Below, one piece after another: positions 1 to 64,000 of a stretch of 64,000 nucleotides of DNA. Position numbers and translations under genes: made by a program. Where the stretch lies: positions 1 through 64,000 of IMG/VR virus record IMGVR_UViG_3300037483_001148. The stretch is one strand, 5' to 3'. Below the pieces are notes generated by a model, which was given only the letters and a program-made list of their open reading frames with translations, did no database searches and was not told where the DNA came from. Numbering within the stretch: the first letter of the stretch is position 1; each line of letters starts with the position of its first letter. The stretch comes from a virus.

Positions 1-1239
1 ACCGTTACTATCGGTGTAGGTACGTGCTTCGGCAATGACAGCTTTCACCCGGTCTTCTGCCCCTTGCTTCTCAAGGGCCAGGATACGCTGGTTAGCTGCT
101 TCAAGCTTCAACTGAAGTTCAGTAGATTCTTCTACCGTTTCAACTTCATCAGGCATATCTTCCTCACTTTCCTCAAATAAGTTTTGAAATTCTGGCTCTT
201 GAGCCATTTCATCCAAAGCGGCTAACATTTCCTCAGCCGTTTGTTTATCTACTTTGTAATACCCTTGCTGAACGGGCAGGTCAAATTCCGAAAAGTCATA
301 CTGATCGGAATCAAACCAAACAAACTCTTCATCTTTTCCTTTTTCGGTATATTCAGATAGAAGTTCATATACTGGTGCAAGGGAAGTTAGAGTAATCTCC
401 AATTTCTTCATTTTTTTAGCTGGTGGAAACTTACCGTACTTCTTTTTCTTAATAGATGTTTTTGCGGGAGTATTAGTTGTCTTTTTCGCACCAAATTTCG
501 GCTTAACATTTACAAGTTTACCAAACACCTTTTTCATCGTTAGTTTAACGGTCATATTCGCCTCTTCTTTCTCCTCTAAATCATCTGAAGATAAATAAGT
601 TTGTTTAAGATTGGATTTATAATCGGGATGAAATTCCATCGAGGCATGGCGAAACTTACCGTTCTCAATGAGGGCTACCGAATCATCTCCGGTTGGAATC
701 CCATAAGCAACTAAGAGTTCGCCGGTAGGATCAGCTATTCCCGGTTTGTCCCCCTTTTCTCGCTGGACAAACCCCCCATGCTTTTTCTCAAATAATGCAA
801 TTGCCCCATGATCGGGCAAATGCTTGGGATCAAGCACAACTTCAAAATCCCCAACCCCTTTATCATGATTGAGGATAAATTGATCGAGGATTAAGCCGGT
901 CATATCCAAATCACCTTGCGGGTGGGCATATAATCCGGTTCGCATCATCGGCACTCGAATAAATTTTTTACCCCCAATTTCAGTAACAGACAGGGGATGT
1001 TCCTTAAGTCTAATATGAGGACGATTGGTTACAGCACAACCCAACCAAACAGGATTCTTCATAGCTAGAGCCAACTGCATAATTTCTCCTTCCATTTTGG
1101 CATCAGATACGTTGGCATACAATGCTTTCATCATACGCATTGTATCTGGTCTTTTGGAATGACATGACCCTTTAACTAAAGAGCCATCTTCTTTCCCTAA
1201 TCAATGTTTTTTGCCTTGTTTTACGATATTATACGGCAT
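1..1239 (-). CDS. Mu gpI-like prohead protease/scaffold, partial (runs off left edge); in-frame TGA at 1203-1201; internal start with strong SD at 1080
   Basis: Hand translation: MPYNIVKQGKKH*LGKEDGSLVKGSCHSKRPDTMRMMKALYANVSDAKMEGEIMQLALAMKNPVWLGCAVTNRPHI...RTGLYAHPQG...VLDPKH...KFRHASMEFHPDY, then an acidic coiled-coil scaffold-like region. Frame is open from 1200 to 1. Not in the ORF track because there is no stop inside the window. Confidence 0.8.
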
Positions 1240-1246
1240 TAGCATA

Positions 1247-1279
1247 AAAATAGGGCCAGTCGCAAAATGGACTGACCCT
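1247..1279 (-). terminator. terminator-like hairpin in the protease leader
   Basis: AGGGTCAGTC-cattttgc-GACTGGCCCT-ATTTTT between the promoter and ATG 1239. Confidence 0.45.
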
Positions 1280-1307
1280 GTAACGAGTTCTATGTTTAGT
1301 TAATGAA

Positions 1308-1336
1308 ATTGTAGCATCTTTTGTTATATTTGTCAA
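1308..1336 (-). promoter_or_regulatory. sigma70-type promoter for the protease/capsid operon
   Basis: TTGACA-17-TACAAT on the minus strand, with TG before the -10. Confidence 0.7.
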
Positions 1337-1356
1337 TAGTTATGGCAAGTTAGCCA

Positions 1357-1385
1357 TTGACAGCTTAAGGAAAATAAGTTAAAAT
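1357..1385 (+). promoter_or_regulatory. sigma70-type promoter for ssb
   Basis: TTGACA-17-TAAAAT. Confidence 0.7.
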
Positions 1386-1404
1386 ACTATATAAAGGAAA
1401 AGAT

Positions 1405-1767
1405 ATGTTTATATCAAGTTATCACCAAATAACAGTGACAGGAAAGATAATTGAAGAACTGGAACTACGTTTTACTGAAATAGGTACACCTATTGTTCAA
1501 TTCTTCGTACCAACTAACAATGTCTATCGTACCGATGATGGGTATAGTAAGACTGAAACAACGTGGTTCAGGATCACTTTAACCAGAAAAAAAGCAGAAT
1601 CCGCTTGTAAAGTATTGAGGAAAGGGGATTACATACAGGTTGTAGGAAGACTACAACCAAAGATAAAAATAGACCATGATACAGGTAATCCAAGAGGAAC
1701 TTATGATATTATAGCCGATGAGGTTATATTTTTGCCGAGGGATAATGGACGACTTGAGCAGGATTAG
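1405..1767 (+). CDS. ssb: single-stranded DNA-binding protein (short, no acidic tail)
   Basis: OB-fold motifs ELRFT..G.P, TTWFRI, LRKGD.I.V.GRL, YDIIADEVIFL. Confidence 0.85.
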   Translation: MFISSYHQITVTGKIIEELELRFTEIGTPIVQFFVPTNNVYRTDDGYSKTETTWFRITLTRKKAESACKVLRKGDYIQVVGRLQPKIKIDHDTGNPRGTYDIIADEVIFLPRDNGRLEQD

Positions 1768-2029
1768 TTCACTTGGATGTATTGTGTGCCGATTACAATA
1801 TAATGTATTTAGTGAGGCTGAAATACACCATTTACGTGAAGGAACTGGGTTAGGGTTAAGGGATGAAAGAACAATACCTCTTTGTCCAACTCATCACAGA
1901 TCAGGTGGGCATGGGATTGCCTTTCACGCCGGTAAAAAAACGTTTGAAGAAAATTATGGTACTCAAATAGAATTGTGGGAAAAAACAAATGAATTACTTA
2001 CCCGATCCAATAACTCTATTAGCTGTTAA
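1745..2029 (+). CDS. Ref/DUF968-like HNH nuclease
   Basis: GCIVC...AEIHHLREG...IPLCPTHHR...AFHAG..TFE..YGT; ATG 1745 preferred over 1718. Confidence 0.75.
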   Translation: MDDLSRISSLGCIVCRLQYNVFSEAEIHHLREGTGLGLRDERTIPLCPTHHRSGGHGIAFHAGKKTFEENYGTQIELWEKTNELLTRSNNSISC

Positions 2030-2321
2030 AGAAGGTAAAACCTATAGACAAACAGGAAAATTGTACGGTGTTTCAGGTCAAGCCGTTTTTGATCGACTAA
2101 AAAGAGCCAACCTTATTGAAGTTGGTCATCGTAGTCATCGTAAAAATAATGGTTCTGAAGAGCTATATGCCTATCTAAAACAATGCGATTTTACTCCATC
2201 TTATAAGCAGATGATAGAAAAGATGGGGGTAGGTAAAACAGCCGTTGATAACTATTTACAAATATTGGAATCAGAAGGCAAGATAGTCCGAGTACGTAAA
2301 AGATACATCAAAGTGATGTAA
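1989..2321 (+). CDS. double HTH protein (C-terminal LexA-N-like wHTH)
   Basis: TYRQTGKLYGVSGQAV and TPSYKQMIEKMGVGKTAVDNYLQILESEGKI. Confidence 0.65.
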   Translation: MNYLPDPITLLAVKEGKTYRQTGKLYGVSGQAVFDRLKRANLIEVGHRSHRKNNGSEELYAYLKQCDFTPSYKQMIEKMGVGKTAVDNYLQILESEGKIVRVRKRYIKVM

Positions 2322-2571
2322 TTCGCGTATTTGGCGGTAAAATATCAAATACGTAAGTAATCATTACTTTGCAACGATCACATTTTCTTTCAATGTTACC
2401 ATTAAAAACTCCCTGATTAACAAACTGCTTCTTAAAGCAGGAAGGGCATGTAACTACTGCATTTAGGCTGGTTATCCTAATACGATATGATTTTACCTCT
2501 TCTACGTTTGGAATAGGTTTTTCATTTATGATTGGCGGTTCAATATAACCAGTCTTTTTTGGTCTACTCAT
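2308..2571 (-). CDS. Zn-ribbon protein
   Basis: CPSC...CDRC. Confidence 0.6.
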   Translation of the reverse strand: MSRPKKTGYIEPPIINEKPIPNVEEVKSYRIRITSLNAVVTCPSCFKKQFVNQGVFNGNIERKCDRCKVMITYVFDILPPNTRITSL

Positions 2572-3865
2572 TGTATAGCTCCATAATCTTCTTATTCATT
2601 TCCTGTTGGGTATATTCCCATTTGAATTTGTCTGATTTCACCAATCCTCGTTCAGATACTATATTACCTAAATCTCTATCCTCATAAAAATGAACAACCC
2701 CCTTTGCTACTTCTTGAGGATCAATTGTTACTAAACGCGCACCGGTATGCCAGGTATCCCATAAATCAGGGGGAAGGGGATTTAACATGTGGGCCGTAGT
2801 ACCATATAGTTCATCTCGAACATGGCAATCATGGATGGACATTAATGGAATACCCCGACTCATTGCCTCTAACTGAGGCAAACCCCAACCTTCGACCTGA
2901 CTGGTATCGGCATACATATCCATACAATCTAGCTTAGAAGTAAAATCATAGCTTTCCCACAACTGCATTCTTTTTTGGGGGGTACGGGGTTTTTTTGTTT
3001 TGCTAACTCGTTCATAAGTGCCGTTACTCCTATCATCTCCTAAATAGGGATTACCCCGTTTTTGCTGATTGTTGTCAGGTTTCCACAAAAACATTTTTCT
3101 AACCCCATACCTGTCTGCCATATCTACTAAATGATGACCCTGCATAGTCGGATTGGCCGGATCAGTGTGGCAGTAGAACTTAATTTTATCCTCATACCCC
3201 CATTGCTTAAGATAAGTGGCAGCATATATTAAAGTTGGAAATCCCTTAGTTCTTTTATTTACCCCAAACGCACCGGCTATAAAGTATTTGTCCAGACCCA
3301 CTTTGGATCGAAGAACCTTTATTTCTTCAGGAGTATGCAATGGTTGTTTCAGGTGGTCATTACCAAAATAGATATAATCAAAATCATACTCAGGAATCCA
3401 ACGTTTTACCTCTTCAACAGCCGACTTGCACCATAGGACAACCTTACCTTTGTTATCCATTATATGCTTTATGGCTGTTGCCTGGAACATTGAGAGGGGT
3501 CTACCCTCAACCGGGGGATAAGCCAAAATCTTAAATCCTTTTTGTCCACTTGCAATCAGATTTTTATTTAGCTCAATCAGATTGATAGCATATGAAAGAA
3601 GATTACCGGGATCAATCATAATCCAGACTATATCTGGCTGAATATGCTTCACAAAACGAATTGACTCTTCTTTACCCATTGGATCAATAGGACTGGAAGG
3701 CCAAAATGGATAAGGTAATTGTTTTTCGGTATCAGGTGTCCAATCAAGAATACCAAAGACAAATACTTCAAATCCAGCTTTAACAAAACCTTCGCAAACA
3801 GGGCGACTTACATTTGCAAAGCCGGTGCTTAGTTTGGGACTATCGGCTATTACGGCAATTCTCAT
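2564..3865 (-). CDS. GT-B (family 4-like) glycosyltransferase
   Basis: N-terminal DSP..STGFANV; N.RTKGFP.L; EGWGLPQLEAM.RGIP. Confidence 0.85.
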   Translation of the reverse strand: MRIAVIADSPKLSTGFANVSRPVCEGFVKAGFEVFVFGILDWTPDTEKQLPYPFWPSSPIDPMGKEESIRFVKHIQPDIVWIMIDPGNLLSYAINLIELNKNLIASGQKGFKILAYPPVEGRPLSMFQATAIKHIMDNKGKVVLWCKSAVEEVKRWIPEYDFDYIYFGNDHLKQPLHTPEEIKVLRSKVGLDKYFIAGAFGVNKRTKGFPTLIYAATYLKQWGYEDKIKFYCHTDPANPTMQGHHLVDMADRYGVRKMFLWKPDNNQQKRGNPYLGDDRSNGTYERVSKTKKPRTPQKRMQLWESYDFTSKLDCMDMYADTSQVEGWGLPQLEAMSRGIPLMSIHDCHVRDELYGTTAHMLNPLPPDLWDTWHTGARLVTIDPQEVAKGVVHFYEDRDLGNIVSERGLVKSDKFKWEYTQQEMNKKIMELYNE

Positions 3866-4326
3866 TGTAGTTCCTTTGCTATTAACTTAATTAACCACAT
3901 GTGTTTATCAGATAGATTGAAACGCTTTTGCTGAATATCTAAACTCTCTTCAAACGTGGTTTGCCCATAGGTCTCAGCCGCCGCCATCCAGTCTATTGTC
4001 ATTTCAATCAAATCAAAAATCCCCATATCCTCAACACCCTTGCCCCAATATTCAGGATGGTGGGTATTTCGGCTGAAATGAAGTTTGATTGTCTCATTTC
4101 CCTTTAGAGAATCCTTATACTCCTTAGAACCATAAGGATGTTCTCTGGCGATTTTGTTAATTTCGACAAAACCAGCAAACTCATCAAAACTTAGTTTAGA
4201 AACATCATGGATGGTAGCTCGATGTTCTAACTCAGCTATAAACAATTGTAGTCTTTTTTGAACAATTGTAATATGCCGAAGAATTGTTACCAAAGCTTTT
4301 GTTTCAAGTGAAAGTTCTATATCCAT
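3862..4326 (-). CDS. HD-like phosphohydrolase (DUF5662-like)
   Basis: H...V..HDVSK...HF.RN.HHPEYW...D..EM..DW.AA. Confidence 0.75.
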   Translation of the reverse strand: MDIELSLETKALVTILRHITIVQKRLQLFIAELEHRATIHDVSKLSFDEFAGFVEINKIAREHPYGSKEYKDSLKGNETIKLHFSRNTHHPEYWGKGVEDMGIFDLIEMTIDWMAAAETYGQTTFEESLDIQQKRFNLSDKHMWLIKLIAKELQ

Positions 4327-4880
4327 TCCAACCTCATCAACTTTTTATAGCATGCTTGTATTACTTTAGCATCCCACAAAGCATTGTGTGCTTTTCCATC
4401 TGACATTTCGGCAAAATCTTGCCGATTAACATCAGGATCAACACCCTTCATTTTGAACAGAGTTAAAATATCGTATGGGGAATGGTATATGAAATTATCA
4501 GGTAATTGTGGGTATCCTTTAGAGCGATTAGCAATCAATTCGGACAAAAGTATCCAATCATAAGATAGACAATCCGACCATACTTCTATCTCATCAAATT
4601 GAGATAACCACAACAGTAATCGCTCTCTAATCAAATTGAGATTTCCTATAATTCGCGCTGTGTCATAATCATCATATTTTTGAATCAATGATAAAATAGT
4701 TTCATTAGTCAGAATAAGATTATTTATGACATTTTCTTGTAACCACTCATCTATCTGGTTTCTATCATAGTCTGTTGATTCAGCATAAAACTCTTTACCA
4801 TTTTCAGATACAAAACCAATGCTAATAAGAGTTGTGCGTTGATGTAGCCCTGTAAATTCACTGTCAAAGAAGATTTTCAT
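4317..4880 (-). CDS. DEDDh 3'-5' exonuclease (RNase AS/DUF5051-like)
   Basis: IFFDSEFTGL...LISIG...YDW...HNALWDA. Confidence 0.85.
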   Translation of the reverse strand: MKIFFDSEFTGLHQRTTLISIGFVSENGKEFYAESTDYDRNQIDEWLQENVINNLILTNETILSLIQKYDDYDTARIIGNLNLIRERLLLWLSQFDEIEVWSDCLSYDWILLSELIANRSKGYPQLPDNFIYHSPYDILTLFKMKGVDPDVNRQDFAEMSDGKAHNALWDAKVIQACYKKLMRLEWI

Positions 4881-4881
4881 T

Positions 4882-5466
4882 TTAGCTCCCAAAATATTTA
4901 TCCACAATAACTTTTATTTTAGCCATAGCCTCTTTAGCAGAAGTATCAGGAGTGGGTTCTGTAGCTACTTCAGACACATCTTGCCACACTACAAAGAAAG
5001 AGTGATGCCCGTAAGTGTTTCCAGGCGCTTCATCCGGCAATCTAGTATTCACATTCACAATTCGATCACTTTCAACCTCTTTACCATTTACTGATTTTAC
5101 TTCAGCCCAAATGGTTTGATTAGCCCAAATGACTATATTACCATAAGCTTCATTTTCAGGCTTATCCAAAAGAATAGGTCTGCTTTCTTGGTTTGGTAGT
5201 TGCCCTTCCCAACCCCATTCTATATAGACGTTCTTATGTCTATTTCCATTTTCATCAACTACTTCCATAAAGAGGTTATGTTTACCTCCATTTTCTTGTG
5301 GAGTAAATTTACGAATACCTATAATACGAAAGCCGGATTTAGTTGATGGAATTTGTACTATTTTCGGAACTAAATTTTCAGGCAAATTTGGGGGGTAATC
5401 ATTATTTATGATGCCGTTTTTATAATCTGCTATAAACTTTTTAATATACTCTTGGTATATGGTCAT
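4882..5466 (-). CDS. beta-rich domain of the kind seen in Chloroflexi secreted/cell-envelope proteins
   Basis: NGGKHNLFMEVVDENG..W.W.G...LDKPENE..GN....SDRI...PDE.PGNT.GHHSF.VVWQ; family recognised from memory only. Confidence 0.5.
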   Translation of the reverse strand: MTIYQEYIKKFIADYKNGIINNDYPPNLPENLVPKIVQIPSTKSGFRIIGIRKFTPQENGGKHNLFMEVVDENGNRHKNVYIEWGWEGQLPNQESRPILLDKPENEAYGNIVIWANQTIWAEVKSVNGKEVESDRIVNVNTRLPDEAPGNTYGHHSFFVVWQDVSEVATEPTPDTSAKEAMAKIKVIVDKYFGS

Positions 5467-5831
5467 TATTTACTCCAAGATGGCTTTAACACAACTTGAG
5501 TTCTCTTCATTGAAAACCACGCGGGTTTCTGGTACATCATCATTTGTAGCCCCACAAATTCAATTTCATAAGGTACAGCTATAAACAGTTTGAAAGGCTC
5601 TCTCTCTAAAGCCAGATAATCAGGCCATTTACCCGTTTTCATCTTGGCTTCGATTAAAGCGTTGTCAAGCAATTTCAGTAAATCGGGTTGAGAATCAGGA
5701 ACTAATTTGGCACTATGGCGCTGCTCTAATTCTCTAATGTATTCTTTTTTACGAGGATACCCACGAATCATAACAAACTGGTCTTTATCCTGGGCTTGGT
5801 TGAGATCAATTATCTCTCTCTTCGGTTGCAT
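5466..5831 (-). CDS. hypothetical protein
   Basis: ORF translationally coupled to its neighbours. Confidence 0.6.
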   Translation of the reverse strand: MQPKREIIDLNQAQDKDQFVMIRGYPRKKEYIRELEQRHSAKLVPDSQPDLLKLLDNALIEAKMKTGKWPDYLALEREPFKLFIAVPYEIEFVGLQMMMYQKPAWFSMKRTQVVLKPSWSK

Positions 5832-7779
5832 TTTGCTCTCCTAGATACTTCATTATAATATCAAAAATTTCATCTTCATTTGCATCAAATCCCCTAAGAT
5901 AGTATTCTATTGCTAGTTTATCACTTTGTTCTTCTGTTAATAGTAACTTTAACTCATCTTCATTTAGCCATGAAGTCTCTAATTTAACTCCCTCTATATT
6001 CAAACCTAATTCAGTCATTAAAATTTTGGCAGGAGTAGTACCTACTACGGCAGCTTCTTTTTTAGCTTTATTCAAAGCTACCTGTCTTAATCCAGCATAT
6101 CCATCTAAACTACCTATTTTTTGTTTAGTCACAATAGATGTTAAAGCATCCGTTAGACCCTCTCTTTTAAGTGTAGACATTTTCTTTTGAACACCTATAC
6201 CATGAATTAGTTCATGTTTAATAGTGTGTTCGTTTAACCGTCTGATTGAGTAATAACCAATGCTTTCCCGTTCACCTTGCTCATTTGTATTCCCCCAATT
6301 TAATCCATATACTCCCCCTGATAATTTTTCCCATACAACTAATGCTCCCAATTTCATGTCATCAGCTAGATTAAACTTTTTTTGATTCATGCTTTTATCA
6401 AATTCATGAAACTGAAAATCATTTTTATCTGTTTGTACGGCTGTCATAGCAAAATCATCAGTAAAAACAACACGCTTTACTTTGGGTTTAACACCTAGTT
6501 GTTCAGTTAGATCATTTAGATGCGTTTCAAATTGTTTGATTTTTTGAGGGTCAACTTTTTGTTTTCCTACTCCGGCAAACGCAAAATCAATATCATTGCT
6601 AATTACTTCTGCTATATCAAACTTTTTTCGTTGACTATAACCACTATAGGCTGCTGCTCCGGCAGCAATTACAGTCACTCCTGCCAAAACAGCACTTCTA
6701 ATTAAAACTGATTTTTGACGTGGTGTTAGGCTATTATATTTTGTTTTAATTGCATTACCTGTTTTAGAAGCAAACCTACCCAACTCATCATGGGTAGGAT
6801 TGAATAGTCGAACAACTTCATTAGCGTTTTCTAGTTTTACTTCGGCATAACTTGTTAATCCAGCCAAAAGCTCTTCAGCTTTTTCACGATCAATATACCA
6901 AATCCCCTCTTCCTCTTGAAATCCTAATGAACCAAGTTCAGGGGTATTTTCAAATCCAATTCCTTCAGTATCAGGATTCTCTTCAAGAGCATCGGCAATA
7001 GCATAGGCAAGTTCAGCCAAACCCCGACTGAACTTAGATTCATCCAACAGTATTACTTCATTATCCCATTCCAGTTTTGCAGCCAAATCAGCAAATCCAC
7101 CACTAAACATCTCTCTGGAAATACCGGATAAGTCTTTCTCAGACAATCCGAAATTCATCTTTCGGGAAGCCATTGAGATAGACAATCCACCTATAGACTT
7201 AACTGCCCAACCATAATTGCCAGCTAATTCAGACCCGATGCCAAACGACTCTCTGATAACAGCCTTAATTGCCCCCCTTTTAGCTCCACGAATTGCCCCC
7301 TTAATTGCCCCTCTTTTGGCTCTGGCTAAAGCTGAACCCTCTTTAACTCCACTCTCCCCGCCTTTGAATACTTCACTAAATGCACCACCAATCGCGCCGG
7401 TAAATGCACCACCGGCAGCACCTTGAACGGCTGATTTTCCTAATCTTGCTCCGGTTTCCTTAGCGAAAGTTGACTTTCCTTTAGCAAACGAAGATTGACT
7501 TTTATTAGGAGTTACCCCACCACCACCTGACTTTGCAGCAAATTGGCCTTTGTTGTCATGGTAGGGATTACCTGCTAATTGAATAGATTCTCCTCGATAT
7601 TCTGCCAAAAGCTCCAATTCATCTTCAGCTAAAAACAGTGGTCCTTCTTCAGTAAAAGCCACAATCTCAGCTTCTAACTCTGGAAACTCAAATTCAAAGG
7701 TTTCACCATCTAAAACAACGATGGTATTTCCTTTTTCATCATAAACTTCACAGTCAGCTTCATTTAGTTTCAGTTTCAT
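5806..7779 (-). CDS. putative capsid-internal polyprotein: two NPxHDxxGRF modules (glycine-zipper and zincin)
   Basis: GNPYHDNKGQF followed by a GAxxGA zipper; FNPTHDELGRF followed by a hydrophobic helix and HELIH...REGLTD. Confidence 0.7.
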   Translation of the reverse strand: MKLKLNEADCEVYDEKGNTIVVLDGETFEFEFPELEAEIVAFTEEGPLFLAEDELELLAEYRGESIQLAGNPYHDNKGQFAAKSGGGGVTPNKSQSSFAKGKSTFAKETGARLGKSAVQGAAGGAFTGAIGGAFSEVFKGGESGVKEGSALARAKRGAIKGAIRGAKRGAIKAVIRESFGIGSELAGNYGWAVKSIGGLSISMASRKMNFGLSEKDLSGISREMFSGGFADLAAKLEWDNEVILLDESKFSRGLAELAYAIADALEENPDTEGIGFENTPELGSLGFQEEEGIWYIDREKAEELLAGLTSYAEVKLENANEVVRLFNPTHDELGRFASKTGNAIKTKYNSLTPRQKSVLIRSAVLAGVTVIAAGAAAYSGYSQRKKFDIAEVISNDIDFAFAGVGKQKVDPQKIKQFETHLNDLTEQLGVKPKVKRVVFTDDFAMTAVQTDKNDFQFHEFDKSMNQKKFNLADDMKLGALVVWEKLSGGVYGLNWGNTNEQGERESIGYYSIRRLNEHTIKHELIHGIGVQKKMSTLKREGLTDALTSIVTKQKIGSLDGYAGLRQVALNKAKKEAAVVGTTPAKILMTELGLNIEGVKLETSWLNEDELKLLLTEEQSDKLAIEYYLRGFDANEDEIFDIIMKYLGEQNATEERDN

Positions 7780-10700
7780 TAAATTCTTCCTCGCTAAACG
7801 GAATTACTTCATCAGAAAAAGTCTCGTTCTGGACTTTTCTGATTTCTTTGTAAATTTCTTTTTCTGACTTCTTGAATAATTCGATATAATCATCCTCTGA
7901 TTCAAGTCGAGTGGGCATTGATCCGAGCAACCATTCAATATCTGCATCAGAACCTTTGTTGAACTTACTTGAGCCGGTGTAAGCCTGGTAAGCTGATACT
8001 CCTCTGGAAGTATCGTTATGGTAGTGCATCAAGCTAACAATTTGCCATGCTCTATCGTGGTTGTTATTAGCTCCCTTACGAGCCGCGTAAGCAACCGATT
8101 TCATTTGCTTATAATAGGGGCTTTTGTGGCTTGGGTATTTGGTTAAACCAAGAGAGATAAGTTCGGTTGTTCCTTCTTCCAAATCGGCTTGGGTTTGGTT
8201 TCTGAAAGCAATCCCACCCCCCTGTGACCGCTTACGCGCATGTGTGGCCTCATGTGCTACAATTCGTTGGTAGAACGGAGTATGGTCATAAGATGAAAAA
8301 GACATGCCGTAGGGAGTAACTACTAGCTTCTTATCCTTATAAACTCCCAAAGCATTGCTGGTTAAACCGGTTTTCTCTTTAACACAAGACCACTCCGAGC
8401 AATGACTAACTTCCAAACCATCAACTAAAGTCATTTTCTTTTTAACTTCCTTGATAGTCATAGCTGTTAGTTTTTTAGCTACTCCTATTTTTACCGGACG
8501 TTTGGCTTCTAAACCACCCTTAAACGCAAATCCTTGTTTTGGAGCAAACCGACCCAATTCATCGTGGGTTGAATTAAAAAGTGTAATGTTTTCAAGTTGG
8601 GTGGAATCCCCGGCCCACAATTTAATGAAGTTTGGAGCTAAATCTTTGGTTAAAAACCACTCATTCCCCCCTTTGGTAAAACCAGGTATTTCAAAGGAGG
8701 AACTAATCTTTTTAACCCGATTGTCTACACACATCATAGCAACTAATGGAACAACTGAAGCCATCAGATTGTCGTTTTCTTCTTCCAGTAATGTAGTAAC
8801 TAAATTAGCAAAAGAATATATTGATAATATTCCAGCTTCATCCAAAGCAAATCGAGTAAAGGTTTTTCTCTTTTTTTCGTTTTCAGTGATAGTAATATGG
8901 TATGGGTCTTTAGGGGCATAACGGCGTATGTAAGCCTGGGTAAATCTTTTTCCAGCATAGTCAACTAATTGGTAAGCTGCCAAAGAAGCAGCACTACCCA
9001 CAATAACCCCGCCAATGACTAAAGCAGCACTTGGAGCAGCAGCCCCAAAAACAGCCGTAGCAAAAGCCGCCGTAGCAGCAACACCTAATATACTTCCTTT
9101 AGCATAAATAGCTCCGCCAGCAGCTAATGATAAAAACATGGAAGGACCAAGACCATATGGTAAGACTGTTCCTACAACCTTCTCGAAAGTGTTATCACTG
9201 ACAGTCGATGTCGTTAGCCCTCCTGCCCCTAATGCACTTCGGGCAATTAAAGCCCCATAACTATGTTTCCTAGCTAAATACTCAGCCGGGGTTGCAATTA
9301 TTTTTTGGGTAAGAGAAGTTGATTCCCCATATAATTTGCGATATTCCTTAGCTTCTGGTAATCCTTTTTTGAACTGATAATGTGCTGTCCCACCGGCTAC
9401 AGCAGCACCAGCAATAATCCCGGCTGTAATAAGTTCGGCTTCATTTTCTTTAGCAAATTTTCCAACAGCTTTTGCTCCACGTTTTATAGCTCCACCAGCA
9501 CCAGAAGCAAACCGGCCTAAACTATCGTGAAACGGGTTGAAGAGCAAAACAGATTCCAATTCAATTCCCTCGAAATGAGCTAGGTTAAGAATTTCGTTAA
9601 TACTTTTACCATAAGTTTCAGGCGTAGAAGTAATCCACTTTACTAAATATTCATATTCATCTCTTGCCCCGGCACTATATTTTCCTATCTTAGATAAATT
9701 AAATAGTTTTTTTGCTTTCTCAGCATAAGAAGGATCATAAATTTTGTCAATATGTTCAGTTAAACCATCTAAATCCTGCCTGGTTATTTTACCCCCCATA
9801 CGTTTTTCTTTTACTCGTTTACCAACTATTGAACCAGTTATTGTTGCTAAACCTTCTTCAATAGTACCATTTCTATATTTATCCTTAGCTGCCGCAATAC
9901 GAGCATGATAAAATTCATGAGCCGCCATTTCCATACCAAATTCAGGATCATAGTCATACAGTAAAGATTCAGTAACATCTACAGAAAATTTTACTTCTTT
10001 TTTAGTTGAATTATAAGCACCTACGTTGTAAAATGGAGTAGTTTCCCCCTCACTAGCAAATATTACCTTTTTGTGGTCAAAACCACTTATTCCCATTTCA
10101 TTCAACTCATTCATAACTACAGCCGTTTTGCCAGCTAGTGTTGCTTCAGCTTCAACCTTATCTGGTTTATTATTTAATGTAGTGGGAGATATAAAATCTA
10201 TAGTTCCTTTCCATTTATTTGTTTTAGCATAAAATATTCTTTCCTCTGGACTATTTTTACTGAGATATACTGCCCCACCCGCAGCCAATAAAGCTATTCC
10301 AACTACACCAGCAATAGCTATTTCTTTTTTATGTTCTTTTACAAACTGCTTTGCTCTACTAAAACCTGATTTCCCACCAGATGAAAATCGACCTAAATTA
10401 TCATGAAATGGGTTAAAAAGTAGTATGTTTTGGTTGTATTTATAAGCAACAGCCAAAGCCATTGCCAGTTTTCTATTCTGTGACTTCGACCCGGTAAAAA
10501 AATGTTTGCGAGGTTCGACTACCTCCTCTTTTTCCAGAAGTATCTTTTTAACTTCATCTCCTGAGAAAAAGATGGGTACTTTGCCACTGGTAAATTGGTC
10601 TACCTTTTGTTGAATTTCCAGAGTAGTTTTTTCTTTTGGTTTTTCCTCTTTAGGAGCGTATTTCTGTTGAATTTGCATTTGAGCTTCTTGGGATTCAATG

Positions 10701-12199
10701 CTTAACTCATTTTGAGTCCGAATTTGATTAACTTGATCTTCCTGTGATTGTTTGGCAAGTTCTTCCTTTAGTTTTTTTGATTCATCCTCGGACAACATGG
10801 GAAGTCCAGCCGATTTACCCAATCCTCGCCAATCTACTTGATAAAAGAATTCATTAAACGTAGCTGAATTACCAGCAATATTGGCAACAGAAGTTAAAAA
10901 CTCTCTCTCCTTTGGATCAAGCCCTTGCACTTCCAACCAAACTGGTACACCATCCTGACCAAGATTATATTTGGAAATATTAGAAATCCAGTATTGATTC
11001 AGAAAATGTACCCAGGAGCTAACTACCATCTCATTATGTAACGCTGTAGCTTCAGCATGAACCTGACCGATAGCATTAGAACCAGTTCCACCGGCAACCT
11101 GAGTATACGCTCTATCTCCACTTAACGCTGCCCGTAAAATCATTTGGTTAAATAACTCAATGATTTGAACAAATGGTTGTGACCGGTCAGGGGTTTGCAT
11201 ATAACCCAATTCCCATTCCGGTTTACCCTGTTCATCAACATCGGAAGGAATTACAACCGCTTGTGACCGGGATAAATTCACCGCTAAAGCCAGAAGATAA
11301 TCAATTGCATCTACTAACTCATCAGAATTGGGGTCTAAACGAACTTTCTTTCTTGAAGGGGCTTTACCAAGCCGGGGGGGATCACCCATAAGTTCTGAGT
11401 AACGAACCAGGCAGCGAATGATAATCTCATACCAAAACCATAACGGATAAAGAGTGTAAAGAAATGATTCCCCCCAAAGATTTCGAGAAAAACCGTTGTA
11501 GGGAATAACTAACGCGGATTCAGCTTTGACCAATATATCACCAGGGTTTTGTACCCCATTGGGGGTGGACATAACATAATATGTCCCCAGTCGATAGTCG
11601 GCCATCTGCACAAAGCCATCAAAATCCCCCTCGTTAGTCCGGCGAATATGCCTCACCGTATCGTGAGGAACAAGATTAAGTTGTTTAGGAACGGTATATA
11701 ATTTTGAGCCATCTAATCCCAATTGACTCAAAGTTTTAGTTTCCCACACTTGTTCCATAAACGCCGAACCGTAAACCAGAGCCGACCAGGTAAACTCAAA
11801 GGCAGCATAGGGCAAAACATGCTCGACTACAAATTCGGTTATCTTGGCTAGTTCTTCATTTTTTGAATAAACACTGACCGATTTATTGTTACGGAAAACC
11901 GAAACCATTTGCGCTCGTTTCATCTCAAGAGCAAAACGAATCGGTCCACTCTTTAACATTTCCCTAATGATAGTGTAAGATAAAGCTGAATCAGGCCGGA
12001 TGTCTTGCTTTTGGCCATCTGGCATTGTCAGATTGATGCGCCAGTCGCCTTTGGTTTTGCCATCCCCAACCAAAGGCGGGGCAGTAATGACGTTGTTTTG
12101 GAGCATGTACTTTTCCATTGACTCCAAAATAATTTTAGCTTCGTTTCCACCTAACTGGGTGGTAATAATATCCCGAATAGTTGAATCAACTAATTGCAT
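7760..12199 (-). CDS. portal protein (DUF935/Mu gp29-like) fused to a three-module C-terminal extension with two zincin domains
   Basis: Directly follows TerL; N-terminal ~480 aa has ALVYGSAFMEQVWE, NLWGESFL..LY..W, GSNAIGQVH; the extension has 3x FNxxHDxLGRF, HEFYH..EEG and HEATH..EEG. Confidence 0.8.
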   Translation of the reverse strand: MQLVDSTIRDIITTQLGGNEAKIILESMEKYMLQNNVITAPPLVGDGKTKGDWRINLTMPDGQKQDIRPDSALSYTIIREMLKSGPIRFALEMKRAQMVSVFRNNKSVSVYSKNEELAKITEFVVEHVLPYAAFEFTWSALVYGSAFMEQVWETKTLSQLGLDGSKLYTVPKQLNLVPHDTVRHIRRTNEGDFDGFVQMADYRLGTYYVMSTPNGVQNPGDILVKAESALVIPYNGFSRNLWGESFLYTLYPLWFWYEIIIRCLVRYSELMGDPPRLGKAPSRKKVRLDPNSDELVDAIDYLLALAVNLSRSQAVVIPSDVDEQGKPEWELGYMQTPDRSQPFVQIIELFNQMILRAALSGDRAYTQVAGGTGSNAIGQVHAEATALHNEMVVSSWVHFLNQYWISNISKYNLGQDGVPVWLEVQGLDPKEREFLTSVANIAGNSATFNEFFYQVDWRGLGKSAGLPMLSEDESKKLKEELAKQSQEDQVNQIRTQNELSIESQEAQMQIQQKYAPKEEKPKEKTTLEIQQKVDQFTSGKVPIFFSGDEVKKILLEKEEVVEPRKHFFTGSKSQNRKLAMALAVAYKYNQNILLFNPFHDNLGRFSSGGKSGFSRAKQFVKEHKKEIAIAGVVGIALLAAGGAVYLSKNSPEERIFYAKTNKWKGTIDFISPTTLNNKPDKVEAEATLAGKTAVVMNELNEMGISGFDHKKVIFASEGETTPFYNVGAYNSTKKEVKFSVDVTESLLYDYDPEFGMEMAAHEFYHARIAAAKDKYRNGTIEEGLATITGSIVGKRVKEKRMGGKITRQDLDGLTEHIDKIYDPSYAEKAKKLFNLSKIGKYSAGARDEYEYLVKWITSTPETYGKSINEILNLAHFEGIELESVLLFNPFHDSLGRFASGAGGAIKRGAKAVGKFAKENEAELITAGIIAGAAVAGGTAHYQFKKGLPEAKEYRKLYGESTSLTQKIIATPAEYLARKHSYGALIARSALGAGGLTTSTVSDNTFEKVVGTVLPYGLGPSMFLSLAAGGAIYAKGSILGVAATAAFATAVFGAAAPSAALVIGGVIVGSAASLAAYQLVDYAGKRFTQAYIRRYAPKDPYHITITENEKKRKTFTRFALDEAGILSIYSFANLVTTLLEEENDNLMASVVPLVAMMCVDNRVKKISSSFEIPGFTKGGNEWFLTKDLAPNFIKLWAGDSTQLENITLFNSTHDELGRFAPKQGFAFKGGLEAKRPVKIGVAKKLTAMTIKEVKKKMTLVDGLEVSHCSEWSCVKEKTGLTSNALGVYKDKKLVVTPYGMSFSSYDHTPFYQRIVAHEATHARKRSQGGGIAFRNQTQADLEEGTTELISLGLTKYPSHKSPYYKQMKSVAYAARKGANNNHDRAWQIVSLMHYHNDTSRGVSAYQAYTGSSKFNKGSDADIEWLLGSMPTRLESEDDYIELFKKSEKEIYKEIRKVQNETFSDEVIPFSEEEFNETETK

Positions 12200-13947
12200 T
12201 ATCCACCAAACTTTCTCATTTTTTCATTGATTCGTTTTAGAATAGATTCATCTGGCATAAATCTCGAATCAATTGTCCTAGCAAATTCTTCAAACGGCAA
12301 TGGCATTAAAGATGAAACTCTAACGCCGGGTAAATCCCTATAAGCAATAGCCGGAGCAACAATCGCATGCTGCAAGTCTCTTAGCCTATGATATGCCTGG
12401 TCATATGGTTTTCGCTCCAATGTGTCGAGGGTTGAGCCTGAGCCAAATACAATTTCATAGCCACCCTCTAACATCAGGCCATCATACGCCTCAGCCAGAG
12501 CTAAAACACCATCATCATTTGAACCCTTTGGACACTCATAGGTATCTGGAAGATCACCAAACTGGAATAAAGATAACTGTTGATATGTCTTTTCATCAGT
12601 GATAACTATAGTATGTGATTCTACAGCAATAATGAGATTTTTGATAATTCGGGATTTAATGTGATGCTTTATATCAATAGAACGGGTCTGACTAAACCCA
12701 TCTACCGGCGTATGGTGTCGGGAAATAACAACCAACCCCGGTCCATTTTCCTCAATTGTACACAATCCCGGCCATTTAGCATGAAGTTCGCTAACCTTGC
12801 CAGGATTGCTTATAATTTCTCCATTAGTTCCGTTTTCATTTGCCCCGGCCCACGTAGAAAGTGGTTTTTTATCAAAGTAAGCAAATGCCTGAATAGCATC
12901 CTGAGTAAGAGCAGAGAAACAGTTATAGTCCTTTTCTCTGCTCTTGCGATGAGCTTTACCCATTGCCGAATCTACACCAGAATAGTATTTGAATCTACCA
13001 TTTGAGGTCATCACCAATTCACGGTAATCATCTAGCTTTTGTTTTATTTCAGGGAACATATCAGGCGGTTTGAAACAAGCTGCCAGATGGGTTATGTCAA
13101 ACACGGCGTTACCGGATTGTCTGAATTGAAGATACCATTCCTGACCCATCAAGTCGTCAGTCAGAATTTCTCTATCTTTTTCAACAACCTCTTCTGTGAT
13201 TCCAGCTTCTTCAAATGAAACTTCTCTGTACCAGTAACTTCTATTTTCCCCGGTACGACCTTGCATACACAGATGATGGAATCTAGTGCCAACATCTCCC
13301 GCGTTGCTGCCCATAAGCCAGTGACCGGCTCTTTTTGTTGTAGTTAAGGCGGCAGCAAAAACTTCATCTTGATTTTCAATAAACTGCACTTCATCAAGAA
13401 AAACAAATTTAGCTTTCTCACCCGCGCCTGAACGTTTGGTAGTAGTAAGTGATTTAACTGAACTGATAGAAGTTACTTCGCCGGTATCATCAACATGACC
13501 TATACCCAGTTCTGTTTGGTTATCGACTACCCATTTACTTTTTAGAAAATCAGCCGGGGTTGCTTCAGTAAGTTCAGAAGCATCTTTGAAAGCCAAATTT
13601 TTCAAAATGAATTTGACTTTGTTTAACAGAGAAATAGCTTTCTTCTCATTCTCCGAGACAAATAGAACGTTGATCCCACGATGAAAATTGATAAGCCAAG
13701 CGGTATAAAAAGCAGCTATCCATGAAAGACCCACCCGCCGAGCCTTCAAGATAGCCACATTTTCACCCTTCAGTAAATGTTCAATTATTTCATACTGATA
13801 AAAAAAGTCCTCTTCTGGACTTTTCCCAACCGCAAATGGAATGATACCATCATCAGCATCCATCCAACAGAACAAATCCAGAAGATAAATGGGGTCTTTA
13901 ACACATCTAATAGTGTGTTTTAATTCTTCATCAGTCCAATTTGCCAC
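12199..13947 (-). CDS. terL: terminase large subunit
   Basis: Walker A ILKARRVGLSW, Walker B VFLDEVQF, nuclease motifs GVDSAMG and NDDGVLALA. Confidence 0.92.
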   Translation of the reverse strand: MANWTDEELKHTIRCVKDPIYLLDLFCWMDADDGIIPFAVGKSPEEDFFYQYEIIEHLLKGENVAILKARRVGLSWIAAFYTAWLINFHRGINVLFVSENEKKAISLLNKVKFILKNLAFKDASELTEATPADFLKSKWVVDNQTELGIGHVDDTGEVTSISSVKSLTTTKRSGAGEKAKFVFLDEVQFIENQDEVFAAALTTTKRAGHWLMGSNAGDVGTRFHHLCMQGRTGENRSYWYREVSFEEAGITEEVVEKDREILTDDLMGQEWYLQFRQSGNAVFDITHLAACFKPPDMFPEIKQKLDDYRELVMTSNGRFKYYSGVDSAMGKAHRKSREKDYNCFSALTQDAIQAFAYFDKKPLSTWAGANENGTNGEIISNPGKVSELHAKWPGLCTIEENGPGLVVISRHHTPVDGFSQTRSIDIKHHIKSRIIKNLIIAVESHTIVITDEKTYQQLSLFQFGDLPDTYECPKGSNDDGVLALAEAYDGLMLEGGYEIVFGSGSTLDTLERKPYDQAYHRLRDLQHAIVAPAIAYRDLPGVRVSSLMPLPFEEFARTIDSRFMPDESILKRINEKMRKFGG

Positions 13948-14299
13948 TGGCGTTTAGGTCTATGATCTGTTGTAAGGTTGGTTTGTTATCACCTAATGCC
14001 TCTGGCGGCATTTTGGTGGCATACGCTAAATAGACATTCGCCAAAGAGGTTAAATCTTTAGCATCCATATTTTCATCATCTTCGATATGTTCAAAAATCC
14101 TATCGGCAATGATTTTTAATTTTGCTCGATCATCAATGGGGGGACGTTTCCAGCCACCATCTTCAGAGGACCAATGTTTCAGTTTCTCAACCGAAACTTT
14201 GAAATTAAATAAAACTGGACTTTGCTCAGAGAGCTTAACAAATGAAATTCGGTGGGTTTGGTAATATTCTTTTACTTTATCCCGAACGTCATTATCCAT
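13931..14299 (-). CDS. probable terminase small subunit
   Basis: Immediately upstream of terL; N-terminal HTH-like region with LKHWS..GGW. Confidence 0.6.
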   Translation of the reverse strand: MDNDVRDKVKEYYQTHRISFVKLSEQSPVLFNFKVSVEKLKHWSSEDGGWKRPPIDDRAKLKIIADRIFEHIEDDENMDAKDLTSLANVYLAYATKMPPEALGDNKPTLQQIIDLNASGKLD

Positions 14300-14305
14300 A
14301 GTTTG

Positions 14306-14384
14306 ATATTACCATGATTATGTCATATTTGCAACAAGTAATTTTCAAATCCCCTTGACAAAACACTTGTTCTTGTGTTATACT
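14306..14384. promoter_or_regulatory. divergent promoters, both apparently giving leaderless mRNAs
   Basis: Minus: TTGCAA-17-TAATAT, 6 nt before ATG 14299. Plus: TTGACA-18-TATACT, 6 nt before ATG 14391. Confidence 0.55.
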
Positions 14385-14390
14385 AATTAC

Positions 14391-14891
14391 ATGAACAAAT
14401 TCACTTGGCCCAAAGCAGAAGATTATAACCCTATAGCGGATTTAAGAACTATGGAAAACGATATGATAAAAAACCCAGGAATTGTGAAAATAGCACATAC
14501 TATCGTTATCCCTGGCAACACCCCCTCAGCAAAGAACTCCAAAGTAATGGTATCTCGCAAAAACAAAGAAACCGGGAAAACCAGCACTTTTATTTTTGGC
14601 TCAAAAACTACTCAAAAGTGGTTAAAGGAAGCCAAAAAATATCTTCAAAATAATATCTATATAAACAAGGAATGGGCTTATCCCATAGGAGTGCATTTCC
14701 ATTTTGTTCGGGAAAGTCATAGGCGCTTTGACCACATTAACATCGCCCAAGCGTGCCAAGATTTGCTTCAGCACATGGAAATAATTATTGATGATGACTC
14801 CGACCATCTCATTCCAATAGGATTTAGCAAAGAGTATGATAAGAAAAACCCCTGTGCAATTTTAACGATATACGAATATGGAAATTATTGA
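14391..14891 (+). CDS. RusA-like Holliday junction resolvase
   Basis: IPG..PSAKNS...RRFDHIN..QA.QD.L...II.DDD. Confidence 0.75.
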   Translation: MNKFTWPKAEDYNPIADLRTMENDMIKNPGIVKIAHTIVIPGNTPSAKNSKVMVSRKNKETGKTSTFIFGSKTTQKWLKEAKKYLQNNIYINKEWAYPIGVHFHFVRESHRRFDHINIAQACQDLLQHMEIIIDDDSDHLIPIGFSKEYDKKNPCAILTIYEYGNY

Positions 14892-15468
14892 GTCACTTCC
14901 CGAACCATCGGAAGAATCAAAAAAAACCAAATATGTAACTGTAAATGGAAACACCCCCCCTCGACTGGAAGAAACATTTCCTACTGAAGAAGAAAAACTT
15001 GATCCAGCATCTTTATCCAAAGAAATAATCATTTTTCAATATACTAAAAGGTTAAATTCCAGCCAACACCCAATTTCCATTGTTGTTATTATGAACGTGG
15101 TTTACAAAGAATACGAAATTGCCCCGGCTACTACCGCCAAAGCTTTTCTGAAATTGTGGAGAGCCGGTTTAGTAAGACGGTTTTTCCCAATTGCGCGTGA
15201 TCTGGCAAAGGCTAGACGGAAAGAGGGAACATATTATTTAATCCACAATATGAGTTACATTCTGCCTGAAAATCATGTTAAAAAAATGAAACGAACCTCT
15301 TACTATGTCAGAAAAAAATTATCTGATGAGGATGTCATTAAAATTAGACGATTAGCTCAGGAATATCCACTCAAAGATGTTGCGGCTATGTTTCCCGACA
15401 TTTCCTATACTCATATCCAAAGAATTGTAAATTATGGGAGAAGAAGGAATGTCACACCCCATAAATGA
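14878..15468 (+). CDS. DNA-binding protein with C-terminal HTH
   Basis: KLSDEDVIKIR...LKDVA.MF..ISYTHIQRIV. Confidence 0.6.
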   Translation: MEIIESLPEPSEESKKTKYVTVNGNTPPRLEETFPTEEEKLDPASLSKEIIIFQYTKRLNSSQHPISIVVIMNVVYKEYEIAPATTAKAFLKLWRAGLVRRFFPIARDLAKARRKEGTYYLIHNMSYILPENHVKKMKRTSYYVRKKLSDEDVIKIRRLAQEYPLKDVAAMFPDISYTHIQRIVNYGRRRNVTPHK

Positions 15469-15673
15469 TGAGTGGGTATTGAAATTTATTTTGGGGTTCA
15501 AAAGTAAAAACTTTGGCTGCACTCCAACATACAGGGAAATAGCTAGTGGGTACCAGGAGCATTTTGGATATTTACCGAGTGTATCAACCATTTCTAATTC
15601 TCTAAAACGATTGCAAAAAGAAGAATTTATCACCTTAACGGGGAAAGCGGGAAGAATTTATGTTAATACCTGA
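15434..15673 (+). CDS. stand-alone LexA N-terminal-like wHTH
   Basis: G.TPTYREIA...SVSTISNSLKRLQKEEFI. Confidence 0.7.
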   Translation: MGEEGMSHPINDEWVLKFILGFKSKNFGCTPTYREIASGYQEHFGYLPSVSTISNSLKRLQKEEFITLTGKAGRIYVNT

Positions 15674-15702
15674 GTGGATTGTTTATTCTTGTGTAGGGTG
15701 TT

Positions 15703-16431
15703 TTGTCGGGCAATTGCCCTGGATCAGTTTGTTTATTTTTTACACCTATCGAGCAAAAAGACATGTACATTCCTCAAAAAATACGAAGTAGAATTGAACA
15801 AAATACGGCTCTTGAAATAGAATGGGTAGGCCATCGGGATTCCTATGAAATTATGGAGGAATGGGGTGACTCTATATTCTGGATAATAAATATCTGGATA
15901 GGTGCTTATTATCTTTCTTCTGTATTTGATTTTTCCAATCAAGTCTGGTGGGGTTTAATTTTATTAACCTTCATCTGTACTATTCCAGCCTGGTATGAAA
16001 CTGAACGTTGGTTAAGTGAGTACCATATCGTATGTCGAAATGCAGATAAAGGGGGTGGGGTTATTTTCAAAGCGTGGGGTATCCTGGGACTGAAGATGGT
16101 CGAACTGGATGTTTCAAAAGCCAGCCCCGCCATTGATGAATATATAAATAATCCTATCTATTGGTTATGGAAACTTTTAACCAATCACCCGATGGAACGA
16201 GTTTCTCTCAGTTCAGCCGATCACGTTTTCTTGAATAGTAGCCGCATGTCCCCCAAATTTTATGCAGCTATTTCCAGAGTTAAAAGTCCTATCTCTGGTG
16301 TAAAAAGAGAAGAAAGTGAAACCTGGTTTAATGTTGACCAATTACACCGGTTGGTAATTAGGGAAATGTATGATGCCCAACAGGGCAAGCAAATAATCAG
16401 ACAATTGGTGGATAAACATTTTTATGGATAA
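15703..16431 (+). CDS. membrane protein (2 TM plus soluble domain)
   Basis: Two hydrophobic helices; real start probably ATG 15763. Confidence 0.6.
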   Translation: MSGNCPGSVCLFFTPIEQKDMYIPQKIRSRIEQNTALEIEWVGHRDSYEIMEEWGDSIFWIINIWIGAYYLSSVFDFSNQVWWGLILLTFICTIPAWYETERWLSEYHIVCRNADKGGGVIFKAWGILGLKMVELDVSKASPAIDEYINNPIYWLWKLLTNHPMERVSLSSADHVFLNSSRMSPKFYAAISRVKSPISGVKREESETWFNVDQLHRLVIREMYDAQQGKQIIRQLVDKHFYG

Positions 16432-17674
16432 CTTTGGGTGGGCCTGGTTAGGATTTCTTTCGATATGGGGATTGGTCTATTTTCGCCTGGGCAAACAGGT
16501 CCATCGCCCGTTTATTCAGGTTGGGTTTTGTTTGCTTATTTTTTTAAGTCGGATAGTGAAGGGAATGGTTCGTAAACTAAACAGACCAATACGACCATTG
16601 CCAGTTATCAGAGAAAAACTAACCGCTGAGAATATCAGTGACTATGCTTCGGTCTTTCAATTAAAAGCTACAGAGGTAATCTTGGGAATATTTAATGGTA
16701 GGCCAGTTCGTGTGGATATAATGAACAAGCACACACTACTAGGCGCTTCAACCGGCGGGGCTAAGTCATATCTAATCCATTCTATCCTTATTCAATTGTT
16801 CGGCAAGGGTAGTCGTTTTATGGACAATGTTGATGTGTTTATAGCTGATCTGAAGGGGCATCCTTCAGACATGTTTCAACTATGGCAACCAATTCTAACC
16901 GGTTATGCTCGGAGAAGTGATACGGGTGATATAACTTCAATTATTGATATGCTCAATTACATTGATCACCAACTTCAAAGAGACATCAATAAACGAATTC
17001 TGCTGATAGTAGAAGAAGCCAGCATTTTAACTGCTGACAAAGCAGGAGATGAGTTACTAAGCAGGATTGCTTCTCAGCTTAGAATCAACGGTTCTTTGCT
17101 TGCTACTATTCAGCACCCACATCACAGAAAAATGCAAACTTTCATCAAGCACAATATTGAACGGAGAATCGCCGGGGTGTGCTTGAACGTTAGCCAAGCT
17201 GAAGTAATCTTGGAGCATAGACCCAAAGACTATGAAGTTCCAGAAAAACCAGGACAATACCTACTCCGAGAACCAGGTAAAAGAAATATTATCAAACTAG
17301 AATCCATGTGTCCGAATTTACCTGAAGAGATAGAAACTATTGTTAGAAATGGAGTGAATATTTTAGCTGAAAAAGATGAGAGATTAAAAATCTTCCGGGA
17401 TGTTTGCCAAAATAAAACGAGGGGTGCAGCTATCACTGGCGTTCAGACTTTAGCTAAAGATTTCACTTGGCTGAATAATGCTCAGTTTAGACTATTAGTG
17501 GCTTACCGCAATTTTGTTAATGCCAAAATATTTACTCCTCCTCAAGCAAAGGGCAGTAGAAATCATTTGGCAGTTAATTTTGAAGAAGGATTTTCTATGT
17601 TAAAACAGTACATTGATGAGGGGAACTGGAAAGAAGAGCCGGAGACAATGTTGCCAGAAGGAGAGAAGAAATGA
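16424..17674 (+). CDS. FtsK/SpoIIIE-like P-loop ATPase with N-terminal TM
   Basis: HTLLGASTGGAKS, ADLKG, ILLIVEEAS, ATIQHP, PGQ. Confidence 0.75.
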   Translation: MDNFGWAWLGFLSIWGLVYFRLGKQVHRPFIQVGFCLLIFLSRIVKGMVRKLNRPIRPLPVIREKLTAENISDYASVFQLKATEVILGIFNGRPVRVDIMNKHTLLGASTGGAKSYLIHSILIQLFGKGSRFMDNVDVFIADLKGHPSDMFQLWQPILTGYARRSDTGDITSIIDMLNYIDHQLQRDINKRILLIVEEASILTADKAGDELLSRIASQLRINGSLLATIQHPHHRKMQTFIKHNIERRIAGVCLNVSQAEVILEHRPKDYEVPEKPGQYLLREPGKRNIIKLESMCPNLPEEIETIVRNGVNILAEKDERLKIFRDVCQNKTRGAAITGVQTLAKDFTWLNNAQFRLLVAYRNFVNAKIFTPPQAKGSRNHLAVNFEEGFSMLKQYIDEGNWKEEPETMLPEGEKK

Positions 17675-18066
17675 ATCCAGAAATAGTGAAACAATCTGCC
17701 GAAGAATGTCTCAAGTTTGTTAATGCTTTGCATAACGAAAAGTTCAATGAATTTGAAATACAGGGATTTAGAATAACAGATTCCGTACCTTCTGTATTAA
17801 ACCTGGACTTGCTTGTATGGCGATTTTTTGATGATACTGAAACAGGAATTGAATACCGGACATATAGGTTTGTAGTTAAATCTACTATGAATACCGGAAC
17901 TGAGGTTTTATCTATGGAAGATATTGGGGTGAAAAATACTAATTATCAATATAGTGAATATCAAATTAAAACACACAACGCCCATTGTTTTTGCCAAGTT
18001 CCTGACTGTCCATATTGTTCAGAAATATCCAAAAGCCAAAGGGATAATCCAGAGAAATGGAGATAA
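17671..18066 (+). CDS. hypothetical protein, C-terminal Cys cluster
   Basis: HCFCQVPDCPYC. Confidence 0.6.
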   Translation: MNPEIVKQSAEECLKFVNALHNEKFNEFEIQGFRITDSVPSVLNLDLLVWRFFDDTETGIEYRTYRFVVKSTMNTGTEVLSMEDIGVKNTNYQYSEYQIKTHNAHCFCQVPDCPYCSEISKSQRDNPEKWR

Positions 18067-18072
18067 AAAGAA

Positions 18073-18564
18073 ATGACTTTATATTTTGAGGTATCGGCCC
18101 GAAGGACAGGCAAAACTACTCGACTATGTTCAGATATTCTAAAGCACATTAGTCCACTTAACAGAATCGCTATTTTTACTCCCTCAATACATCACGGCTA
18201 TTCTGTTAAAAAGATGTTGGAAGATATGTCCTCTTCTACGTGGCTTTCTAGTATTGAATATAATCCAGACCCAACTGAATTAGACCCCAATTTCAACTGG
18301 AAATACTATTTCGATGATTTTGATTTTATTCAACCTAAGCGAGTATTCTTACGAGATGATGGGTATTATGTAACTACCCCTGCTAAACTTCGCTCTTGGG
18401 ATGAAATACTAAAACAAGAGGATTTGTTTTCTATATTAATGATGAAAACTTATCACCAGTATCATCGTTACCCTCTATCTATTCAAGATGTAGAACGGTT
18501 GTTAAAATATGAAGTGCCTATGAGTGAATTAGGAGTATATCTAAGGAATGAAAATTCAGTATAA
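18073..18564 (+). CDS. small P-loop protein
   Basis: SARRTGKTT...YFDDFDF. Confidence 0.6.
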   Translation: MTLYFEVSARRTGKTTRLCSDILKHISPLNRIAIFTPSIHHGYSVKKMLEDMSSSTWLSSIEYNPDPTELDPNFNWKYYFDDFDFIQPKRVFLRDDGYYVTTPAKLRSWDEILKQEDLFSILMMKTYHQYHRYPLSIQDVERLLKYEVPMSELGVYLRNENSV

Positions 18565-19378
18565 AGCAACCCGGCCTTTTCTATCTCACGCGCTCAGGCG
18601 TATAGAAGATGGTCTTAAATCTACTCTTCCAGATGGATTTGAATTAACTCAATTACCAGGGGATTTGGCTATTATTCCGGTAGTCAATATAGATGACACC
18701 AAAGACTTGAAGCAACCTTATATCATCTGGCAATTGTGCCACAAAACAGCCGAGGGTACTCCTGATGAATGGATCAAGATATGGAATCATGCGGCAATGG
18801 TAGTGAGTTACTTAAACTTGCCTTATCCAAATTATTTACGATTACCATTAGGATATGACCCTCTTTTATTTCACAATCACAACCGGCCTAAAGAACCGAA
18901 ATATGATATTGTCGTTACTGGCTATGTGGATGAAGATAAGGAGGGGGAAGTGATTGCCAGATTATGTAACCACTTTGATAAGGTAATTCACATCGGTCAG
19001 GACTTGAAGATCGAAAAAGGCTACACTCATGCCCACCAAATAACCGATACTCAACTTGCTGAAATTTATCGCAATTCAAGATACGTGGCCGGAATGAGAA
19101 TGATTGAGGGATTTGAACTTCCTATAATCGAGGGGGCAGCATGCGGATGCCAGCCAATTACATTAAATCTTGAATGCTATAGATACTGGTTTAATAACCT
19201 GGCTTTATTTGTCCATCCTGATAGACTAGATGAAGGACTTGCGGCTATAGCTGAATATAAAATAACCAATGAAACAAGTAACTGGACTTTGCTGTTTGAA
19301 GAAGAAATAGCTAAGTTCACCTGGGAAAAGGTTATGAGGGAGTTTTGGAATACGTTTATGAATGGGGTATTGGGATGA
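18548..19378 (+). CDS. GT-B glycosyltransferase
   Basis: EGFELPIIEGAACG...FTWE. Confidence 0.8.
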   Translation: MKIQYKATRPFLSHALRRIEDGLKSTLPDGFELTQLPGDLAIIPVVNIDDTKDLKQPYIIWQLCHKTAEGTPDEWIKIWNHAAMVVSYLNLPYPNYLRLPLGYDPLLFHNHNRPKEPKYDIVVTGYVDEDKEGEVIARLCNHFDKVIHIGQDLKIEKGYTHAHQITDTQLAEIYRNSRYVAGMRMIEGFELPIIEGAACGCQPITLNLECYRYWFNNLALFVHPDRLDEGLAAIAEYKITNETSNWTLLFEEEIAKFTWEKVMREFWNTFMNGVLG

Positions 19379-19908
19379 AAATAACAGAGGGCAAACTTGT
19401 AACACTCATTAAAATAGAAGAGAGTGAATCCCAGGAACTACAGGATGAATTTCTTTTACAGCATCCAGATTTAGACCTGATTGATATTCACACTCTACCA
19501 TCAGGAAAAGAAACATGGTATTGGTATGTAGACCGAACTATTTATAGAGATGGTAAAATAGTCATACCTCTTCATGACAAAACTTTGCTTATTTTTGATC
19601 CCTGCTATGCCAGAATAATGATAAGATTGCCGGGGGAGGAAAAACTAAAAAGCTATCTGGAATTTGCATCTGAAACCATTGACACCTTCAATGAAAATAA
19701 TGAGGTTGTAGTTTATTTACCTAAAGTAGAAGGTGGGGATATAAAAGTAATTTCCGGTGGTTGGTTAAAAGAACGGGAAAACTGTATAAAAATACTCAGA
19801 GAACTATGTCAGGAATTTGGAGATAACACCTGGACAGATGACATGAACCTAGCCGATGTACTTGAAAAACATCTGGCTAAACACATGCGAAAAGAGGTTA
19901 AAAAATGA
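19375..19908 (+). CDS. hypothetical protein
   Basis: ORF coupled to the upstream stop. Confidence 0.6.
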   Translation: MKITEGKLVTLIKIEESESQELQDEFLLQHPDLDLIDIHTLPSGKETWYWYVDRTIYRDGKIVIPLHDKTLLIFDPCYARIMIRLPGEEKLKSYLEFASETIDTFNENNEVVVYLPKVEGGDIKVISGGWLKERENCIKILRELCQEFGDNTWTDDMNLADVLEKHLAKHMRKEVKK

Positions 19909-19926
19909 AACAAGATAAGTTTATGA

Positions 19927-20679
19927 ATGGGATATTGTATTAAAATGATAGTTAAAACGTGGAACATATTGTTGATAGCAATAACTAATATGCTACGAGA
20001 AGCTTTAATTCAGCCAGGGCCTTATGTTGCATCCTCAGTAGCGGGTAGCATAATTGCTTATGCTATGTCCGTTTCAAATGAATGGAATGTTTTTGGAATT
20101 TCTATTGGAGTAACAGTTGCTTTTGCTCTAGCTTCTTTCGAGATTTTATCTATTAAAACCATGATAAAATTGTGGCGAGTAAAAACATCGGCATTTTATG
20201 CAGCTTTGGTTGTTTCAGTATTTGCTCTAATAATAGAGTGGACAATCTTATTTTTAGCAGATCATTCTTTGCCTAATATGCTTAGAATTGTAGGAATCGC
20301 ATTTTGCATCATACCGGGAACAATGTATTTATTACAATCTCTAAATGAATGGGTAGATGAACAAATAGATTCTACTCGACAAAGAGAACAGGTTGATGCA
20401 GAATTAAATATTGAGCGAAAGAAAAAAGAGCAAGTAATTTTACTACAACAAATGGAAGAACAAGCTAAATGGGAAGTTGAACAACAACGAATTAAACTTA
20501 AAAACGCTCAAGAAAAGTCTTTGGCGAAGATAAACGTAGGCTACGTCGAAGCTACGTCGAAGGGTACGAAAGCTACGTCGAAGAAAACGTATATTTGTCC
20601 GTACTGTAACGTAGATCAAGGTATGCCTCAGCGATATTCAATTCACATGCGCTACTGCAAAGAAAGAAACAATGGTTAA
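19927..20679 (+). CDS. 4-TM membrane protein with coiled coil and C-terminal C2HC finger
   Basis: Hydrophobic N-half; CPYC...HMRYC; short GCTACGTCGAAG repeats at 20540-20583. Confidence 0.65.
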   Translation: MGYCIKMIVKTWNILLIAITNMLREALIQPGPYVASSVAGSIIAYAMSVSNEWNVFGISIGVTVAFALASFEILSIKTMIKLWRVKTSAFYAALVVSVFALIIEWTILFLADHSLPNMLRIVGIAFCIIPGTMYLLQSLNEWVDEQIDSTRQREQVDAELNIERKKKEQVILLQQMEEQAKWEVEQQRIKLKNAQEKSLAKINVGYVEATSKGTKATSKKTYICPYCNVDQGMPQRYSIHMRYCKERNNG

Positions 20680-20754
20680 ATATTCATTCATAATTATTGT
20701 AACTCTAATTACCATCCTAATCCTTACTATTTTTTCTTTTGATTCCAAATCATA

Positions 20755-21585
20755 TTGTATGCTTGCACCGGGGTTAATTGTATGGCAAACCTGGGGTATA
20801 TACGAGCAACAAAGAATTCTAAAAAGGATAAAACAATGATCGACTTAAAGGTTAGTAAAATGCTTGAACCAGATGTCGTTAAATCTTCGAGGGATATTTC
20901 TCAAGACTTAACCATTGTGTCTATCTTCCGCAACCGGCAACATGTCTTTCCTCGCTACTTTAACCAAATTGAAGGTCTGGAATGGCTCTTTGGTAAGGTA
21001 AATATAGTAGCAATTGAAAATGATAGTACAGATCGAACCAGACAAATATTAGAACAGTGGAACTACCCCCACAAGTATATCCTGGGTGAGACAACTGGTG
21101 AACCTTATTATGGTTCTTGTATAAATTCAGAGCGATTTAGAATTCTGGCTCAAGCGGTGAATATTGGCTTAGATTACATCGTTAAGAACATCGAAACCGA
21201 ATACGTTATGTTCATTGAAAGTGACATAATATATGAGCATAAATTAGCTTTGCTCCTGAAAACCTTAGTTGATAAGATAGATGGTATTGTCAGTCCAATG
21301 GTTTGGACCGAAAAAGACCTGATATTTTATGACATTTGGGCTTTTCGTTTTGAGGAGAACGGGGAGTTAAAATCTTTTCCACCTTATGGGAAAAAATGGT
21401 ATGAAACTAACTGGCGGGAGGAATACAAACAAATCTTATCAGCGGGTACTTGTTTAATGTTCAAAAAAGAGGTATTATGTAAGGGAGCAAGATTAACCCC
21501 CGAAGAGGCAATTGTAGGATTATGTAAAACAGCTAATGTACCTACAATTGCTGCTTATAAGATTCATATCTACCACCCGCAATGA
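20755..21585 (+). CDS. GT-A (family 2-like) glycosyltransferase
   Basis: IENDSTD.T, YVMFIESDI, FYD.WAFR, SAGTCL; start may be ATG 20836. Confidence 0.8.
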   Translation: MYACTGVNCMANLGYIRATKNSKKDKTMIDLKVSKMLEPDVVKSSRDISQDLTIVSIFRNRQHVFPRYFNQIEGLEWLFGKVNIVAIENDSTDRTRQILEQWNYPHKYILGETTGEPYYGSCINSERFRILAQAVNIGLDYIVKNIETEYVMFIESDIIYEHKLALLLKTLVDKIDGIVSPMVWTEKDLIFYDIWAFRFEENGELKSFPPYGKKWYETNWREEYKQILSAGTCLMFKKEVLCKGARLTPEEAIVGLCKTANVPTIAAYKIHIYHPQ

Positions 21586-22730
21586 ACTACATCTATGTTG
21601 TCAACTGCTATAATGTCTTAACTGAAAACCAACGGCAAAGTTTTTTGGATGCTTGCCGAAGATGGCAATGCCGGTATATGGAAGTATCCGAACAAATCTC
21701 TGAGCCAAAAGAACTCAAGTTTAGAGCCTTTGAATTTTGTCCAGATGCAGACAAAATTCTCATTCTTGACGCTGATACTATTATTCGGAGTGATTGTCCT
21801 AGTATCTTTCAGTACGATAATGCGGCTGTACTTTCCAGTCAATCAGGGTTAGATGATGTCAGTTCGGATCATGATTACAATCTGATCTGCAAAAAATATC
21901 CTCGCCTTAAAATGAATTCAATAAATTCCGGTATTTTGCTTCTATCTAAGAAAAATTGTAGGATATTAGATACTGCTTTTGATATTCATAAAACCGTATC
22001 CGGTAGAATAGGTGTAGACCAAGCCCCCCTTAATTACGCTCTATCCAAAGCATCTCTGACCTTACTGGATTACTCTTGGAATTATCGTGGACCTGCATTT
22101 CCCGAACCTATGCAAGCTTACATCTATCATTTTGCTGGTCAGGGGGTAAACCGGTATATAAGATATGGTGGTATGAGTTGGTTTCATTCTACCATAAAAG
22201 ACAGGACTCAATTTCCTACTCTGCTAAAAGACTATAGCATCGGGGCAGAAATAGGTGTTCATCGAGGACTATTTTCAGAAACTATCTTGAGGCAATGGCA
22301 AGGGCATCTATACTTGATAGATTTGTGGAAACATCAATCACCTGAAATTTATCAATCCACAACATGTAACCAATCTGATAAAATTCAAGAACAAGTATAT
22401 CAGGAAGCAATGGCTAGAACATGTATTTTGCCAGGAAAATCTACTGTCATAAGAGAAGATTCAGCCCATGCTGCATCCATTGTTGGAAAACTTGATTTTG
22501 TTTATATTGATGCTAATCACAGTTTTGAAGCAACTCTGGCTGATCTTGAAAGCTATTATCCTTTGGTTAAACCGGGAGGTCTTATAGCCGGTCATGATTT
22601 TTTGGACGGTATGATTGGTGGTTGTAACTTCGGAGTTAAAAAAGCTGTCTTTGAATTTCTCAAAGACAAGCCTTATTCACTTTATGTAACTAATGAACAA
22701 TTTCCTACGTGGTACTTTTATAAGGAGTAA
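21582..22730 (+). CDS. GT8-like glycosyltransferase fused to a class I SAM methyltransferase
   Basis: ILDADT, NSGILL, DQ..LN, WN, YHFAG; then GAEIGV..G.FS, DFVYIDANHS, GG.IAGHD. Confidence 0.85.
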   Translation: MNYIYVVNCYNVLTENQRQSFLDACRRWQCRYMEVSEQISEPKELKFRAFEFCPDADKILILDADTIIRSDCPSIFQYDNAAVLSSQSGLDDVSSDHDYNLICKKYPRLKMNSINSGILLLSKKNCRILDTAFDIHKTVSGRIGVDQAPLNYALSKASLTLLDYSWNYRGPAFPEPMQAYIYHFAGQGVNRYIRYGGMSWFHSTIKDRTQFPTLLKDYSIGAEIGVHRGLFSETILRQWQGHLYLIDLWKHQSPEIYQSTTCNQSDKIQEQVYQEAMARTCILPGKSTVIREDSAHAASIVGKLDFVYIDANHSFEATLADLESYYPLVKPGGLIAGHDFLDGMIGGCNFGVKKAVFEFLKDKPYSLYVTNEQFPTWYFYKE

Positions 22731-22732
22731 TC

Positions 22733-23203
22733 ATGAAAATGAAATCCGCTAAATGGTTAGGTTTTGGAGCAAAAGGCGAACACTCCAATATTCTATTAGC
22801 AGATATTCGCCGGGGAGTGGGAGATAAGGTAGAAGATGTACGTGATCTATCTTTTCCCAACCAATCCTTTAAGGGGGTCGAACTACATCATGTCATTGAA
22901 CACATGTCTGAAGAGGATGGAGATAAAGCACTAGCTGAGATTTTTCGGGTTTTAGAACCTGGTGGAGAACTGCACATTTCTGCTCCTGACTTGGAAGCGT
23001 GTGCCAGAACTTTATTGACTGAAAACATGGCGATATTGGTTAATATTTACAGTCCTCATGAAGATCAGGCTCAATGGCACAGGTGGGGTTATACCAAAAA
23101 GACCATGCAACAAAAGTTAGAAAAAGCCGGTTTCAAAGAAATTCGGCAAGCAGCTATTACCGAACCCCACGAATTTCGATTCATTTGTACCAAATATACC
23201 TAA
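22733..23203 (+). CDS. SAM-dependent methyltransferase (type 11-like)
   Basis: LSFP..SF..V..HHVIEH...EIFRVL.PGG.L.ISAPD. Confidence 0.8.
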   Translation: MKMKSAKWLGFGAKGEHSNILLADIRRGVGDKVEDVRDLSFPNQSFKGVELHHVIEHMSEEDGDKALAEIFRVLEPGGELHISAPDLEACARTLLTENMAILVNIYSPHEDQAQWHRWGYTKKTMQQKLEKAGFKEIRQAAITEPHEFRFICTKYT

Positions 23204-23308
23204 AATGAATACATTTACTATAAATAAGAACTACAACATTGAACCAATGGGTACAATTGAATTGTCCGAAACGTTAGAGCAGTTAATAGCAAAAACAGAA
23301 GGGTTAAA

Positions 23309-23911
23309 ATGAAAACACCACATTCATGGCCGATGGGGGAATTTCTAACTGCTGCTGTCAGGGAACGACCCGAAGTTGATGAGGTCGAAAATCTCAAAAA
23401 TTATGGTGAAAATGACTACATTACTTTACCGGCTTTGATTCTGGATTTAGACGGAACAATCCGATTTTCCAAGTCAGGTGAATTTATTCAAGGTCCAGAC
23501 GATATTGAGATTTATGCCGATGTTGAAGCAAAACTGCTTGAGTATTACCCCACCACACTTATTTTTGGGGTATCTAATCAGGGCGGTGTAGCTTTTGGTC
23601 ACAAAACACCTGAACAAGATAGAGCCGAGATTGAAGCTACTATAAGAATGTTTGATACTCAAATGTTTATGGCTGTATTTACGGCATGGCAACATCCAGA
23701 GGGAACGGTATATCCTTTTAACCATTATTCACTTCTTCGTAAACCAAATTACGGTATGCTGGTTCTATGTGAATGGTATGCTTACCAACGTAGTTATATA
23801 ATTGACTGGAATAGAAGTCTAATAGTGGGTGACAGGTCAGAGGATAAAGAATGTGCTTTTAGAGCCGGAATTGGGTTTGAATGGACTGAGAAGTTTTTTG
23901 ATCGAAAGTAA
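23309..23911 (+). CDS. HAD-IIIA phosphatase (GmhB/PNKP-like)
   Basis: DLDGTI, SNQGGV, RKPNYGM, VGDR.EDKECA..AG. Confidence 0.88.
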   Translation: MKTPHSWPMGEFLTAAVRERPEVDEVENLKNYGENDYITLPALILDLDGTIRFSKSGEFIQGPDDIEIYADVEAKLLEYYPTTLIFGVSNQGGVAFGHKTPEQDRAEIEATIRMFDTQMFMAVFTAWQHPEGTVYPFNHYSLLRKPNYGMLVLCEWYAYQRSYIIDWNRSLIVGDRSEDKECAFRAGIGFEWTEKFFDRK

Positions 23912-24535
23912 ATGAAAGTTATGGACATCATCATTGTAGGCATAGGTGGATTAGCTAAAGAAATACTAGGTATGTTAATCTCCATGAATAAAATTCAATA
24001 TGGAATTAACATCAAGGGCTTTGTATCCGAAAAAAAGACCACTGATTTTTTCAGTGGTTTTCCTGTACTTGGCGATGATGAATGGCTAATCGAACAACCA
24101 ACGCAACATGTTATACTGGCTATAGCTGCCCCAAAGATTAGATATAATCTGTATCAGAAATTACAACATCACGTTTTTCCTAGCTTTGTTCATCCCCACG
24201 TAGATAATTTAGGTGGTATAATTGGGGATGGAGTTATTATCATGCCCCAAGTTGTAATTGAAATGGATGTAGTTATCGGCAACTTTGTTTTTGTTGGCTC
24301 ACACACGTTTATTGGTCATGATGCATTTATTGGTAATTTCTGTACCATTACCTACGGAGTAGGTATATCTGGACATTCCTTAATTGGTGACAAATCGTTT
24401 ATTGGTACAAACGCTGTTGTTATTGATGGCAAATCCATTGGTCAAGAAGTAACATTGGGAGCAGGAGCAGTTGTTACCAAGTACGTTCCTAACGGGGAAA
24501 CCTGGGTAGGAGTTCCGGCAAGGAAAATGAGATGA
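23912..24535 (+). CDS. NeuD/PglD-family sugar acetyltransferase
   Basis: G.GG.AKE N-domain, hexapeptide repeats, IGHD, VGVPAR. Confidence 0.9.
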   Translation: MKVMDIIIVGIGGLAKEILGMLISMNKIQYGINIKGFVSEKKTTDFFSGFPVLGDDEWLIEQPTQHVILAIAAPKIRYNLYQKLQHHVFPSFVHPHVDNLGGIIGDGVIIMPQVVIEMDVVIGNFVFVGSHTFIGHDAFIGNFCTITYGVGISGHSLIGDKSFIGTNAVVIDGKSIGQEVTLGAGAVVTKYVPNGETWVGVPARKMR

Positions 24536-25089
24536 CGGTTGACCTCCTGGACTTGATTCAATGGTTTATAGTAGCTCTTACTCCGGCGATTTTAGCAATT
24601 TGGCTATATTACACCAAAGTGTATGAACCGAACCGCATAAAAGAAAAAGAAAATGCTATCTCCCATAACTTCAAGAGTGCCGATAGCACTCAGGAGTTTA
24701 CTGAGAATCAAGCCAATCAAGCTCTGGAATCTCAACTTGGTATTGTACGACAACTTGTTTCTCATATCATTGAGAGTAACAATGGTCACATGACTGAACT
24801 TACCAAATCAGTGATTGAGGGAATGGCAAGAATAACGGAAGCGGTTTTACTGGGTGACAAAGAACACACGATCCAACTGGAAAAAATGACTGCCGCTTAT
24901 AATCAAGCTTTGGTAACTCTTTCACGTGCAGCAGCATTTCCAAGTATCCAGAGGCATACTGATCTTGACGACATTCTATCAGCCAGGGTTAAAACAGAAG
25001 CAGTTGAAGCTACTGATGCTATGGCAAAAGCGGCAGGGGAAAGTGTTCCAGGAGAAAGTACAATTGAAGTAACAGGAAGGAATATATGA
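24532..25089 (+). CDS. N-terminal TM plus helical protein
   Basis: One TM helix followed by coiled coil. Confidence 0.6.
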   Translation: MTVDLLDLIQWFIVALTPAILAIWLYYTKVYEPNRIKEKENAISHNFKSADSTQEFTENQANQALESQLGIVRQLVSHIIESNNGHMTELTKSVIEGMARITEAVLLGDKEHTIQLEKMTAAYNQALVTLSRAAAFPSIQRHTDLDDILSARVKTEAVEATDAMAKAAGESVPGESTIEVTGRNI

Positions 25090-25607
25090 GCGATCCACGT
25101 CAAGTTGGCAACAATGAGAGTGTTTTTGCTATTGTAGAACGCCTGGTCAAATCCATCCGAATCATTGCCGAGATGCAAAAAGTTGGTGATGCTGACCAGG
25201 AAAGACAACATGAACTGGCAAAAATCTTATTAGCTTATATCGTAACTTTGGCTGAAGGGGTCAACCAAAGCCTGATGGATTTGGATAGCAGTATTACCAC
25301 CAGAGAGAAATTTTTGGACGACCTGATTCAGATTATAAAAAGTCAACAGGACTTCTTAGCAGCAGAAGCTACATCCATATATGACCGTAAAGTTAATATG
25401 GAATTAATGGACCTATACGCCGACGAAAATGCTACAGCCATGTTCATCACTCGAAACCTTCTTACTTATGGCTCTAATCATGAGCCTACTGTAAGAGCAT
25501 TTTTTGATAAGGTTAATCTGGATGTAGTCACCAAAGCAGCAAACAATATGAGTGTAATCAGAGTAAGAGAACTAATAGGAGCGTTATATGGACCTGGTAC
25601 AAGGTGA
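25086..25607 (+). CDS. hypothetical helical protein
   Basis: Coupled ORF. Confidence 0.6.
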   Translation: MSDPRQVGNNESVFAIVERLVKSIRIIAEMQKVGDADQERQHELAKILLAYIVTLAEGVNQSLMDLDSSITTREKFLDDLIQIIKSQQDFLAAEATSIYDRKVNMELMDLYADENATAMFITRNLLTYGSNHEPTVRAFFDKVNLDVVTKAANNMSVIRVRELIGALYGPGTR

Positions 25608-25890
25608 AGTAGGAAGAGTTATTCCCTTAACCTGGGATAACAATGAGAACATAAGCTCTTACACTCTAACCGGCCTGATAGAAACCAGTCCCGGTATAAA
25701 CTACACTGTTCGGCAGATAATAGGAGCGTTAAATCCTACCGGAAGTAGTGCCTTTAGTTGGACACTGGCTGAACAGGATACCACGTATGCCGGAATTTTT
25801 ACGGTTCAGTTCATTGCTACGCTTGGGGCAGTTGTCCTAAAGACTGTGCCAAGTTTAATGAAAGTTTACAGGTCGCCGGAATGGGTATAA
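25588..25890 (+). CDS. BppU-N-like small beta protein
   Basis: W.L...DT..AG.F.VQF. Confidence 0.45.
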   Translation: MDLVQGEVGRVIPLTWDNNENISSYTLTGLIETSPGINYTVRQIIGALNPTGSSAFSWTLAEQDTTYAGIFTVQFIATLGAVVLKTVPSLMKVYRSPEWV

Positions 25891-26558
25891 AACGAGGACA
25901 AGCACTTGTAGAGACAGCTTTGATTGCTCCAATTTTAGTATTTTTGTTGATAGGTGTTTGGGAAGTAGGATGGGCTTTACGAGGATACCTTGTTTTAGCC
26001 AATGCCAATCGAGAAGCGGCCAGATTTGCAGTTAGACCGCACTATCTGAACTACGATGAACAAAGCTACATCAATATTGTAAATCATGCTATTACTTCTA
26101 TATCCAATCAGATTCCATTTACCACCACCGGCACAACCCAAATAACGGCAGTTCGGATTGACACTCAGTTAGTATGTGATCCGTTTAAGCGGGATGAGAA
26201 TAACAATCTTATTTGTGATTGTGATAAAGTTGCTACCCAACCTTATAGCCCAACGATTGTTATTTCCCATCTGACAAACCCCACAATGACTTTTAAGTAT
26301 CCTCTTACTTCCTCGGAGAAAAGTAAAATTGACTGGCAGATACTAATTCAGCAACTTATAGTCAAAAACAGGAGGTTTAATTGTAATCTAATGCTGAGAG
26401 GATTTACCCCGACTATAGATGAGAGTGTATACGTGGAGATGTGGTTTCACCAGGATCAATTATTCGGATTTCCATTGATTTCAAATCCGTTTACTGATCC
26501 TGTACCGATGTATGCGCACAGTGTATTTAGAAAACTAACACCTACGAGAGAGGATTAA
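25881..26558 (+). CDS. TadE/TadG-like minor pilin
   Basis: Prepilin motif KRG/QALVE, hydrophobic helix, then L.NA.REAARFA. Confidence 0.88.
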   Translation: MGIKRGQALVETALIAPILVFLLIGVWEVGWALRGYLVLANANREAARFAVRPHYLNYDEQSYINIVNHAITSISNQIPFTTTGTTQITAVRIDTQLVCDPFKRDENNNLICDCDKVATQPYSPTIVISHLTNPTMTFKYPLTSSEKSKIDWQILIQQLIVKNRRFNCNLMLRGFTPTIDESVYVEMWFHQDQLFGFPLISNPFTDPVPMYAHSVFRKLTPTRED

Positions 26559-26755
26559 CCGATGGACGAACAACACCCCGATGATTTAGTTCAAATTCGA
26601 TTACGAGAAACAATGGATGCAATCAAAGCTGCTCGGCCAACAGAGCGAAGCGAATTAGCAAGGCGGTATGCCATACTCATTACTGAACTTGAGAAACTTC
26701 AGGCTTATCATGACGTTTATATTGTGCGGCGGGATTACTGGCCGATTGAGTAAAG

Positions 26756-27307
26756 ATGCCAAGCGGATATACTCACGCCAAAATAACCAAAACCATAGCG
26801 ATTTTAGCTTTACCGGCTTACTTTTACTTTAATCCAGTCATTGCGACTGGCCTGGAAGTTGGAATTTTACTTACCCTGGTAGTTAATCCTGACAATGATT
26901 TAACTACCAGCCGGTTAGGTCAGTTCAAATGGTTAGGCTTTGAGTGGTACAAGCGCCTGGTAAGCCACAGATACGGCTTGAACTGGAACCACTGGCGCAA
27001 GTTGACCTGGAAGACATTATGGAAAGTAATTTTCTTTTCTCACACTCCCTTTACCGGTACATTGTTGCGATTGATTATCACCTTATACGTGCCACTTATA
27101 GTTCTGTTGCTTCTATCAGCATTGCAATTATGGCTATTTTGGTTTATAATAGGCGTGTATTTAGGTATGGGCCTAAGTGACACCGGGCATATGCTAGCCG
27201 ATGTCATGTGGTCAGGAATTAAAAAGCTATTTCCGTTCTTAAGAGAACGTGAAAATAAAAAATATGCACCATACAAAAGGAGAACAAGTATTGGTGGTAT
27301 GCGGTGA
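26756..27307 (+). CDS. DUF2227-like metal-binding membrane protein
   Basis: MPSG.TH...PD.DL...HR...SH.P..GT..R...H..AD. Confidence 0.75.
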   Translation: MPSGYTHAKITKTIAILALPAYFYFNPVIATGLEVGILLTLVVNPDNDLTTSRLGQFKWLGFEWYKRLVSHRYGLNWNHWRKLTWKTLWKVIFFSHTPFTGTLLRLIITLYVPLIVLLLLSALQLWLFWFIIGVYLGMGLSDTGHMLADVMWSGIKKLFPFLRERENKKYAPYKRRTSIGGMR

Positions 27308-28082
27308 AACTATTTTCATACAAGATAAAGTAGAAACCTCGTGGAATCCAAGAACAAAAGAATATTATGAATCATTAGGATATATATTTACTGGACATTT
27401 TTCTAAATTGGTGATTCATATAAACGATTTACCGAAAGCATCCAATGTAAAAATAGAAGTAAGATGTCCAAAATGTGGCAAAATAAGACTAGCTAAGTAT
27501 TCACACATAGCTGCTACTGGTAACTCCCAATGCCAGGTATGCTCAAGAGTTAATAATAGAACGGGTCAAAAATTTGGGAGATTAACAGCGATCAAAGTAG
27601 TAGGAAAAACAAGAAATGGGGACTATATATGGGAATGCAAGTGCGAATGTGGAAATATAAAAAACGTTACTAATGGTAGCATAGGAAAAACAATATTCAG
27701 TTGTGGTTGTTTACGTAAAGAGGTTGTATCTGAACGTAGAAAAAATACTCCAAAAGAAAAACATTACAAATGGAATCCTAATTTGACAGATGAAGAACGT
27801 GATAAGGGCAGAAATATTGATAGAGAAAAACTAAATAAATGGAGAAGTTTAGTACATAAACGTGATACCTACACCTGTCAAGTTTGTAAGAAGAAGAATC
27901 ATGGGAAAATACAAGTTCACCACCTACTATCCTATAGAAAATACCCTCAGTTTAGGTTTGATGTGTCGAATGGAATAACATTGTGCATAGATTGTCATAA
28001 AGAATTCCACCATAAGTTCTCGTATAGTAACTTTACTGGTGAAGATTTTATAAAGTTTAGAAAGGAAAAACAAAATGAATAA
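27249..28082 (+). CDS. HNH homing endonuclease
   Basis: GQKFGRLT...W.C.C.CGN; WR..V..RD.YTCQVC...VHH...NGITLC..CH..FH. Confidence 0.88.
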   Translation: MKIKNMHHTKGEQVLVVCGETIFIQDKVETSWNPRTKEYYESLGYIFTGHFSKLVIHINDLPKASNVKIEVRCPKCGKIRLAKYSHIAATGNSQCQVCSRVNNRTGQKFGRLTAIKVVGKTRNGDYIWECKCECGNIKNVTNGSIGKTIFSCGCLRKEVVSERRKNTPKEKHYKWNPNLTDEERDKGRNIDREKLNKWRSLVHKRDTYTCQVCKKKNHGKIQVHHLLSYRKYPQFRFDVSNGITLCIDCHKEFHHKFSYSNFTGEDFIKFRKEKQNE

Positions 28083-28314
28083 GCAAAATGAAGTAAAATC
28101 GGGGATTTATACCAGTGAATTTTGGGTAACTTTGGGAGCGCAACTAATCCCTGTGCTTGTTTTACTTGGTATTTTGGGGCAGGAAGAAGCCGGACAAGTT
28201 CAGAATGAGTGGGCTGAATTGGTCAAAGCGGCTTTTGCTTTGCTGGCTTCAGCCGGGGTTGCGGTTGCTTATATTTGGGGGAGAGCTAAAGTAAAAGCCA
28301 ATGATGGTAACTGA
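28075..28314 (+). CDS. putative holin
   Basis: KSG..TSEFW, two TM helices, YI.GR..VK. Confidence 0.6.
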   Translation: MNKQNEVKSGIYTSEFWVTLGAQLIPVLVLLGILGQEEAGQVQNEWAELVKAAFALLASAGVAVAYIWGRAKVKANDGN

Positions 28315-29569
28315 GTATTACATTCCACTAAACAAAGAGAAGTTTGATGTTTCGATTCCTCAAGGATCGAGATTTTTGTCAATGGGTTTGCTACCAAGCC
28401 AGCCGAAGATGCTATACCTTATTGACGAAAAGGAAACAACTCGTAAAACACATACTTTTGTTCAGTTTCCAGTTCACAAACCATTCCAAACACATGGCAC
28501 TTATGTAGGAGTGTATGAGGACAGAATGAAACATTGGGTTGTGTTTGAGGTGGAATGATGAGACTTACAGAAGATGGTCTTTACACCCCTGAGCCGGAAT
28601 ATATACCTTTACAGGCAATGCTAGGTGAAATTGTTTGGCCTCCAAAAAAAGATAAAATGAAAGAACAAATCCTAAAACTAATTGAAGAAACCCCCGGCAT
28701 TACTTTGTTTGTTTTAGCCGACAAACTAAAAGTAAAATCTACTGAAGTAAACAGTGTACTAAGAGAGTTAATCAAAGCAAAAGAAGTACAAGTTACAACG
28801 AAAAAGCTGAGGCATTTCCATGCAGTTCAGGATCACACGACCTAATCAATACGGTTGGACGTTAGAACGATTTACTGAAGGTATAAACAAACGTACCGGC
28901 AAACCAAACAAGGGCTGTTGGACATCTGTTGGTTATTACGGCAAACTAAAAGACCTGGCTGTATATCTGTTGGATAAGAGCATTGAACTACCAGAGGGGA
29001 ACTTAGCCGAGCAAATTCCTTTGATTCTTGAAGCAATCAAAGCAGCCGAAGAAAGAATTACAGAAAGGTTAAATGAATCCATTACGAGAAAAACTAGCTG
29101 ACTTATGTCATCACCAGTGGTCCGGTTGGATGAAGTATTTATTTGCAAAGGGAACATTCAACGATGACAGATCATGGACGATGCCCAAAGAATATGTAGA
29201 GCATTGGACACGGCAGATGAACACCCACTACAAAAATCTATCCGAGCCAGAGCAAGAAAGTGATCGAAAAGAAGCCGATAGGTTTATTGACGCAATCTCA
29301 AATCATGTGAGCAAATGACAAACGAACAATTAGCAATTCTTATAAAACAAATAGCCAGACGAATTAGAGCAACAGCAGAAAGCATTGAACCCCTTATTAC
29401 TGATGGAGAAAGAATCTTCGAGTATAAGTGGGTTGGCTCAGGTATACCACCCCTTCTTCCCATTGGAGAAGGTTGGGAGTTTCAACAAACCGGTCCTTTT
29501 GCAGCCGTACTAGCAGTGGTTGATCTGGCCGAAGAACTGGAAAAAGAAGCCAAAACTCTCCTTAAATAA
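28301..29569 (+). other. five small coupled hypothetical ORFs (28301-28558, 28555-28845 wHTH-like, 28820-29101, 29073-29318, 29315-29569)
   Basis: Overlapping start/stop junctions in the ORF track. Confidence 0.6.
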
Positions 29570-29584
29570 ACAACTCCTTCCATT

Positions 29585-29626
29585 CAAAAGTCCTCTCCAC
29601 GTCCGTCAGGAGAGGACTTTTGCTTT
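29585..29626 (+). terminator. intrinsic terminator (possibly bidirectional)
   Basis: CAAAAGTCCTCTCC-10 nt-GGAGAGGACTTTTG. Confidence 0.8.
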
Positions 29627-29872
29627 AGTATACTCTCCCATTTTAAGCTTTTACCCCTCTGCAAAACAATAACAATCCCCAAAACTTCTCAGTGTAAGTG
29701 TAGACATTACAGCTTGCGGATATGATTTATTAAATCCCCACCCAAACCCTCTCTTCCCTTATCGTGTAACATTATATATACCTACTATGATAACTACCTG
29801 TTCTTCTTTACCTGTGTGCGATTTTTTGCGCCAAAACCACTCCCCTACCAGTAGGTGTCTCCCTTTTTTTCA

Positions 29873-30118
29873 CAGAACAGATGAGCTAATGGAATTTGGT
29901 TCAGCAAATATTTTGGAATTTGGTTCAAGCGAATTCTTGGGTATCGTCGTAGGCCGGCCTCTTGCGAACATATGTTCTAATGGGGGGATTAGAACAGTCG
30001 TTCTAATCCCAGAACATATGAGCTAATAGCCGATTAGAACATAAATTCTGTAATTAGAACAAATAATCTAATATACATAAATAATATGCATTATGTATAT
30101 TAGAACATATATACTAAT
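29873..30118. repeat. array of seven GAAC-N4-GTTC-type palindromes
   Basis: Perfect copies at 29966 and 29992 (ATTAGAACAGTCGTTCTAAT); degenerate copies at 29875, 30012, 30037, 30057, 30103. Confidence 0.75.
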
Positions 30119-30280
30119 ATGTATACATAATCAGCCGATATATCCAATGCACGAGTTTCTATATCTTAAGGTTTGAGTAGGGTTTGCGTTGGGTACGAAT
30201 CACTAATCTAGGCTATACTTATAGTTGACCGTTGGGGTAGCCGGTCAACATAATCATTAATGCCCCACAGGAGAAATCTC

Positions 30281-31213
30281 ATGACTACTGAAATTTTGGC
30301 CGAAAAAACTGAATCAGCGGATCAAACCGCTATTGTTGCCCCAGTCGCAACAGAGGAAATTAACCCGGTATCGGCTTTGCTTCACAAAAAAGCCGATTCC
30401 CTGATGGCTGATGGCAAAGCAAAAAAGCTAGCCGATGTGACTACACTCGGAGCAAAGCTGTCCAGCATTGCCGATAACGAGGAAAACCGGTTTAAGTCCC
30501 TTATGCAAGCTTTGGGGCTTTATGTCATCGTCGGCAATAGCGAGGAAATCGCCAAGTTAGAAGGTGACATTAGCAAGGCCAAAGACGCGCTTGTTAAGGC
30601 TGGCTTTCCAGAGGACAGCGATATTGTAAAATCGGCAATTAAGGGGTTATCGGCTGAACTTGAAAAGTCCCGAAAATCCACCAAAGACAATCTGTCTGAT
30701 CTGGCAAACTTTTTTGGCGTGAAGCTCGCCAAAAATCATGCCCCTTATGCCTCTACTGGTGATTTAGCTATGCGTCGGTATGCTGCCGGTGACATCCAAA
30801 AAAATGACTGGCTGATTAAAGACGGAGATAAAACCGCTATCGTGTGCCATAGTTCTACACTGGCAGACGAGGTATTAGCGCCCTTTAACGTCAAGCCCGG
30901 CAGCGAAAATTATCTCATGTTCGTGTATAACGGGGATTTACAGTATACCTCCGTCACTTCCAACGTCCCCGGCGAATCGGAAAAAATCGCTACTATCACG
31001 AATTATCCTCAAACCTATCTTGAGGTAAAGCCGCTACGGTTTGAATTGGACAGCTTAAGCGGTTTTGAAAAGACCTGCGTTTTGGCTTTACGAGGATTAA
31101 AGGCTACCGATGCTGCCGCCCAAAAAATCGCCCGTAATGGCTGGCAATCGAATTCCCGTATTGATGGGCAAGCGAAAATCGGAGTTAAGCGCGTTACCCG
31201 CACAAACGGTTAA
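30281..31213 (+). CDS. hypothetical protein, first gene after the non-coding gap
   Basis: AGGAG SD before ATG 30281; visibly more GC-rich than its neighbours; followed by its own terminator. Confidence 0.75.
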   Translation: MTTEILAEKTESADQTAIVAPVATEEINPVSALLHKKADSLMADGKAKKLADVTTLGAKLSSIADNEENRFKSLMQALGLYVIVGNSEEIAKLEGDISKAKDALVKAGFPEDSDIVKSAIKGLSAELEKSRKSTKDNLSDLANFFGVKLAKNHAPYASTGDLAMRRYAAGDIQKNDWLIKDGDKTAIVCHSSTLADEVLAPFNVKPGSENYLMFVYNGDLQYTSVTSNVPGESEKIATITNYPQTYLEVKPLRFELDSLSGFEKTCVLALRGLKATDAAAQKIARNGWQSNSRIDGQAKIGVKRVTRTNG

Positions 31214-31232
31214 TTCTTCCTCGCCTCGCCTT

Positions 31233-31270
31233 AAAGGGACAGAGTATAAGCTGCTCTGTCCCTTTTGCTT
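31233..31270 (+). terminator. intrinsic terminator
   Basis: AAAGGGACAGAG-loop-CTCTGTCCCTTTTGCTT. Confidence 0.8.
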
Positions 31271-32090
31271 TGTCTCAACTTTCCCCCCAGGTATGCCGCC
31301 GATAGATGGAGCAGGGACAGGGATAAATGACTAAGCCAGTGAGGATTATATTAAAGCCATGTAGAACAGTAAAACCGGAAAAAGCCGATTTACCTCTGTG
31401 CGTTCGTACAAGCCCCTACACGCGTTTTTAGGTCATTTAGGTATGATATGACCTAAAGTGAATATAAACGGCTATATTGCTCTTGAAAACCGGCTTAAAT
31501 GGCAAGCTAGAGGGAGTTGAGAAAGCCCCAAACTCTCAACGATCCACTACCGAAACATTTATGACACCATAAAATCATAAAATCAATAAATAACTTCACT
31601 ACCAAAGCGATTCAACAAATACTGACAGTTTTCCCCGTAATTTTGTCAGGAATTATATTTAACTGCATACAGGAGGATTAAAATGGCTACACTTGTGCAA
31701 TTTATACTGGATGATAGAAATATTGAGGAATTACGTAACAAGCTTGATGAGCTATTGGCTAAGAATGGAATGAGTGATGCTATCGGCTTAATTGAGCCTA
31801 TTTCTGACATTGAGGCCCAACAAAAAGCAAAGCAATGGTGGGAGACTACTAATAAGGATGCTTGGCATATAAACCCGGATATGTAATTATCGCTTCGCTC
31901 TTTATGGGGTGAGCGAGGTAATAATTATTTTTTGGAGGGTTGAAATGGAAATAATGTGGCCTACGGTATCTTATGGGACTTTGGTAGCTTGGAGGAGATA
32001 TACCTGGTATTTTGGTAGAAACTCAGGGATGACGCTTCAATGGCATCGGCTTGGTTTAACTGTGGTTATAACTGGAAATGGATGTGAGAA

Positions 32091-32342
32091 ATGAATTGTC
32101 ATCGTTGTGGTGTATGTTGTACGCTTATATCCATTAGCTCACCTATACCTGGTATGCCTTTGGGCAAACCGGCAGGAGAAATGTGTATCCATTTAGGGCA
32201 GGATAATTTATGTAAATTATTTGGTCATGTAGAACGACCATTGATTTGTTCTTCTTTCAAAGCAGAAGATTTTGTTTGTGGTAATAATGCGGCTGAAGCT
32301 GCTGTCAATATTAACTTTTTGGAAAACTACACTAGGAGCTAG
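32091..32342 (+). CDS. YkgJ-family CxxCxxCC cluster protein
   Basis: CHRCGVCC..ISISSPIPGMP.GKPAG..C.HL...C......RP.IC. Confidence 0.88.
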   Translation: MNCHRCGVCCTLISISSPIPGMPLGKPAGEMCIHLGQDNLCKLFGHVERPLICSSFKAEDFVCGNNAAEAAVNINFLENYTRS

Positions 32343-32344
32343 AA

Positions 32345-32476
32345 ATGTTAAAAAAATTCATTGAGATATTTGGTGATGTAATTTGTGCGTGGTGCGGAAA
32401 AAAACTGGGTACATGGGATGGTGAAGGTACTTCCCACGGAATCTGTAGTGATTGTGACAAGAAAATGGGAGTGTGA
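32345..32476 (+). CDS. small Zn-ribbon protein (not in ORF track)
   Basis: Hand translation ...VICAWCGKKLG...TSHGICSDC. Confidence 0.6.
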   Translation: MLKKFIEIFGDVICAWCGKKLGTWDGEGTSHGICSDCDKKMGV

Positions 32477-32622
32477 CATGACAGATGATGAAATGTTTAT
32501 CTGGATGACCAAACAAAACGCTAAACAGCTAATTCGGGTTTTCATTCGCTGGATCGGTTGTTTTAGTGGCTGTCCTAAACACGCTATTATCAGATTAACC
32601 AGTTTTGAAAAGGAATTGAAAG

Positions 32623-32973
32623 ATGACTAAGAAAACTCAAGAGGAATTGGTTGAAGCACGAGCTAACTTTCAGAAGCTTATGGAATTGGCTGAACACGAC
32701 CCATTAGGGGCTGTAGCCCTGGAAGTACCTAGCTTTTCATTAGCCTCCTTCACCAGGATTGAAGCATTGGCTGAAGCTACTGGATTAGGTGGTACACCTT
32801 ATATCCATTTTGCAACCTTCGATAAATGGATTGAACGTGGTTATTGTGTTCAAAAAGGCCAGAAAGCAGTTACCTCTGTAGTAACATTTATCGTTGTAGA
32901 AAAGGATGGTGAAAAGAAAAAACGGCCCTGGTCGTCCCATTTATTTCACATCTCTCAAGTAGCGGAGTTGTAA
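32623..32973 (+). CDS. ArdC N-terminal (DUF1738)-like ssDNA-binding antirestriction domain
   Basis: FATFDKW...G..VQKGQKA...LFHISQV. Confidence 0.75.
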   Translation: MTKKTQEELVEARANFQKLMELAEHDPLGAVALEVPSFSLASFTRIEALAEATGLGGTPYIHFATFDKWIERGYCVQKGQKAVTSVVTFIVVEKDGEKKKRPWSSHLFHISQVAEL

Positions 32974-33624
32974 AATGGATATTGCTGAAAAGTTGGTTGA
33001 ATACCCAAGAGTAATCAATCCTAAAAATATAGAGATTATTGCAAGAGGACGGACATTTCCGGCTTGTCTCTATACAGATAAGATTGATGAAACAGAAACT
33101 CTTTACATTGTTGGAGAACGATATTTTTTGAACAAAAATAAACCATGTCGCTTTGTTGATGATGGTAATGACATTTGGTTTATCGCCGCTTACAAAGATT
33201 TGCCAATTGAGGAACAGTTTAAGAAATACCATCCTTTTGGGGCAAATGTTATTCTAAAAAAAATATCGGCAGAAATGGCTAAACAAATTGGGCTATCACT
33301 GACAGAAGTAAAAATATATTTCTTGGAGGTAAAATGAATCAGCTTAGATTGGCTTTAGAGAAAAAGGATTTTGTCGGTTATGTTGGGGGAAATGGTTGTC
33401 TTAATTGTGGCCGAAAACTTCCCGAAAAAGTGGAGTTCAAAGCCGATGATAAGAAGTTCTGTTGTGTCGCTTGTGTCATTGCTTATCGAGCCAAGCAGAA
33501 CAAAATTTAATATCCGCTTTTGCTCCATTGAAAAAACAGTGGGGCAAGAGGAGGTATTAAAAATGTTTGAATCAATCGTTCATCGGCCTGATTTGAAAAG
33601 AGTCAAGCCAGTTAAAAATACAAT

Positions 33625-34062
33625 GTGGAAGGGCAAACAATGTCACCGGAACAACAATACGGGTTCAAATGGGAAAAGCGAATCAAAAAGATTTTGGAAA
33701 CGATGGGCTACACGGTTGAAATCCATCGTAGCTGGAATGATAAAATAGACTTGGTTATTGATTCGGCTTGCCTCTTACACGTCAAAGCGGCAAAAGCAAA
33801 GAAACACAGTAATGGCAAGGTAGTGAGAAATAGATACCAGTTTAATTTTCGTATGGTGGATAGTGGGCATGTGATTCTTGCTATATGTGATGCTGAAGAG
33901 CCAACCTTTTTTGTTATTCCAATCACTGAACCGAAATTATCTCTAAATGTAACATCCGGCAATCCGGTAGAATATACCGGTTGGGCTAAGAAGTACAAAA
34001 ATAATTGGGGATTATTAGAGCACATTGTTGCTCAATCCAAAGTGGAAGAAAGGGTATTTTAA
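33625..34062 (+). CDS. PD-(D/E)XK-like nuclease
   Basis: G..WE..I...L...GY.V...IDLVID....HVKA. Confidence 0.6.
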   Translation: MEGQTMSPEQQYGFKWEKRIKKILETMGYTVEIHRSWNDKIDLVIDSACLLHVKAAKAKKHSNGKVVRNRYQFNFRMVDSGHVILAICDAEEPTFFVIPITEPKLSLNVTSGNPVEYTGWAKKYKNNWGLLEHIVAQSKVEERVF

Positions 34063-36969
34063 TAATGGAAAACGAAGCTTTACGCTACTTGGCAACCGCT
34101 TTAATCTGGCTGGCAGTATGGCTGGCGAGGAAGAAATGAAAATAGAAACTGTTCAAATGGTCAAGGACTTAATCTATTCCGGCAGGGGTTGGAGTCTTAA
34201 TGATATTAAGATGGCTTTGATAATCCATGAGGGTATGCCTAATAACTGGGATACTCGCCAGAAAGCCAGCCAACTGGAACAACTTATTGTTCGTTTCAAA
34301 AATGCTCGTGCTGAGAGCTACTTTGAACAAATGAACTATCATCGCTGGCAAAGGATGAATAATCTTATTACTCAAAAAGTTGTAAATGGATTAGCTGTCA
34401 CCCAGGCCGAAAAGATTCATTGCTGTCGAGCTTTGTTAAAAGCTGAAATGTTTGTTTATGAGGAGGTATCATGTCAAGAGTTAAAATCGTAAATCCAAAC
34501 ATAATGAGGGACGGTTTAACTAATTTGAGCGAATCGGTTAAACCGGCTCAACCCGCTTATGAGAGAGGAATCGTTTTGGGGATAGTAACTGTGCTAATGG
34601 CTCAAGGTAAATCGTTTGAGCAAACAGTTGAATTTCTTAAACCCTATTTACCCAAAGATTTACGTATTTCTTCTATTCCTGTATCCTGGCAAGAGGAGTT
34701 TGAAAAATGCTTAAAAAGCTGACTGTAATTAAGGATGTAAAACTGGTCATTGAGGGTATGCCTTCAATCTGGATGACCGGCGAGGAGATTCTGCTGGAAT
34801 TGATACTGACCAATGATCTAACTCTGGCGTTTATGGCTAACCCCTATTTCATTCATATCTGTGAAGAACTGGGGGCGACCCATTGGGAAGTAACGGATGT
34901 GCCTGTGCAAAGCACATTACCTAAGTTTCCGGCTAATTTTTATGGGCCAGTAACTTATCATGGAGGTGACTAAATGACTCTGGAAGAATTTTTGGATAGT
35001 GAACTAAGTTTGCAGGACATTTTTAATCAAACCTATGAATTAGTCGGCCAATTGTGCTATGACTGGCCTATATGGGAAATTGATTACAAAGATTCCAACT
35101 ATTTGTGGAATGCCTATGATCTTTACCCCAACTATTTGCAAGACAATATAACTGGGCGGGTGTCATTACGACAGGCAATTGAGTTTGATGTAACAGAGTT
35201 TGTGCTGGATTTTTATAACACAGTTCAGGCCATTGTGGAAAAGTATAGCCGGGTCTGTTTTCATTCTAACTCTAATCCCTATAAATCGATAACCACTTGT
35301 CAAACTGTTCAAACTAAAGACTATGGCATGTATACCTGGACGTATGAAAACGGAATGATTCATTTTTATCTGGTGTAAAAAAGTCTGAACGTGGACTTTT
35401 ATTTATGTAAATAGGAGGATAAATGTTTATAGGTAAGCACGTATTAGAAATTGAAAACGTTGGAATCTCTCTTGGTTCTTCAACCGGCGCGGGTTTGTAT
35501 TGCAAGAATCATGATCTGCTAGTCACCCGAAATGGAATAGTAGTTCTCGAAACTGAATATTATGAAGTAGCCAATGAAAAGTACCTGGCTGTTGAGGCTG
35601 AACTGAATCGGCTCGATACCATTCTTTCTCTCAAACCTGGTCAGAAACTTGAAGAGGGAATTATCCGGTATGTAGGAGCTACCGACGACAGAATTGCCAT
35701 GTACAGATTCGGTTTTGTATATGATGAAGCTAACCACCAAAGCTGGTACATGACCACAGTAATGCCAAAAGAACACTTTAGACAACTTAGGAGAAAATAA
35801 TGCTATATGTGTACTTCTGTAGTTTCATAAATAGCAAGGGAATGGGGTTTGGCCGTTGTGAATATAACACTGACAAACCTATAACCAGTGTTGATAGTGT
35901 TGAGAAAATGGAAGAACTCATAAAAGTAGGTAATAAATTCGATGGAGTCTCTGTCATTAACTTTCAGTTATTAAAAGAGGAACAGGAAAATGAATCAGTT
36001 TGATTATGTGGGCAGAGATGTCATTACTGATTTTCTAGCCGTTTCAGTACGTGATTTACGTCCAGCCAATGATGGTGAATATGTAGAATTACCCAACACA
36101 GGTGGCAGCGACTATTCCGGTGATACTACTACAATTGCTAATTACAAAACATTATTGGTTGACTATGCTGATCTATTAGGTAAGTCAATGTGGAAGATAA
36201 CGGGCGGGCATTACACATATGGGTTGGTCTTCTACTGGCCTTCATTAACCACCGAACAACAAGTACAATTGGAAATATTGGATAATGCTCTGGAAGATTA
36301 TCCTATCCTGGATGAGATGGAATGGGCAGAGGTTGAAAATGATTTGGTTGATGAAGCCTGGGATAGCTGGCTAGGGAGTGACATCCAACGTCATTTGAAC
36401 AAACTCTTTTGGAATGAAGTATCCGGTTGGTATGTGGAGTTTGACAATACCCCGGCTCTTCGCGAAATGACAGAGGCGTTTATGGATAAGCGAAACTTCT
36501 GTTACGAGTTTGAGACAGCCGGAAATGTTCACCTGGACATTGAAAGATTGTTTCCTAATGCCTACACACTTTATTCTTCGCCCTCGATGGTGAAAGCCGA
36601 CAAGACCATTGAAAAAGAGGCAGCGTAGGGCAATCGTACAGCAACAATGGGCTATGTGTGGTACACTTAATACTTCAGGAGGATAATATTATGTCAGTAG
36701 TAAGAAATGGCAAGCAAGCCAAAAATTCACGGCGCAAGATAGTTTTAGCTCGTTTAGAGGAAAATGTCAGTACAGAACATGCTACTCATCGGTATCTCGG
36801 TGAACAAGTTTACCCCAAACTGGATGATCATGACATTGCCAGAATCAAACGAGAAATCGCTGTTTTACGCCAACGTATTTTTTAATTAACCTGTCTGTTC
36901 CTCATTTACCGCTTCGCGTGGTGGTAAGTAGGGAACGGAGAGATTTAATTAGTCATTAGGAGAAAACTC

Positions 36970-38478
36970 ATGGAAACCGTAAAAGTACCAAAATATCATT
37001 TCAAACAACGAATCACTCAGCAATATAACAATGTGCCTCTGGCAATCCTGAGAGAGCTAATTCAAAACTCACGTGATGCCGGAGCAAAGAATATGTGGTT
37101 TGAATTTGAGGATGGCAAGTTCATCTGCAAGGATGACGGCCATTCAATGACCGAGGCCGAGTTCAGAGAATATTATCTCAATCTCGGCGGCACTTACAAA
37201 CGAACGGACAGCATTGGTGGTTTTGGAGCAGCAAAAGAATTGACTTTTGCTGCCGATAAGTGGACAGCCATAGGCCGTAATTTCATTTGTAATGGCGAAG
37301 GATGCCATTACGATATTTCCCCCTTTCCCCCCCAAAACGGTTTTATCTTAGCCGCTTCTGATTCCTCTTACACCAAAAGCCGATTTGAATCGATGCTGTG
37401 GCATATCTGCCGTAAATCGGTTTTGCCCCTTACTATTTGGTTGGATGGTAAAGAAGTCTCACAAGGTAGAAAGTTACGAGCTAATCAAATGTTATGGGAC
37501 TTTGGTTTTGCTCGTTTGTATTCCCCCCGTAAGGCTGATTTTCCAGGTGAAAACGTTGGCTACAAAGTCATTCGGACTAAGGGGCTAATGACTCGCGAAG
37601 AATATATCGGTGGTGACTTTATTGTTTACCTGGAAATTGACGATCCGCTAAAGATTCTCACCGAGAACCGTGAATCAATCCGTGAAGAATACGCCAAAAA
37701 GCTTAACGAGGAAATTCAAGCTCTAATTAAACGAGGCTTGGAGCGAAAAGCCGAAGTCAAGCAAATAACGCTGTATGGTATTCCAAAGAAGCGTTCTTAT
37801 GTTCCATCATCTAATAACGGGCATGGGTTAGCTTACAATGCTGCCGGGGATGTTGTATCTGCTTACAACGAAGTGGAGTATGAAAGTGAAGTAGGGAAAT
37901 GGCCGGTAGCACCTGATGAGCCAGGAGATGAGGAATCCGTTGACGAAAATCCCATTGTCTCAGAACTGGATGCTAAAGCTTTACAAACCATCGAAACTGC
38001 CCAAACAGAAATGGGAATGATGAAGTTTGCTCACAAGCAGCTTCAACATTGGCAGTACCCATTTGCGATTGTGGAGGACGGTCAAAAAGCCGTCCAGACT
38101 TTCACCAGGGAAGGTACATTGACTGAGAAAGCAAAAAAAGCGTTGACCATCGCTCTAACCCTCAACAAAATGATTTGCTCAGAACTGCACATCCAAGTGC
38201 CCATTCCGGCACTCTTGTTCTCCAATAGTGAAAATGGGGTTCATACGACTACCGGGCCGTATGAATTGATTGGCTATGACCCTGATATTCTGGTGGGGGA
38301 AAAGACGTTTGAAGGAACGCCATTCGGAGTCCTGGAATTGGTTATTCACGAAATAACGCACCACTATCACAGTGACCATTCCCAAACCTACGAAACAAAG
38401 CGAATGGAAATCGCCCGGCAAATTGGGTCAAAGGTCGAGGCTTATTTGATGGTAATAAAGGGGTTACAAAATGCTTGA
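36970..38478 (+). CDS. GHKL ATPase with C-terminal HExxH zincin domain
   Basis: LRELIQNSRDAGA, DDG.SM, GGFGAAK; IHEITHH...H. Confidence 0.82.
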   Translation: METVKVPKYHFKQRITQQYNNVPLAILRELIQNSRDAGAKNMWFEFEDGKFICKDDGHSMTEAEFREYYLNLGGTYKRTDSIGGFGAAKELTFAADKWTAIGRNFICNGEGCHYDISPFPPQNGFILAASDSSYTKSRFESMLWHICRKSVLPLTIWLDGKEVSQGRKLRANQMLWDFGFARLYSPRKADFPGENVGYKVIRTKGLMTREEYIGGDFIVYLEIDDPLKILTENRESIREEYAKKLNEEIQALIKRGLERKAEVKQITLYGIPKKRSYVPSSNNGHGLAYNAAGDVVSAYNEVEYESEVGKWPVAPDEPGDEESVDENPIVSELDAKALQTIETAQTEMGMMKFAHKQLQHWQYPFAIVEDGQKAVQTFTREGTLTEKAKKALTIALTLNKMICSELHIQVPIPALLFSNSENGVHTTTGPYELIGYDPDILVGEKTFEGTPFGVLELVIHEITHHYHSDHSQTYETKRMEIARQIGSKVEAYLMVIKGLQNA

Positions 38479-41400
38479 ATGGTGGGTACACTCAACAGCA
38501 AAACCAACTAATCATCGGTCAAAAGTAGGGCCATTTCTTTCTGTTATAGAAGCGGCTCAATACACTCAAGAGTATAGACCGGCTGAACAGTGGAAGAAAA
38601 TATCCATTACCGGAAGAACCGCAAACTATTTTCGATTGTGGACAATTTTGGGTGATACACCGGTTAATGAGGCTGAGGAAATTGAGATTGATTTTCTTAA
38701 CTTTCCTAAAGGCACACACCGAGAAACTATCTGGCATTGGTTTGAGGAAACTTTCAACGTAGTTATCAACGACAAAATGGAGTTAGAAAATGCTTAAAGA
38801 TGTCCTGTTAGCCCATAGGCTCTATAAATCCCAAGAAATTCATTTAGCTGCCTTTGTCATTCGGGATTTGCCGGAAACAAAAGAATTGGGCTTGGATAAT
38901 TTAGCCTGGGCGGTTTATAACGATTCTTGTCCTACGGCTGGTGATATAAAACCGATGTTGAAAGAACTATTAAATTATCACGGCCTATCATGGGAACAAG
39001 CCGAAAGTAACTACAAAGGAGAATGATCATGTCTGCTGAGTTTGTAAAATTTACTGATGATACACTGGAAAACACAAAAAAGTTAGCTGAAGGAGTAAAG
39101 GGTATTAAATGTGTTTATGTTGGTTCACCATCGGGAGTGCCGGTAGCTCACCAGATGGTTCATTTAACTGAAGTGTTGGAAGCTTTAGAGAACATCCCCC
39201 CCATTGTAAAGTTTGGTGGTTGTGAAGTATACGCCAACCAGTATGCCAATTATTTTGTCAGAGATGTAAGTGAAAAGGTGATCGGCTTTATCCGCTATAC
39301 TCCTGAACAAGAAACGCATACTCAATTTTGGAGTGCTGAGGGATTCTGGCGCAGCCAGCTAGCCCAAAGCAAAGAGGATAAATCCATTTTGCCAATCCTT
39401 GCGGAAGCTGAAAAAATCCCCTTAACCGGTCATGAGATGAATGACATCGAAGGCTTGCTCAGGCAAGCTTATCGAGCCGGAGCTAATTCCTGGTTTGGAG
39501 AAGAATGATTATGGCAACAATTTACACCCCCAACGGCCCTGAAGAATGGTCCGACAACGATCTTCGTTTGCACGTTTACCGAGCATTAAAGATAGCGGCT
39601 GAAAGAATCGGGTTCAACGGCTGGAAAGCCGAATGTAAACGGCGCAAGCTGAATCCGACTGAAGCTGTTCAGCAAACGTTTTTTGTGTGGGTTAAGGGTT
39701 ATCCACATTCTGACCCGCGCTCTATGAAAATGGTGGTTAAGCCTCGTTCAATCTACACACCTACCGAGGCGCATGAGGAAATCATAGAGGCAATGAGTAA
39801 AGTCCTGAGTGGTGAGTTAAGCCCAAATGATGCTATGCTTTTATTACATCGTGGTGATATTTTAGAAATGAGGACAAAATGAAAGCTATACTAATTGTTG
39901 AAAATGACACGGTAATCCATGAGCTACTTGTCCCCAATGGTGAAGTAGATTATTGGGGATCAGTCATTGGCCGGTGGGGTGGTGAAACAATTGAGCCACA
40001 AGATAACTCTCACGTACCATTCTATCCAGCTAAAATCCCACCGGATATGGCGACTATTCAATGCTTGAATCGGTTTTACCCCCAAGCTGAAGTCAAATGG
40101 TTGGTTGACAATTCTTATGTGCTGGAAGCGTGTGTTACTTTGAGTCAGCACCCGAAACACTTTCAATACTGGTACAAAAATTCTACGATGGAATGGCTCA
40201 AACGATGTAAACATTGTGCTGGTGATTATGATATGTTGGAAAACTTGGGCTACAAACCGGCTGAGAAAGTCTACATCCATTTAGAAGGCTGTCCGGCTAT
40301 AAGAACAACGGGATTGTAATGCACCGGTTAAGGTTTATAATCCGCAATTGGTTTATAGTCATGTGGATCGAGTTCTTATCAATGAGGCAGAAGGAAATAA
40401 AGAAATGATTACCAAAGATGAAATTAAATTCCAAAACGATTTTTTGAGAGTGCAATTTAACGGCGATATGGTTGAAGATAGACTTGATGATTTTAATTCT
40501 ATCACTCGCCGGGAACTGGAACATTACGTCGAAACCCACCAGGAAACATGGGTTGGCAAAATCAACCTGTACGGCAATGACACGGCTGACCTGGTAAAGT
40601 TAGGTCCAGGGGATTTTATCTACAATTTTCAATATAACTATGCTGTGCCGTTTAATGACGAATGTTTGCGGCTTATGGTCGATCAGCGTAAAGAAGCACC
40701 TTACACCGGCACTCAGCAAGACTTGGTGTTTATTGAAGCTATCATTAACAGAATCTACCAAATCAACGGTATCTTACTCAATTGGGCATAGGAGAAGAAA
40801 ATGTACGATTATCAACTGCATGTAGAAAAAGCCAAGAAAAGTTTAGCCGAAGCGGAGAGACATGCGGCACTCATTCAAAAAGCCACGATTCTTCTTCCAC
40901 CTGGTTTGCCTATAAATCGAATACATCCTCATACCTACAAGGGGGATGTATCAATTGAAATGGCTGTCGATGATAGAAATCAAGTATTACCTTTGGCCAA
41001 AATCACCGGCGCAGTACCATTAGTTGTTTATAAGGATAGCTGTACAGCGTTATTTCCGGCTGAAAAACTAACGGATCGGGGGCGAGAACGAGGCAAGTAT
41101 TTTGAGTTTTCCCCATCTATTTGGTGGGAAGCCGAGTATCATTATTGGTGGGACGGTTCAACCCATGCTCAAGCTATATGGTATTTTAAGCTTGAGGATT
41201 TAATGGTTAAAGCTGAATGTATTATTACTAAAGACCCATCCAGAATTTGGGAGGAGATTGTCAGAAATAACCAGCAGCAAATAATGAGTCGCATGTGGAT
41301 ATTTGAAAACTTTCCAGAAGGTGAATTGATTCGATTTGCTTCGGGTGAGCGTAGTAAACCAGGTAAACAGGTAAAATACAATTTGAGGGGGGAAGAATGG

Positions 41401-43798
41401 GAGTAATAGGCATAATTCTAAACAGAGAAGAAATAAACAAAATGCGCTATCCAGTTGTAGTAGAAATGTGGAGTAAAGCTGTTGGGGCATCTGCTTATGG
41501 TAGTATTCGCCGTAAATTTCATGCGGAGTTTACCGAACCGGAACGAATCAAAGCCCGTAAAATCCACAACACATTTTATAGATGGTATCTTAAAACGGGT
41601 ACTCCCCAACAACTTGTAGTTAAATTAGATGCAAAGGAAACTTATAATCCACAAGATGATTTACCCATTGATCCTATACCAATTCAAAACACAAGCCAGT
41701 ATGCGTATTTGTGGACAATAAGCACTTTCCATTTAGCTCGTAGGTTAATCAACTTTTTTGGTACATTATAAAGGGAGAATGATCATGTCGATTCCACGCA
41801 AACAAACCAAACAACAGAATAACCGTAACAAACGGCGGCAAGCGGCTCGGCAGCGTTACGCCAAGTTTCATTGGAATTTGAAACATCCCTCCACCAAGCC
41901 GGAAGAATTGGAAGAGAAAAAAGACCAGAAGCAAGAGGAAATTGCTCATCAACCCATTGAGCCGGTTACGGCTGCACCTGTTATCGTTCCAAAATCCCGG
42001 CAGAAGGTGTAAAATGAAAACAAAACAACAAGTAGCTGCTGAACAGGCTACCGGCTGTTCAGGTGCGGGTGATTATGCACTTTGGGCCAAACAACAAGGC
42101 TATCCTTTTTGTCAGGTATGGGATTGGACTTCGAGTGCCGGTGACTGGACATTTTTGGTCAGCCAGGACGGAAACGAATGGTTCTGGATGACCCAAACAA
42201 ATAACTTCCCTTTTTCAGGATTCACCCGAACCATTGATAAATCCCATTCCTATACTGGCTCATGGGAAGAAGTTCAGAGCCAAATAACAATGGAGTTTCT
42301 TCGCCTCACTGGACCGACAACCGCAAAAGAAAAATGGCTGTTGGCTTGTGAATGGGATGAGGTTGATCCCAATGAAAAGTTTGTTGTCTTTTCAGAAGGA
42401 AACCCCTACCTATGAACACAGAAATTGAAGCTGAGTTATGGGCATTGGATGAAATATACACCAAAAGAGGTCATGATATTAGCACGTGGACTGAGTTTAA
42501 CATTCAACAGTTTGCTTCATCTCAAGCATTGTATAAGCTGCATAAGTTCATTTACGACAATCCCGGCCAAATTAAGAAATACATTTCCCTGGTCAGGCTG
42601 GCTAATTTAACCAAAAAGCAGCTTTTAGAAATGCTGCCGGAAGCTAAAAAATCGTCCAAACGAATCACTCTATATAGACAAGTCCGAGCTAACTGGGAGA
42701 AGGAAAATGCCTAAAATTGTCGTTCTAAACGAAAACACGCTTGGCTATCTGTTCAACATAGATGAGTTTTTGTGGTTGGGTATTTTAGATGGCAGCGTTA
42801 TTCGTGGCGGGCATAGTTGGTTAAATGGTCCTGTTGCTGTTATTCAGCCTATTGATAAAATTAGACCAGCCACCCAAAAGGATTTCAAAGAGTATCGAGT
42901 ATCACCAGGAGAGTATTTCTAATGGGTCGCTATCGGGTTGATATTAAAATAGATACATTTCCCAAATCAAAGAATTATGGAAAGGCATTTTGGTTTAGTA
43001 TCCACGATAAAGTAAAAAATAAATCAGTAGCCAATTCTATTATTGATGATCTGGACATGTATTGCCGAGCCTACAAAATAAAAAGAGGTGAAAATGACAA
43101 GACTATCGTTCAAGCAAGTAAATGAAGAGTTTGATCGTATCAGAGAAATAGCCCCTCTGTATGATCTTCGGCTCAATGATAGCCGAGTGGGGGGCTGTAT
43201 GATTGTAGAGCTACAAAAACAGGGTAGTTCCGCTTCCAAGCGGCAAATATTTAGTGGTGATTTGAAGGAATGTTCAGCTTGGATAGCCGGTTTTATGGCA
43301 CATTTCTATGCCATTGAAACGAGGGTGAAGAATGAAATGAAGAGACGTGAAAAAGAACGTGACAAACTAAAAATAGAACTATATGTAGCTATTGAGGAAT
43401 ATCCTTTAGTAAGGTTTAGCCAAATAAATAAAGCAATGACAGAACTATCTATAGGAATCGGTACACTGAAGTTTGTATTGGGGAGGGATGTTGAAAATGT
43501 GGAATCTTGAATTTCAAAACGGTGATGATCCCATGCAAATGGCTGAGAAGTTGGAATTAGCAGGATATACTAAAGAAGAGTGGGGGGGTGAAGAAGTATT
43601 TATAAAACAAGTTGGTGGCTTGCTGCTTAGGTGGCAGCTTGAGGAAACGATCATCATTGAAGTGCTTCGTATTGGCGGGGCGCTGATTGGCAACCAGCAA
43701 GTTTGCATCGTACATTTTGATAGCAGTTTTTATACTGATCCGGTAAGCAAATTTGAAGACGCAATTCTCGATATGTACAAGACATTAGAGGGGTTATT

Positions 43799-52104: not shown

Positions 52105-52673
52105 TTATTTTATGCGGTTGTGGCTCAGTTGGATCAAAGATTGCTCTTGAGCTATCAAGTTTGGATAATGAGTGGATACTTATTGACGATGATGAAATTG
52201 AGCCTGAGAATGTTCCTGTCTCAGCATATCTCCATGACCAAATTGGTCAAACTAAAGTAATAGCTCTGGCTGAATTGCTATGGCGTAAAAATAGGGTAAT
52301 CGCCAAACCCTACTCAAAAACACTCAGCCGGAATGTTCACCAAATTTTTCCAGATGGATTGGTAATTGAAAGTTTTGACAATCCGGCAGCAAGGTTGCTT
52401 ACCATCAACCCATTTAAGCATGCAGACCATCCGGTAATTCACATCGGCGTAGATTTAGGTGAAGTAGGCTCAGTAGTTTGGGATGTTCATTACAGGTTGC
52501 CGGAGATTGATTTCAACCGAGGTAACAACCCCGTTTGCACGAGGCAAGCCGGGGCTAATATCATTAGGTTTACTGTTACCATAGCGGTTTATGCCATAAG
52601 TCAATACTTAAGCAATGTAGTTAAAAACAGTTATTTTATCAATAATGGAATGATAGTGAGGATGAACAAATGA
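52101..52673 (+). CDS. ThiF/E1-like adenylyltransferase
   Basis: GCGSVG, LIDDD.IE..N, IG..KV, FDN..AR, downstream PVC cysteine. Confidence 0.88.
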   Translation: MIILCGCGSVGSKIALELSSLDNEWILIDDDEIEPENVPVSAYLHDQIGQTKVIALAELLWRKNRVIAKPYSKTLSRNVHQIFPDGLVIESFDNPAARLLTINPFKHADHPVIHIGVDLGEVGSVVWDVHYRLPEIDFNRGNNPVCTRQAGANIIRFTVTIAVYAISQYLSNVVKNSYFINNGMIVRMNK

Positions 52674-54884
52674 ACCTGTTAAAAGAAACCAAAGCTGTCT
52701 GTCCAAAATGTGATAGTGAGAATATAGGGTATCTAACACAAATACCAGAAATTGATCGGAAATTCTCACAAAAGTGCAACAAATGTGGGAAAGGCTTTAA
52801 TGAAGCAGCTTATTACCCCCCGGCTGTTGATTTATCCGGCTGTATCACTGTAGGTGATATGATTGAAGCACTCAAACAGTTTGATCCGAACTTGCCCATT
52901 CTACACGCATATGAGGGTTGGGTTAGAGAAAATGAGTACATGTCTATAGATAATGTTGAGCTAACTAATCTATGGCATCAAAATACTGGTGGTGATCCTG
53001 AGTTTTACGGCCAAGCCGAGATTGTGCTGATAAAATGAAACTATTTCCTGGGTTAAAAATGATAGATCGTATCGCTATACATGAAGGTTGGCCGGAAGAA
53101 GAAGGTACAATCCTTGAAGTTGACGGAAGTAATGTCAAACTAGAGTATCCTGATGGGGTAGTTCGATGGAAAGCAGCTTTTAACCTGGATATATCACCCG
53201 ACAACCCACCCGAACTGTTGGAAAGAGCCAAGAATGAAAACAGCTAAATTTACCTACAAATGCCGAAGATGCGGCGCAACTACTGATTGACTTTTTACAG
53301 AATTGGAGGAATCAACATGAGTGATGAAGAAATCTACTATTTTGGATGTATGGACGTTCCCGGCCATTATCTATTTAGAGGTAAAATCCATCAAAATCCA
53401 CGCTATTTACCGGATGACTTTCCGGTATCTTTGAGGACGCTAGATGGTGGTCTTTTACCACCTATGCTGCCAAGAGTGGAGGGTAGAGCAGAGATAATCC
53501 ATTGTGAAGAGTGGACTATTCTCGCGTTTTGGGACAACTCTGTTGACAGCCGTTCAGGGGCAAACAGTAACTTCATAATTCGTGGATGGACTGTGTTTGA
53601 AAATGCGGTTGAAATAGCCAAAAAAGCTTACCCATATGTGTGGGAGAGATTTAAGTTTGAGGTATATAAACGTGAGTAACTTACGTCTTGTCCTGGTTTG
53701 TGCTAAAATAAAGGATATGTTGGGTAAAGAGGAATATGAAAAGCACTTCAGACCCCTGCTCGAATGTTCCAAAGAAGAAGCGGTTGCTATCTTGCTGGCT
53801 GATCTAAAATTGTCTCATGAACTTGAGGCAAAAACCAATCAGGAATTAGCCGATGAAATGGTTAAGGTGTGGGCGCAACTGCCGATAAACAGTCCAGTTG
53901 CTTTACTCGTTAGCGAAGTTATAGAAAGGTTGCAAAATGTTAAATCCTCTTAGTTTAGCTATAATTATAATTGCTGTAATGAACATTTCGTCTGTCATCT
54001 ATTTTAATAAGGCCAGTGTGAGTTTTTCAGTAGCTATTTTTGGGTGGCTTGTAGTTATCTTAAGCCAGGTAAATATACTTATGTTGAGGAATAAACATGG
54101 AAATAAAGATCACAATTAACCCCGATGAAGCCGGTCATCTGGCTAAATGGCTCAGGAAACGCTACGGTAAAAGCCGGAAGGTGACGTTAGGTGCTTTGTT
54201 GAAGCAAGCCGGATATGAAGCTGCCAGCAAAGAAATACTTGATTTTACAGAAAAAAATAAAATGAAAGAGGAATTGGCAAAAATAGCTGCCACATTTTCC
54301 AAGCCAAGTAGAGTATTACCTGAACGTTACAGTGATGCTATCGGCAAAAGGATTGAGCCGTGAACATAAAAACATCCCGTAATAATGAAATAAGGGTTAG
54401 TGTGGCCGAGGACTTTGAACTTATCATCACCGGCTATAATTTTTCTGATCGAGTTGTTTATCACATAAACTACCCCGATGGTGTTGCTATCAAAAAAGAG
54501 CAAAACCAGTTCACCTTTAGTCGTTCCAAAAAACGTCATGAGGATACCTGTCCAGAATGTAAAGGTATTGGTGGCACTCATCAAAAAGATTGTTCACTCA
54601 ATCCCTGTTGGGAATGTGGTGAAGTAGGTAAACACGCTAAAAGCTGCAATGTGCCTTATTTTCGGCAAGATCGAAATCTTCAAGAAAAATATGATGAGCT
54701 ACTTGTTTTAATTAAAGCACTACCAAAATACCCTTATAATGCACCTTTAGCCAATGATCTATTAAACAAGGCTATTAAACTATGGCAAGACGGTGGGGCT
54801 TCCCCCGTTGGACCATCAACCCCGGCCAGCCGCTTTTTCCAGGAATTTATGAACGAGTTCGGGAAGTTCCCACAACCCATGTAA
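52670..54884 (+). other. run of small hypothetical ORFs (52670, 53035, 53318, 53672, 53937, 54097, 54360 with Zn-knuckle-like motifs)
   Basis: Coupled ORFs; CPKC/CNKC and CPEC...H...C / CWEC...H...C motifs. Confidence 0.6.
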
Positions 54885-54902
54885 ATCAGGCCATTTTAGA
54901 TA

Positions 54903-54931
54903 TTGACTTAATGTTTGTTTCGTGTTATGCT
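54903..54931 (+). promoter_or_regulatory. sigma70-type promoter
   Basis: TTGACT-17-TATGCT with extended TG. Confidence 0.55.
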
Positions 54932-55026
54932 GTTATTGTACATGAGATTTCTCCCTCTAACTGTCCCCTGTGCAGGGATGCCTAAACGCATCCTAGCATG
55001 GGGGACACCTTTTTGCAGGAGGATTT

Positions 55027-55230
55027 ATGCAGACTGATCCATTGGCTACCAAACCGCTAAGACCTGACTGGTGTTTGAAAATGGCAGAGAAACTTTGGGG
55101 GAAGTTCGATATAGTCAATTTTTCCAGAGATGATCTTTATGTCAGTATTGAGGAAGTAGCTGATTTCATTTGGGAAACTCATCAGGAATTTTTACGCCAA
55201 GTCGCTCTTCGTGTGGGGGGCGTGGATTGA
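55027..55230 (+). CDS. hypothetical protein ending inside a CRISPR-like repeat
   Basis: GGAGG SD; its stop TGA lies within ATTGAAAC. Confidence 0.65.
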   Translation: MQTDPLATKPLRPDWCLKMAEKLWGKFDIVNFSRDDLYVSIEEVADFIWETHQEFLRQVALRVGGVD

Positions 55231-55233
55231 AAC
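55201..55233 (+). CRISPR. solitary type I-C-like CRISPR repeat
   Basis: GTCGCTCTTCGTGTGGGGGGCGTGGATTGAAAC: GTCGC start, hairpin, GCGTGGATTGAAAC end; no second copy seen. Confidence 0.75.
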
Positions 55234-55380
55234 GATTCCCGCCGAGGGTATAGAGTAGTACCCCTGAATGGTCTAGTACCAGTGTCTCGAAAGAGGCTTG
55301 CTTCCATATCGAATGGATATACTGTCTTAAGTGACAGGCTACTCAAGCCAGCCTAAAGGGGTTGAAGGGCTGGCTGACCG

Positions 55381-55593
55381 ATGAGAAGGAAGATGGAAAA
55401 CTTTACTTGCAACAAACTGGATTTATTTGATCTAACCCCGGCCCAAAAGAAGTTTGTAATGGCAGTTGGCCGAAAACAAGGTGTCAGACCCAAATACGCT
55501 GTAAGCTACATCAATGAAGCGTTGGCTCTACTTGAGTGGAAAATCAGGCTCAGAGCTATCATGGGAAAAGATGTCAAGATAGCTAACTCCTGA
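55381..55593 (+). CDS. hypothetical protein
   Basis: ORF with SD before ATG 55393. Confidence 0.5.
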   Translation: MRRKMENFTCNKLDLFDLTPAQKKFVMAVGRKQGVRPKYAVSYINEALALLEWKIRLRAIMGKDVKIANS

Positions 55594-55620
55594 CATGCTA
55601 CTGACAGTTTCCAAAAAGGC

Positions 55621-55650
55621 TTGACAATTGGAGGGAAAGTATGCTATAAT
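55621..55650 (+). promoter_or_regulatory. near-consensus promoter for the second RNA cluster
   Basis: TTGACA-18-TATAAT with TG extension. Confidence 0.8.
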
Positions 55651-55730
55651 AGGTTTACAATTTAATTTCCAGCCGATAGCTGGAAAGCCTAGCCAGAGGG
55701 CTTCAATCAATATAGGCCATGAGCAAAGCG

Positions 55731-55832
55731 TACCGCTTTTGTAGTCTGTCCCTTATTGCCCGAATCAAAGTCTCATGGTCTGATTCTGGCGAATCAAAGT
55801 AAGGGGCAAAGGGACAGACTAGAGAGGCGGTA
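55731..55832 (+). ncRNA. long hairpin RNA candidate
   Basis: TACCGC/GCGGTA, TAGTCTGTCCCTT/AAGGGACAGACTA and TTGCCC/GGGCAA stems; GAATCAAAGT occurs twice in the apex. Confidence 0.5.
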
Positions 55833-55839
55833 TTTTTAT

Positions 55840-55912
55840 TTTCTCATAGCTCAATGGTTAGAGCGCAATCCTGATAAGATTGAGGCCAATGGTTCAAATC
55901 CATTTGAGGAAA
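55840..55912 (+). tRNA. tRNA-Ile(GAT)
   Basis: TTTCTCA/TGAGGAA, GCTC/GAGC, CAATC-CTGATAA-GATTG, AATGG-TTCAAAT-CCATT. Confidence 0.9.
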
Positions 55913-55985
55913 TTAGCACCCAAAGCGTCTGGCTGAAAACAAGCAGCGCGTTGGAAGTAAGCCGGGTTAAGTGAGTAAGTGTGAA

Positions 55986-56082
55986 GAGCGAGTGGCAGAA
56001 GGGGTAAATGCACCATACAGTTCAGAGCAGTTATAGAACTGGCTGGTCATAAATTGTAGGGTTCGATTCCCTACCTCGCTCA
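55986..56082 (+). ncRNA. tRNA-like RNA with extended anticodon arm
   Basis: GAGCGAG/CTCGCTC acceptor, D arm, GTAGGG-TTCGATT-CCCTAC T arm; CCA-ta-CAGTTC-12 nt-GAACTG-gc-TGG replaces the anticodon arm. Confidence 0.7.
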
Positions 56083-56208
56083 TAGGTAGTTCTCCGCAAG
56101 GAATCATACGGTCAAGGCATTGTAATAGTCCATGATTAAGTTGCATGGTGAGCCAATGCGAAACGGGTAGCAGTAATTAACGAAGTGACCGTAGGCTACC
56201 GCTGCCTA
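56083..56208 (+). ncRNA. structured, possibly pseudoknotted RNA
   Basis: TAGGTAGT/GCTGCCTA, TACGGTCA/TGACCGTA, GCATTG/CAATGC, CCATG/CATGG, and crossing GGTAGC/GCTACC. Confidence 0.5.
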
Positions 56209-56308
56209 ATTTATAATTATGGTTAAGCCAGAAGTAATGGATGTAGTCTTGTGATAGGGAGTCTGGATATACCTATCGGGTACTGGCGCATCAACCTATG
56301 GGGTTAAA

Positions 56309-56479
56309 ATGAGCAGATCGTTCAAGAAAAACATATACCGAAAATCAAGACGATTTGATGTAAACTGCCGGTGTCACGGCGGTTGTCCCTGGTGCAAAAA
56401 CAACCGGCTCTATAATGACCGGAAAAACAGGGACGCTGCCGAGCAAGAGATTCAGCATTACAAAAAAGACAAACCCTGA
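56309..56479 (+). CDS. small basic Cys/His protein (56 aa, not in ORF track)
   Basis: MSRSFKKNIYRKSRRFDVNCRCHGGCPWCKNNRL... Confidence 0.75.
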   Translation: MSRSFKKNIYRKSRRFDVNCRCHGGCPWCKNNRLYNDRKNRDAAEQEIQHYKKDKP

Positions 56480-56520
56480 CTAATTTCAAAGGAAATTGGC
56501 CGGGGTTTGTCTTTTTGTTT
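56462..56520 (+). terminator. long terminator hairpin
   Basis: AAAAAGACAAACCCTGACTAATTTC-aaag-GAAATTGGCCGGGGTTTGTCTTTTT. Confidence 0.75.
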
Positions 56521-56582
56521 AGTCATTACTCTACCAGTTGAATCTAAACAAAAAGCAACAAAGTCCCTAGTATAGCATTAAA

Positions 56583-56798
56583 TCTGCCTTCACCCCAACC
56601 AATCATTAGGGAGATTGAGTGGGTAAATTATCCGTAACTAACGAGAGTTAGCGTAGTCAACCGTCACGATTCACCGATAGGCCGGAGGGATGGGCACTTG
56701 TCTTGAGCCTGGTGAGGGGAGTTGTAAACAAACTACCGGAAGGTAGCAGGATTGCATAGTGGCCGGAGTCCTGTTGAGTTTACAAGCCTGATGGCAGA
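56583..56798 (+). ncRNA. multi-stem ncRNA candidate (~215 nt)
   Basis: TCTGCC/GGCAGA closing stem; GNRA hairpins CTAAC-GAGA-GTTAG and CTACC-GGAA-GGTAG; TCACC..AGGC/GCCT-GGTGA; TTGTAAAC/GTTTACAA; CAGGATT/AGTCCTG. Confidence 0.6.
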
Positions 56799-57052
56799 CC
56801 TCTTTTCGATGAAAAAGTCGGGAGATTGGCGTCAGCCATGCCGTATTCCATCTGGATACCTTAATTTGAAACTCGTTTCTATTACACCATTGATTCTGAA
56901 AAATCGAAGATTTTTCACTGTGAGATTTTGAAAAAATCTCACAGTAGTCTCAATAAAAATCTGAAACTTTGAGTAAAACAAAAACAATAAGCTCCTTAAT
57001 CGAGCGTTAAAATATATTTATAATAAAAAGACAATTGCTTGATAGAGGGAAA

Positions 57053-57496
57053 ATGGGATTTTTTAGTGAACTATCTAATCCTTATACGGCTAAATCTTCT
57101 TCAATTTATACCCATCCTACTCAACAAGAACAACAGCAGCAAAGAGAATTAGAGATCGAGAAATGGAAAAAATCAAGAATTTTGCAAGAAAGAGTTGCTA
57201 AATTTAAGATAGGGTATATTTATTTTGTCTTAGATGTTAAAAGCAATCTTGTTAAAATAGGATTTACTCAAGACATTTGGAGACGATTTTCAGAAATAAA
57301 TCTGCACAACAAAAACGTTGTTTTATTGGGGTATACTACAGGCACGTTCAAGACAGAAAAAAGAATTCATAGGATGTTTAATAGTGCCAGAGTATATAGT
57401 GAATGGTTTAACTTTTCATCCACAATTAAATCATATATAGAACTATTTAGCTACAAAATTATAGTTAGAGATGAAGAAAAATCTCTGTACAGATAA
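57053..57496 (+). CDS. GIY-YIG (T5orf172/MUG113-like) protein
   Basis: GYIYFV.....VKIGFT.D..RR....EK.IH.MF...R...EWF. Confidence 0.85.
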   Translation: MGFFSELSNPYTAKSSSIYTHPTQQEQQQQRELEIEKWKKSRILQERVAKFKIGYIYFVLDVKSNLVKIGFTQDIWRRFSEINLHNKNVVLLGYTTGTFKTEKRIHRMFNSARVYSEWFNFSSTIKSYIELFSYKIIVRDEEKSLYR

Positions 57497-59411
57497 ACAA
57501 CTTAGATTCCTAATTAGTCTTAGGCTACAAAAAGGGGAAGTTAATTACAAACACGCAGTTAAACAAGCTGGTTTGAAGCTAGATGATATGGGGTTATATG
57601 ATGTTAAACAAGCCTCTTTGCTAATAGATTATCTAAAGTTCAAGCCTGATGAAAAAGTAGAATCTAAGAATGGGATTATTAGCAAAATCCAGAAAAATTT
57701 TAATAACAATGAAGTAAAAATACCCAAAGATACAAATCTTATTACTGAGATGGAAAAATCACTTAACCGGCTACTTGATAAAATCCATAAGGACCGACGA
57801 TGAAATGGCTCAACAAATTAGCTTGTTCCTGGGACTTAAAATCCCCTTATCGAAGTATCTGGATAACCGGCTACTTCCTTATAACATGGTATGGGTGTTG
57901 GGAAACCTTGAATTTTAGCTTTTACAAAAGCGGGGAATACGAATGAACAGAGAAGAGTATCTAAAGAACCTATCCATGATAAGTCGGCTAGAACTGGAAA
58001 TAGATAAAATAGATGAGATAATATTTAATGAGGCACTTCCTTTACTCAAAGAGTATTATCTATACATGGGATGGTTTAATGAAAAAATAGAACGCCAAAT
58101 GGAAAACGTCGATCTTACTGAGCGTAATCCAAACAACGTTTCCTTTTTTGGTTCTGAAAGTTGGCGGTATGGTGGGTATGATGATTGGTCATTTACCATG
58201 CCAGTAGAGTTTTTGGTTAATCCTGACTATCGGAATGAATTAAAACAAGCTTATTTTCTAAAACAAGAAAAAGAAAGAGTGAATAGAGAAGAAAGCGCAC
58301 AGAAAGCCAAAGAAGCAAAATTCAAGAAATATCTGGAACTGAAAGAAGAGTTTGAGGATAGTTAAAATGATTACAGCAAATCAAGTTAAAGAGGCCATGA
58401 TTAAAGCTAACATCACTGAAGTAGATGACCATAAGTGCCACTTCTGTGGGTATATGACCAAATTTAGTCGGCATGGTGAAGTGCTGTTATTTGACCCCGG
58501 CTGTAATTGTATAGATTATAAAAAGGGTTGGGAAGTTCGTTCATGGCAATCCATAGCGGATTGGATTAACATGCAGGATAATGAAGAGGCGAGAAATAAA
58601 ATTGCCGGGATGTTTGGGTTAGAGTTATGAATAAAAATAAAATTCTAACAGTATGTGGGATGTTACGATGAACCAATTAAACCCAACTTGTGTTATTCGC
58701 CGGGATGACCTGACCTTTATCCTGGCTGCCTTGATGTCCGCTCGGCCTGATCTACGTGAGGGCTTTTACCTGGTGAGCCAGGCTACTGGGGTGAGTGAGA
58801 TGTTGTCACTCACACAGTCAGTATTACTAGCCAGTTACGAAAGACGTGAAAAAGGCATTTGTGCTAAGTGTGAGAAAACCCATGCAACGAAAGTTTTACC
58901 TGGATAATGAAACAGCTATAACTGTAGGACGGATGGCAGGGGTAGTTCTTGTAATATCAACCCTGTTTTATCTGCTATGGTGGACAACTATCCGGTTTGA
59001 TAGAATAGAATCTATGGTTATTCGTTCTAAAGATTGGTCGAGAGAAGTGAAGGAATTAGAAGATTATCAAACATGGGAATGTACAACTCGACATCGCCAA
59101 ACATGTACCGGCATAGGGGACAACCGTCAATGCAAAGATGATTCCTATCAAGATTGTGGGTGGGAAACTCATACTCGTTTAATCAATCGCTGGACTTCAG
59201 CCGGTATTTATCCCCAATCACCTTATTGGCCTTCTTATTCAATTGAGTTAGGCCATTATGAGCGTAAATGGGAAGTCTATACCATCCGTTTTTCGGATGA
59301 TCGTAAGTTATATAACTTTCATCCAGGCAATGAAAATGACTACAATAATTATCTCCCCCGCCAGAAATGTACGGTTGGACTAAACTGGTGGGGTTTTGTA
59401 CTTAAGGTAGC

Positions 59412-59705
59412 ATGTCCAATTTCATAGAAGAAAGACCGTATGAGCCACTAGACATGACAACGGCTCTATGGCTTGAGATACCGACTTCTGTTGTACAGAT
59501 AGACACACTTATCTTCTGTCAAAACCATTTGACTGTAGAAGGTTTGCTAAAGGCAGCTAAAGGTGAGGCAAGCTACTGTGGTGACACTTACCCTCATTTG
59601 GTAAGATTTAAGGGAAAGATATACATTGTAGATGGGCATCATCGGATCGTAGTTGCTGTAGTACGTGGGCAAAGCATAATTGAAGCCCGACTATTAGAGA
59701 GGTAA
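59412..59705 (+). CDS. ParB/Srx-like N-terminal domain protein
   Basis: YPHLVRF.G.IYIVDGHHR. Confidence 0.7.
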   Translation: MSNFIEERPYEPLDMTTALWLEIPTSVVQIDTLIFCQNHLTVEGLLKAAKGEASYCGDTYPHLVRFKGKIYIVDGHHRIVVAVVRGQSIIEARLLER

Positions 59706-60358
59706 AAGTGACTCAAGAAGAACAACTCAAGTTTGTGAACAAACTTATTGACAGAATTAAGGCTGAAATCTCTAAAAGTCCAGAATCAGACTTTTTCTAC
59801 CATCTACTCTGGTGGCTTAAACAGTGTTGGCGACACAAACCTCGCCGTACAAAGTGTGGGGTTTGTGATAAAATAATATGGACTCATGGTGAGCCAATGC
59901 TAACTGTGTGTTCAACAAAATGCGGTGACAAATTAGTTTTAGAAAGGATTTAGAAATGTTAGACAAAAAAGAATTAAAACAAAAAGTGCTGAATGGGTCG
60001 GTAGTTGGTGAGGTTGTAGTTCGTAAACCTTATGTCTGTGTAGAGGTTTCCTATGACTTCAACGGAGCAACCATCGTTGGCTACGGTTTCTCCAAATGGA
60101 ACACAATGGATATGGGCATGGTTGCCAGAGCCAGCAAAATGGTTGATCGTTTGGACGGTAATGATAAGGATGATAATTACATGATGGCATCTGAGCTATT
60201 GGGTGCTGCCAAACGTATGCTTGAGAAACTTGATTGGTCTGAGCAGCGTGGTATTGAAATTGCAACAGGTCGTGCCAAAATGGATGTGGTTAAGCAGATT
60301 GTTGAACTAGACGAATTAAAGATTACCCATAAGAATTTGGGCAAAAGGTTAAAAATCC

Positions 60359-60595
60359 ATGACCTACAAAGTAGTAGCTCTTAAAGTAAAACTGGATGAA
60401 ATGCCCAGGATGTTCAAAGTGCTTCGGGAAGCACATGGGTTTGCAGTTCATCAGTTGGCTTTTAAGCTAGGCAAACGGCCTAATACCATTTACAGTTATG
60501 AGCGTGGGGATCGGAAAATCCCCACCGAAATAATTGAAAAGATGGCCGAACTGTATAACTTGGAAGTGTGTTATCAACTCAGGAGAAAAAAATGA
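60359..60595 (+). CDS. XRE-family HTH regulator
   Basis: LRE.HG....LA.KLG....TI.SYERG.R.IP. Confidence 0.85.
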   Translation: MTYKVVALKVKLDEMPRMFKVLREAHGFAVHQLAFKLGKRPNTIYSYERGDRKIPTEIIEKMAELYNLEVCYQLRRKK

Positions 60596-62389
60596 TAATC
60601 TATGTACCCGATTTTGCATGGAACACACCATCTTTGGCAAAACTAGAAGTTAGCGAAACACCTCGAAAATTTAAGTATGGGCAAATGGAAATACTTTTTG
60701 GAACTAATTTTCTTTATGGAACAGTATTAGATAAGTCCAGACCTCATTTTTCAACTCAAAAAGAAGCCTACAGTTGGCTAGTTAACAGATGTAATGAGTC
60801 GATTATGTCACATAGAAAAGCCATTGCTTTATTAGAAGCCGCTGTTTTAGAGATGGAGAATAGGGAAAATGCAGGATGAATTAGTAAAACTTATTGCCGA
60901 CTTTCTGGTAGAAAAGAAGGAATCAAATGGTGGTTACGCTCCGGTTGAAACTGAGGAAGTCCATACACTTAATGTAATAATTACCAGACTACTTGAAGCC
61001 AAATACGAGCGTGATCCAGACGGTGCTTTGCCGATTGACTGGGTGTTAGTAGACCGGACCAGAGAATATCACCCGTTTTTACATTATTCATCTATGCGTT
61101 ATGCACATAACCTGAAAACGTTAGGAGAGTTTATATATCAATTGAGAGATGCTGAAAAGAACCTGGCGATGGCTCAAAACGAAATGTCCACTCTTGTTAA
61201 TTATATGGGAGTTCTGATACACCAAACAAGTGAGCTAAAAGAACTTACAGTTAATAAGCAACATGACTAACATAAAACATTTTCCACCTATCAGAAAAAA
61301 GCGCCTTCATGCCGATACTTCCTTTGTGCAGAAAGCCAATGAAGTTTTTAATTGTATCGAAAACATTAACAAGCTTCATGCTGAACACAAATTCTGTGAC
61401 AAATGGGGCAACGAAATCAAAGTAGGTGACAGAGTGAAGTGGACTCTTAGTCCTTATCCTATAGGTACAATCAACCGGCTTGATAGGGATTACATTTACA
61501 CTGAGTATGGCCGGTGGCATTGGAGCAGGGTAGAGGTTGTGGAATGAACGGCTGGCTATCACCAAGAGCAAGGTTCTTTCCCTGTAAGGTAGGTGAGCAT
61601 GGAGATGAAATTAAAAAGCTCCCTACCAAGCCGGGGCAAACTTGGGTGGCTATTCATCCACAGGGAGCTTTTTCCGAAAGACCATTAACCAGGATGCAAA
61701 TAAAATGGTTACAAAAGTCCCTGACTGTTATTAGAGATTTTCAATACAAAGAACTGGTGGAGTGGTTACTTGAAAAACAAGAGGAGCTTAGAAATGTGGG
61801 TAATGATAATTAAAAACCTGCCAATTCAAAATCCGCCGCCACGTTATAGTATCTTCTGGTCAATACCCTGGCCTTCTGAGGATGCGATGATACTTAATAG
61901 CCTGGAATTTGTTAAAAGCGAAATGAACCAAGACGATGAATTTCCACCAGCCGGTTTTTCCAGAAAACGAAAAAGACGTGAGTTTGACCCGACCATTAAG
62001 CAAACTGATCATGCTATTTATTCTTCAAATGATACTGTGTTTGGTTGTGCTACCCCTAACTGGTTTGGAGCAAGAGCTATTATGTATGGTGGGGAAAAGA
62101 TTCGAGTTTTTCCTCATGAATTTGCAGTTCAGCCACCTGAGCAAATGAATTACTTCATCAATCAAGAAGAAGCTTTTAATCTTGTACCAGATAATGTAGC
62201 TGAGGAAAGAAGTGTAAATGCTATCCTTGATGGGGAGTTAAAACCTATCTATGAGGCAGCTTTACTTGAGGGAGCAAATCATAATCAGGCATTACTTGTT
62301 GCCCTTGAAAAAGATATTACTATACCGGATGCTGATTTCCCACCGATTGGCTATTACCTGTTGAAAGAAGAGTGGAGAGAATACTTACC

Positions 62390-64000
62390 ATGACCCGATT
62401 CTTTCTCGACTTTGAAACTTTTTGGGATAGCAATTATTCCCTATCCGGCCCAAACGCTTTGCCAATTGATAACTATGTCATGGATGATCGTTTTCACATT
62501 CATGGTGTTGCTATTAAAAAAGACGATCAGCCAAGTCAATGGTATACTGGTGACATGGTTGAAAAAGCTATCAATCGGCTCAAGGCTTATCCTGATGCCA
62601 CTTTAATAGCCCACAATATGTACTTCGATGGATTCATTCTCACCCAAAAGTTCGGCATTAAAGCATATCGCTGGCTATGTACCATGTGCATGGGGAAGGG
62701 CTTATTTGGTCCTGATATTTCCAACAGCCTTGATTCTGTTTCTTCCAGATTAGGCACAGGTGAAAAGGGCAATGCCCTGGTGGATACAAAAGGTAAGTTA
62801 CATCTTAGCGAAGCTGAGTTAAAAAAGCTTGGCGAGTATGCTTGCAATGACAATGAAATATGTGCCGCTTCCTATGCCAAAATGATTCCAAATTATCCTG
62901 AAGGTGAGTTAAGGTTGATAGACCTGACCTTGAGGATGTTCATTGAGCCGAGACTTGAGCTAGACCATGAGCTACTGGAAAACTATTACAATTCCATTGT
63001 AGCCGATAAGATGAAGGTATTGGCTGATCTGCAATGGATTGTACCATATCTACCATCGAGTGGGCAGGTATCGTTTTTTGAGGAAGACCCCACCGAAAAA
63101 ATCAAAAAGGCTTTAATGTCAGACCAGCAATTTGCTGAACTACTGACCAAACTAAACATAAAAGTTCCTACAAAAACAAGCAAAAAGACCGGCGAAAAAA
63201 CAACAGCTTTTGCCAAAACAGATACCGGCTTCAAGAATGTGCTTAAGGGTGATGACCAAAGAGCCATTCAGCTTTTCACAGCCAAACAGGAACTTAGCAG
63301 TACTATTACTGAGACACGAAGCCAATCGCTACTCAATGTTGGCAAACGCTCTTTGCCGGTTCAATTGATATATTTCGGCACTCATTCAAGCCGATGGTCT
63401 GGTGGTGGGAAACGAAACCTTCAGAACTTGCCGAAAGTGGGGGATATTCGTAAAGCCATTATTGCCCCTAAAGGCTACAAACTGGGGATTGCTGATTCAT
63501 CTCAGATCGAGGCCAGGTTGACCGCCTATGTTGCCAGTAAATTAGCCGGGGTTGAGTGTGAGCTACTTAAATGGTTCAAGCAAGGTTTAGACCCCTACTG
63601 TGAATTTGGTACGCGCTTCTTTGGTCGGACGATTACTAAAGAGGATAAGTTTGACCGGTTTGTTTCAAAACAATGTGTCCTCGGTCTAGGATTTCAGATG
63701 TCGGCAGCTAAGTTTGCTTTACATATGAAAAACCTGGCTGATAAGGATTTTGAACCTGAGTTCTGCCAAAACGCTGTATCGTTTTACCGCAATACTTTCC
63801 CTGAAATTCCATCTCTATGGTATCACATGCAAAGAATGTTACAGGTGGTTTTGGACAAAGGATTTATGGACTTTGGCTTTTGGGGTATTGATGAAAAAGG
63901 CATTTTGCTACCATCGGGGATGCATGTGCAGTATCATCAACTTCGTAAACTACCGGCAAACCCAAGCGAAGGAAGAAAATGGGATGAGTTTGAGTATTTT
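62390..64000 (+). CDS. family A DNA polymerase with 3'-5' exonuclease, partial (runs off right edge)
   Basis: Hand translation MTRFFLDFETF...AHNMYFD...YACND; THSSRWSG...NLQNLP...IRKAI.AP.G...ADSSQIEARL (motif A); RFVSKQCVLGLGF (motif B). Confidence 0.93.
   Translation, partial: MTRFFLDFETFWDSNYSLSGPNALPIDNYVMDDRFHIHGVAIKKDDQPSQWYTGDMVEKAINRLKAYPDATLIAHNMYFDGFILTQKFGIKAYRWLCTMCMGKGLFGPDISNSLDSVSSRLGTGEKGNALVDTKGKLHLSEAELKKLGEYACNDNEICAASYAKMIPNYPEGELRLIDLTLRMFIEPRLELDHELLENYYNSIVADKMKVLADLQWIVPYLPSSGQVSFFEEDPTEKIKKALMSDQQFAELLTKLNIKVPTKTSKKTGEKTTAFAKTDTGFKNVLKGDDQRAIQLFTAKQELSSTITETRSQSLLNVGKRSLPVQLIYFGTHSSRWSGGGKRNLQNLPKVGDIRKAIIAPKGYKLGIADSSQIEARLTAYVASKLAGVECELLKWFKQGLDPYCEFGTRFFGRTITKEDKFDRFVSKQCVLGLGFQMSAAKFALHMKNLADKDFEPEFCQNAVSFYRNTFPEIPSLWYHMQRMLQVVLDKGFMDFGFWGIDEKGILLPSGMHVQYHQLRKLPANPSEGRKWDEFEYF

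Follow-up and report, generated by a model that had tools for sequence, protein, structure and literature searches.

An in-frame TGA at the head of a phage capsid-protease gene raises the question of whether this codon is read as selenocysteine (Sec), as the initial annotation had proposed, or simply stops translation. The window analysed here is a stretch of 64 kb, the first part of a 100,045-bp linear IMG/VR viral record (~80% complete, 40% GC). Reading of its minus strand gave ATG(1239) MPYNIVKQGKKH-TGA(1203-1201)-LGKEDGSLVKGSCHSKRPDTMRMMKALYAN, and the same frame leads on to an ORF of over 380 codons that is open at position 1. This confirmed that the TGA lies in frame with the protease and that its decoding as Sec would produce the residue spacing U13-x12-C26. 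The features of the region are collected in Table 1. On the evidence set out below, we hold an ordinary, tolerated nonsense allele to be a likelier explanation of this TGA than a selenocysteine codon, with a confidence slightly better than even.

Table 1 Features of the region around the in-frame TGA (window positions).
Feature	Positions	Strand	Details
Sigma-70-type promoter TTGACA-17-TACAAT, TG-extended	1308..1336	minus	11/12 consensus matches
Terminator-like GC-rich hairpin and U-tract in the 5' leader	1246..1279	minus	10-bp stem; ends 6 nt before ATG 1239
N-terminal module, 45 codons	1105..1239	minus	HMM match with Cys at the TGA; ATG without SD
In-frame TGA, codon 13	1201..1203	minus	falls in the alignment column of the module's first conserved Cys
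Hairpin 3' of the TGA	1156..1196	minus	upper stem 1187-1178/1173-1164, loop AGUU 1177-1174
AAGGAG (1091-1086), 5-nt spacer and ATG 1080	1078..1091	minus	likely main translation start
Capsid-maturation protease core domain	595..1059	minus	residues 61-215 of P0001; modest fold matches
Disordered basic linker, small domain and long scaffold-like helix	1..594	minus	from pLDDT and secondary structure; gene cut

TGA otherwise serves as a normal stop in this genome, as had been noted: it terminates 45 of the 122 ORFs of at least 100 aa, and translation with code 11 gave 90% coding. Recoding of TGA throughout the genome (codes 4 and 25) or in late genes only was rejected on this stop usage and because a sense reading inflates overlapping ORFs. 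No other read-through candidate was found in the genome, where no gene ending in TGA has a coding-like extension, and the sole upstream read-through case proved to be an ordinary ATG with an SD. Read support for the TGA, a check that the initial annotation had called for, came from Logan contigs of a single run. The sole public run containing the stretch is a sediment metagenome that may be the window's own source sample, and its 22-kb contig carries the same TGA at a k-mer depth of ~10 with no variant, to the extent that contigs, which hide minor variants, can reveal one. The TGA might in principle be an artefact or a minority allele in a population that really carries TGT or TGC, given the depth of ~10 and a confirmation from one run, maybe that of the window itself, that would not be independent; however, two different assemblers gave TGA with no variant, and a consensus error at ~10x is rare, which renders this explanation very improbable.

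The initial annotation had placed the TGA in a small head-protein module, and this module proved to be real. We combined the window and L001, a related 95-kb metagenome contig, in a profile and searched 1.84 billion cluster representatives with it; 223 matched at E≤1e-3, with the consensus MP[WY]xIxKxGxx[YFH]C[VL]xK...G(G)CHxxRxxAxxxMxALYAN. The module almost always begins at residue 1 of its carriers, which are proteins of 45 to ~1,360 aa and often Mu-like_Pro proteases, and it also occurs as a stand-alone protein; no Pfam or PHROG family was found for it. The window's TGA aligns, as proposed, with the first Cys of the module, a residue that 137 of 143 module representatives carry (>95%). Within this set the two cysteines were tightly coupled, since both were present in 137 representatives, neither in 5-6 and a single one in none, a pattern that suggests a disulfide or a metal site common to both. 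In one close relative (P0005), the module may be present twice, as residues 1-75 seem to start within one copy (..KCHPTRRKALAHLQALEIN..) and to continue into another, complete one; this would mean either that tandem duplication of the module is possible or that the start was called wrongly.

Outside of the TGA, the window's module is intact. When scored with Cys at the TGA by a family HMM of 132 members, from which the window and its close kin were left out, it reached 74.4 bits, within the range of Cys-bearing relatives (74-79) and near the family median of 78. Over the 40 codons that separate the TGA from ATG 1080, codon usage was gene-like (LLR 0.34, a value reached by 0.08% of off-frame windows), and all coding indels relative to L001 were multiples of 3. 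Because the TGA is the sole lesion in an otherwise intact module, the stop is either recent or else translated. Intact, gene-like coding after the TGA would also suit a functional leaky stop, at which a near-cognate tRNA (Trp or Cys) reads the UGA at a few percent and some module-bearing protease is made. Among bacterial stop codons UGA leaks the most; Q-beta uses it in this way for its A1 protein, and a nested short form would be available here from ATG 1080. On the other hand, Trp would break a Cys pair that is never found single, and the fourth base here is U, which after UGA forms a comparatively strong termination context according to E. coli data. The arrangement occurs in no relative, and programmed leakage is not distinguishable here from incidental leakage. 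We regard a functional leaky stop as distinctly improbable.

The label of prohead protease given to the downstream gene was supported by both synteny and fold. Among 5.8 billion clustered proteins, nine homologues of the window protein were found, and neither Pfam nor PHROG returned a match to it by sequence. The core domain (residues 60-216) was modelled with AlphaFold at a pLDDT of 83; its best PDB matches were T4 gp21 (Z 5.7, rmsd 4.5, 109 aa) and then the VZV protease (Z 4.1), both with modest scores, and its matches in BFVD were to capsid maturation protease / XkdF at E values of 1e-3 to 1e-2. A Foldseek search of the whole model against the PDB gave nothing significant. The core-domain alignment contains invariant His and Ser columns. 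Downstream of the gene in L001 lie a 141-aa ORF and then the gene for a Phage_cap_E / phrog_29 major head protein. Relatives of full length have 512-585 aa, and since the window gene is truncated at the first base of the record, the record does not include the decoration and major capsid genes that would be expected beyond it. Taken with this synteny, the modest but coherent fold match of the model makes "prohead protease/scaffold fusion" a reasonable label.

Folding analysis bore out the hairpin described in the initial annotation, which begins 13 nt past the TGA: the upper stem of 10 bp includes 2 G-U pairs, the lower GGAA/UUCC pairs extend it to 1196-1156, and the MFE is -16 kcal/mol. The loop G-U was found at +28/+29 (U of UGA = +1), not ~23 nt from the UGA as first described. 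Comparison with several null sets suggested that the hairpin is not distinctive and that its stability is as expected for the coding sequence of this peptide. Relative to dinucleotide shuffles its z was -2.4, with 5 of 200 shuffles folding as well. The fit to the bacterial SECIS model that had been claimed holds under loose criteria, as a filter made for this analysis was passed by 4.9% of the genome's TGAs, including the one here, but 7.3% of all 4,090 TGA triplets in the genome fold as well downstream, and 12% of synonymous recodings of the same peptide with the genome's codon usage were as stable. Fifteen low-GC Cys-bearing modules had a mean of -11.3, one of them reaching -21.5, and a hairpin as good was formed by roughly 1 in 8 to 1 in 15 of the Cys-bearing low-GC modules. 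The equivalent place in L001, which has TGC, folds to -10.8 and forms no such hairpin. Heterogeneity among bacterial SECIS elements has been stressed in published work, in which Cys/TGA pairing serves as the standard criterion of homology for selenoproteins and predictions based on SECIS and on Cys/TGA both yield many false positives (PMC12013277).

Alignment of homologues, suggested initially as a check for Cys/TGA alternation and hairpin conservation, showed neither among the close relatives. The first Cys is present in 6/6 close module-bearing relatives (P0002-P0006, P0011), and L001, the only module-bearing relative with DNA available, has TGC, an SD and no such hairpin; a UGA with the hairpin, kept or co-varying, was not seen in these relatives. 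Close DNA relatives were not found by blastn in the phage collection, by protein in IMG/VR, or in GTDB genomes, and the JGI metagenomes yielded only the relatives L001-L003. We also scanned 2.9 million IMG/VR contigs, with the window's own record left out, for module patterns obtained by back-translation. When TGA was required between the N-terminus and the CH motif, no fewer than 119 loci matched, and among the matches listed the TGA was out of frame in 117, in frame in one (L025) and a chance match in one. A stricter pattern gave L025 and L123, which are identical there, and a pattern with TGA fixed at codon 13 gave nothing in IMG/VR. Control scans of IMG/VR for stops at W3 (TGA), at the second Cys (TGA) and at Y41 (TAA/TAG) revealed no real case. 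The coincidence of stops at the first Cys, which is based on one extra lineage, is suggestive.

This extra lineage, one Mu-like prophage unrelated to the window phage, was the only other one with TGA at the Cys among the matches listed from IMG/VR and 185,579 species genomes. Identical prophage sequence is present in two IMG/VR contigs from different metagenomes, and positions 321-470 of L025 equal L123 and L124 (G001:C47, ~47,280-47,421, minus strand), the last of which lies in a Gallionellaceae MAG. The L124 contig (50.6 kb) carries bacterial genes at 1-28 kb (CbiM, GCV_T, autotransporter, PhoH-PIN, histidine kinase, GGDEF-EAL) and, beyond them, the Mu-like prophage with Portal_Mu and Mu-like_Pro; the link between this prophage and its host is credible because the bacterial genes are on the same contig. 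In the Gallionellaceae host genome, selD adjoins selU (selenouridine trait), and the MAG, which may be incomplete, yielded no selA, no selB above the cut-off and no tRNA-Sec. Its best tRNA-Sec candidates were Ser and Leu tRNAs, and selB was present in 2 of 61 genomes of the MAG's family. The L025/L124 module scored 53 bits, the family minimum, and a GTG directly after its TGA opens a 627-aa Mu-like_Pro ORF. Because this host appears to be without selA, selB and tRNA-Sec, Sec decoding is not needed for a TGA to arise at this codon, and the second lineage thus argues against Sec. Observations that the initial annotation had itself named as speaking against a selenoprotein were thereby made in part: the relatives have Cys and L001 lacks the hairpin, and the host, that of the other lineage, lacks these three genes.

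Sec-decoding genes were also sought in the phage, in which no tRNA-Sec (Rfam), selB or selD was found. MuF and PAAR were likewise looked for in its genome and are absent. ARAGORN detected no suppressor tRNA in the 100 kb, which contain only 2 tRNA-Met and 1 tRNA-Ile. A tRNA-like element was observed at 48174-48311, with a T arm, an acceptor-like stem closed by a small loop, a D arm, and an anticodon-like arm whose 9-nt loop CUUUCAAAA is centred on UCA. It is located in a Y-RNA-like array, adjoins the two tRNA-Met genes, and received no tRNA call from ARAGORN. We rejected this element as a UGA decoder on account of its closed acceptor stem and Y-RNA-like context; it looks like a YrlA-type tRNA mimic.

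The leader of the gene folds to -18.7 kcal/mol (z -3.5), a value matched by 0 of 200 shuffles. The promoter is followed within ~25 nt by the strong terminator-like hairpin, and this order is kept in L001 (4880-4990; ~54% protein identity), where a promoter TTGACT-17-TAATAT occupies the equivalent place and the hairpin is preserved (-27.1, z -4.2). The leader looks like that of a late operon controlled by antitermination (lambda pR'-tR'-like), or else like a hairpin that stabilises the 5' end. No SD was found before ATG 1239, in agreement with the initial annotation; SDs precede 55-71% of genes in this genome versus a background of 9%. Compared with L001, the window is without a 12-nt stretch that contains an SD (AAGGA), and it is for this reason that the leader hairpin comes so close to ATG 1239. 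The internal start that had been noted at position 1080 was found with a strong AAGGAG at the spacing given in Table 1, which is optimal. Relatives without the module (P0007-P0010, L002, L003) begin at MK/R-N/R-PV, 6 codons after ATG 1080, so that a Sec-independent product equivalent to a natural form appears well provided for. Between the module and the protease core of L001, an SD-like GAGGAAGGA precedes an in-frame ATG-ATG (5120-5150), and a nested short isoform may thus date back to the ancestor of the family.

If the TGA is an ordinary nonsense allele, it would have arisen by a fairly recent TGY-to-TGA substitution, and the N-terminal accessory module of the protease/scaffold gene in which it fell would be dispensable. 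Lacking an SD and with the leader hairpin immediately next to it, ATG 1239 would initiate inefficiently, and the ribosomes that do begin there would stop after 12 residues. The working protease/scaffold would be made from AAGGAG and ATG 1080, with an N-terminus close to that of relatives that never had the module, and the hairpin would be a by-product of the codons for ..EDGSLVKGSCH... The use of ATG 1080, the dispensability of the module in this phage and the recency of the substitution are what we infer. Several points count against such an allele, namely the intact module with its gene-like codons and multiple-of-3 indels, a stop at the exact codon expected for Sec with none at the control codons in IMG/VR, and a hairpin at the permitted SECIS distance with GU in its loop. 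In addition, as the Cys is never single (137 both, 0 single), any reading of the UGA that inserts neither Cys nor Sec leaves a state seen nowhere else.

Under selenocysteine decoding, SelB would act on the hairpin at 1196-1156 in a Sec-competent sediment host, with Sec inserted at UGA 1203-1201, which we consider unlikely; the further proposal of a minor long isoform with a U13...C26-H27 site, beside a bulk of short isoform from ATG 1080, is doubtful to the same degree. We still entertain Sec for two reasons: nothing else in the module is damaged, and the stop falls on the one codon where Sec is expected. The position of the TGA at a Cys conserved in >95% of representatives, with both flanks conserved, is in its favour, as are the permitted distance and loop G-U of the hairpin, the absence of stops at the three control codons across IMG/VR, the recurrence of the TGA in a second assembly, possibly of the same sample, and the sediment origin of the sample. 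Against it, the hairpin does not appear to exceed chance, the case is a singleton with Cys in 6/6 close relatives and no co-varying hairpin, the only start able to use the UGA is without an SD, the phage has no Sec genes, the same-codon TGA of L025/L124 lies in a genome without selA, selB and tRNA-Sec, and the prediction approaches are known for high false-positive rates (PMC12013277). The selenoprotein reading won no support additional to that in the initial annotation; its hairpin looked ordinary and the six close relatives all have Cys. A tolerated nonsense allele accordingly stays the explanation that we prefer.

In E. coli fdhF, the SECIS loop carries G23/U24. The stem-loop here likewise stands a short way (13 nt) past the UGA and has G-U in a 4-nt apical loop; however, this G-U is at +28/+29 versus +23/+24, and there is no bulged U. 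Like bacterial genes with an in-ORF SECIS (fdhF; bSECISearch consensus, PMC12013277), the locus has an in-frame UGA at the Cys of its homologues with conserved coding on both sides. Unlike them, it has a hairpin that is not above coding nulls, no TGA-bearing orthologues, no covariation, and a UGA in an N-terminal accessory module behind an SD-less start. The gene resembles lambda C / Nu3 in being a protease/scaffold gene directly upstream of a small decoration-like gene and a Phage_cap_E major capsid gene (in L001) and in having a strong in-frame internal SD and ATG from which a shorter product is possible. It differs from them in that there is no sequence similarity, the core appears to resemble the T4 gp21 / HK97 / XkdF fold and not the ClpP-like S49 fold, and the internal start removes the N-terminal module and not the protease. 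Among capsid-maturation proteases (T4 gp21, herpesvirus assemblin, XkdF and Mu gpI, PF10123), the best structural matches of the core were T4 gp21 and the VZV protease, XkdF was among its BFVD matches, and the module is also fused to Mu-like_Pro proteins; no Pfam/PHROG sequence match was obtained here, and the Z scores were modest. Q-beta A1 provides a further parallel as a phage structural gene with an internal UGA and coding beyond it, but the Q-beta extension is C-terminal and its read-through is demonstrated, in contrast to a putative readthrough at codon 13 of an N-terminal module.

If Sec were inserted at this codon, selenium would be present in a phage head-assembly protein, and this would suggest a redox or metal role for the unnamed module. 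No report of a bacteriophage selenoprotein was found in the literature searched, and the only viral selenoproteins named in one review are two poxvirus glutathione peroxidases (PMC8310308). The locus also carries a caution, in that a TGA at a conserved Cys together with a hairpin is not enough on its own, because the same codon is TGA in a prophage of a host genome without Sec-decoding genes and the codons of this peptide tend to form such a hairpin. As a by-product, the analysis brought to light a domain at the N-terminus of head proteases and scaffolds that has no name and whose cysteines are both present or both absent.
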